Positions 1 to 64,000 of a stretch of DNA of 64,000 nucleotides are shown here, piece by piece. The translations under genes and the position numbers were made by a program. Positions within the stretch are counted from its first letter, which is position 1. The number at the start of each line of letters is the position of its first letter. The stretch lies in assembly GCF_006345805.1 (NCBI RefSeq), contig NC_043004.1:11966001-12030000 (forward strand), in the 5' to 3' direction. The DNA is from Octopus sinensis. Lineage: Eukaryota. The notes beneath the pieces are model-generated. The model was not told the origin of the DNA, made no database searches, and saw only the letters and a list, made by a program, of their open reading frames with translations.

Positions 1-174
1 CACATACACACACACACACACACCTCGACATTTTCATTACCACTGTTTCACTTTCATGTTGGTATGGGTTGGATGGTTTGACAATAGTCAATGTATCTAG
101 GAACTGCATGAAGCTCAAATGTCTGATTTGGAATTGATTTTCAGTGGATGCCCTTCCTAACATTGACCACTTTA

Positions 175-490
175 CATCATCATCATCATTTAACATCCGT
201 TTTCCACGCTGGCATGGGTTGGACGGTTCGACTGAGGTCTGGAAAACCAGTGGCTGCACCAGGCTGCAATCTGATCTGGCAGTGTTTCTACAGCTGGATG
301 CCCTTCCTAACACCTAATACTCCAAGAGAGTAGTGGGTCCTTTTTACATGCTATCAGCACAGAAACTAGTCAAGCAGGCCTGGCATCGATTACATTTGGA
401 TAGTGCTTTTTAAGTGCCACCAGCACAGGACCCAGTCAGGAGTACTGGCATCAGTCATGTTTGGATGGTGCATTTTACATGCCACCGGCA
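175..490 (-). mobile_element. Non-autonomous retroposon family B, (GAT)n-tailed, 5'-truncated
   Basis: catcatcatcatttaacatccgtttttccacgctggcatgggttggacgg...ggatgcccttcctaac recurs at 2285, 6132, 12040, 25723, 35252, 44830, 50080, 58606 and 63780. Confidence 0.75.
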
Positions 491-704
491 CAGGAGCCAA
501 TCAAGCAGCCATAGCATTGATCACACACATGCACACCCACCCACACACATACGCACATATATATATGATGGGCTTCCAAATGGTTTCTGACTCCCAAATT
601 CACTCTGAAGACAGTGGTCAGTCTGTGGCTATACTAGAAAACACTTGTCCCTAGGTACCTTGCACACTTTCTTATGCACCTTGATCATCTACCGTCTCGT
701 GGAG

Positions 705-960
705 ACATGTTGCTTAGTGGTTAAGGTGTTGGACCGATTATGGTAAGATTGTGATTTCAATTCCTGAACTGGACGGTGCATTGTGGTCTTAAGCAAAACA
801 CTTCATTTTTTTTGTTGCACCAGTCCACTCAGCTGATAGAAGTGAGCAACCGTACGATGGACTGGTGTCCCATCCAGGTAGAGAATATATGCACCATGGA
901 AACCAGGAAACCAGCCCTGTGATTCTGTATGACTCAGGAAGGACCTTTATCCTATCCTAA
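705..960 (+). mobile_element. tRNA-derived SINE family D (CORE-like middle), degenerate
   Basis: A-box-like gcttagtggttaagg, B-box-like tttcaattcc, then ttaagcaaaacacttcat...ccagtccactcagctg. The tail matches the minus copy at 11095-11320. Confidence 0.65.
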
Positions 961-1365
961 GCATGGAACATGGATATTAAATGATGGTGATGATAATGAT
1001 GATGATATGTGTATGTATCTAAATGTCACCAAATTGATGATGTATAAACCACATGTATGCATATATATATATGCATGTGCATACAAAATAAAGAGAGAAA
1101 GGGTGGGGGCTGGAAAGTGATTTATAATATTCTGGTCACATTTGCTATTCATTGTTCTCATCGTAGATTATCTTTGTAAATTAATCCTCCCACTAATTTA
1201 ATCTCTTTTATAGTTTATAACTGATACATCAAGCTATGTTTTCCGTTTGATGTTCCCAGCTAATTGACAAGTCTGACTGGCTGGCACAAGGTTATCAGTG
1301 TAATCAATAGAATAATTACTGCAAAATGAAAAACATGATACCATTGTTTACTGATGTTCCTGAGC

Positions 1366-1748
1366 AGAGGCACAATGGCCCAGTGGTTAGAGCAGCGGTC
1401 TCATGGTCGTAGAATCGCGGTTTCGATTCCCAGACTGGGCGTTGTGAGTGTTTGTTGAGCGAAAACACATAAAGCTTCAAGAGGTTCCAGTAGTGGATGA
1501 TGGTGAACCCTGCTGTAATATTTCTCCACAACTTCCTCTCACTCTTTCTTCTTGTTTCTGTTGTACCTGTATTTCAAAGGACCAGCCTTGTCACACTCTG
1601 GGCCATGTTGAATCTCCCCGAGAACTATGTTAGGGGTACACGTGTCTGTGGAGTGCTCAGCCACTTGCATGTTAATTTCACAAGCAGGCTGTTCCTTTGA
1701 TTGGATGAACTGGAACCTTCATCATTGTAAGAAATGGAATGCCACAAT
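1366..1748 (+). mobile_element. tRNA-derived SINE (Arg-like head; compare octopus OR-type families)
   Basis: A box tggcccagtggttag and B box ggtttcgattcc. The 3' module is shared with 14395-14710 and 38485-38790, and the head is shared with 53757. Confidence 0.75.
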
Positions 1749-1825
1749 GTTCCTGAAATTTATGGGCTGGAAAATGAACGATAAGTGTTCAAATCATGAC
1801 TAGGCTAATAGAATATGTATGTATG

Positions 1826-1862
<37 letters not shown>

Positions 1863-2284
1863 TTATATTTATGTATTATTCTTATATAAGACAGATGTTG
1901 ACAGTAACTTCGAAGTTTTACCCTGCTAACCCATTGTTGGACTGCAATTCATTGTATAGTCTCTGTTTGATATATATATATATATACATACATATATATA
2001 TATGTGTATATATATATGTGTATATATATATATATACAACAAGCATCTATCAGTTTCCATATACCAAATCCAATCACAAGGCTTTGGTCAGCACAAGGCT
2101 ATATTACTGAAAATGTCACGCAGTGGGAGTGAACCCAGAACCATGTGGTTTGTAAGCAACCTACTTACCACACAGCCATTCCTGCACCTGTGTGTGTGTG
2201 TATATATATAATATATCTATATTCACATAGACATATGTACACATGCATTTATGTATGTATAAAAATGAAGAAATAAATCATAAT

Positions 2285-2690
2285 CATCATCATCATCGTT
2301 TAACATCCGTTCTCCATGCTAGCATGGGTTGGACGGTTCGACCGGGGATCTGGGAAGCCAGAAGGCTGCACCAGGCTCCAGTCTTATCTGGCAATGTTTC
2401 TACAGCTGGATGCCCTTCCTAACGCCAACCACTCCGTGAGTGTAGTGGGTGCTTTTTACGTGCCACCTGCACAGGTGCCAGGCGAGGCTGGCAACAGCCA
2501 CGGTCGGATTGGTGCATTTTACGTGCCACTGGCACAGAAGCCAGTCGAGGCGGCGCTGGCATTGGCCACGAGTCAGATAGTGCTTTTTACGTACCACCAG
2601 TCCAGGGTTCCTGGCATCAGCCGGGTGCCAGTCATAGGATTGGTTCAATTTGATTTCGATTTCACTTGCCCCAACATGTCTTCGCAAGCA
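2285..2690 (-). mobile_element. Family B retroposon, longest copy
   Basis: (CAT)n tail on the + strand, family body, internal repeats of gtgctttttacgtgccac. Confidence 0.8.
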
Positions 2691-2698
2691 ACATGTAT

Positions 2699-2769
2699 AA
2701 TGGTAGTGCCCCAGCATGGCCACAGCTCGTGAGCTGAAACTAGATAAAATATAAAAATATAAAATATAA
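2699..2769 (+). mobile_element. Extremely 5'-truncated LINE 3' tail (CR1/L2 group)
   Basis: ggtagtgccccagcatggccacagctcgtgagctgaaactaga plus an A-rich tail, near-identical to the 3' UTR of the LINE at 21441-21877. Confidence 0.8.
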
Positions 2770-3182
2770 GCATGCATGCACATGATTTCATTACACTCTC
2801 TCTAATAGAGACGTTTAAAATAAGCTTTATAACTTTGCCATTTTTAAAGAAAGATATTTGTTTTATTTTTAACAGTTGCCTATTTGCAAATTCACTGCTG
2901 GGGAATGTAAATTCATTTTGCTGCAGTGTTTAATTGTGCCAGACATATATTGCCAACAAAACAAGTGACATGTTTGTTCTAGTGAAGCTGTAGTGTTAAA
3001 AAAACTTCTACAACTAATTACACAATAAACAATACATGTTATTTCTTTATTTTTGTTATCAAATGCGAAATTCCAAATGGAATTGATGTAGCTAAAATCT
3101 CAAAGAACCTTATGTCATGTGAGCTAATGAATGTTCACTATTGTTTTGTGTACTTTCCCGCTTTCGTCATAAAAATTTATAA

Positions 3183-3215
<33 letters not shown>

Positions 3216-3219
3216 TATA

Positions 3220-3616
3220 GGCGCAGGAGTGGCTGTATGGTAAGTAGCTTGTTTACCAACCACATGGTTCCGGGTTCAGTCCCACTGTGTGGCACCTTGG
3301 GCAAGTGTCTTCTACTATAGCCTCAGGCCGACCAAAGCCTTGTGAGTGGATTTGGCAGACGGAAACTGAAAGAAGTCCGTCATATATATGTATGTGTGTG
3401 TGTTTGTGTGTCTGTGTTTGTCCCCCTAGCATTGCTTGACAACTGATGCTGGTGTGTTTATGTCCCCGTCACTTAGCGGTTCGGCAAAAAGAGACCGATA
3501 GAATAAGTAGTGGGCTTACAAAGAATAAGTCTCGGGGTAGAGTTGCTCGATTAAAGGTGGTGCTCCAGCATGGCTGCAGTCAAATGACTGAAACAAGTAA
3601 AAGAGAGTAAAAGAGA
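3220..3616 (+). mobile_element. SINE family A, full length (tRNA head, CORE-like box, internal microsatellite, LINE-type tail)
   Basis: ggcgcaggagtggctgtatggtaag...gggttcagtccc...caccttgggcaagtgtctt...(TA/TG)n...ccagcatggctgcagtcaaatgactgaaacaagtaaaagag. More than 20 full or partial copies are in the window. Confidence 0.9.
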
Positions 3617-3736
3617 ATATATATATATACACTTTGTGTGTGTGTATTTGTATGTATATAAATATATATATATTGCGTGTGTCTGTGTGCATGTTTATAT
3701 ATGTATAATTATATTGTGTGTGTGTGTGTGTGTGTG

Positions 3737-3767
<31 letters not shown>

Positions 3768-3769
<2 letters not shown>

Positions 3770-4610
3770 TGTGTGTGTCTGTGTGCATGTTTATATATGC
3801 ATAAATATATTGTGTGTATGTGTGTATATATATATATACATTTTTATATACTCACACATGCACAGTCGAAGAGATAGATAGAATATATAAGTGTATGCAT
3901 AGCATGCATATATATTTATCTGTGAACTAATTTGTGTGTGTATGTATGTATTTGTGTGTCTGTGTTTGTCCCCCCCAACCATCACTTGATACCGATGTTA
4001 GTGTGTTTACAACCCTGTAACTTAGCTGTTCGGCAAAACAGACTGATAGAATAAGCACTAGGCTTATGAAGAATAAGTCCGAGGGTTGGTGGGTGCTCCT
4101 GCATGGACGCATTCAAATAATTAAAACAAGTAAAAGAATATATATATGTATATATATATATCATGTATGTATGTATATATAATATATATATATTGTGTGT
4201 GTCTGTGTGCATGTTTTATATGCATAAATATATTGTGTGTATGTGTGTATATATATATATACATTTTTATATACTCACACATGCACAGTCGAAGAGATAG
4301 ATAGATAGAATATATAAGTGTATGCATAGCATGCATATATATTTATCTGTGAACTAATTTGTGTGTGTATGTATGTATTTGTGTGTCTGTGTTTGTCCCC
4401 CCCAACCATCACTTGATACCGATGTTAGTGTGTTTACAACCCTGTAACTTAGCTGTTCGGCAAAACAGACTGATAGAATAAGCACTAGGCTTATGAAGAA
4501 TAAGTCCGAGGGTTGGTGGGTGCTCCTGCATGGACGCATTCAAATAATTAAAACAAGTAAAAGAATATATATATGTATATATATATATCATGTATGTATG
4601 TATATATATA
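3768..4610. repeat. Tandem duplication, two ~425-bp near-identical units
   Basis: 3768-4191 is repeated at 4192-~4610. Identical ORF translations appear at 3927 and 4354 (offset 427). Confidence 0.92.
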
Positions 4611-5316
4611 TATATATGTATAAAAAGAGAGAGAGAGAGATTTGGTAGACGGAAACTGAAAGAAACCTGTCGTATATATATATGTGTATATATCTATGTG
4701 TGTCTTTGCATCTACATTTGTCCCAACCATCACGTAACAACCAGTGTTGGTGTGTTTACATCCCTGTAACTTCACAGTTCAGCAAAATAGTCCAATAGAA
4801 TAAGTACTAGGCTTAAAAAATAAATCCAGGGGTCAATTTGTTCAACTAAAACACTTCTAAGCAGTGGTCCAGTGTGGCCACAGTCAAATGACTAAAACAA
4901 AAGGATAAAGGTATATATAACCATGGTATCGACCAGATAATCAGATTTTGTGATACATCGTTGATCACAATGTGTTTTGTGTATCATTTTATCTTTCAAA
5001 TGGTGCCACCCTACTAACTCGGTGAGCAGGCCAATACTCCCTCTGATAGGAAAGCTAACCTATCGCTGGGTTACACATTTACAGCTGAATGAACTGAGGC
5101 AACATGAAATGAAATGTTTTGCTCAGGAACACAACATGCTACTTGGCCCAGGAACTGAACCAACGATCTTGTGATTGTGAGTGCAACACCCTAAATCGTA
5201 ATCCATGTGCCTTCACACTCACAAACACATACATACACACAGACACACACACACAAACACACACACTTGCATGTATATTATAAATATATATATAAAAAAC
5301 AAAACAAGAATGACCA

Positions 5317-5508
5317 TTAATATTGTTTTAAATCAGAGATAGTTGCACACGTTGTACAGTGTTGCAAAGAAATCCTCATGCACTGGTGCATTGCATTAGA
5401 TGTATAGAAGTTTTCTAAATATCTCAGCACTTTACAATCCACCTCAAAAGTCACACCATATGCAACAACTAATCTATGATCACTCAGATGTGTTTCATAA
5501 AAATGCAT
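5317..5508 (-). CDS. Candidate terminal coding exon of an unknown gene (MHFYETHLSDHRLVVAYGVTFEV...DLKQY*)
   Basis: Non-repetitive 64-codon frame starting directly after the acceptor tctctgatcttgcag. The SDHR string resembles the EEP-superfamily C-terminal motif. No family recognised. Confidence 0.25.
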   Translation of the reverse strand: MHFYETHLSDHRLVVAYGVTFEVDCKVLRYLENFYTSNAMHQCMRISLQHCTTCATISDLKQY

Positions 5509-5777
5509 CTGCAAGATCAGAGACAACTACTGTACATGACACTGAAATTTTAGTGTATGCATCATGTTATATATATATATATTGTGTGCACATGTATATG
5601 TGTGTGTGTGTATGCATCTATGTTTGTGTGTATATATATACATTCATATGCATATATATGTGTGTGTATATATATTTTTATATATATATATATATACATA
5701 CATATATATGTATACATATTTATACATATATACGTATACATATGTATAAATATATATACATATGTGTATATATGTGT

Positions 5778-5818
<41 letters not shown>

Positions 5819-5972
5819 TAGGCATTCCTTTTATGATTATGTTCAATTCACAATGCATTTATTTATTTTTTATGGTTATTGTATTGTTATGAGAATGTAT
5901 TCAGAAGATACGTGCACATTGCACACGCCAGTCCACACATGCACATTCACGTTTCTAGTTCTGTGTCCAGTC

Positions 5973-6004
<32 letters not shown>

Positions 6005-6519
6005 CTGTGTCTGTGTGTGCATGAATGAATGTATGACTGTATGCATGTGTGTATGTGTGTGTATGTGTGTTTATATTCAAATATATTCTTGTTAATCTAT
6101 AGATGAGAAATGAAACTACTGAATATAGAAATCATCATCATCATCATCATTGTTTAATGTCCGCTTTCCATGCTGGCATGGGTTGGACAGTTTGACTGAA
6201 GACTGGCAAACCAGGAGGCTGCACCAGGCTCCAATCTGATCTGCCAAGGTTTCTACAGCTGGATAACCTTCCTAATGCCAACTGCTCCCAGAGTGTAGTG
6301 GATGCTTTTTACGTGCCACTAGCACAGGGACCAGTAAGGTGACATGGGCATCGACCACACTCGAATGATGCTTTTTACATGCCACTAGTGAATATTTACC
6401 GTAACACTGAAATCACTCACAGTTACCACTCTGAGTTTCAAGGGAAACTGGAACGTACACACACCCATCCTTACACACACACACACACAAACACATATGC
6501 ATACATACATACATAAATA

Positions 6520-6858
6520 TACTGGGACACCCTTCGGTCATGACTGATCATGGGGTTGCACCTAGGAATTTACCCTCCCAGGCACAAGTCTGGGCAAGGT
6601 TGTTTATGGAAGACCAGCAGTCGCCCATGCATACCGGCCTCCCCTCTCCACGCCACCTGTGTTACCCAAGGGAAAGGCAAAAGCCGATACAGCTTGGCAC
6701 GAGTGGCATCGCAACTCATTTTTACAGCTGAGTGAACTGGAGCAACGTGAATTAAAGTGTCTTGCTCAAGAACACAACACACAGCTCGGTCCAGGATTCG
6801 AACTCACAACCTCGCGATCATAAGCTCGGTGCTCTAACCACTGAGCCATGCACCTTCA
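6520..6858 (-). mobile_element. SINE family D, tail type shared with 27510-27855
   Basis: Minus-strand tRNA head (tggctcagtggttagagc...gagttcgaatcc) and CORE-like cttgagcaagacactt. The second copy gives a near-identical ORF translation. Confidence 0.8.
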
Positions 6859-6888
6859 CATACATAAATACATACATACATACATATA

Positions 6889-7100
6889 CAAGGGGTGCTG
6901 AAATGTTCCTGGCTTTCGGTAAAAGATTATACAGGAAGATTAGTCAATTATTTTATTCAGCATAATCCCCTCTCAGATTCACACACTTATTACAGTGCTC
7001 CTTCAGTTTTTGTAAGCCCTGTAAAAGAACTTGGAAGCTTAGGGCTCCAACCAGACCTTTCACAGTACCCTTAAAATCAGGAACTTTTAGAACCCCTTCA
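6889..7100. mobile_element. Tc1/mariner-type MITE
   Basis: Imperfect TIRs caaggggtgctgaaatgttcctggcttt / aaaatcaggaacttttagaacccctt, flanked by TA. Second copy at 7665. Confidence 0.75.
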
Positions 7101-7104
7101 TATA

Positions 7105-7501
7105 TCTTTATATATAAAAGTGAAGTTGTGTGTCTGTCTCCTACGATTTAGATTCCTAACTACTCCCACATTTTGCGGTGCAGTGTAACCAAAAGCGGGT
7201 ATCTTATAGTTGTGATTCATATCGAGCCCTTCTAGGTATTAGTGCGTGTCTACGATGAGTCTACGATTTAAAAAAAAATTTACCATCATCATTTTTTCCC
7301 ATTTTTAATGCATTTTTTGCTATTATATAAGGGAAGTAACTCTCTAAAAATGTATTATTAAATCTCAGAACGTAAAAAGCTACAGTAACACCCCCCTTTG
7401 TGGTTAGCCATATTGAGATGGCTATTATACTTTACATCTCTAAAAATGCTTATATAGTTATTTCCCTTACAAACCCGAGCAATGCCGGGCGATACTGCTA
7501 G
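7105..7501 (+). mobile_element. Non-autonomous Helitron
   Basis: 5' TC (tctttatatataaaa), subterminal GC hairpin cccgagc-aat-gccggg at 7474-7489, 3' CTAG at 7498-7501, inserted between A and T with no TSD. Confidence 0.85.
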
Positions 7502-7510
7502 TTATATATA

Positions 7511-7570
7511 TAGTGGTTAGGATTCCTGACTTTCACCCAGGCGGCCCGGGTTCGATTCCCGGCATGGGAA
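7511..7570 (+). pseudogene. tRNA-Glu(TTC)-derived sequence lacking the 5' acceptor strand
   Basis: tagtggttaggattcctgactttcacccaggcggcccgggttcgattcccggcatgggaa matches eukaryotic tRNA-Glu(UUC) from about nt 13 onward: anticodon stem cctg/cagg, TTC anticodon, intact T arm. Confidence 0.85.
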
Positions 7571-7664
7571 CGTCTTTCTTTGGCGGTGGTGCCCCAGCAT
7601 GGCTGCAGCCTTCGGGCTAAAACATTTTTAAGGATTTATATATGTACGTATATATACACACACA

Positions 7665-7881
7665 TGTGGGAATGCTGAAAAGTTCCTGGCTTTGGGTAAA
7701 AGAAAATGGAGGAGACTCAGTTAATTATGATTTTATCCAACATGTCCCCTTCTCGGATATTCACACTTATTGCAGTGGCCTTTCAGTTGTTCTGATCCCT
7801 GTAAAAGAACTCAGAAGGTTGGGACTCCAGCCTGGCCTTTCACAATACCCTTAAAGCTAGTAGCTTTTCAACACCCTCTCG
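7665..7881. mobile_element. Tc1/mariner-type MITE, second copy
   Basis: Homologous along its length to 6889-7100. Ends ...cttttcaacaccctctcg|ta. Confidence 0.75.
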
Positions 7882-8379
7882 TATATATATACATAAACGC
7901 ATAGCCTCATTGATTGTGGATGATCATGAATTTTTACAGCTGCAAAGTTCTTCTGTGAGGTCCAGGAGTGTTTAATGTTTCACAATGCCATCAACGTTTT
8001 GCAAAGGAAAGGCAACGCTGATAAATTTTAGCACTGTCATTTTCTCAGTTTCCATTTGAATATAAAGAACCGGAACATTCTGATGGTTCCATTGAGCCAC
8101 CAATCAGAATTGGTGCTTTCTTTTTATTGATCCTTAAAATATGAAAGGCATAGTTGGACTTGATAGGATTTGAGCTTGCAACAAAGAGAGTTAGAATAAA
8201 TATTATGAGGCTGTTTGTGTGTTGCTGTAACAACTCTGCCATTTCACCATAGATACATGCACTCCCATACACACACACCATACTCTGTATATACACACAC
8301 AACACACATGCATCACACACAAGAAACACACACACACAAAACACCTTACTCACATGTTTAATGCAGATACATTCAATGC

Positions 8380-9220
8380 AACCATGTATACAGCACACAC
8401 ACACACACACACGACACTGCACATATATACTACACACTTTCAACACAACTCAGACATGCATCACAACGCACACATTCAATACAACACACACATACAACAC
8501 AATACATAGACATCCAACACAGTACACACAACACAGCACAATACACATTCAACACAACACACGCATACAACACAACACATGCATACAACACAACACATAC
8601 AACACAACACACATACAACACCACACACGCATACAACACAACACATGCAAACAACACAACACATGCATACAACACAACACATGCATACAACACAAAACAT
8701 ATAACAACACATGCATACAACACACACATACAATACAACACATGCATACAACACAACACATGCATACAACACAACACATACAACACAACACACATACAAC
8801 ACCACACACGCATACAACACAACACATGCATACAACACAACACATACAACACAACACATGCATACAACACAACACATGCATACAACACAACACATGCATA
8901 CACACAACACATGCAACAACACAACACATACAACACCACACACACGCATACACACAACACATGCAACAACACAACACATGCATACAACACAACACATGCA
9001 TACAACACAAAACATATAACAACACATGCATACAACACACACATACAATACAACACACACACGCATACAACACAACACAAAACATATAACACAACACAAA
9101 CGTTCAATGCAACATGCATTCAACACAACACATATAACAACATAACACATTCACACAACAGACACCACAACATAATACACAAAACACACACAACACACCT
9201 CACCTTACACAGACACACAA
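8380..9220. repeat. Complex CA-rich minisatellite (acaacacaacacatgcat-like ~17-bp variants)
   Basis: Visible repetition. It generates the overlapping QHNTCI/VLYACV ORFs. Confidence 0.9.
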
Positions 9221-10020
9221 CCAACCGTTTTTTATATACTTGAATATTACTGACACATAACATCTCTTAGGCAGAAGGCCAGAAGGAGTGGGGGTGGGGC
9301 TGGTATTTGGGCTGATGAGAAATTGCTGTTGCTTTTGCTGTTGTTGTTGTTGTTATTGCTGCTGATGTTAATATTGTGCTGATGATGATGCTGTTGTTGT
9401 CACATTAGTGTTCAACCTCTGGGGGCATAAAAATTCCCTGCATTCATGCCATAGATAAATTAGTGACATAGGACATTTATTAATGTTTAAGTGGGTGGTA
9501 TTTGGTGGTGGTGGTTGTAATGGTGGTGGTGGTGGTGGTGGCGGCGGTGGTGGCGACGGTTTTGCTGGTGCGGCTCCTTAGAGCTGCAGCTGGAATGTGT
9601 GAGGTAGGTTGCTGCTACCATCTTGCATAGCATGTCCCTAAGGTCACACAGCTGGTGACCTTTGTATTATCTAATGGAGCTCTGAGGAGGGAGAAGTAAA
9701 AGAAAGACACAGGTTTGGAGAGAAGGAGAGAAAGAGGACAAATGATTGAGAGAGAGAGAGAAAGAAAGAAAGAGAGGTCTGAGGAAAAGATAGAGATTGT
9801 GCATGAGAGAGAAGGAGAGTGAGGAAGTAGAGATGATATGGATTGAAAAATAGGGTGCTTGTGTGGACAGACAGATAATCACAGTGGGAGATAATCAGAC
9901 AGATAGATAGTTAGACAGGAAGTCAGGTGGGTAGGTACTTAGCTTGATAGCTAAAAGTTTAGTTGGAAAGAGACAGACATGAAATTATTGTGAACGCATA
10001 TGTATGTATATATATGCATA

Positions 10021-10425
10021 GGCGCAGGAGTGGCTGTGTGGTAAGAAGCTTGCTTACCAACCACATGGTTCCAGGTTCAATCCCACTGTGTCGCACCTTG
10101 GGCAAGTGCCTTCTGCAATAGTCTCAGGCCGACCAAAGCCTTGAGTGGATTTGGTAGATGGAAACTGAAAGAAACCCATCAAATATATATATATATATAT
10201 AAATATATATATATATATGTCTGTGTGTGTTTGTCCCCCCAACATCACTTGACAACTGATGCTGGTGTGTTTACGTACCCATAACTTAGCGGTTCAGCAA
10301 AAGAGACCGATAGAATAAGTACTAGACTTACAAAGAATAAGTTCTGGGGTTGATTTGCTTGATTAAAGGCAGTGCTCCAACATGGCCACAGTCAAATGAC
10401 TGAAACAAGTAAAAGAATAAAAGAA
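10021..10425 (+). mobile_element. SINE family A, full length
   Basis: Same head, body and tail as 3220-3616. Confidence 0.9.
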
Positions 10426-12373
10426 TATATACATATGACAGACTTCTTATGCTTTTTATATAAAAAGCAGATGTTAAGTGATAACGTATCCTCTCCCCAC
10501 TGGAACCTTTTTTTCATGTGAAAATATAAGTCAGAAACCTTAAAACACTTGGTGGGGACACATGTTTAAACTAACCTGGTGGTCACTTGGACTGCACAAT
10601 ACTTTGGGGCTAACGTCTTCTAATATATCCCCAGATTGACGAAAACCTTGTCAGTGGAATTGGTAAATGGAATCAAAAGAAGCTTGGCGCGTGTGTGTGC
10701 GTTCATATCTTTTTGTTTTGACATTGTGCAATAGTTGTAAACAAGCTTCACCTCCACACAAGCAGTTTCATTCATTTGATATCTTTCATGGAGGTATGTC
10801 TGGCCATTTTGATAATCATTTTCCAAAAGACCAGAGGATAATATTATCATCTTTGTTTGGAAAAACGTGATGGTTGGCAACAAGGAAGAGCAATCCAACT
10901 GTAGAAAATTTATCTCAATGAATTTTGTTTGACATAAGCAAGCAGAGAGAAATAATAAAATGATGATGATAGTGATGGTGGTGGTGGTAATACTGAGGGA
11001 AGGATGAGGAAGAGGTGGAGGTGTCTCACTGGATGTATTTTCTTTTTACCACAACTTGCGTAGACTGAATCCAGATTAATAAATAAAATAAATATACCCT
11101 TTTAAAGCCTAGCCAGGCTCATGGGCCCGGTTTCCCGGTTTCAATGGTGTATGTGTTCCCTAGCTGGACGGGACGCCAGTCCATTGCAGGCGTTACTCAT
11201 TTTTGCCAGCTGAGTGGATTGGAGTGACCTGAAATGAATTGTTTTACTCGAGAACACAACGCGTTGCCCGGTCCAGGAATTGAAACCACTATCTTACGAT
11301 CATGATGCTGACACCCTAGGATTAAACTATTGAACATGTCCTTTTTTCATTATGGTTGCATGTGTTTGAGTTGAGAGAGATTTCGGGCTGCTATTTCTAG
11401 CAGATTGAGTGATATGTAGAAGCCTCCCCATTCATTGGTGCATACAGATATATGTAGAAACCTATTAGTTAAATATCGAATTTTCATTGAATATTTTGTT
11501 CCTATAATAGCCTGGTTTTTTTCCCCTCCTTTTACCAACACAGCTTAAAAGTCAGCATGTAGACATTCTTTGAGGAATAAAAAAATCAATAAGAATACCA
11601 TTTATTGACATAAAATCTAACAACAAAGAAAGAACTGACATCTCAAAAATAAATGGTCCAACGCTCCAAAAACAAAAAGAAAGAAAATAAATATTTGCCT
11701 ACAATTTAGAATTTCTGTTCACTCACCTATTTCTCCATTTGGCTGGAGCTAAAATCTGTTGCTGATGTTGTTGTTGTTGTTGTTGTTTAGCTTAGAATCA
11801 ATCCTGATCAAGCAGATGTATGGTCAAAGACATTCCAGCTGTGACCTTTTTCGCATTTTTTTTTTCTTTTTTCAGCTTTAGTGTATAAGAACAACATTGA
11901 TGTTTTGGATTTTTTTTTTCCTTCTGTGGTTGCTAATTTTAGCAGGTCAAGGAATGCAGTAGTAGCTTCAAGCTTCTAATTGGTTTGGTGGTGGTGGTGG
12001 TGGTGGTGGTGGTGTGTATGTGTGTCTGTGTTTGTGTGTGAAAAGCACTTGGTCCACTCTGTAAGGGCAGCTGGTGTTAAGAAGAGCATCCAACCACGAA
12101 AACCCTGCTAAAACAAACAATGGGAAATGGTGCAGTCTTCTGTCTAGCCAGCCAGCCCCTGTCAAACCGTCCAACCCATGCCAGCATGGAAAACAGATGT
12201 TAAATGATGATGATAATGTGTTCAGCAAAAGATGGGGATAGATGAGGGAACAAGAAACATGGTATATTAGTTTGATTCTCCAGGAAAAATAGAAGTGTCT
12301 TCAAAATTTTGAACCTATGCTCTTCTACGGAAAGAAATATGGAGAGAAGAAAATAAAATTGAGAAAAAAAATT

Positions 12374-12528
12374 TGTGGTTGTGTGGTAAGTAGCTTGCTC
12401 ACCAACCACATGGTTCCGGGTTCAGTCCCACTGCGTGGCACCTTGGGCAAGTGTCTTCTACTATACCCTTGGGCCAACCAAAGCCTTGTGAGTGGATTTG
12501 GTAGACAGAAACAGTAAGAAGCCCATGG

Positions 12529-12568
<40 letters not shown>

Positions 12569-12782
12569 TATATGTATGTGTGTGTATATGTTTGTGTGTC
12601 TGTGTTTGTCATCCTGACATCGCTTGACAACCAATGCTGGTACCTTTACATCCCCATAACTTACAGACCAGTAGAATAAGTACTAGGTTTACAAAGAATA
12701 AGTCCTGGGGTCGATTTGCTCAACTAAAGGTGGTGCTCCACCATGGCCATAATCAAATGACTGAAGCAAATAAAAGAATAAA
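12374..12782 (+). mobile_element. SINE family A
   Basis: Family match with an expanded internal (TA)n. Confidence 0.85.
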
Positions 12783-13149
12783 AAAATATATCTAGAAGAA
12801 TAGGAATTCAAAGAATCAAAGAAACCTCACATTAATCTATTCACTGAGTGCGTGGCTATGCAAGAATGACTGAATGACTGTGGTTGAGGTTTAGGTAAAC
12901 CTTTACATTCTTCTGAAAATCCAAGAGTTACAATGGTGGAGAGAAGGTATATGAATAGAACAGATAAGAGAAATGTTAAAAATACATAGATATTACAGTT
13001 CTATATTTATGAGGAACTATGTACATTATTTACATTTGATGGATATTTGTCCTCATCTTGTTATACCCTACAGCCTTCATCAGGTGTCTTAGGGAAATTT
13101 CGAACCTGGGTTCTCATTCCTAAGGTATTTTTCAATGTTATTGTTGTCA

Positions 13150-13190
<41 letters not shown>

Positions 13191-13420
13191 GAGTGAGAGA
13201 GCAGTTCATGCCATCAAAGTGACACTGGGGTAAAATATACGAAGCCCAATATACCCATCATGACTACCCGTCTGATAAGGGTACACCAGGCACATGCATC
13301 ACAACCATATGTGCGCGACATGGTGATCTCATATCAAGATAAACAGCACATGACCTTGCAGGTGGGGCCCAGTTAGAATTTTCTTCAGGTTGAGTAGCCC
13401 ATCCCGCTCAAAAGGTCCCA
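13191..13420 (-). mobile_element. 3' end of a (TAA)n-tailed retroelement nested in an (ATT)n tract
   Basis: Matches the first 230 bp of 45900-46441. ATT repeats on both sides. Confidence 0.8.
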
Positions 13421-13596
13421 TTATTATTGTTATTATTACTGAGGTCACCGCCTGGAATCAAACTCGGAATCTTGGGGTTAGTAGCACCAAGATTCCGAGT
13501 TTGATTCCAGGCAGTGACCTCAATAATAATAATAATAATAATAACAACATGGAAAAATACCTTAAGAATGAGAACCCAGGTTCGAAATTTCCCCAA

Positions 13597-13634
13597 GGCA
13601 CCTGAAGAGGGTATGTCAACCGAAACGTTGTGTT
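13597..13634 (+). ncRNA. Minimal type I hammerhead ribozyme motif (stem II damaged)
   Basis: Stem I ggcac/gtgtt, CTGAAGA at 13602-13608, GAAA at 13622-13625, palindromic stem III aacgtt, GUU triplet. Confidence 0.65.
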
Positions 13635-13694
13635 AACAACAAACAAATGAGAACAAATATCTGTCAAATGTAAATAATGTAAATAATAGATATA

Positions 13695-13922
13695 TCTATT
13701 TCTTTATTACCCACAAGGGGCTAAACACTGAGGGGACAAACAAGGACAGACATAGGTATTAAGTCGATTACATCGACCCCAGTGCGTAACTGGTACTTAA
13801 TTTATCGACCCCGAAAGGATGAAAGGCAAAGTCGACCTCGACGGAATTTGAACTCACAACGTAACGGCAGACGAAATACCGCTATGCATTTCGTCTGGCG
13901 TGCTAACGTTTCTGCCAGCTCA
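13695..13922 (-). mobile_element. tRNA-derived SINE family C (Nin-domain-like middle)
   Basis: gagctggcagaaacgttagc...gagttcaaattcc...gtcgactttgcctttcatcctttcggggtcgataaattaagtaccag...aataaagaaata. Other copies at 18587, 21110, 32560, 41760, 45053 and 55730. Confidence 0.8.
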
Positions 13923-14394
13923 CCACATCGTGACTTCTCCCAGCTTTTTGAGTGCCTTAATGTACCATTTGTAGTTCACTGTACAACATAATTCCAGAAA
14001 ATCATGGAGAATGATATCCTTGTCACTCACCAATTAAAAACAGTCACCATAACTTTCTGTGCTTATGGCTGGCTCTTGAACTATTTAGGTCTAAGAGGAG
14101 AGTCATGATGCTAAACCTTAGTCATAGCCTTTATTTCTGGATCAAAAAATTCCATTCCTTTTTCGTCATTCCTGTTTCATCACTGTTTCATCACTCCTGT
14201 TTCATCACTGTTACCAGAATGGGAAGAAAAAGAAAAAAAACACATCTTCATCGGCCTCAAAATGCTTCCAGTAGATCAGAACTGACTTCCATCATTCTCA
14301 CCTTCACACTGGGTGTCAGCTGTTGATTTACCTATTTTGCATATCCTTTCTGACTCTCAGAGTCTTCTAGTATCCATTGTAAAGCATTGTGACT

Positions 14395-14710
14395 TACTGG
14401 CACTCCGTTGGTTGCAACTGTAAAGGTTCCAGTTGATCCGATCAACGGAACAGACTACCTGTGAAATTAACATGCAAGTGGCTGAGCGTTCCACAGACAC
14501 ACAAACCCTTACCATAGTTCTTAGGGAGATTCAGTATAACACGGAATGTGATAAGGCTGGCTCTTTGAATTACAGGTACAACTCACTTCTGCCACCTGAG
14601 TGGACTGGAGCAACATGAAATAAAGTGTCTTGCTCAAGGACATGATCTACTGCCAAGAATTGAACTCACGACGTTATGATTGAGAACCAAATGCCCTAAC
14701 CACTAAGCCT
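14395..14710 (-). mobile_element. SINE family D head with the 3' module of the 1366 family
   Basis: Same structure as the plus-strand copy at 38485-38790. Confidence 0.75.
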
Positions 14711-14910
14711 TCACCAAAGCATTCTGACTACAGCACATATGTGCAGCAAGCTCGCAGATTGTGACCCAACTGTCCATGCAAATCATTTTGTCCACTCACT
14801 GGTGATTTGTATGAGTGGTTGTAATTGATGGTTTCCCCCCATTCATCTTCAACACTCTTTCCTCCTCTTCAAACGTCCTGCAGTGCCATCTCTGTCGACA
14901 GCCCTTTTAA

Positions 14911-15149
14911 TCTTTTACTCTTTTACTTGTTTCAATCATTTGACTGTGGTCATGCTGGAGCACCGCCTTTTACTCGAGCAAATCGACCCCAGGACTTATT
15001 CTTTGTAAAGCCTAGTACTTAATCTATTGGTCTCTTTCACCAAACCGCTAAGTTACGGGGACACAAACATACCAGCATCCGTTGTCAAGCGATGTTGGAG
15101 GGGGGGTTGCAAACACAGACACACTAACATATACACACACACACACACT

Positions 15150-15182
<33 letters not shown>

Positions 15183-15368
15183 ACACACACACACACACAT
15201 ATATATACAAATATACGATGGGCTTCTTTCAGTTTCTGTCTATCAAAATCCACTCACAAGGCTTTGGTCGGCCCGATGCTATAGTAGAAGACACTTGCTC
15301 AAGGTGACTGAACCCGGAACCATGTGGTTGGGAAGCAAGCTACTTACCACACATCCACTCCTACGCCT
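14911..15368 (-). mobile_element. SINE family A
   Basis: Reverse-complement family match with expanded (CA)n. Confidence 0.88.
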
Positions 15369-17599
15369 ATGTAAGTGTAATCTGTAAGCTTTTATTGATG
15401 TCTGACAGCCTGTACCCCACCTTCATTTAGAACTCCAGTGATGTCATGTTGCTTCTGCGTAGAACCATCGTTATACATCAGGTGTTGCACAATGAAGAGT
15501 TACCAACAGAGGATGAGTGGTTACTCTCCAAGTTTGTGCAATGTGAACCAAACTGTCAGTTAACAAAGTAATTATCCTTACTTTTGCATTACTTTCAAAC
15601 CATGTGTGTGTTTGTGTGTGGTTGAGTGTGTGTATATGTATTTTGTGTATACTTACATATATATTTATGTATGTGTGTGTATAGCTTTTCATAATATACA
15701 TCAGTGAAGGATATTAAAATCATTGACAACTTAACCTGTCCCACCTCCACTTCCTTCACATACCCTCCCATAAAAAAAAAGAAACCTAAAAAAAAAACCA
15801 TGCTTTAGGAATGATAACTTTTGATATGTTTGTTCAGCATCAAGTTACAGACACATGCTTGTCACTGTCAGAAATACAGTGAGTGATTGGTCTGTTGGAA
15901 ACCACTGGATGGTGTTTACATTTAGAATGTAAATATAGAAGCATTAAAAAATATGTAAATAAGTTTTTATTAACAATGTATCTCAAAAGCAAATTCAGCT
16001 ATAAATAGTTATTTGTAAGACATTGCTAGATGAATGCTTCTAATTTGGATGGTTGAAAATCAGAAGGTTACTCCGGTGTAATTGGTGCCATGTTTTATAT
16101 AGGTTTCTAAATAGGCGCAATGAGCCCCACCAGATTAAGCATTAAGCAAAATAAGCATGTGCTTAGGGAGTCATGGGAAGCAGAGCGCCACAGAAATGGT
16201 AAATGATTTACAGCTTGAAGACAAAATCGCTTTAAACTTACTAAAATGATAAACAGCATTCCGTGTTTCTACTAAGAATAGGAGCAGATGCGTTGTGTAA
16301 CATGAATTTTGAGGATCTGATCAAGATTTGGGAATCTAAAAAAGAGCTGCAGGAAACCCTTCAAATAAAGATGAAGTGAAAGTATACATTTTATTGTTAG
16401 CTTGGATTCATTTTGAAAAATGAGAATGTATTTTATGGTTTATTATTGTTTAAATTTTGAATTACATATATATGGGGCTACCAAGATCTTTTAATTGTAA
16501 GTACCTTATGGTCTTAATCTGGCCCCAATGCCAAGTAGTACTGAAAGCCTTCAGCCTTGTTTTATGTCCATTAGGTTTTTAATTTACCATATAATAAACT
16601 TTTATTTATAACTAGTTTCATTTCAAGAAATATCTCCTAATATAATAATGTGCGTAGTGTTTTTATATATTTGTGTGTATGTGTGTATATATGTATATAT
16701 ATATGTATATAAGCACACACACACACATATATATATATATACATATAAATATATATTTGGCCAAAATCACGGAGCAGGAGAAAGAGTAGTTTAAGTGAAG
16801 GGAGAGGAGAGAAAATAGTAATTCAGTGAAGGAGAAGTAGTGAGAGTAATAACCATGACTGAGAGGGAGTGAGAGAAAGGAAGTGGCAAAGAGAGCGTTG
16901 TGTATCTTCTGCTATATGTTGTGTTTTTCTCCGTCACAACATATGAATGAGAAAGGAAAGAGTGATAGATGAATAAGGAAGGAAGGGATGAAAAAAATCA
17001 GTGTTTCAACTCTGTGTGAGTTTATGTTTTTGTATGTAAAAGGGAGGTGTGTGTGTGTGTGTGTGTGTGTGGTACATGCAATGGGACTGGGATGGTGAAC
17101 ATTCAACACTGCAAAGAAGAATCAAACAGCGTTTCAACTCTGCGTGAGTATATGTGTGTATGTGTGTGCGTGTACAAGGGAAGTATGTAAATGTATGTGT
17201 GAGCTAGTGTTCTTTCAGTAATGAACGATATCGATCTCACATCTCAAAAGACAACCACTAGATAACATTGAGTAGTGTATAAATTTGAATTACCATCTAT
17301 ATTGTATCTGTTGTGTTACAAATAATTATTACAATCACACACATCTATACAAACATAAGCATATACAAACTCGTTAGAGAAAATTATTATTGCCTGAGTG
17401 TATCTAGAATATAAAACAACTGCAGTTGAAAAGTATATTGTAAATACACATTTAACAGTTCATACATGTGCCTAGTTTATTTATATTAAGAAATTTATGT
17501 AATAAATTTTGAATAGGGAGTTTTTACATCATCAACTACAAGTCACGGAATGCTTTTTGTGGCTTTTAAGTCGTATGAATTTAGGTTGGTTTCAGTAAT

Positions 17600-18035
17600 G
17601 GAGAGTGCAACTCAAAGGAAACGTTGCTTCGAAAAAGTTGATATTTACTTGCCTGGTCCTGTATTTAGTCACGGCCAGCTTTATTTGGCCTTAACCCTTT
17701 CGTTACCAATCTGGCTGAAACCGGCTCTGGATCTGAGTATAAATGTCTTGTTTTCATAAGTTTTGAATTAAAATCTTCCATCAAACCTTAGTCACAATTT
17801 ATGTTCCTAACACTAGCTTAATGATAACCAAGTTATTTTACTAAATTCTTTGTTATATTTAAAGTAATTGAAAGAAACACAGAGCATCCCAAAATAAATA
17901 CAGTAACAAAAGGGTTAAGTTGTAAAAGAAGGAAGGAAAACTTACAAATTCTTTTGAAGGAAGCGAGCAGTCAAGGGATGTTGATTGCGGGTAAATTTTT
18001 CACAAAAGAATTTGGTAATAAATGCAATTATTAAA
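17600..18035 (+). pseudogene. Helitron RepHel (PIF1-family helicase) C-terminal relic, split by a MITE
   Basis: FEKVDIYLPGPVFSHGQLYLAL matches the PIF1/Helitron motif FSHGQLYVALSR. Removing the MITE and one TTAA restores ...ALSCKRRKENLQILLK...FTK. Confidence 0.8.
17695..17914. mobile_element. TTAA-specific (piggyBac-like) MITE
   Basis: TIRs ccctttcgttac / gtaacaaaaggg. TTAA TSD at 17691-17694 and 17915-17918. A relative lies at 50368. Confidence 0.85.
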
Positions 18036-18130
18036 CTAAAAACTTGGTTTTGTATCTTATTTATATATAAAATACAACAATTAGCTGTCATTTTTAATGG
18101 CACACAGTCAGCTAATTTTAAAGAAAGATT

Positions 18131-18545
18131 CTCTCTTTACTCTTTTACTCTTTTACTTGTTTCAGTCATTTGACTGCGGCCATGCTGGAGCACCGCCTTT
18201 AATCGAGCAACTTGACCCCGGGACTTATTCTTTTGTAAGCCCAGTACTTATTCTATCGGTCTCTCTTGCCGAACCGCTAAGTAACGGGGGACATAAACAC
18301 ACCAGCATCGGTTGTCAAGCAATGCTAGGGGGACAAACACACTCACACAAACACACACACGTATATATATATACATATATACGACGGACTTCTTTCAGTT
18401 TCCGTCTACCAAATCCACTCACAAGGCTTTGGTCGGCCCGAGGCTATAGTAGAAGACACTTGCCCAAAGTGCCATGCAGTGGGACTGAACCCGGAACCAT
18501 GTGGTTGGTAAACAAGCTACTTACCACACAGCTACTCCTGCGCCT
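18131..18545 (-). mobile_element. SINE family A, young copy
   Basis: Near-identical to 40888-41291, CpGs retained. Confidence 0.9.
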
Positions 18546-21440
18546 ATTCTGTTAACTAATAATGGTATATTATTAGTTAATTGAGGCTGTAAGCTGGCTG
18601 CATTATTAGCACGTGGGGCAAAATTCTTAGTGGCATTTTATCTGTCTTTACATTCGGAGTTCAAATTCTGCCGAGGTAGACTCATCCTTTGGGGTTGATA
18701 AAATTAGCACCAGTTGAGCACTGGACTTGATCTAATTCACTAGCTCCCACCCTCAAAACTACCAACCTTGTGTCAGGATCCAATAATGGTGCATGCTGTT
18801 CACCAATTTTAATATGAGATGTATAACAAAAAAATTAAAAAAATAGGGAATAATGGAGACATTGTCATTTAATGTCCACTTTTCATGCTTGTATGGCTCA
18901 GACTGAAATTTGTTGAGGCAGATCTTTTACAGTTGGGTGCTCTCCCTGTTGTCAACCATAATATGTTTCCAGCTAAAGCAATTATTTCATCATGGCCAGA
19001 CATGTTTTCTATGGAAGACTGGAAACAAACAACCTCACTTGTATGATGAAGATGCTCGTTTATGGCCATCATGTGCTGTCAAGACAAGGGTACACACACA
19101 AGTACATGCACACAATGGGCTCCTTTCAGTTTCTGTCTATCAAATCCATTGAGAAGGCTATTGTGAAAGGCGCTTGGCTAAGGGATTGAACCTATGTCCA
19201 CATGGTTAGGAAGCAAACTTCTTAACTACATAGCCACACAGCCATCTTTCTCTCCCTCTCTATCACTCCTCTTTCCCTTTCCTTTTCTCTCCTTCACGCC
19301 CTCTCTTCTCTTCCTCTCTCTCTCCCTATCTTTCTCTTCCTCTCTCTCTCTTTCCCTCTTCCTCTTTATCTCCCTTTCTTCCCCCTCTCTCCACACACAC
19401 ACACTCACACACATATATATAATCTTCCCTCACACAATGGACTTCTTTCCCTTTTTGTCTGCCTAATCCACTCACTAGGCTTTTGGTTGGCCTGGGGCTA
19501 TAACTGTAAAATAAAATGAAAAAAAGGAAATTTTTAAATCACAATTGATTCTGTGATTACTCACCCAACTCATACAAAGATTGAAAACAAAAATATATCG
19601 TAAACAGTTTAAAAATACGAAGCAATAAAAACAAAAACCAAAATAAAACCAAAAAAAAACCCCCAAAACAGACCAGCATTTTCTAATAACAAGTTTACAT
19701 GTTCAATTTAAACTCCAAACCTTAAGTGCACTTCAATGAAATCTTTCTTATTAAGCTACTTTCTCACTGCACTTAAATCTTTGTTATTTTATCCCTAAGG
19801 AACCAGCTAACATTTCAGCCGATTATATTTAATTCATTCTTTATTGTCTTAATGTCAAAACTGCTTTTTAATCTTGATTTTTTTTTTTTACCCCCTAGTG
19901 AATGGTGGTGCCAAGGTGTTGTTGAATTTGGAAATATTCCAAATTAGGGGACATTATGATTTTTTTTCTTGTTTTATTCTATTTTATTTTTTTCTTCTTT
20001 CAATGAAAAATGATTGACAGTCACAATAAGTTGAAAGTTCAGTTGTACTTTTAAAAATTATAGAGGACCATTTTAGGGTCAGGTAATGATGAACTATTGA
20101 CAGATGAATCTTGATGCAGTCCAGTCCAAGAGATGTGTGTTTATTTGCATGCATGCGTGTGTGTGTGTGTGTAAATATTAAAGTGTCTACAAATCTGATT
20201 GACTCACTTGATAAAAAAGAAAGAAATGACATTTTAGAATTAATTAACCAGGTGGGGAATTACCCCAGAATTTCTTAGAGTTTACTTACTGATCTGAATA
20301 ACTTGGGAAATGCCAAGAGACTAACTCAGCATTTTCTAACCTTTTCTCTCCTGAGAAATCTTCATATTCTACATCTTTAGGAAACCCTATGTAAAAACTA
20401 TTATATATTAATATTTTAACTTCATAATGTTAAATTTTGTTAGAGATTAAATAGAGGATAAAACTGTCTTAGAAAATGTTTGGTATGGCAGTACTAGATC
20501 CATTTAATGCCACAAAGAAGCAGACATTTTGATCATTTCAAATATCTTAACCTGTATAAAGTCTGTTTTCACTGCAGTTTGCCATGGAGAAAAATTCTTG
20601 CTTTAGGCAAAAGGTACAAAACACAAAGTCATTTCAGAACATCTCCTATGAATAAATATGTCCCAAACATACTTGAAATGATTGTAAAGTTTATTTCACA
20701 ACATTACTTCATATGCCACAAAGAAGATTTAAGAATTTTCATCTCGACCAAATCGTTTTTCAATTCTCATGATTTCCTTACCTTAGGGAATAACTTGTGT
20801 GTCATCCTCATCATTATTAACCCTTTAAGGCCAGGTATAAATAGCAAATATTTTCATGCGGGACGCAAAAAAAAAAAAGGTATAAAACAGAAGACGATAA
20901 TCAATCAAATAGCTTACCATAAAAATATGGCTTATGTACCTGTCTTCAGAATTTAGCAGTGGGTCAATAAGCTACACCTGATCTTAAAGGGAAGCCATCC
21001 ACTTTTCTATGCTTGCATGGCTTAGTTGGTATTCGTTGAAACAAAAATGTTCTGTGGTTCAATGCCCTTCCTGTTGCCAACATTTATCTGTTTCCAAATT
21101 TGGTAATACTGGTTTCAAATTTTGGCGCAAGGCCAGTAATTTTGGGGAATGGGCGTCAGTCAATTACATTGACCTCTAGAGTTCAAACTGGTATTTATTT
21201 TATCAGCCCTGAAAGGATGAAAAGCAAAGCTGACCTTGGTGGAATTTGAACTCAGAACATAAAGATGGATGAAATGCTACTAAGCTTTTTGCCTGACATG
21301 GTAATGGTTCCACCAGCTCATCACTTTGCTTGGAAACTGGTGTCATGTTTACACAGAAATTTGGAAATCAAGGACGTTATTTTATGTCAGTAATGCTTAT
21401 TTATAACGAGGACACAAAAACAAGGACATGTGTACACACA

Positions 21441-21877
21441 TTTTATTTTTTTTATTTTTATATCTAGTTTCAGCTCATGAGCTGTGGCCATGCTGGTGCA
21501 CTGCCATTTGGTGTTGCTACATAATTTTACTTCATGAATGCTTTTTTAGGAATCGACATTTGGTGCACGAGGGAGTTTGATGCTGCTGCCCTCATCTGCA
21601 CCTCCTGCCACGAAGTCGGTTCATCTGGGACACTTGACAGGAAGAGGTCCAGCTTTATTTTGAAGACGCCTACATCCACCCCATGAAGGTCTCTCAGGTC
21701 CTTCGGGAGGATATTGAAGAGCTGTGGACCTCTGAAGCCCAGGCTATCGCAGTATCTTGTCCTACATCTTGATGGCAAATTTGGAGTCCTTGGCACTATG
21801 CAGTGGTGCCCAGTTCTAGTATTTGTGTAATTCTCGATGCCAAAATTTGGGACAAGTCCTTCCAGGATCTTCCAGAT
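21441..21877 (-). mobile_element. 5'-truncated LINE (CR1/L2 group): ORF2 C-terminus, 3' UTR and A-rich tail
   Basis: Open frame IWKILEGLVPNFGIENY...SLGFRGPQLFNILPKDLRDLHGVDVGVFKIKLDLFLSSVPDEP...RAAASNSL...* with the stop at 21527, followed by a stem-loop tail. Confidence 0.88.
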
Positions 21878-22433
21878 TGACCTTCATTGTACACTACTGA
21901 CCCACCCACATTATCCAAAGATTTCCACTACAATACAGTAACATAACGTCACTGTACAGCATTTATTTATCTGTCTGACTGCCTCGCAGCCAAATGTCCG
22001 CGACTGGACTGTACTGTACTGAAATATAATATCAGTGTACAGTAGTGTTGTAATAAAAAGACTTCATCAAATATGTATTCCATCAATAATTAGCTTTAAT
22101 AATTAGCTCTAATAATTAGCTAGTATCATTGATTGAGAAATCAATAGATTTATGATGTTCACTATTTTACTCTTTTACTGAATAAAAAAAATAAATGAAA
22201 TATATGATAAAATAAAAAGGATAGAGGGTGAAAGAAAGAGAGAGGGTGATTAGTGTTGGGAGAAAGAGATGATGTGGAGAGGAAGGAGAAACAATGATGT
22301 AAGTGTAAGAGAGATGTAGAGAGAGAGAGAGAGAGCAGCTAAAAACTGAGAAAGACAGGAAGAGAAAATAGAAGATATACATATATATGTGTATGCATGT
22401 AGGTATATAAGTGAATGTGCGCCTATGTGTGGG

Positions 22434-22484
<51 letters not shown>

Positions 22485-23061
22485 CATATCTCTATGTATA
22501 CACACACAAACAAATACACACATACACATGCATGTATGTTATTGTAAATTAGACAATTGGTGCTCAATATATGTTGTAGAGAATGTCATTGTGATTGAAA
22601 CTGAAACTGTGACATTGTGTTATGTCTGAGTTTCATGCTACTGTGATCTTCAGGCAGGGACTATTACAAGTTGGTGTTGCAGTTGTATCTAGATCTTTTT
22701 GTGTTTGTGTGTGTTCAGTGTTTATCTTTCCATGTTTATTGTTTTTCAGGCCATTCAGTGGTTGTTTATGTAATTTTTGTGATATGATGTGGTGTTTGTA
22801 TTTCATGCAACTGTCTTAGGAGGGATTTGGTATCAATTGAAGTCTCATTAGTGATGGGACTCTCTTTCTATATATATGTTTGTACATATATGTGTGTATA
22901 TGTATATGTTTACATATATGTGTGTATATGTATAAGTTTACATATTTATGTATATATGTATACATACTGAGACATTTACGCATGTGTGTGCATATGTAGG
23001 TATATTTCTCTCTCTCTCTCTCTCTCTCTGTATATATGTATATACATACATACACACACAA

Positions 23062-23096
<35 letters not shown>

Positions 23097-23844
23097 GATA
23101 GATAGGTAGATGTATACATGCTTATATGCATATATATATACACACACACACACATATAAACATATATGCTTGATGATATGTGCATATATATGGGCATGAA
23201 CGTGTGTATTCATCGATACACATGTTCACACAAACATATATGCATAAATATTAATGCATATGTTCATACATGTGTACATAAAGCATATGTGTCTATATAT
23301 GTATATGTATGTCTGTATATATGTGTATACAGAGAGAGAGGGAGAGAAACATATTAAATGCACACAATACACACACAGACACACAGACACACTTGCAAGC
23401 ACATATGACGATATACACACGTATTCACTCTTTAATGGCATGTACATATGTTTATCTGTACGTTGTCTCGAAATGTTTGTTACAGCTTTCCGTTTCATCT
23501 TCGCAGTACCTCACAATGCTATAGTCATGCACGCCATGGAACAGATGAAAGTACAGCAAAGACTTAAATCTGTTCTAAAGACAGTAATATTGCCATTAAA
23601 TAGCCATAAACTGGTTATCAAGGATGCTGTATAATACAGCAGTGTTTACAGAGGGAAATCAGCAAAAGCGATGTTGCTTAGCAACGGACATACAATATAT
23701 CATATAGTGTTCTTGGCTCGGGTTGTTATTTCATGTGTTATGGGGGAATAATAATGATGAAAACAAAAGGGAAAAAAATAATAATAAAAGAGAATGTAAA
23801 AGACAAAGCAGAAAGGACTGAACTGATAAGGGCTATTTGTAAAT

Positions 23845-23855
23845 GTATTGCATGC

Positions 23856-23887
<32 letters not shown>

Positions 23888-23909
23888 TCATGTAAATATA
23901 CATATGCGC

Positions 23910-23943
<34 letters not shown>

Positions 23944-24074
23944 ATATATATGTATGTATAGATGTATGTATGTATGTATATATATATGTATGTATGTATA
24001 TATATATGTATGTATATATATATATATATATGTATGTATATATATATATATATGTATGTATATATATATGTATG

Positions 24075-24112
<38 letters not shown>

Positions 24113-24170
24113 TGTATGTATGCATAATTGTTGTATGTATTGTATGTATGTGATGACATTCTTTGCTATA

Positions 24171-24239
<69 letters not shown>

Positions 24240-24250
24240 ATATATACACA
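23845..24250. repeat. Long (TA)n/(TATG)n compound microsatellite
   Basis: Visible directly. Similar tracts at 5560-5820, 53235-53755 and 54720-55470. Confidence 0.95.
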
Positions 24251-25655
24251 CACACAAAAACATGAACAGAGAAACACATAAGATTCTCATATACATGCAT
24301 ATATATTCATATATGCACATATAACATACGCTTGTAAACATGTATGTCTGTGTGTATGTACTTACATTTATGCATTTACATGTACGAACACATATACACA
24401 CACACATGCACGCTTACACACACATATGAATAAATATACATATATGTGTGTGTGTGTGTTTTTGTTGTATGTATCTCAGTGTGTTTGTACATGTGTATAC
24501 ACAGTCACATCTACACACACACACACACAAAGAGCCCCGTGTATATATAATTCCAGTCACAAGGTATTGGTCTACCCAATATGGCATCAGAGGTCACTTG
24601 CTAAGGATGCTGTGATGTAAGTTTGGTCTCACAGACATCTGATGGTCAAGCAATGTTTAGAGGGAATATGGTGTGGCAGATTTTCTACAGCCAAATGCCC
24701 TTCCTTTCACCAACCCTTATCTGTTTCCATGTAAGGTAATATTTCACCTTGACTGGACATGGGTTCATGTCAGATTGGAAATGGATACCACTTTTAGGAT
24801 AGTGACATTCATTTACAAGAAACTTACGATGTCCGGACAAGAAGCCACTAATGCTCTCACATACATGCGCACAAACATACACCTATACATGACTACATGT
24901 GTGTATGTGTGTGTGCGTGTGTGTGTGTGTGTTGTGTGTGTGTTGTGTGTGTGTGTGTGGTGTGTGTGTTGTGTGTGTATATTATTTAGTAGCAGTTTGA
25001 TTTGACTCCATGCAGCTTAAAGTTTTGTGGGATCATAAAATGATCCTAGATATTCAGTTTCCTATGCCTGAAGAGCTAGGTCTGTTTTACAAGCCCACAA
25101 AGCTTTAAGCTTCATGGAACCTAATTGAACTGCTATGAAATGATATATGTAACTTTTCCCAAATGTATTAAGTGCAACTTTCTTTTGTTTATCCACTCAC
25201 TGCCACACACACACACACATTATCATCATAATCATCATCATTATTTAATGCCCACTCTCCTGTTCAACTGAAGCTGATAAGCAGGAGAGCTGCACCAGGC
25301 TCAATTTTCTGTTTTGGCATGGTTTCTATGGCTGGATTCCCTTCCTAATATCAACCACTCCAGGAGTGTAATAAGTGCTTTCACGTACCATATATATTTA
25401 ATATGATGGGCTTCTTTTAATTTCCATTTACCAAATACACTCACAAGTTTTTGGTCAGCCCAGGATTATGGAAGTCACTTGCTCAAGGTGTCACTCAGTG
25501 AGACTGAACCAGGGATCAAATGGTTGAAAACAAGCTTTTTAACCACACACACACACATATATATATATATATAGACACAGCCATATCTACAAAGACTTTC
25601 ACTAGTTGCAACCAGAACTATGGCTGCACTGGGGTACGTCCATTATGATACTCTT

Positions 25656-25724
<69 letters not shown>

Positions 25725-26634
25725 GCCAGTACCACCTGACTGGCCCCCGTGCACATAGAAGCACCCACTACACTCTCGGAGTGGTTGGCATTAGGAAGGG
25801 CATCGAGCTGTAGAAACTCTGCCAGATCAAGATTGGAACCTGGTGCAGCCATCTGGTTTGCCAATCCTCAGTCAAATCGTCCAACCCATGCTAGCATGGA
25901 AAGCGGACGTTAAACAATGATGATGATGATATCTATACAGAGCAATACTAGATACCAGTCATCACATACAGTTTTTCGCTGTTGCAGACTATGAAACCTT
26001 AGTAACCAAATAATCTGAACAGAAACCTAATAATCATTGCTACATTCCTGTTAAGTTCTAAACTGGTATTTCTATGTTTACAAAATTTTCTATATTACTG
26101 TTTCACTAATCAATTCATTTGCAAGAAGGGAATTTATCGATTGGCAAGGAATGCATTGTTCTGGTAAACTTTATCAAAACCAGACTTGATATTGTTGCTG
26201 TTTACGTAACAATAGGAAGTAACTTTTGTTTTTCTGTTTTGTGACTTTGTATGTTTATTTATTTTTTTTTTCTTGTGATTTAGACAACTGATGTTTAAGG
26301 AAGTGAGCGAGGTGCACTCGTTGTAGTAATCCTCCTGTTGTTGCTATTGTTTGCTTCTCGTCTGCTCTGATTGTTCTGGTTTATGAGCAAGGAGTTTCCA
26401 TTCTTGCTCTCCCATGTCGGATACAGCATTTAGGGACATGTATGGATGTGTGGTTAAGAAGTTTGCTTCAGGACCATGTGAATTTCGGTTCAGTTCTAAA
26501 TGGTGGCATCTTGAGTATGTTTTACTATGGTTTCTGTAGATTCAGAGTAGCAGCTAGCTAATGCCTTGTGAGTGAATTTGGTAGATGGAATATGCAGGAT
26601 TCCTTTGTGTGCGTGTGTATGTCTACACAGGTCT

Positions 26635-26694
26635 TAAGGTCTGAAGATATGCCATAAAGGTACTCTTCATGGCGAGAAACTCAGGGTAACCCTA
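26635..26694 (+). ncRNA. Type I hammerhead ribozyme motif (Penelope-like)
   Basis: Stem I taaggt/acccta (5 of 6 pairs), CTGAAGA at 26641-26647, stem II tgccat...atggcg, GAAA at 26676-26679, stem III actc/gggt, GUA triplet. Confidence 0.6.
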
Positions 26695-27089
26695 TAAACC
26701 GGCCTTCACCGGAAATAATATAGACTGCTCTACTTCTCAGAGTATGCTTCTTCTCTGGATTTAATGTTTTTCTTAAAAACCAATATATATATATATATAC
26801 AAAAATTCTATAATTATAAGCATATGTATTACTGTCTGGGAGATATCTTATGGCAGTGGAATAGTATTTAACTGCTATTTTTAAATTTCGGTATTTGTGA
26901 AGCAATTTTTTGCCGAACCCTAATTATAATTATGCTTATAATTACAGAATTTTTGTATAAGGCTACCAATAATGGTTCTTTTAACATACCGAACTACTTG
27001 GTAAAGTTATTAATTATTAATTGATTAATTAATTTTACCCTTTATTATTATTGATATATATATATATATATATATGGAAGATAGAAAAA

Positions 27090-27200
27090 ATTTTATTAAT
27101 CACAATTGTTTCAACACATCTAGGTTTGATTTCTCACAGGTGGGATACTTAACAACTTGTTCAGGAGCATTGACTGGTGCAGATGTGTCTCTTCAGGTGA
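27090..27200 (-). ncRNA. Hammerhead-like motif with long stem II loop, followed by AATAAA
   Basis: Minus strand reads tcac CTGAAGA gacacatct...agatgtgtt GAAA caatt gtga tt aataaa. Confidence 0.6.
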
Positions 27201-27509
27201 TAAACAGATAAACTCATTAAGATAACTGTTCTGCAATGTATCTTCTCATTTCGTGTTAAGAAAACCAGCAAAATAAAGGATGTATCTTCATTTGTAGAGA
27301 AGATCAATAATAAAATAATAGATGCAAAGAAGAAAAGTATTAAAAATAACCATTAACAGATATGGATGTATAAGCACCCTCGTGTTAGCTGCATGGCATC
27401 TGTACACTCACTCATACAAGCGTCCATGAAGATGCAAGCATACGCACACATGTGATTTGTTGCTTACATGTTCACATAGTGAGTTAAATATATATTGTAC
27501 AACTAAGAA

Positions 27510-27855
27510 AAAGGGTAAAGACCCCCTTTGGTCATGAATTACTATGGGATTGCATCTAGATAGTTCCCCTCCAAGGCACAAGTCCGGGCAAGGTTGTTTA
27601 TGGAAGACCAGCAGTCGCCCTTGCATACCAGCCTCCCCTCTTCATGCCACCAGTGTTATCCAAGGGAAAGACAAAGGCCGATACGGTTTGGCACAAGCGA
27701 CACCACAACTCATTTCTACAGCTGAGTGAACTGGAGCAATGTGATATAGTGTCGTGCTCAAGAACACAGCACACATCCCGCCTAGTCTGGGAATCGAACG
27801 CACTACCTCATGATCGTGATCCTGCCACTATAACCACTGAGCCATATGCTTTCAC
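27510..27855 (-). mobile_element. SINE family D
   Basis: Homologous to 6520-6858. Confidence 0.8.
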
Positions 27856-28644
27856 AATTAAGGTAGGCTCAACAAAAAAGTACTCCTTCTAGTGAGAGAT
27901 ACATTCTAGCAGCCCTTACAAGAAGATCCGCAGAACCAGCGCTTGGCGACGCTGCCTTACGGAAGACTGATTCAGCTATTCGCTTATTTATTTTTGTGCT
28001 CATGACCAAAAATGCAAAGAGTATGTCACATAGCTTTCTAAACTACATGGAAATTTCGTATATGTAATTTAGGAAATGTGTTATTCTTAAACGTTATAAA
28101 GCTGGAAGAAAATAACGCTTGTTGAGTTTAGTAAAAAATCTGTTCAGTAATGTTTTCTTTTTAAATCTTTTAGTTATTTTATTTTTTTGTTGTTGAGAAA
28201 AAAATGTTTAAATGTTAATGTGTTGTGCGGAAAGAAAGAATTGCAATATTACAATTTCAAGAATGAGGGGTCTGTTGTCTCAAATGTCAGAATTCTCTTG
28301 TTCGCCCACAGCACGCTGGAGTTATCTGTTGCTTGAATCATATGGAAGTTTTTTTTTTAACATGATAATAGACCTTTAACTTAGAAATCTACATTCACTT
28401 CAAAGCTTATGAACTTTTCAAAACTTAATACTCCCAGAATACCAAAAATATCTCACAAGAAGAAAAAAACGTAAATGGTAAAAGAAACATAGGCATGGAT
28501 GTGTGGTTAATGAACTCGTTTTGTAACCATACGGTTACAGGTTCAGCCCCACTGTACTGCACGTTGGGCAAGTGTCTTCTACTAAAACCTTGGCCCACCA
28601 ATGCCTTGTTAGTGATTGATGGAAACTGTATGGAATCTGTCATG

Positions 28645-28675
<31 letters not shown>

Positions 28676-29808
28676 TGTGTGTGTGAATGCTAAATGATAA
28701 TGATAATGTATGGTGTCAGTTGAGGATCATTTGGCTACTATTTCTGATTGGTACTCTCTCGTTCTTATCTGATTCCTTGACCATTGACTGTTAGTATCAT
28801 ACCACTGCGACAATGACCATATCATTACAGCAATAACCACAGTATTAACACACCTCAACAGGCACCACCATGCCACTACAATCCCTTCTACTCAGCTACT
28901 CTACCGACTACTGTCTTGCAGAGCTGTTCAAAATGTCAGGAGCATTTGTCAAGTCCAGTCATTCATCTTTTATGATGTAGCATTACTGTCCTGAACAAAA
29001 CTAAATGAGGATTTAACAAACAAGAAACGATACTGTTACATATGAAATGGTTCCAGAAATAACCTATCAACATTATCCTTATCGTCAAGATGCAATAGTT
29101 GTTGTGCTGACGCTGTTGTTGTTGTTGTTATTTAGTTCCATGGTAGTCCAGATTAACTGGATTCAAAAATGTACCAATCACAAACATCACAGTCAGTTAT
29201 CTTACGTCTGTTCATCCATGCTGGTATGGGTCAGACAGGCCCTTTTAAAGCACTGTTTTATTGCCAGATGTCCTTCTTTATATTAGTTATTTTAGTTGCC
29301 TTTCATTGTACATAAGAAAATGGTGAACCTTTTCTAAAACTCAGTATTTCAAACATAGTTTATCTAAGACTACCTACCTGATATGTCCCTCCTTTTTTTA
29401 AAGAAGTAAGGTGTGGTTTTAAATAAGATTTGTTTGCTATTTCTGGCAAGACAAGTTACCCAAAGTATTGCATAGTGGGACTGAATCCAAGTGCACATGA
29501 TTGGGAAGCAGGCCATGTTTGTGCCTGTATATATAATTCAATAGACCTTTGATTTCCAGTCTACCTAATGACCTTCCATATCATTTCTGTCCAGCTAATT
29601 ACCTCCATAGGATTTGGGTTGACCCATGGCAATAAGTGAAAGATATTTTCTCACAGTGCCTGGCAGCAGGAATGAACCTGCAACCTCATGATTGTGGAGC
29701 AAACTTCTTAACCTCCTAGCTAAATGAACCAAATTAGTTCTATGTAAAATTTTCCCAGCAAAAATTGGCTTTGTGCCTGCTCAGTGAAAAGAAATTAATA
29801 TTACTCAC

Positions 29809-29873
29809 CATTTTCTTTTGTTCCTCTGGAGTTGAGATGGCTACGCTATCTATAGTGAATACTGCATGTTCTC
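29809..29873 (-). CDS. Candidate 65-nt internal exon (xEHAVFTIDSVAISTPEEQKKM)
   Basis: Pyrimidine-rich acceptor ttctttttcatcctgcattgctatgtcccag, consensus donor G|gtgagt, one open frame. Protein not recognised. Confidence 0.35.
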
Positions 29874-30525
29874 CTGGGACATAGCAATGCAGGATGAAAA
29901 AGAAGGCAACATTTTTTTTAGCACATTATTCCGAGAAAAGCTGTCAAAACTGGACAAATCAGGAATTTGAAAATCTGATTTCCAATAACATGAGCTGTTT
30001 AATTTTATTGAATTCTTGCTTAATATATTTATGATATCAGTTTCCTCAGAATCATATTCTTCAATATTTAATGTTCACTTGATGACAATAGCTATCAATG
30101 TACTAATTTGCGTTATGTGTTATTATTTGAAGAATATATTTTCACCATTTCAATGCGTTATTATATTATAAAACTATTTTACACCTCCCCATGCAAAAAC
30201 CCACCTAAAACCCTTGTAAAGCAAACTGGAAACAGTACAAACTGAACAGCAAGAGGTCCAATCCACTGATGTGTAATTGGTTGTTGTGTAGCCGTAATCT
30301 TTTGCTGATAATCTGGGCACTGTTAGATGGGATGTTAGTTAACTTTTTACACAAAAACAATTCCCTGTGGACTCAGGCATAATAACTGTGGGGTTTGAAG
30401 GTGCCTTACTATTGAACCATGTAGTTAGAAGATCAAATTTTATTTCAGTTGTTACGGTGTGTCACTGAACACAAAAAAAAAAAGTATTTAATTCTGCTTG
30501 TTTATTAAAGAACTATACACATATA

Positions 30526-30924
30526 GGCATAGGAGTGGCTGTGTGGTAAGTAGCTTGCTTACAAACCACATGGTTCCGGGTTCAGTCCTACTGCGTGGCA
30601 CCTTGGGCAAGTGTCTTCTACTATAGCCTCAGGCTGACCAAAGCCTTGTGAGTGGATTTGGTAGACGGAAACTGAAAGAAGCCCGTCGTATATATGTGTA
30701 TATGTTTGTGTGTCTGTGTTTGTCTCCCCCTAACATCGCTTGACAATCGATGCTGGTGTGTTTACATCCCCGTAACTTAGCAGTTCAGCAAAAGAGACCG
30801 ATAGAATAAGTACTAGGCTTCCAAAGAATAAGTGCTGGGGGTCGATCTGCTCGACTAAAGGTGGTGCTCCAGCATGGCCACAGTCAAATGACTGAAACAA
30901 AAGAGTAAAGAGTAGAGTAAAGAG
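30526..30924 (+). mobile_element. SINE family A, full length
   Basis: Family match. Confidence 0.9.
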
Positions 30925-33900
30925 TGGATGTCGACTCATAGATGAGTATGACCATCATAAACAAATTATCTTATACTAAGATATTAATGACAATAGCTGT
31001 CAGCTATGCCTGTGCTGCACAGTAGCACCATGACTTTCACCTAAGAGCCAAGCAAGTACAGAAACTAACAAAAACCAGATCTTCAGCTTTGCAATGAACT
31101 GTGTGTTATTTTAGGACTTCCTTCTCTTAGAGAGATACCTAAACAAAGACCCAGAGGGCCTCTCACTACCAACTGTTGGATGGCTGTTGACTCTCCTGAC
31201 TTCATCCATCCTTTTGACTGGTTTTGTTTTCCATCCTGTTGGTTGTCCAACGAAAACCACCCTCCTGACCTAACAAGCTTGGTATGGTTGCTGGTTTAGT
31301 TGTTGAGAGCCAAACCATGCAACAGGTTGTGCTAGGTTACAGATTACCAGTTGAACTAAAAGTAACCTGACATACATACAGCTAACATATGTGATGACAA
31401 ATCCATCTGTGTGTGGAAATGCAGAAATACTCTTGGTTGGTGTTTCAGGGTGCGCAGTAAAACCACCAGGTGTGAGAGACCTCTAGCTGTTGTCAGAGCA
31501 TCCTTCTAAGACATGGACAAACCTGGTGTTCCACATGATTACTAGTCATCTCACTTCAGCTTGTCACTGGGTACTAATAGCAGAAACTCAAAGAGCGAAA
31601 CTCCTATTGTACAAGCATTTTTCACTATAATCCAATGACATGCGGATATCTTTTTATAGTAACCTCATTTGTCATTCCGTCTACAGAAAGTCCTGTGGCA
31701 TGTGCAGCAGACCTAACAGGTTGGAAACACACTGTAAGTTACAATTTTCATCTGTGTCACCTTTGCTTCAACCCATACAGATCTGCTATAGGATTGAACA
31801 GTTGTCTGAGAGGTCAATTGCTTTTGACAACAAGGAAGCGCCAGGAGACAGCTATTATCTGTGAAGATAGAGCAATCACCATAATTGCGCATGTGTGTGT
31901 GTGTGTGTGTGTGTCCATCCAACATTCTATCCATCTTAGTTTGATTATTCCAGCATAGAAAATGTGGTAACGGTTGGGGAAGAGGAGAAAGCCATGTGTT
32001 AAATAGAACTGGAACCAAGATAATTTAATTTCTGACAGTATGTAAACAACTGTAAGCACGAAAAGGTTACTGGAATTTTAACTTCTCAAATGCCAGCAAA
32101 CTTAGAGTCTCTTATATACATCATGTCATCAAAATTTTTTGTGGAGGTTATGAACTTGACCTTAAAGATTCACAGATCGTAAAGACTGTAGCAGAAATGT
32201 GTGAGCGCCCGGTTAGTTGCCTTGTGCTAACTATCTTTACTGGATTCTTAGGTTTTGGTTTCAAAATCTTTAAGGGTAAGGGGTTGAATTTTGCTTTCCA
32301 TTCTTACAATGAACGTTGGGGAAAAAAATAGATACCTGTAATATATTAGCAGGAGTGGCTGTGTGGTAAGTAGCTTGCTTACCAACCACATGGTTCCAGG
32401 TTCAGTCCCACTGCATGGCACCTGGGGGAAGTGTCTTTTACTATAACCTCGGCCCGACCAAAGCCTTGTGAGTGGATTTGATAGACAGAAACTGAAAGAA
32501 GCCTATTGTATATATGTATGTGTGTGTGTATGCTTATGTCAGTATTTTGTTCTTTATGCTTTGAGTTCAAATTCTGCAACGGTCGACTTTGCCTTTCACC
32601 CTTTCGGGGTTGATAAATTAAGTACTAGTTGATACCAGGGTCAAGCTAATTGACTGCCCCTCTCCACAAAAATTTCAGGCCTTGTGCCTAGAGTAGAAAA
32701 GATTATTAGTGTATTTTTTAATTCTTTTATTTGTTTCAATCATTTGACTGCGACCATGCTGGAGCACTGCCTTTAGTCGAACAAATCAACTCCAGGACTT
32801 ATTCTTTGGAAGCCTAGTACTTATTCTACGGGTCTCTTTTGCTGTACCGCTAACATACGGGGACGTAAACACACCAACATCAGTTGTCAAGTGATGGTGC
32901 ACAGACACACAAATACATAGTTTCCCTCTACAAGGATTTGGTCGGCCCAAGGCTATAGTAGAAGACACTTACCCAAGGTGCCACACAATGGGACTGAACC
33001 CAGAACCATGTGGTTGGGAAGCAAGCTTCTTACCACACAGCCACTCCTGTGCTTAGACAAAACATCTTGTAGTATTTACACTGGTTCTTTAGATTCCGAG
33101 TTCTAATCCTACTCTGGGCATCACTGCCTTTCATCCTCTATGGGATGTCATAATTGATTTTTATCCTCTGACCTCTTCCAAAAATTAGTGGCAGGAGAAA
33201 CAGTAGTAGTAATAGTAGCATAATTAGCACTCTAAGTGTTGTCAGTGGTGGTGGTCAGTTATTGTTGTGGTGATCATGACAACAGAAAACAGTAAAACAA
33301 ACAGCTGCAATAACATGCAATAACATCACTGCCACCATTATCATCATCATTAACCTCATCATTGCGATCATCATCATCATAGCCATCGTCCTCATTACCA
33401 TCATCATAATCATCACTAACATCATAATCATCATTATCATCTCCATCATTTCACCACTATCGTCATAAACAACAACAACGACAAGGTTTTTTTTCATGAT
33501 CACTCGATACGCAAGACATAGCAGCTAAATCATCTCCAAATTATATGTCCTCTAAAGGAAACGAATGAAGAACAAGAAAAAATCTTAAAACATAGAGAGA
33601 TAATTTTGGATAGTGCATTTCTACAAAAAAAGAAAAAAAAAAGCCCCCCCCCCATCAAAAAAAAGATAATGATTGAAATGCCTTTGATCCTAGGTATGCT
33701 GAATCTGAGTCCAAAGCCAGCCTAGGGCTAAGCAACAAATGTAAATAACAATAACTAGAGCAGCATTATATTAATGTTTGCTGCAGCGGTACTTAGCATC
33801 AACAGCTGCAGCGGAATTTGCAGTAGTGTTGTGTATAGTTGTGATATCTTGTGGCAGTGGTAACAGCAGCAGCAGCCTGAATGCAGTAGTGTTATCTGTG

Positions 33901-34369
33901 GCAGTAGCAACAATAGGTGGACTGAATGCAGCGGTATTATCTGTGGCAGCGGTAACAGTAGCCTGAAATGCAGTGGTATTAGAAGTGGTAGTAGTAGTAG
34001 TAGTAACAGCAGCTGTGGTAGCAGTGATTGTAATATGGATAATTAATTATGTCTACTGATGAACTAATAGCAAGGCTGACAACAACAACAACAACAACAT
34101 CTAGATTACAACAACAAGAACAACAACAGCACAGCAGTTGCAGCAACAGCAGCAGATGTGTAGCAATAAGGATGTCAGCAGCCCCTCGTGACATCAGCTA
34201 TGGCTGCAGCAGGGATACAACAGCAACAACAACAACAACAGCAGCAGCAACATAAACAACAGCAACAAGCCATGTTGGCAGCATCTACATCAATAACAAC
34301 AACAACAACAGCAGCCGCAGCAGTGGCAGATGCAGCAGCACACATGATGCCAATCATAGCTGCAATAAT

Positions 34370-34401
<32 letters not shown>

Positions 34402-34715
34402 CAGCAGCAGTAGTAGTAGTAGTAGCAGTAGAATAACAACATTGTCCATAACACTCCCAACTATTATAACAACAAGCTGACAATGGAGCTTCCTTGTGGT
34501 CACTAGATCTGCTAGAAATAGCAACCAAATCACCTTCAAATTATACACTATCATCTTTAAAAGATGACGGGAAAGAACACATTGATTTGCTTCTTATACT
34601 TAGAGACACTAAAAATACATGATCGTCATGGCTGGAATGCTGCTGATCATAGCTTTGCTTGATCAATATTGACCTGGGGTTAAACAAGAACAACAGCAAC
34701 ACCAGCAGCAGTAGT

Positions 34716-34762
<47 letters not shown>

Positions 34763-35000
34763 TAGTAGTAGTAGAATAACAACATTGTCCATTACACTTC
34801 CAAGTATGATAACAACAATGAGCTAACAATGAAGTCTCCTTGTGGTCACAAGATCTGCTAGAAATAGCAACCAAATCCCCTTCAAATTATACACTATTGT
34901 CTCCAAAAAAAGTGATGGTAAAAGAACACATTGGTTAATTTATTATTCCAAGAGACCCTAAAAATACATGAGTGTCATGGTTGGAATGCTGCTGATCATA

Positions 35001-35221
35001 TACTCTTTTACTTGTTTCAGTCATTTGACTGTGGCCATGCTGAAGCACTACCTTTAGTCGAGCAAATCGACCCCAGGACTTATTCTTTACAAACCTAGTA
35101 CTTATTCTATCAGTCTCCTTTGCCGAACTGCTAAGTTACTGGGTCGTAAACACACCAGCATCAGTTGTCAAGCAATGTTGGGTGGGGAAGGGGATACAGA
35201 CACACAAACATATACACACTC

Positions 35222-35253
<32 letters not shown>

Positions 35254-35410
35254 CATCATCATCGTTTAACGTCCATTCTCCATGCTAGCATGGGTTGGAC
35301 AGTTCGACCGGGGATCTGGGAAGCCAGAAGGGTGCACCAGGCTCCGGTCTTATCTGGCAATGTTTCTACAGCTGGATGCCCTTCTTAACGCCAACCACTC
35401 CGAGAGTGTA

Positions 35411-35445
<35 letters not shown>

Positions 35446-35601
35446 ACCGGCTTCTTTCAGTTTCCGTCTACCAAATCTACTCACAAGGCTTTGGTAGGCC
35501 CAAGGCTATAGTAGAAAACGCTTGCCCTAGGTGCCAGACAGTGGGACTGAACCCGGAACTCTGTGGTTTGTAAGCAAGCTACTTACCCCACAGCTACTCC
35601 T
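35001..35601 (-). mobile_element. SINE family A carrying a nested family B fragment (35252-35412) in its internal (TA)n
   Basis: The SINE halves are collinear on either side of the insert, with (TA)n on both flanks. Confidence 0.85.
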
Positions 35602-37689
35602 TCGATCATTGTTGACCTGGAGCTAAGCAATAACAATAACAGCAACTGTTATTGACATGAGCCAATGTGCAAGACTTATATTTGCTAATTTCACCTTCTA
35701 GAAATAGCAGCCAAATCGCCTTTAAATCATATATTACTGTCTTTAAAATGGATAATCTAATGTTTGTATGGTTTTTATAAAAAAGAAAATTTGACCGGAG
35801 TGTCATGCCTGGAGCACATTTCATCACAAATCTGTCCAGTCAGGACTGACCTGTGGCTAAACTATGACAATGGCATCGTTATCATCAACAGCAGCAGCAT
35901 TGACATCAACAATACTTGTTGAAACAACAGCAGCAGCAGCAGTGACAGCAGTTGGTGCAATAACAGTAATAAGAACTATAATACAAGAAGCAGCAGCAAT
36001 CGCCATAACAACAACAACAACAACAATAACTAGTTGACTGCAACAAAAAACAATATCAGTTAATTTTATAACAAACAGCAAAGCCAATAGTCACACCACC
36101 AACACCAGCACCACCACCACCACCACCATTGTCACAAGAATCACCACCACGGCCACCGCTAAGCACCAGTGCCACTCTTGGTAGAATCGGTTACAACAAT
36201 ACAACACCCCCACCCAACTCCTTGCAGTGGCACCAAGTGTCACCAGTAACAACAACAACAACAAACACAAATAGTGACGCCAACATTTGCAGCAGCAGTA
36301 GCATTAGCAGCAGCATACTACATCCACCACCACCACCACCACCACCACCACCACCGCCAATACTATCAGTAGTAGTAACAACATTAACTGCAACACCACC
36401 ACCATCACCATTACCACCACCACTACCACCTTACCGTCACCACCACCACACCCAACACCACTACCACCACCACCACCAACACTACTACCACCACCATCCC
36501 CACCACAACTACCACCATGCCATCACTACCACCACCACCACCACTAATACTATCAGTAGTAGTACCAACACTAACTGCAACACCACCACCATCACCATTA
36601 CCACCATTACCACCACCACTGCCACCATACCATCACCACCACCACCAACAACACAACTGCCACTACCACCATCCCCCAACACCATCACCACCAGCATCAC
36701 TACCACCACCATCACCACAACTACCACCATGCCATCACTACCACCACAACCATTAACATTAGTACCACCACTACCACCACTGCCTCTACCAATACTATCA
36801 GTCGTAATAACAACACTAACTGCAACTCCACTGTCACTGCCACCACTACCACAACTGCCAATACTATCAATAACAATGAGAGCCCTAACATTGCTACCAC
36901 TGCCACCGCTACCACCAGTACTGTGAATAACAACAACAACAACAGTAATACCTCCACCATAGCTAATACTATATGAATAACAACAGTACCCCCTACGACT
37001 CCACCACTACCACCACTGCCAATACTATCAATAACAATAAGACAACACCATGACCACCACCGCAACTACTACTACTACTACTACTACTACTCTCGCCACC
37101 AACTCCACTTCCACTAACACCATTACTTTTACTACCACTAAATACTATCAGTGCCACCTCACCACCGCTACTACTACTACATCCACCACTGTTACTCTTA
37201 CTACCACCAATACTATTAATAATAACAATAGACACGACTACGACCACCACCATCGTCACCATTACCCATACTATTTGTAACATCAGTGTCATCACTACCA
37301 CCACCACCACCACCACCACCACCACTGCTATCAGCAACATCTCCAGCAGTGATGTGAACATTATCAATAACAGCGCCAATAAAAGGCACCTGTTCATGGC
37401 CATTCAAAAATGCCGAAAATAGCAGCTAAATCTGCTGCAAATCAGGCTCTATTTCCTTACGTAAGGACAAGTCCTTGCGTTAGGACATATCGTCCGAGGT
37501 TGGCTGCGCATAGGAAAAAAAATAAGATGGGATGTTCGTGGCTGGAATGCTTTCGTTCTGAGTTCTGCTCAATCAGGACTGACCTAGGGTTAAGCAACAA
37601 CAAACAAAGTAAGAGTTTCTTGTTCAGCAGGGAACCCTCTCCATAGGACAACAAAGGAGCCTTTATGTGGACACTCAACATGCCAGAAA

Positions 37690-38320
37690 TAGCACCCAAA
37701 TCTCACTCAAATTAAACCGTTATCTTTATATATATATATATATAAATGCATGGCACTGGATAATGCAATCTTAGAAAGGCATGAATAAACAGGATGGTCA
37801 TAGTTGGAAGGGCTTTGATCATAGCATCTAAATCTCACTCTAATTATGCCCTTAACTTTTTATATACAAACGTATGCATTGCATAATGCAATCTTAAGAC
37901 ATGAATAAACAGGATGGTCATTGTTGGAAAGGCTTTGATCATAGCATCCAAATCTCACTCTAATTATGCGCTTATCTTTCTATATATAAATGCATATAGA
38001 TGCATTCGATATTGCAATCTTTGAAAGGCATGAATAAACAGGATGGTCACAGTTGGAAGGGCTTTGATCATAGCATCTAAATCTCACTCTAATTATGCCC
38101 TTAACTTTTTATATACAAACGTTTGCATTGCATAATGCAATCTTAAGACATGAATAAACAGGATGGTCATTGTTGGAAAGGCTTTGATCATAGCATCCAA
38201 ATCTCACTCTAATTATGCGCTTATCTTTTTATATATAATAAATGCATATAAATGCATTGGATAATGCAATCTTAGAAAAGCATGAATAAACAGGATGGTC
38301 ATAGTTGGAAGGCCTATGGT
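37690..38320. repeat. Tandem satellite, five units of 120-132 bp with alternating A/B variants
   Basis: catgaataaacaggatggtca at 37780, 37900, 38029, 38149 and 38281. Confidence 0.92.
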
Positions 38321-38484
38321 CATCGCCCTCTGCTAGATCAGAGTTGTCCTGGGGTAAACTACATCAATGGTGACCACATTGGTCAACATACTATTAAGTC
38401 AATTATAAAACAAACGCTACTTCCACCTCTACTATAAATTCTACTGCTTTTAGTATTATCATTAAATTACTACCGCTGGTAAAT

Positions 38485-38790
38485 AGTGTGTGGCTTAGTG
38501 GTAAGGGCATTTGGCTGTAAATCATAAGGTCATGAGTTCAATTCTAAGTGGGAGGTTGTGTCCTTGAGCAAGACACTTTATTTCATGTCGCTGCAGTCCA
38601 CTCAGCTGGCTAAAATGAGTCGTACCTGTAATTCATAGGGCCAGCCTTGTCATGTTCTGTATCACGCTGAATCTCCCTGAGAACTACGTTAAGGGTACAC
38701 ATGTCTGTGGAGTGCTCAGCCACTTGCATGTTGATTTCAGAAGCAGGCTGTTTGGTTGATCGGGTCAACTGGAACCCTCATTGTCATAAC
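38485..38790 (+). mobile_element. SINE family D
   Basis: tggcttagtggtaaggg, gagttcaattc, gtgtccttgagcaagacacttta, and the shared 3' module. Confidence 0.8.
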
Positions 38791-40357
38791 TGCACTAACA
38801 CCAATACTACTACTACTACTACAACTACTACTACTAAGGTGGCCACTAGTATTAATAAAAATACTATAGTTGATACTACCATTAACACTACCGCTAATAT
38901 TATAAATAATACTATTGCCAACACTAGCACTACCACCTACACAGACACTAGCACCAGCATACCAGTACTATTACCAACACTACCTCCAGTACACCACTTT
39001 CTACAGCCAACAACATCACTATTACCAGCAACAGCACTAACAAGGAAAAATCAACAGAAGCCAGATCAATTACAGCTGTACTAACAGTAGTAGATTTGTT
39101 GTTGCTGGTGGTGAAGATGATAGTGACAATGTCAGTGGTAGCAGCTGCAGCAACAGCAACAGCAGTAGTAGTAATAGTAGCAACAGCAGCAGCATGTGTA
39201 GTAGTTATTTAGCCCCAGGTCAAGTCAGGCTGAGATGTCCTACGCTGGAATGTGTTCCAGCTATGACCATTCCATTTATTTTTGTCAGGTTATTCAGTCA
39301 TAGAGAAATGCATTAGCTTATCGTATTCTCTTTTCCTTCCTTATTTACCAACAACAGTGTGGAATTCAAAGGAGATTTGGCTTCTATTTCTAGCTGGTCA
39401 AGCAACCATTGGAGAACATGCTTGCTCTACTACATTGTTGACATAGGAGCCATAGTATCACCACAGAAGAGATAGTTGTAGTAGTAGTAGCAGCAGCAGC
39501 AACAGCAGTAGTAGCCTGTAGGTGGCTGCTTAACCTGTTTGCTAGAAATAACAGCCAAATTTTGCTTTAAATAACAGATCCTACTACTATTACCCTGAGA
39601 AAAAGAAGGACATGTTTGCAATAATGGATTCCTGCTTACATTATGTCTGAAAAATAAGAAGATATATATATATATAAAGAAAAATATGAACAAAGAAGAA
39701 AAGACTATGATGGGATGGGCACCGTTGGAATGTCTTCTTTCATCATAGATCTTTTCTATTGGGGCTGACTTGACCTGGTGCTAAACAACCAGAACAGCAA
39801 CAACAACATGAAGTATGGTGCCTTTTACACAGAGGCAGCAACAATGAAGAACTACTGCTGCTGTTGTTGCTGCTGGTGCTGCTGGTGATGGCAGTAGTGC
39901 TGGTGGTTGTGGTTGTGGTGGTGGTGGGGGGGGGTGATGAGGATTATTATGATGCTGCTGCTGCTGATGATGATGATATATTTATGATGTTATTGTTATT
40001 TAGCCTTTGGTCATCTACTACCAAGCAGCAGACTTGGTTGTTTCAACCTATTAGAAATAGCAGCCAAATTTTGTCCCACTTAAATTCCAACCACAACACA
40101 CACACACACACACACACACAAATAAAAAAAAAAAACACAATTCAAAATAAAATGCAGGAAAAAAAAACCCATTGATAATGCAAATATAAACTTAGATATA
40201 TCATTTGAGTGAAAAAAAAAAAAGACAGGGTGGTCATATATGGAAACACATCGTCATCATAAGTCTGTTTATTCTGTCTGCTTGATAATTGCAGATTGCT
40301 GTTGCAGCCCAGGGGCTAGATAACTAAATTATCAATAACATCACCAACACAATTATC

Positions 40358-40388
<31 letters not shown>

Positions 40389-40588
40389 TAGTGGTGGTGG
40401 TGTGTTGGTGGTTGTGGTGTTGGTGATGACGGCGCTCTGTGACTACTACTGCATCCACCAAGTGCAGCGCATTTGTTGCTTATTGATCAGACCCTGCTAG
40501 CATATGCTGCAACACAGCCTCATTAAACTAGACGCCTGACAAGTCCCACTAGAAAGTTCACCAGGAGGACTGTCTGTCTATGCATGTG

Positions 40589-40634
<46 letters not shown>

Positions 40635-40794
40635 GGTATGCACACGGGTCTGTGTACGTGCATGATTACCTGTGTACATGCATGCATGTTTCTGTCTATG
40701 GGTACATAACACGTTATGTCTCTATTATGTTCTCAGCTTTTCTATCTCTACCTCTTTCCTTATGTCTGTCTTTCTCTCTATTTCACTCCCTGTC

Positions 40795-40865
<71 letters not shown>

Positions 40866-40887
40866 TCATATATATATATATATATAT

Positions 40888-41291
40888 ACTCTTTTACTCT
40901 TTTACTTGTTTCAGTCATTTGACTGCGGCCATGCTGGAGCACCGCCTTTTTAATCGAGCAACTCGATCCCGGGACTTATTCTTTTGTAAGCCCAGTACTT
41001 ATTCTATCGGTCTCTTTTGCCGAACCGCTAAGTAACGGGGACATAAACACACCAGCATCGGTTGTCAAGCAATGCTAGGGGGACAAACACAGACACACAA
41101 ACACACACACGCATATATATACATATATACGAGTGACTTCTTTCAGCTCCAAACTTCTAAATCCACTCACAAGGCTTTGGTCGGCCCGAGGCTATAGCAG
41201 AAGACACTTGCCCAAGGTGCCACGCAGTGGGACTGAACCCAGAATCATGTGGTTGGTAAACAAGCTACTTACCACACAGCCACTCCTGCGC
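40888..41291 (-). mobile_element. SINE family A, young copy
   Basis: Family match. Confidence 0.9.
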
Positions 41292-42677
41292 ATTGTTTTC
41301 TGTATATCTGTCCCTCTCTGTATCCTCTTACCTCCTACACCTCCATCTTATTTCTCCTAACCCTTACTCCACCACTCCCTCAGCACCGGCGCCACCACCA
41401 CCACCACCGCCGCTACCCTCCCCAACTGTAATACTAATTATATTCTTTTACATCTTTCGGAAACAGATCCGATCAGATCAGACTGATTTTACATTTACAT
41501 AATCACTAATTACTAATCACTGATTAAATTTCAATCCATTGCAGTACAGATAATCTCTGCAGATTATATACCTGTAAGCCTTAGACCTTACTTGTCTACC
41601 TTTTCTATCTTTAGCCAGCCTCCCTGTCTACCTCACTGTCTACCTTTCTTTAAGACAATGAACAAAGAGCCTCTATGTATCTGTTTAATCTGCTGGAAAT
41701 AGCAGCCAAATCTCTCATATATCTTACAATATCATGTTATGCATGTATATGTATATATATTTCTTTACAAGGGGCTAAACACAGAGAGGACAAACAAGGA
41801 CAGACAAACGAATTAAGTCGATTATATCGACCCCAGTGCATAACTGGTACTTATTTAATCGACCCCGAAAGAATGAAAGGCAACGTCAACCTCGGCAGAA
41901 TTTGAACTCAGAATGCAGCGACGGACGAAAATGCAGCATGCTAACCTTGGGAAAGTGTCTATTACAGACCTAGGCAGGCGTTGAAACAGCAAAAGAATCC
42001 AATAGAATAAGGCCCAGGCTTTAAAAGAAATATACTGGGGTCAATTTGTTCGACTAAAACCCTTCAAGGTGGTGCTCCAGCATGGCTGCACTCCAATCAT
42101 TGAGACAGTGACTTTGAAGTTTTGGTTTGGAAATGTGTCAAGGCCGACAGGAAGCATTGCTGCTTCCTAGGGCTAAATAGCTGTAGTGTGATTCCCGTCA
42201 TGGGACTGTCACATTAGGCTGACAGTATACAACTACTCTATTGTACCACTACTGCATATATCTCTCTGAGATATTTAGAAATGTAATATTTATATTAATA
42301 TATATAAGGAATATAATAAAAGTTAACAATTTTTGTATTTATATTTATTTGTAAACAAATAATACAATATTACATAAGCATTTTATAATGTTTCTTTCTT
42401 TTCTGGAAACTTGCCGCCTACCAGCAGCTGATGGCTCGCAGACCGGTGCCAGTCTGAGCACCACCACTTTGAGTAGCACTGCCATAAAGAATATTTGATA
42501 AGGACCAAAAACTTTATCTAGAGTATTTGGAAAATGAAGATTGGGACTGCATAAAGTGACCACTATTTCAGATGGTCAGCTATATGAATCTATTGTCAAT
42601 AGGCGATGTAAGAGGCCAGTTCTGACCAGTCAGAATATTTGGGCTGGACATGGTCAGTTTAAATGCAAAACGGTTAA

Positions 42678-42896
42678 CCCTTTAGCATTTAAATCTGTCT
42701 GTCAAATGTGATACATATTCATTCATATTGTTTTGAATAAATAAGACATTATCTCATAACTTCAAGGCTTAGAAGATGTGATTGTATATCTTTAGAATGA
42801 CATTGTAGGGTAGGTGTGAGAGGTTGGATAGGTCAATTTGAACATAAAACTGGTAGAATATTTGGGTCGGGTATGACCAGTTTAAATGGTAAAAGG
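42678..42896. mobile_element. TTAA MITE (second family), preceded by a partial tandem copy sharing the TTAA
   Basis: ttaa|ccctttagcatttaaa...tttaaatggtaaaagg|ttaa. 42590-42673 repeats the right end. Confidence 0.7.
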
Positions 42897-43158
42897 TTAA
42901 AGAAGAAAAGCTTTATAGATATTCCATTGTCTGAAAAAAAATAAATAAATAAAACGGATGGGGTGGGCATGGTTGGGACACTTTTGATCAAAAATCTATT
43001 CAATCATGACAGGCCTGTAGCTAAAGGCTACCATCACCACCACTAAGAATGACTACCTGCACTAGATCCCACTCTCTCTTCATCCACCCACTGCTTCCAT
43101 AAAGTATAATGATTCATAAAGTTGTGGTTATAGTAGTAGTGGTGGTGGTGGGGTGCTG

Positions 43159-43203
<45 letters not shown>

Positions 43204-44022
43204 TAGTAGTAGTAGTAGTAGTAGTAGTGGGGTAATAGTAGTAGTAGCAGTGGGGTAATAGTAGTAGTAGCAGTAGTGGTGATCATGATGGTAATAGTAT
43301 TAGTGGTGGTGGTGATGGTTGTAGTAGTAGTAGTATTGGTGATGGTTGTGGTGGTAGTAGTAATGGTGGTGGTGGTCGTAGTAGTAGTTTGAATAACAGT
43401 ATAGACATATAAAGACCAACTATGGCTGGTGGGGACAGGGTAATAAGCTATGAAATTCTTATTTTCTCTCAATTCCCTGTAATTCAGACCCCTTTCATCT
43501 CATAGTCCCAGCAGACAGAATGGCAAACATTGTGGCATCCCAGATGAGGAGAGAGCCTCCTGCCATGGAATGGGAGGGAAAAATTGTCATACCATCAAGA
43601 CCTTTTACTGGCCCCTTGGCCTAGCCCCTCTGGCTCAAGCTGGGAATGGAAGCCTGTAGCATCTAGACCACACTTTATGATTTTATTATATGATTCAGGT
43701 GATTGTTTTTCTGTTTTTACTGCCATTCCTCCTTCCCCCTGCCAACCACCAATTCATCCTGCGAATCCCACCATGCCATCTCCTACTATTTTTATTATGT
43801 CCTATTTCTACCTCCTCTTCCTTCTCCTCAACTTTCCATTCTGCCTTTTGCTCCATCTTGTCTTTATAATTGTTGCTTTTGTTCTTCATTTTTAATTCTG
43901 TAGATTTGCTGTTGTTGTTGTTATTGTTATTATTTGTGGTAATTTATAGTGTTGGTTATTAATTTTTTTTTTTGTTTTCCTTTTTCTGTTCATCTTCAAT
44001 GTGTTGGTTCCCAATTACCATC

Positions 44023-44063
<41 letters not shown>

Positions 44064-44161
44064 TATAATGTATATGTATATATGTGTGTAATATATAATA
44101 TAATACATATATATATATAGTTTGGCTATTAATTAACTTAGCTAAATAATCCATTGCTGCA

Positions 44162-44275
<114 letters not shown>

Positions 44276-45052
44276 TTTTTACTGGTGTTCTGCCAGGCAC
44301 TGTATATCCTCTTTTTGTTATTTCAATGATGGTTTCAATACAATGCTTCTGTGTACCTTTGAAGTAACATACTCTAGCCTTTATGCTCATTGTTTAATTC
44401 TCTCACCCACCTTCTCTCCTTCCTATCTATCTCTGCATCTTTTCATTTGATATTATGATGTTCACTCTTCCTTTTCAACCAATATCCTCCATCCTTTAAT
44501 CCATTGTTGAGCTGTACCCTCTCTTTTTGTCCATTCTGCCATCACTTCTACAACATCCTTTCTTCTTTTAAACTAAAACTCCACCATCTATTAATCCACC
44601 GTTGAGCTGTGGCCAGTCTTTGTTCATTCTGCTACCACTACTATGATGTCCTTTGTTCTCAACCAGTATCCTCTTATCATTACTCCACTGCTTTGCTCTA
44701 CCCACTCTCTATCTGTGTCCACTCTGTCATCACTACTATTATGTCATCTGATTCTTTTTTGACCTATAACTTCTACCTACGATGCCACAAGCCAAGTAAA
44801 ATCGTTGTCATCCATATATACTGGCTTGTCCTTTACAGGTGCTGGTGCCACATAAAATACACTCGTGCCAGTGCTGTGTAAATGCACTCATGCTGGTGGC
44901 ACGTAAAGAACAGCCAGCATGCTCTGTGAAGTGGTTGGCATTAGGAAGGGCAACCAACCATAGAAACCATGTCGCAACAGACAATTAGAGTCTGGACACC
45001 TCCCTAGCTGGTCAGCTACCACCAAACTGTCCAGCTCATGCAAACATGGAAG

Positions 45053-45283
45053 GCAGCAAGCTGGCAGAAATGTTAGCATGCTGGGTGAAATGCTTAGCGG
45101 TTTTTCGTCTGTCGTTACGTTCTGAATTCGAATTCCGCTGAGGTCAACTTTGCCTTTCATCCTTTCAGGGTCGATAAATTAAGTACAAGTTACGCACTGG
45201 GGTCGATGTAATCGACTTAACCTCTTTTTTCTTTCCTTGTTTGTCCCCTCTATGTTTAGCCCCTTGTGGGCAATAAAGAAATA
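45053..45283 (+). mobile_element. SINE family C
   Basis: Plus-strand homologue of 13695-13922. Confidence 0.8.
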
Positions 45284-45899
45284 AGAAACATGGAAGATGG
45301 ATGATGATGATAATGATTTCTCTGTCTCTTTTCTGCTTTTCTAAGACAATACCTCTTTCCCCACCTGCTTGCTCTTCAGCTTTGTCCTCTCTCCTTGTGT
45401 TTTTCTGTTGACACTCCAATTCTATAACATTAATTTCTCTGAAGCAAGAATATTACCTGTACAAACAACTAAACCCACCAGAAACAGTAGCCTGGTCTCC
45501 CTTAAAATCACATCCCGATGTCATTTTCTTTCTGTGTATTTCAAAAAATAAATAAATAAATATGGGTGTTGAATACCAATAATATACCTGAAGACACATC
45601 TGCAAAATTGATGGGAGGGTCACAGTTGGAATGCCTTTGATAAAAAAACTACTAGGAGTTGACCTAGCATGTAAGAAGCAGAAGCAACAACTAAGTCACC
45701 ACAGCAGTATTTTATACATCACTACATTCCCAGTTCAACTTCTGCCGAGGTCAACTGTGCTTTCATCCTTTCAGGGTCAGTAAAACAAGTACCAGTTGAA
45801 CTCTCCCCCAATATTGCTGCCCTTGTGCCAAAATTTGAAACTATTACTATTATTATCATTATTATCATTATTATTATTATTATTATTATAATTATTATT

Positions 45900-46441
45900 G
45901 AGTGAGAGAGCAGTGCATGCCATCAAAGTGACACTGGGCTACAAATATACGAAGCCCAGTATACCCGTCATGACTACCCGTCTGATAAGGGTACACTAGG
46001 CACATGCATCACAACCATATGTACGCGACATGATGATCTCATATCAAGATAAACAGCATATGACCTTGCAAGTGGGACCAGTTAGAATTTTCTTCAGGTC
46101 GAGTAACCCATCCCGCACAAAAGGTCTCTGAGTAAAGGTTGTTTAAGGATGTTGAATGAAACACCTATGTTTCCAAAGGTGAATTATCCAAACCTCCAAG
46201 AATCCCTCTTGACAAACAGCTATGATACTCTCTGACTACTTCTGCTCGTGATCAGACTGCACATATCGTCAGCCACTAAGGAACATGCTCAACTGGTTAA
46301 GGTCAAACAACTGACAAGCAAATCTGTGGTATTGAGCAGAATATTTGCTGTAGCCCATCTTTTATACCAAGACAAAACAATGTACATGATAACACTTCCA
46401 ATCAGTTAAGATCAGAAGCCACAAAAGCCACTGCCTGGTAC
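45900..46441 (-). mobile_element. 3' region of a (TAA)n-tailed retroelement
   Basis: Longer homologue of 13191-13420, embedded in ATT repeats that interrupt a family C SINE relic. Confidence 0.75.
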
Positions 46442-46611
46442 TACTTCTATTATTATCATTATTATTAGTATTATTATTTAGCATCCTTCCGAGTCCCAGT
46501 GAAACATTGGGGTCAATGCAATCAACTTGTCTCCTCCGCAAAATTTCAGGCCTTGTGCCTATTGTAGAAAGGATTATTATTATTATTACTATTATTATTA
46601 TTATTGTTAAT

Positions 46612-47150
46612 ATAATCGTGAAGATCACCCTGCCTTTTTCCTTTGGCAGTTTTTTCTGTATCTGGTGGCTAAGCAAAAGAGGTTGTGTGGTGGATGTGAT
46701 TGAAGGGTTCAAGACAGGTACTTTCCTCTTCGGCCAAGGCCTCATTGTCTTTTTCAGGTTCCATCTGAAAAGGAAAGTGAGGCTGAAGAGGGAAGTGCTG
46801 TCACCTAGTATGTTTGTTGAAGGTGAATATGGCAAGAAAGGCCCTTGTGAATGGGCCTACTCTAAGTGTATATCTGTAGGCCAAATGGAATGAGGAGGAG
46901 AAGGAGGCATACTTCAGATGCCTTTCGGGATAGGGGGTCCAAAGTGTGTAAGGTTCCTTTGGTCACCTCTTAGTGGAACTCCCCGCTATTGGGGTAGTAC
47001 ATTGTTGGTTTAAATCTCCCTGTTAATTGTTGTGTTTCTTTTTGCTGTTTACACATTTAACCCCACTGTCTCTTGTCTGTGTATCACCTTTTATGTTTTG
47101 TGTTCAGCCCTGATGGTCAATAAAGCAAGTATTATTATTATTATTATTAT
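46612..47150 (+). mobile_element. Degenerate Tx1/L1-like LINE 3' end
   Basis: Frameshifted AKEVVWWM*LKG...FGQGLIVFFRFHLKRKVRLKREVLSPSMFVE, then a UTR, AATAAA near 47118 and a (TTA)n tail. Confidence 0.55.
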
Positions 47151-47247
47151 TAAAATTTATAGCTTCACAGTTTTAATCACAAAACCTCAAAACAACTACC
47201 AGATGTTTTACAAGGCATGGCAAACAAGAAAAGATACAAGACACATT

Positions 47248-47293
<46 letters not shown>

Positions 47294-48788
47294 TAGTTGG
47301 CCCTGGTATACATTTATTTTATTTTTTTAACCAATTTAAAAAAAAAAATTTCTTCCATTTATGCCCACCCACCACCAAAATTCTCCAACAGTTTTTCAAG
47401 AAACACCGCAGAAGAATAAATGGCGAAAATAATGAATGAAGTTCAGTCGAAACATTTCCTTTTAACAGGTTTCTGCACTTAAAAACTACATTTTATAGGT
47501 GTTTTTAGTACCTCTAACGAGTTCTCATTCTAAATTCGTTTCATATTTTGCTACTGCATTACTTACTCAAATACTTCACCTAACATCCTCCCGCTGAGTT
47601 TGTGCCAATGTGTTCTTCAAACATACAAAGTAGGAGTTGGCTGGTCAGTGATAATTGTGGGTGGCAGTGGTGGCGATGATGTAGACGATGGTTATGATGA
47701 TGATGATGATGATGATGATAGTGAAGGCAACAGGGATAAAAGTGGATGCTGTCAGTTATTGATTGCGTAGCTAGGGATGATGGGAAAACAATTTGGCAAT
47801 GATGGTGGTGACGGTGGCATTGATGGTAGTGGTGGTGGTGGTGGTAGTGATCATGGTTATTGCTGTTATTTCTTAACCTTTGTATAAGCACTGGTCGAGA
47901 AAACCTATGGTCAGAGATTTTCTGGCCCGTGATCATCATCATCATCATCATCATCACAGCATTTAGAAAGTGTGTGTGTGCGTGCGCACATATGCATGCT
48001 TGCAGTTATGTATGCTTGTATATATACATATATGTGTATGTGTGTGTGAGTGTGTGTGTGTGTGTGTGTGAATGATTATGTTTATGCAAGTACAGGTATA
48101 TGAATGTATATGTATGTATATGTAGATAGCTGTGTGGTAAGAAGCTTGCTTCCCAACCACATGGTTCTGGGTTCAGTCCCACTGCTTGGCACCTTGGGCA
48201 AGTGTCTTTATGTCGACCAAAGCCTTGGATGGTACACAGAAACTGAAAGAAGCCCGTCATATATGTGTGTGTGTGTGTCTGTGTTTGTCTCCCACCATCA
48301 CTCGACAGCTGATGTTGGTTTGTCTATGTCCCCATAACTTAGTGGCTCAGCAAAATCAGGCCGGTAGAATAAGTACTAGGCTTACAAAGAATAAATCCTG
48401 GGGTCAATATTTGTTCGACTAAAGGCAGTGCTCCAGCATGGCCACAGTCAAATGGCTGAAACAAGTAAAAGAATATCTATCTATCTATCTTATCTATCTT
48501 TATATATATATATATATACACACACATGTATATATGCACATGTATACAAACACACATATATGTATATGTACGCATATGTATATAGATAAACGTATATATA
48601 TATACATATACATGTATGTATGTGTGTGTATATATATATATATATATATGTGTGTATACGCATGTTTATTCATTCTTTTATTTTTTTTACATGTTTCAGT
48701 CCAGCTGAATACATTTGTATACATGTGTATACTTGTGTATACACATGTTCATAAAAGTATGTATGTATATATATAAATAAATAAAAAA

Positions 48789-48829
<41 letters not shown>

Positions 48830-49361
48830 CAATGCAGAAGCATTATCTTGCTTGGAAACAGGTGAAGGTTGGTGATAGGAAAGGCATCCATCCATAGAAA
48901 GTCTAGAAAATCTGCTTGAACGAATTCTGCTTGACCCATGCAGTCGACCATGGAAAAGTGGATGTTAAATGATCATATATATATACATATACATATACAT
49001 ACACAGACAGATGCATGCATATACAAATATGTATATCTTTATGTATATTTAATTATAGTTTAAAACTATTTTTGAACCACTGTAATTGTTATCATCGTCA
49101 TCATGATCATCATCATCATCCTGATGTTTATATTCCTCAGCAGTAGCATCATCATCACATTACCACAACTATCATCATTATATCTGTCAGTTTCTTTAGC
49201 GGAAGACAACCAGCTGATATCAGAAGAAAACTTCCTGCCTCATCAGATCTGCTGTACCTGTTCTTACCTGTCTATAGACAGGCATGTATTACTGGCTCTA
49301 TGCCAGTTGTAGCTGCTGCACATCGCCAAGTATTTGATTCCTGCACAATAATGTCTTCTGC

Positions 49362-49410
<49 letters not shown>

Positions 49411-49737
49411 CTACACCCACATATATATAGATAGATAGATATACAGATAGTTAAATATATAGATAGATAGGTGTGTGTGTGTTTATATATATATGCATGT
49501 ATATATATATAATATACATATATATATATATAAGCACATGCAATATATGTGTGTTGTATATATAGGTGCAGGAGTGGCGGTGTGGTGAGAAGCTTCCTTA
49601 CCAACCATATGGTTCCGAGTTCAGTCCCACTGTGTGGCACCCTGGGTAGGTGTCTTCTACCATAGCCTTAGGCCAACTTGAACCTGGTGAGTGGATTTGG
49701 TAGGCAGAAAGTGAAAGAAGGCTGTTGTATGCCTCTC

Positions 49738-49799
<62 letters not shown>

Positions 49800-50367
49800 A
49801 TGCGTGTGTGTGTGTGTACACATCTGTGTTTGTAACTCTGCCATCGCTTGACAATCAATGCTGATGTGTTTGTGTCCCCGTAACTTTGCGGTTTGGTAAA
49901 AGAGGCTGATAGAATAAGCAGGCTTTGAAACATAAGTGTTGGGGTCAATTTATTCGACTAAAACATTTGAAGGCAGTGCCCCAGGATGGCTACACTCAAA
50001 TCACTGAAAAAAGTATATGGATAAAAGAATATATACATACATACATATGTACAAACAGCCATAGAAGTACCTGTGCATTGCTTCATAAAGGCACTCAACA
50101 CATTCTGTAAAGTGGTTGGTGTTAGGAAGGGTACCCAGTTGTAGAAGTGATGCCAAATCAGACTGGAACTTGGAGCACCACCCCCATCAGCTTGCCAGCT
50201 CTGGTCAAACTGTCCAACCCATGCCAGCATGGACAATGGGTGTTAAATGATGATTATCGTGATGATGTTATTCTAGCATTAGATTTATTTTCTTTCCTTT
50301 TTTGCTTTTTAACTTGTCAACCTAAAAATATACAAGAATAAACATTGAAATTTATTAGAATAATTAA

Positions 50368-50596
50368 CCTTTTTTTTTTGTTACAAAACTGCCTGAGACC
50401 ACCTCCTGCTTCTATGATATAAAACTTCCTCTTTTACAGTGATCTAAATTGAAGCCTCTCATTAAAATACCATGTTAATTTATGTTCCAAACATCAGCTT
50501 AATAATAAGACAGTTATTTTACTAAACTCTTCATTATTTTCTATATTAATTGAAGCATACACAAAATATCTCAACAGAAATACGGTAGCATAAAGG
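50368..50596. mobile_element. Degenerate TTAA MITE, same family as 17695
   Basis: Shared internal sequence aatttatgttcc...agcttaat...agttattttactaaa and decayed TIRs. Confidence 0.7.
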
Positions 50597-51002
50597 TCAA
50601 TTTATTAAAGTATTAATTTATTAATATAAATTAATAGATCAAAGTGTATGCTTCAAACTGGTATATTACATGAATATATCATATTTTCCAGCATACAAGT
50701 GGAATATTGTAGACTAAAATTTAAAGTCACAAAATGTCGGTTAACTTATACACTGAGATGACTTTGGAGTCCCAAAAATTCCACATGAAATGTAGCAAGA
50801 GAATGATGGTATTTGAAGGTTTACACTATAATATAGTGGTCCTCAACAATTTGCTTTATCCATTGATACTCATTGTTGGTTTGTTTACATTTCTGTAAAC
50901 CAGCAATGCAGTGAGAAATCAGGAGAATAAGTACCAGCAAAAATAAGTACTGGGGGTAATTTCATTCACTAAACCAGAGGTTACTCAAGCGTTTTTTATA
51001 TA

Positions 51003-51174
51003 TGGCACGGGAGTGGCTGTGTGGTCAGTAGCTTGCTTACCAACCATATGGTTCTGGATTCAGTCCCATTGCATGGCACCTTGGGCAAGTGTTTTCTACT
51101 ATAGCCTCGGGCCGGCCAAAGCCTGGTGAGTGGATTTGGTTGGCGGAAACTGAAAGAAGCCCGTCGTATATATG

Positions 51175-51209
<35 letters not shown>

Positions 51210-51418
51210 TTGTGTTCCATGTTTGTCCCCTCCAACATCGCTTGACAACCAATGCAGGTGTGTTTATGTCCCCGTAACTTAGCGGTTCAGCAAAAGAGAC
51301 CGATAGAGTAAGTACAAGGCCTACAAAGAATAAGTCCTGGGGTCGATTTGCTCGACTAAAGGCGGTGCTCCAGCATGGCTGCAGTCAAATGACTTAAACA
51401 AGTAAAAGAGTTAAAGAG
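51003..51418 (+). mobile_element. SINE family A, full length
   Basis: Family match. Confidence 0.9.
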
Positions 51419-51875
51419 TGTTGACCCTCTTAATTACTGTTTTATTCTGGTGGACCCCAATAGACATTCAGAGTGTAAAAACTAGTTTTATAGAAGCTTC
51501 TTTCAAAATTTTTATTTTGTTCTTAACACATTAACTTGTGCAGATTGAGCTATGTAAAATGTTAGAGAAAGAGACCCAGCTGTTTCTTTACAATACCCAC
51601 CAAACATATATCTAAAGCAAAAATTTTTCAAGGACCCTTGAAATACTTTTGTTGATCCCCAGTTTAGGACTGAGGTAACTCCTCCATAAATTATACAACA
51701 ATAAAAAAATAGATGAGTGTCATAGTTATCATGTGAAATCATTTGAACGATATTTCAGCATCTAGCGTGCTTTCCACAGGTTCGAAAATTACGTCAGCTT
51801 ACTTCATTTTTTTGTTACGATTATATATTTATATTTATTTATCTATTTATTTATTTATTTATTTATTATTATCAT

Positions 51876-52273
51876 ACTCTTTTACTCTTTTACTTGTTTC
51901 AGTCATTTTGACTGCGGCCATGCTGGAGCACCGCCTTTAGTCGACCAAATCGACCCCATTACTTATTCTTTGTAAGCCCAGTACTTATTCTATCGGTCTC
52001 TTTTGCCGAACGGCTAAGTGACGGGGACGTAAACACACCAGCATCGGTTGTCAAGCAATGCTAGGGGGACAAACACAGACACACAAACACACACACACAC
52101 ACATATATATATATCTATACATATATACGACAGGCTTCTTTCAGTTTCCGTCTACTAAATCCACTGACAAGGCATTGGTCGGCCTGGGGCTATAGCAGAA
52201 GACACTTGCCCAAGATGCCACGCAGTGGGACTGAACCCGGAACCATGTGGTTGGTTAGCAAGCTACTTACCAC
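51876..52273 (-). mobile_element. SINE family A
   Basis: Family match, inverted relative to 51003. Confidence 0.9.
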
Positions 52274-52333
52274 ATTTATTTATTTATTTATTTATTTATT
52301 ATTATTATCATCATTATTATTATTATTATCATT

Positions 52334-52633
52334 ACCTTTGCACAACTTCTAACGCTGGAGATGTACTATGGTGTCAGCTGTTCACTACCAGTGAACACCC
52401 ATTATTTTTCGTGCACCATCTGGAGTATCCGAGGGGTTCCAAGCCGTGCTGTTTTCTGCAAGTGCTCCACACTTATTGCAGCTCCTATTTGTTCTATGTA
52501 CTTCTCAAGATTTTTACTTGCTGTTCCCAGGGCTCCGACAATTGTTGGTACTACTACCACCTTTTTCATCGACCACAACTGCTTAAACCTCCCAAGCTAA
52601 CCTGTCACATCTATCGACTTTTCTTTCTTCCTC
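52334..52633 (-). mobile_element. R4/Dong-like non-LTR retrotransposon 3' fragment (restriction-like endonuclease C-terminus)
   Basis: KQLWSMKKVVVVPTIVGALGTASKNLEKYIEQIGAAISVEHLQKTARLGTPRILQMVHEK* (stop at 52402-52404). One frameshift upstream the frame reads EERKVDRCDRLAWEV. (TAA)n on both sides. Confidence 0.82.
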
Positions 52634-52996
52634 ATTATTACTATTATTATCATTATTATTATTATTATTGATAATAATAATATTAGTATCATCAAAAGGT
52701 CATCAAAGAGTGAAGGATCGTAGTTTGCAGAATTCCATTTTATGTCTAAAACTGTTGAAGCTAACTTTCGCTTTTATCCTTCCATGAACATTATAATAGC
52801 TTACCAATGTATCACAGAGTTCAACTTATACCCTCTTGCCACACTGGCACCACCCCAAATCACCTCAAACCACCTCTATGTCATAAGTAAAAATTTAAAA
52901 AAATACTTGCGACCTTTGACCTGTTTTCGAAATTATTCTAATTGCCAATGACATTGTTGTTGTTGTTGTTGTTGTTGTTGCTGTTGCTGTTGCTGT

Positions 52997-53028
<32 letters not shown>

Positions 53029-53262
53029 CTGCTGTTGTTGCTGTTGTTGTTGTTGTTGTTGTTGTTGTTTGTGTTCCTGTTGCAGTTGTTTGCTGATGAT
53101 GTGCTTCGTGGGAACGACTCTCTTGCTAAACACGCAGCTGTCTGGCCTGCCTGCCTGCATCACAAAGTGCATCTTATAACCTACACACACACACACACAT
53201 TTGCATATACACATTCACACGCACACCTACACAGATATATGTATATATATGTATGTGGTGTG

Positions 53263-53293
<31 letters not shown>

Positions 53294-53756
53294 ACACACA
53301 TATAAATATATATATATAATATATTATAAACACACATAATATATATATATATATATGTATGTATATATATATATATATAACACACACATATAAATATATA
53401 TATATATATATATAAACACATAAATATTATATATATATATATATATATACACACACATATATAATATATATATATATATACACACACATATATATATATA
53501 TATACACATATATAAATATATATATAATATACACATATATAAATATCAATATATATATATCAATATATATATATCAATATATATATATATATCACACACA
53601 CATATATATATATACACACACACATATTATATATACACACATATATAATATATATATATATATATATACAAACACACATATTATAAATATATAATATATA
53701 ATATATATATCACATATATATACACATACATAAATATACATATATATATGTATATT

Positions 53757-53981
53757 GGAGGCGCAATGGCCCAGTGGTTAGGGCAGCGGACTCGCGGTCG
53801 GAGGATCGCGGTTTCGATTCCCAGACCGGGCGTTGTGTGTGTTTATTGAGCGAAAACACCTAAAAACTCCACGAGGCTCCGGCAAGGGGTGTTGGTGACC
53901 CCTGTTGTACTCTTTAATGGCAGTGCCCCAGCATGGCCACAGCTCATAAGCTGAAACTAGAATCAATCAATCAATCAATCA
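53757..53981 (+). mobile_element. Chimeric SINE: tRNA-derived head of the 1366 family joined to the CR1/L2-group LINE tail
   Basis: 53757-53915 aligns to 1366-1520. 53916-53961 aligns to the LINE 3' UTR. (AATC)n tail. Confidence 0.8.
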
Positions 53982-54380
53982 TATATATGTATACACACAC
54001 ACACATATATGTATGTGTGTGTATATGCACACGTACATAGACGCTCCGGTATAGAAATCAATATCACCGACATCAAAAGAAGATTAACAAGTAAACAAGA
54101 ACAGCAACAACAACAACAACAAGAGCAACAATGGTAATGCACCGCACCTCCTCCTCCACCACTCACGCACACCCAATATGGCATCATCATTTTTTTTTTT
54201 GTATATATAATATATATATATATATTTATATGTTGGGTTCTTTGTTTCTGTTTTATCATGTTTCTAGGTCAATGTAGTGAATACACTGAAAACAGAAAGG
54301 AATCAGAAGATGATGTTACCCAGAATTCAGTGTTGCATTGCACTCCTATTTTTTTTTTGCTTTTTTTTTTTTGGTGGGGG

Positions 54381-54423
<43 letters not shown>

Positions 54424-55215
54424 TTGCTTGCTCTGTTTTAGCTCAGTGCTGCTGTCGGTGCCGCTGCTGTTTCTTAATGCTGCTGGTTCTGTGGAATTGG
54501 GAGAGAAAGTTCGGAGGTGGGGGTGCAGGTGCTAAATCATGGGCGGTGGGGGGGAGGACAGTGAGATGGTGCTGGTGGAAAGAGCTGTGTTAGGGTAAGG
54601 CCCTAGGTCAGGGTCTGGATGGTGGTGGTGGTGGTGGTGGTGGTGGTAACAGAAGAGAAAGAGAGAGGGAGAGAGAAAGAGAAAGAGAGATCAGGATGAG
54701 ATAGGAACATTGGGAGAATATTATGTGTGTGTATTTACATGTATGTGTTTATACATGTATGTATTTATATGTATGTTCATGTAAATGCATGTGTATGTAT
54801 GCATCTATGTATTTGTATGTGTGTGTATGTATGTATTTATATGTATATATTTATATGTGTATATACATATGTATTTATATATATGTGGTATATGTATGTA
54901 TTTATATGTGTTTGTGTATATGTATATATATGTAGTTATATCTATGTGTGTATATGTTTGTATTTATAGATGTATATGTGTATATATATGTATTGATGTG
55001 TGTATGCATTTATGTATGCATTTATATATATGTATGTGTGTGCATATGCATGTGTGTATATGTATGGGTGAGTATATATGTGTATACATATATATATGTG
55101 TATATGTGTGTGTATCATTTGTAAAAAAACATAAATCCGAAAGAAGTAAACCTCTAAGATATAGAGCAGTATATATTGATATGTATGTATATGTATGTCT
55201 GCATATATATGTATG

Positions 55216-55282
<67 letters not shown>

Positions 55283-56212
55283 ATGTATGTATATGTATAT
55301 ATATATGTATGTATGTATATATATATGTATTTATGTATATATATGTATATGTATGTATGTATATATATCTTAATCAATGTATATATATATGTATATTTAT
55401 ATATATGTATATGTATATGTATGTGTGTATATATATCTTAATCAATATATATATATATATATATGTATAATCTCATATACATTTTATTGATGTCTATGGA
55501 TTTACACTGGAGTGAAATGCCATGCAGTAAAAAATGTGTTCAATATTATTAAATAGAGTCAGATGGAATTTATTCAAAGCTGAATCTGCATATCTACTCT
55601 TGAATTTCTCGTACAGACTCGGCTATGTAGATATGAGATATATATATACACTCCGATGAAAGCTAGCAGTCTGAAACTCCGAAGGTACTATCATCCCTGC
55701 TTTTGTGAATGTTTGATAAATACTTATCTATTTCAGTATTGCCCACAGGGGATTAAACGTAGAGGGGACAAACAAGGACAGACAAAGGGATTAAGTCGAT
55801 TACATCGATCCCCAGTGCTTAACTGGTACTTATTTAATCGACCCTGAAAGGATGAAAGGCAAAGTCGACCTTGGCGGAATTCGAACTCAGAATGTAATGG
55901 TAGATGAAATACTGCTTGGCATTTCATCTGGCGTGCAAATGATTCTGGCAGCTCACAGCCCTTACTGATATACATATCACACACACACACACACACACAT
56001 AATACTCGCACATACCGGAGAAATAGTACTCAATAGCAAAATACATGTTAACAATATCTTTTATTTTGGTCATGTCTCAGGTGAATTAACTTGCTTGAAG
56101 ATTGTGTGCATCCACAGGTGAAACTACGAGCAGCAAGACACATACTCAACCGAAATCAGGAATCTCTTAGCTTAATGGTACAGATCACTCCACCAGAATT
56201 TGAGAGGTAGAG

Positions 56213-56755
56213 TTTCCGTCCACCGAATCCACTCACAAGGCTTTGGTCGGCCCGAGGCTATAGTAGAAGACACTTACCCAAGGTGCCATGCAGTGGGACT
56301 GAATCCGGAATCATATGGTTCGTAAGCAAGTTACTTACTGCACAGCCACTCCTAAACTTTAAAAAATAGGTGCAGGAGTGGCTTTGTGGTAAGAAGCTTG
56401 CTTCCCAACCACATGGTTCTGGGTTTAGTCCCACTGTGTGACACCTAGGGCAAGTGTCTTCTACTATAGCGTCAGGCCGACCAAAGCCTTGTGAGTGGAT
56501 TTGGTAGATGGGAACCGAAAGAGAATGAATAAAAGTATATCTCTTTCTCTTTCTCTCTTTTACTTGTTTCAGTCATTTGACTGCAACCATGCTGGAGCAC
56601 CGCCTTTAGTCGAGCAAATCAACCCCGGGACTTATTCTTTGTAAGCCCAGTACTTATTCTATCAGTCTCTTTTGCCGAACCGCTAAGTGATGGGGTTGTA
56701 AACACACCAGCATTGGTTGTCAAGTAATGCTGGCGGGACAAACATAGACACACAA

Positions 56756-56807
<52 letters not shown>

Positions 56808-56969
56808 GACAGGCTTCTTTCAGTTTCTGTCTACCAAATCCACTCACAAGGCTCTGGTTGGCCCGAAGCTATAGCAGTAGACACTTGCCCAAGATGCCAT
56901 GCACTGGGACTGAACCCGGAACCATGTGGTTGGTTAGCAAGCTACTTACCACACAGCCACTCCTGCACC
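56213..56969. mobile_element. Cluster of three family A SINEs (5' half minus, 5' half plus, full-length minus)
   Basis: 56213-56352 (-), 56368-56520 (+), 56555-56969 (-). Confidence 0.85.
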
Positions 56970-56979
56970 TATATATATA

Positions 56980-57025
<46 letters not shown>

Positions 57026-57064
57026 ACACATATATACACATATATATATATATATATATACATA

Positions 57065-57095
<31 letters not shown>

Positions 57096-57592
57096 ATAGA
57101 AGATGTAGACTTGACTTAAGGTTCCCTGTATTTCCAGAGGCAGTTATGTTGTGTGGGAAAAAGAAGGGAATAGGTGTTGGATGAAAAGAGTGTTGTAGCC
57201 AGATGAAATGAGTAGGGTCGGTTTGGGAAAGGGAAGATAGATAATTGTTGGATAAGGAATAATGGAATTCTGCTACTAATTGTATATTGTTGGAGAAACT
57301 GTGTCAGTTCTTATTCTGTGTGTATGCATCATATGTATATCAACATATATTAGTGTGTGTGCGCGAGCTGGTGTGTGTAGGTATGTGCTTGTTAGTATAT
57401 ATATATATATATTATATGTGTGTGTGTGTGTGTGTGCGTGTGGGGGGTGTATATATGTATGTATATATATATATATATTTTTTTTTTTTTTAAAGGGTTG
57501 ACTATGAATTGGTCCTTTAATTTTAAAAGATTTGTAATGTTTCTTCGTACTTTAATTTACTGGTGTAAATTAGCATAGACATGAACATTTAT

Positions 57593-57686
<94 letters not shown>

Positions 57687-59641
57687 ATATACACATACAT
57701 ATTTACTTACACACACATACAGCTGAGCATGTAGATAGATGGTTAGGTAGCCCATGCTTGCATAGAAGGCAGACAATAAATGATATGTATGTATCTATCT
57801 ATCTGTCTGTCTATCTAATTGTGTGTCTGTCTGTCTACCTATGTATCTAGTTGCTTGTCTGTCTGTCTATCTATATATCTATCTATTATCTAATTGTCTA
57901 TCTGTCTGTATATGTATCTATAATGTATGTAATATACTTATACACATATAATGCACATATATACATATACATTCATATATAAACACATACATGTATATGA
58001 TATATATATATATGTGTGTGTGTGTGTGTATATACATATATGTGTATATATAAAGGTTTTATACTCATGCACATGCTTGTTTATACACACATACCACATT
58101 CATGTATAAACATTGTAGCTGCCAAGTTAGAGATGGATGGTAAAAGGGTGAATCAAGTGCAAGAGATGTAACAAGATGATTCTACTAGTTACTTCTTGTC
58201 TAATTTTCTCAAGACATGCCAACACTCTTTACTAATCAATAAAATAGACTTACTCGCTTGGTTTATATTATCATCTTTTTATTTTCTTGGCTTTTTTTCT
58301 AAACCATGAGCAAACTGAAAACAGAAAGGTAACTGTTTGTTTTTTTTTTGTTTTTTTTTAATACCAGTAATACGCGGCTGTAAATAAACTCAGTGATATG
58401 ATCACCAGTATGTCTTTTATAGCTTCTGATTATTCTCTCTCTCTCTCTCTCTCTCTCTGTCTTTGTCTCTATCTATCTCTGTCTGTCTCACTCTGTCTCG
58501 CTTTGTCTGTTTGTCTGTCTGTCTATCTCGGTCTGTCTGTCGCTCTGTTTGTCTGTCTGTCTCTTTTAATCTGTCTGTCTCTCCCTCCCCTTTTTCTCTC
58601 TCTCAGTCCACGCTGTAAGGTGGTTGGAATTAGGAAGGGCATCCAACCATAAAAGCCATACCAAAGCAGACATTGTGGTTCAAATCAGTCCTTGGACCCA
58701 TCAGTCCCTGTTAAAACAGACAGTGGAGCTTGGGGCAATCCTCCGGCTTGCCAGCTCATGTTAAAACGTCCAACCCATGCCAGCATGGATGACCGATATT
58801 AAACAATGATGATAAAGTGATTAGTCAAGACTTTAGCTAGTGTCACACTGACTGATCTGTACCCCTAGAATAACACCAATCATTAATCATTCTATTGATC
58901 TTCGAAGAGTTACCAGCAAAACTGGCCTGTGCAAGACTTGAACTCGGGATGAGATGACAAACAGTTTCTAGCTGATGCCATTTATCCTAAAGCTATTATG
59001 AGGATATAAAATACAGCTTTGTCTTACACAATACTTTTACACATTGGCATAATATCAAGTTGATTAGAGCAATTTAATTGACCCCAGCACGACAGAAATT
59101 GGAACACAGTTCAGTAAAAATCCCTGGAGGAATGAGTTGTAAAGTTGCCTTTGATGTGGTTTGAACACCCAGTTTTTGGTGCAGGAATGGGACGAGAGTA
59201 AATAAATATTGCATAACATTTAGTCAAATATTTTTCTATTCCTGGCACTAACTTTACATTTCTCTTCTTGCCTGTTATAATTAGGCTTCATTTATTGGTG
59301 TATATTTGTATTTGTGTTTGTGTGTGGTATTTATATATACATAGACATGCTCCTATGTGTGTGTGTGTGAATGTTTTACGAAGGCCATTATTAATGTAAA
59401 GTTATGCAAAAATTTCATCTGACACCAAAAGGAGGTCAACAAACTTAATTTGTCAGACAAAGGCTTAGCATCCATCCTGTAATATACACAAACGTAGATA
59501 TGTAAATACTTACATACATGCACACATACACCCATATATATATATATACACATACACACACACATAAATACAAGCATATATACATTAACACAGATAACTA
59601 CTTGTATGAAAAATAGTTATGCCTCGTATACCAAATATTCT

Positions 59642-59676
<35 letters not shown>

Positions 59677-59835
59677 TTCTTTATGCACACATACAGATAT
59701 AGTATATGCGTGTGAGTATATGTGTTGTTCATCTGTAAGTTTTTTAAATACATAATTTAACACATGTATATATAGATGCATATATTTATGTATAAATATG
59801 TATAATCACACACACACACACACACACACATACAC

Positions 59836-59872
<37 letters not shown>

Positions 59873-61787
59873 ATATATAATATAAGTGGTTGTGTGTTTG
59901 TGTGTGTAAAAACCTGGTGGGTATTAAATTCCACAGCCAAATTTGGCAAGAATGTTGCCGTGGTGATTGATGTATTTATTACTACTTCTTAATTGATTGT
60001 ATTTACATATGATGGAGGATAGGGAGAGAGAGAGGTGTATGGAATATATTTATATATACATATATACACACATATATATCTATATATATATACACACACA
60101 GAGGGTTGGTGAAGTTTTGCATTGTAACCTTTTTGTTGGCCATTCCTTCACCTTATCCCACCGTAGCTTCCATTATTGCACCAATGTGAAAACCTCTATG
60201 TGGTTCCTGAGGCTGCTAGAAATAGCAGCCAAATCTCCCCCTCATTACACACTTGCCCCACATTGGAAAAACATTGGGTGGATATGGTTAGAAGGCCTTG
60301 ATCATAGGCCTCCTTGATGAAGGTGATCTAGGACTAAAAAAGAACAACATTAGGTTTATTCATCATCGACCTGCTAGAAACAACAGCCTAATTTCCTTGA
60401 AATTGCATGCCACCCCCCCATTATCAGTTCTACCACAACTCTTAACGAGACATCACTTGTATGGATTAGTTGTTGGCTCACAATGAGCTCATCTGTCCTC
60501 TGAGAGGTGTTGTTTTTAGTCCTGCAGCGTGTCCACAATGCCCTCCTCATCTGTCAAGCCATGCAGCAAGGGGGTGTTTAGTTTAGTTACTGACCACCCG
60601 ACACTGCTACAATCACTACTACCACCAACACCACTAAAACCAATACCATCACTACCACCAACACCACATCATTATCAATAACAATTGTACCTTCTATGTT
60701 AATGAAAACCTGATCAACAGCATCATGTTGTCAGTTTCTCTCCATCTTTTAGCTTTAGTTATTCTGATATGACTACTATCTAAGATATTATCTTCAGGGG
60801 TGTTTTTTCTTTAGAGCCCTCCATATAGCTCAGGTAATAAGTTACCTAAGAATCAGCAACTGACAATTTGTCACCTATGATGTACTGTGTTATTAGCCAA
60901 GGTATTTTTGATACTGGATGTCTCAATTATATTAACTATTAGACAGTGTTGTCATTTAGCCAAACATCAGCCCTGCTCAGGCAAGTCTATGGTCAAAGAT
61001 ATTTCAGCCGCAGGCATCCTATCTTTTCTCAGACATGATGTATCTTTTACTTGAAGGCGTTCTCTTCCTATGCAGCACCGGCCCTCGATGCCTTTTCCCC
61101 TCAGCTTTTGACTTTAGACTGTCTTTTTGTTTCTCTCCTGTTGAATCCCTGAATTTTCATCTCCACTTCAGTATCCCACCTTCATCTTGTTTTAGAACAT
61201 CTTTTCTTCTGACTCCTTAGTGGGTTCCATCCAGATCAGGGCTTGACATATTCCCCAAAGGAAGGCCTTCCTCTCCCAGGTCTTGTTGATTCTAAATTGT
61301 GGTCAATGGTTCTGTAACTTCCCCTTTTTCTAGTTAGGGGTGTTGACCATATGCAAACCTGTTTTGACTTCTGGTAAGGGGTGGCCATATTTATCTAGCT
61401 TCTCTCCTTTGGCCTCTCCAGTATGAGTGGCCCTACTGGGAGCTTCTGCCCACTGGCATAATTTTCATGGTCATGAAGGCATACAAGCCTCTACACTCCA
61501 ACAGTCCCTGGACCTTGTAGTGTGTGATTTATCTAAGACTACATTATTCAATATATACTTCTGATTCATTAAGACAGGAATGATTTGAGGGAGATTTTCT
61601 CCTGTTTTGGAAGATTGACAGAGATCTCTCAGAAATTTTTTGTAGTTGTACATCCCATGTCAACCCAAAATTAAGGGAATATCTCATCAGGGGCATTCAT
61701 GCTGTGCATCAATTGTGCCCTTCCTCTCCTAAGATGTTAAGATGTAATTTCAAGGAGCTTTGGGTACTAATTTGAGCAGGTTGAACA

Positions 61788-62211
61788 ACTCTCTTTTACT
61801 CTTTTACTTGTTTCAGTCATTTGACTGTGGCCATGCTGGAGCACCACCTTTAGCCGAGGAAATCAACCTCGGGACTTATTCTTTGCATGCCTAGTACTTA
61901 TTCTATCGCTCTCTTTTGCTGAACCGCTAAGTTACGGGGACGTAAACACACCAGCATCGGTTGTCAAGCGATGTTGTGGGGGACAAACACAGGCACACAA
62001 ACATATACACACACACACACATACATATGTACATATATGTAATATATATGATGGGCTTCTTTCAATTTCCATCTACCAAATCCACTCACAAGGCTTTGGT
62101 CAGCCTGAGGCTATAGTAGAAGACACTTGCTCAAGGTGCCACGCAGTGGCCTGAACCCGGAACCATGTGGCTGGTAAGCAAGCTCCTTACCACACAGCCA
62201 CTCCTACGCCT
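61788..62211 (-). mobile_element. SINE family A, full length
   Basis: Family match. Confidence 0.9.
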
Positions 62212-63292
62212 ATAACTGAGCATATTCTCTTAATAAGTATGTCCCCAGAGAATCTCTGACCAAATAAACCAAGAAGGTAATGACCCCCAGTAGTGACTCT
62301 GGTCAGTCAGATCTTATTAAATCTTCCAACCCATGCTGGCATGGAAAATGGACGTTAAAAGATGATACACATTGTCTCTTTTATTGTGTCCTTAAAATGG
62401 CATCCTATATTGTTTTTTATTTTTAGAGTATTCAAATATTTTACAACACATTTTTCGTAAGGTGTATGCCAATGCTTGTCAGGTATGATAAATGGGTATA
62501 CTGGAAGAAGTTAGAGAGCCATGCATTAGCCAATGTAATATTGGATATATAAACATAGCAAAATGATCATAGTTGAAATGCATTTGATCATAAAGATACT
62601 CAATCAATAGTAAACTCGGGGTTAAATATTATGAACATGTAGCCAAGAATAGCAGATATCTAGCCATTTGTATCTGGACTTCTGACATGAGAAAACAAAG
62701 GGTTTCAGTAAGATGGGGGGGGGGCGATTCAAATGGGTGATGGGTAGAGATAGAAGACTTTAAGATCATAATTGTGTTTTTATTTAATTAATTATTTCAT
62801 TAATTAAATTTATACTCCTTAATCTGCAGTATAGCAGCTGATTCTTAGTATCATATAAATAAGATGTAGAAGAGGCAAGGGATGGATGGATGGATGGATG
62901 GATGGATGGATGGATGGAGGCAGGCAGGCATTAGGTAGGGCCATCCTAACGCATAATCTCTGCATGATAAAACAGAACTTAAATAGCCGAACATATGGAA
63001 TCCATCATTTCTTTGGCTCAATATCAGTAACTGGCACTATTCCCTTGGCAGTTGTTCCTGTTATAATCATTAAGATGACATTGTTTTTATACATACATTT
63101 ATTATTGTTGTTGTTGTTGTTGTTGTTTCAGTTTTTGTTTTTTTTGTTTTTGTTTTGTGATTGTTATTTTTTTATTATTATTTATAAGCCATGGATTGCA
63201 CAGGTCTGCAATAATTCATCAGTTTCATGTTGCATATTGACGTGAGTTTCCATCAGTGTGAAGTGTGTTTGTACGTGTGTGTATGTGTGTGC

Positions 63293-63331
<39 letters not shown>

Positions 63332-63779
63332 TATACTCATATATGTATACATTATGTATGCACGTATTTGAGCATATGTATAGGTATCTATGATTGAGTA
63401 AGCATGTATTTGTGTGTGTTTGTGTCTGCGTGTGCTTATATATATATATATATATATACACGCAATAAATATATATAGATGTACTTGCATAGCAAGTGAC
63501 CTGATCTGAGATCGTGTGCTGGAACGAAAACAATTGCAGCAGGGAAGGTGTTTATAAGCCATTTAAGAAACGCACAAAAACCGTTAGATTCATTTCAACA
63601 TTTAAATTTGCCAAAATATTTTCGTCGCTTTGAGACCGCGACCTGTTCACTGACAAAATTCCGTGCTGCATCACACACATACACACACACATATATATAT
63701 ATATATAATGTATGTGCTTATACTTATGTATGCTTCCATCTACATATATATAGATACACATACACACACGTGTGTGTTG

Positions 63780-63985
63780 GGCCATGGGAAAAGCACCTGT
63801 GCCAGTGTCACATAAGAAAAGCCCAGCACACTCTGAAAAGTGTTTGGGGTTAAAAAGGGGCATCCAACCGTAGAAACCAAGCCAAATCAGAATAGAATCT
63901 AGTACAGCTCCCTAGCTTGCCAGCTCTGGTCAAACCGTCCAACCCATGCCAGCATGGAAAATGGATGACGATGATGATCATGATA
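63780..63985 (+). mobile_element. Family B retroposon
   Basis: gggcatccaaccgtagaaacc...caaaccgtccaacccatgccagcatggaaaatgga plus (GAT)n. Confidence 0.75.
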
Positions 63986-64000
63986 ATGACTCTGTGTATG

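Follow-up and report, generated by a model that had tools for sequence, protein, structure and literature searches.

What sort of element folds back on itself at 12995-13687 of the window (the whole 64,000-nt stretch of Octopus sinensis DNA analyzed here), and by what route did it arise? A sequence-only reading of this locus had proposed a tRNA-headed, Pol III-transcribed, ribozyme-processed SINE-like family mobilized by Penelope machinery. The results described below indicate that the fold-back is almost certainly a pair of decayed, 5'-truncated, head-to-head pLTR copies of an abundant Penelope/Poseidon-type retrotransposon.

Anatomy of the fold-back

The central stem was found where it had been described, with 13440-13475 pairing with 13487-13522 (36 bp, one mismatch) around an 11-nt loop at 13476-13486; the outer arms, 13074-13163 and 13522-13611, are 88% complementary, and the folding energy of -85.6 kcal/mol (z = -19) was equalled by none of 200 shuffles. 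Both arms contain a B-box variant, an (AAT)n tract and half of a hammerhead, as had been claimed. The earlier span of 13009-13684, however, had to be extended to 12995-13687, owing to the optional tail on the left arm, and the 230-bp unrelated repeat at 13191-13420 that interrupts this arm was absent from the earlier description.

The left arm lies on the minus strand. Its outer portion, 12995..13136, is the pLTR 3' part (that is, the 5' end of the ORF) with the start-codon region, the hammerhead 5' half and the long type of end; it retains a 34-nt tail, and its alignment to the family 3' part covers positions 1-183, with deletions of 27, 9, and 5 nt. The stem I 5' strand and the CUGAUGA core of its hammerhead occupy 13077..13088, while GAAACGUU and the stem I 3' strand are deleted, the gap falling between 13062 and 13063. 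Further inward are the outer part of the (AAT)n tract (13137..13190), the younger, 5'-truncated repeat that is foreign to the element (13191..13420, also on the minus strand), the inner part of (AAT)n (13421..13439), and a tRNA-derived head fragment (13442..13485, head positions 31-74) with its B box at 13454-13465 and its A box lost. On the plus strand, the right arm consists of a second head fragment (13487..13520, positions about 40-74; B box 13497-13508, A box lost), (AAT)n (13522..13548), and a pLTR 3' part (13549..13687) with an ATG at 13568 and the short, tailless type of end, aligning to positions 1-148. The right-arm hammerhead (13597..13634) comprises stem I (13597-13601), the CUGAAG core (the N7 = A variant), GAAACGUU (13622-13629), and the stem I 3' strand (13630-13634), with an 8-nt deletion in stem II. 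A likely target-site duplication, recognized by alignment and a family-wide flank test, has its left copy, ATAGATAT, at 12986..12993 and its right copy at 13686-13693, where it overlaps the element end by 2 nt.

The sites of the lesions had been read correctly: the left arm lacks 27 nt including GAAACGTT, and the right arm lacks 8 nt of stem II. Their interpretation as complementary lesions did not survive, as the two half-ribozymes lie on opposite strands and no single transcript holds both. Since the hammerhead is complete in a 184-copy family consensus, these deletions represent ordinary decay. The head of each arm is cut internally, and neither retains an A box; with both A boxes and both ribozymes lost, the window copy is, to judge from its sequence, dead.

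Several other features of this region deserve mention. Two departures from the consensus, a C>T in the B box and a G>C at the end of the head, are common to both arms of the stem (13441-13521), and N7 differs between the outer arms, a pattern that hints at conversion within the hairpin or at a shared template. The element is flanked by two inverted copies of another SINE-like repeat (12375-12790 and 14908-15358, 2.1-2.9 kb apart), and several further tRNA-like heads are found elsewhere in the window; the flanking SINEs are putatively octopus-like. The younger repeat, roughly 500 bp long and 95-99% identical among copies, has repeatedly inserted into the (AAT)n microsatellite of the element (window 13191-13420 and 45897-46450; L093:545-1070, L022, L016, L100, and L244). 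No reading frame was seen in the copy that was translated and no Rfam ribozyme at the 5' end; going by its target preference, it is possibly a non-autonomous Dong/R4-type element.

The parent retrotransposon

When the 2.72-Gb genome was searched with the right arm, 40 of 3,349 candidates were scored, and thirty loci shared one common unit, in which a head of 75 nt is followed by (AAT)n and a 3' part of 183 nt. At one locus, RT-coding sequence was found upstream of the unit and served as the next query (1,961 candidates, 150 scored, 30 loci fetched). In 20 of the 30 fetched loci the unit follows the RT match in the sense orientation after ~850 bp, and it is often also present upstream in inverted form. 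The check proposed earlier, identity of the arm to the pLTR of an autonomous Penelope element, thus came out positive, the unit sitting in sense at a fixed distance downstream in 20 of 30 RT loci, and the suggested link to Penelope machinery was borne out: the arm is the terminal part of a Penelope-type element that codes for an RT. One locus, L097, carries a complete pLTR-ORF-pLTR copy.

Each unit opens with the tRNA head and (AAT)n; the ATG comes next and is followed by the hammerhead motif and an optional 34-nt tail, after which the remainder of the ORF leads to the stop codon and, 29 nt further on, to the next tRNA head. The ORF consensus (depth 25-55) encodes ~845 aa with an RT and a GIY-YIG-like end and contains one 1-nt slip. 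Its reading frame opens at the ATG upstream of the hammerhead, and the peptide encoded across the hammerhead recurs in the homolog P0003 (60% to the consensus frame); a start codon within the tail was rejected on the basis of this frame and the P0003 peptide. The homologs are PLE proteins, with the closest ones at 54-68% and the closest to the consensus frame at 74%; 1,583 homologs have PF00078/PF26215/PF28514. RVT_1 was matched on three copies of the family and missed on L091, and the family profile matches TERT weakly. Pfam GIY-YIG was recognized in 4 of 35 homologs and not in the family's own frames, and the profile gave an E value of 0.08 against T4 endonuclease II; a putative CCHH motif of GIY-YIG is discernible in the family translation. 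In a quick tree that had no named Poseidon reference, the family stands apart from the other PLE families of the genome (~27% identical), and its tentative label as Poseidon rather than Neptune rests on architecture.

The junction between the ORF end and the head has 834 exact matches and is bridged by contigs from runs labelled organisms C and D. There are 5,689 exact matches to the 22-nt hammerhead motif, a number that, given ~6% divergence, leads to an estimate of roughly 2 x 10^4 arms. No relative of the family was found in viral contigs. PLE sequences within prokaryotic MAG contigs (L331-L350) are most likely host contamination. Other PLE families of the genome (L141-L148, e.g., G000:C1:207473583-207479846) have intact frames of 762-883 aa and are presumably Neptune-like, judging by a Cys-rich linker; at least five copies share a 781-aa frame. 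These families are probably either young or active to this day. In ORF copies of the present family, substitutions away from the consensus are more often A>G (2.3%) than T>C (1.7%) on the sense strand, a bias for which RT error or A-to-I editing of the template RNA could be responsible.

The head consensus, built from 23 copies, is collinear with host tRNAs and fits best, among the six isotypes compared, to tRNA-Arg(TCT) (z = 8.6 versus shuffles). Its A box (position 8) and B box (position 51) are intact and spaced as in tRNAs, so the tRNA head claimed earlier is real at the level of the family consensus. A profile of 27 host tRNAs matched 6 heads in 20 element loci (E values from 6e-4 to 0.04). 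Neither a tRNA nor a hammerhead was detected by ARAGORN or Rfam in the window or in better copies, and both calls rest on our own alignments. Among 100 other PLE loci (400 kb), no such head was found, the one tRNA-like match being antisense and away from the pLTR. Upstream of the head in the family junction (L107:5019-5044; -16 to +9), the bases repeat the start of the head in imperfect inverted form, perhaps as a relic of the fold-back joining event that captured the head.

The 184-copy consensus also has all the features of a minimal type I hammerhead as set out in the available text of Cervera and de la Pena 2014 (PMC4209133): CUGANGA, the extra base before stem II, G10.1-C11.1, and GAAA, along with palindromic 15.2-16.2, UH, and a short stem I. 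The minimal type I assignment made from the decayed window copy therefore stands, the motif being intact in the family. Its only common non-CpG variant is at the free position N7 (U/A). Stems I and II appear in the predicted fold; the hammerhead dimer as drawn (-20.7) falls short of the stability of the predicted minimum (-29.2). The family ribozyme is putatively active. The description of the copies as ribozyme-processed was not supported: they end off the cleavage site, and fragmented RNA-seq, in itself uninformative on cleavage, has no RNA end there.

Head-to-head doublets and the 5' boundary

Among 59 loci, 30 have a head-to-head partner, none a tail-to-tail partner, and 5 a same-strand neighbor, so that of the expected inverted or tandem arrangements only inversion proved frequent. 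The 31 pairs include 25 with one long and one short end, 4 with a truncated arm, 1 long+long, and 1 short+short, making 25 long+short among the 27 scorable pairs. In the long+long pair one arm runs on into the ORF, and the short+short pair is that of the window, whose left arm does carry the tail. The two kinds of end map to ORF nt ~130 and ~164. Flank words of at least 7 nt are common to 14 of 27 pairs versus 2.1% of 702 cross pairs, which indicates that each doublet arose in a single insertion event that duplicated its target. Arm-to-arm concordance at N7 (the variant in both arms in 6 cases, in one arm in 5, and in none in 25) is compatible with either one or two template molecules.

Inverted arms with flanking duplications are also what would be expected of a TIR MITE or a fold-back DNA transposon with long terminal inverted repeats. 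Such an origin has next to no probability, because the outer ends are unequal and fixed and the inner ends are variable, 29 of the 59 loci have no head-to-head partner, and the arm forms the terminus of an element that encodes an RT; it is refuted by the RT-linked units, the L097 copy, and the classification of arm ends. The Penelope-type origin finds a biochemical counterpart in PAc, for which the available text of Frangieh et al. (PMC11167929) describes extension of both nicked strands in vitro and two internal start sites that bound the tail, and reports hammerhead cleavage to be dispensable. For the octopus family, we infer that each DNA end primes one cDNA, with one start site per end, and that the two cDNAs become joined at their far ends, often via the palindrome at +1; exact palindromic junctions number 328.

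The 5' ends of the copies form a wall at tRNA position +1. Exact-motif counts, made with motifs unequal in length and mutability, were 739 at -121 to -102, 834 at -23 to -4, 3,638 at +2 to +23, and 4,938 at +30 to +49, with reversed controls giving 0. Of 62 head fragments, 48 extend to position 13 or lower, but only 3 of the 48 run on into the ORF. About half of those fragments join the flank or a partner that is cut elsewhere, so the wall is not due to palindrome pairing only. Full-length copies L097, L320, and L322 begin at +1 to +4 (L097 at +1), and L313 and L328 begin inside the previous ORF. In the set of 27 loci chosen by the 5' part of the ORF, four have retained a sense head upstream, two of them starting at +1/+4 and two in the previous ORF. 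Both fresh 5' ends and longer templates must therefore have existed. A hairpin predicted across +1 in ORF-linked RNA (-17 kcal/mol over 70 nt) could itself be a cause of truncation.

Transcription, life cycle, and relation to known elements

The sense strand of the 2,645-nt unit (consensus depth 25-55) contains no run of four T residues (T4), as compared to 30 A4 runs and a shuffle mean of 4.6 T4 (P = 0.009), an absence that represents one master sequence and loses strength under stricter nulls (P = 0.07 with dinucleotide shuffles and 0.15 with permutation of the element's own codons). Windows with 4 T in 5 positions number 4 versus 13.8 expected from mononucleotide and 9.5 from dinucleotide shuffles (P = 0.008 for the latter), and individual family copies have 38 T4 in 98.9 kb. 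By comparison, four intact frames of other PLE families with the same base make-up in the same genome, which have no head after the stop, contain 9-10 T4 each, about twice the expected number; six long frames of such families have 8-13. In 71 metagenome PLE stretches the median is 4.2 T4 per kb. Unrelated PLE stretches with zero T4 in the matched part do occur (3 of 71 and 2 of 15); the 3 that were checked have T4 elsewhere and the 3 inspected lack a head, so the trait did not generalize. Phe is encoded by 12 TTC and 3 TTT codons in the family, with no such skew for Asp, Asn, and Cys, and Phe content across homologs follows no trend. A TATA-like word at -36 to -30 overlies the stop codon, a weak signal in AT-rich DNA. 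RNA reads from 3 runs under another organism label, covering two ORF-end/pLTR stretches, were equal on both strands and marked no start or end; most continue into unrelated sequence and are uninformative on Pol III or on cleavage.

Use of the Pol III promoter in the pLTR appears likely on the strength of these sequence features. Only slightly less confidence attaches to a cycle in which the arms are pLTRs of an autonomous Penelope-type element that is probably transcribed as a whole by Pol III, reverse-transcribed from internal start sites, and primed on both DNA ends. Pol III would initiate at about -6 to -2 of the head and, meeting no T4 terminator over 2.6 kb, would traverse the ORF and enter the next unit. 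At an AT-rich target, the protein would make nicks about 7-13 nt apart in the two strands, and reverse transcription would begin at ORF nt ~130 and ~164, one site per DNA end. Because these sites are only ~300 nt from the RNA 5' end, most cDNAs would run off at tRNA +1, yielding solo pLTRs, and two cDNAs would join head-to-head, often via the palindrome there. Full-length copies would require a longer template, tandem or circular. The hammerhead is predicted to need dimerization within tandem RNA for its activity, and insertion probably does not depend on it. Uncapped RNA might be translated through an A-rich unstructured leader or as a ligated circle, or the protein might come from Pol II read-through.

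Alternatively, the same doublet could belong to an ordinary Pol II-driven Penelope in which the tRNA fragment is a fossil insertion. A Pol II promoter is reported in the Penelope pLTR of D. virilis, and T4 absence is not significant against permutation of the element's own codons (P = 0.15). The hairpin at the junction and the 328 exact palindromic junctions would then account for the wall by RT stalling or cDNA annealing, and the lack of T4 would reflect chance or A-rich codon bias. In addition, Kojima 2024 (PMC10886601, available text) holds that autonomous partners must use Pol II, Pol III being weakly processive. We regard this combined explanation as unlikely, though not negligible: many arms stop at -6 to +5 without a palindromic partner, at the loop of the hairpin rather than its 3' foot; the A and B boxes remain intact, with the spacing of a tRNA (8 and 51); T4 runs are about twice as frequent as expected in equally A-rich PLE families of this genome; and the skew in Phe codons (12 TTC, 3 TTT) is not seen in Asp, Asn, and Cys.

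It is also conceivable that the solo pLTRs form a self-propagating SINE-like family, the short unit being transcribed by Pol III and served in trans by the Penelope protein, with the ORF transcribed otherwise. For every ORF-linked copy there are about 4-7 solo copies, the solo copies start at +1, A127G is commoner in them (24 of 108 versus 4 of 61, P = 0.01, in a partly biased sample), and Sm-alpha offers a precedent as described in the literature at hand. Nonetheless, solo (118) and ORF-linked (66) copies have no fixed difference and are similar in age (mismatch 5.1% versus 5.9%), the absence of T4 extends beyond the short unit over the ORF, and solo copies end at the RT start sites. The PAc template requires the ORF beyond these sites, to +172 (PMC11167929, available text), so solo transcripts should be poor templates, and this scenario is quite improbable. 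The separate, non-autonomous SINE-like family proposed earlier thus gives way to the autonomous element's own pLTR, with alleles and age shared between solo and ORF-linked copies: the element functions like a SINE at its 5' end without being a separate non-autonomous family.

Returning to the proposed Pol III-transcribed autonomous element, several known systems share parts of its design; R2 retrotransposon RNA, for one, is made without Pol II. As far as the available parts of the cited papers go, R2 resembles the octopus element in having retroelement RNA with a self-cleaving ribozyme (PMC6765202) and differs in that the ribozyme is HDV-like and the element rDNA-specific and co-transcribed from the host locus, not by Pol III. 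Within the same scope, PAc of Anolis carolinensis (PMC11167929) has a single RT plus C-terminal GIY-YIG ORF overlapping the pLTR hammerhead, an optional tail of 30-40 nt, tandem and inverted 5'-truncated copies, AT-rich targets, and ends off the ribozyme cut; unlike in PAc, the octopus pLTR starts with a tRNA-derived A/B-box head and (AAT)n, its copies pile up at +1, and its sense strand lacks T4. Schistosoma Sm-alpha and Sj-alpha (PMC6765202, PMC2770079), present in tens of thousands of copies, likewise combine a Pol III promoter, reported to be tRNA-related, with a following type I hammerhead. They are described there as non-autonomous and tandem, with a ribozyme shown to be active and no autonomous parent named, whereas the octopus unit is the end-repeat of an autonomous element, solo or head-to-head. 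Non-LTR retrozymes (bioRxiv 10.64898/2026.07.22.740005) are pLTR-derived, hammerhead-bearing non-coding repeats tied to PLEs, but are defined as tandem repeats, an arrangement approached by only 5 same-strand neighbors in 59 octopus loci; tRNA and Pol III go unmentioned in that preprint's available text. Cassandra, Helenus, and Ajax (TRIMp3; PMC10886601) similarly carry a small-RNA-derived Pol III promoter inside the terminal repeat, but they are short non-autonomous LTR elements of 311-1,263 bp whose autonomous partners are expected to use Pol II, as opposed to a Penelope-type element of 2.6 kb that encodes a protein. The literature consulted, which included two cephalopod repeat papers and Craig et al., describes in its available text no autonomous PLE headed by a tRNA; the family may be catalogued under another label.

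The precedents, Sm-alpha, retrozymes, and Cassandra/Helenus, are all non-autonomous, and Pol III promoters are thought, according to the available text of PMC10886601, to be restricted to short non-autonomous elements. Whether the whole autonomous octopus element is Pol III-transcribed and translated from such RNA is evenly poised on present sequence data. The same even chance holds for the fuller proposal that a tRNA promoter was captured, the element came to be transcribed by Pol III from end to end, its 2.5-kb ORF was purged of terminators, the uncapped or ribozyme-circularized RNA is translated, and solo repeats are the main product. If true, adaptation of such an autonomous element to Pol III would run counter to the rule on short non-autonomous elements and would provide a natural long Pol III mRNA with its attendant problem of cap-independent translation. 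The thousands of long+short doublets flanked by target-site duplications lend genomic support to dual priming, a step unvalidated in the available text of the PAc study, and the arms, estimated to be on the order of 10^4, would fold into long hairpins in host transcripts that run across them. The element offers a parent type for schistosome-like tRNA-hammerhead SINEs, and solo repeats as its main product would, if confirmed, mark a direct route from Penelope elements to SINEs of the Sm-alpha kind.
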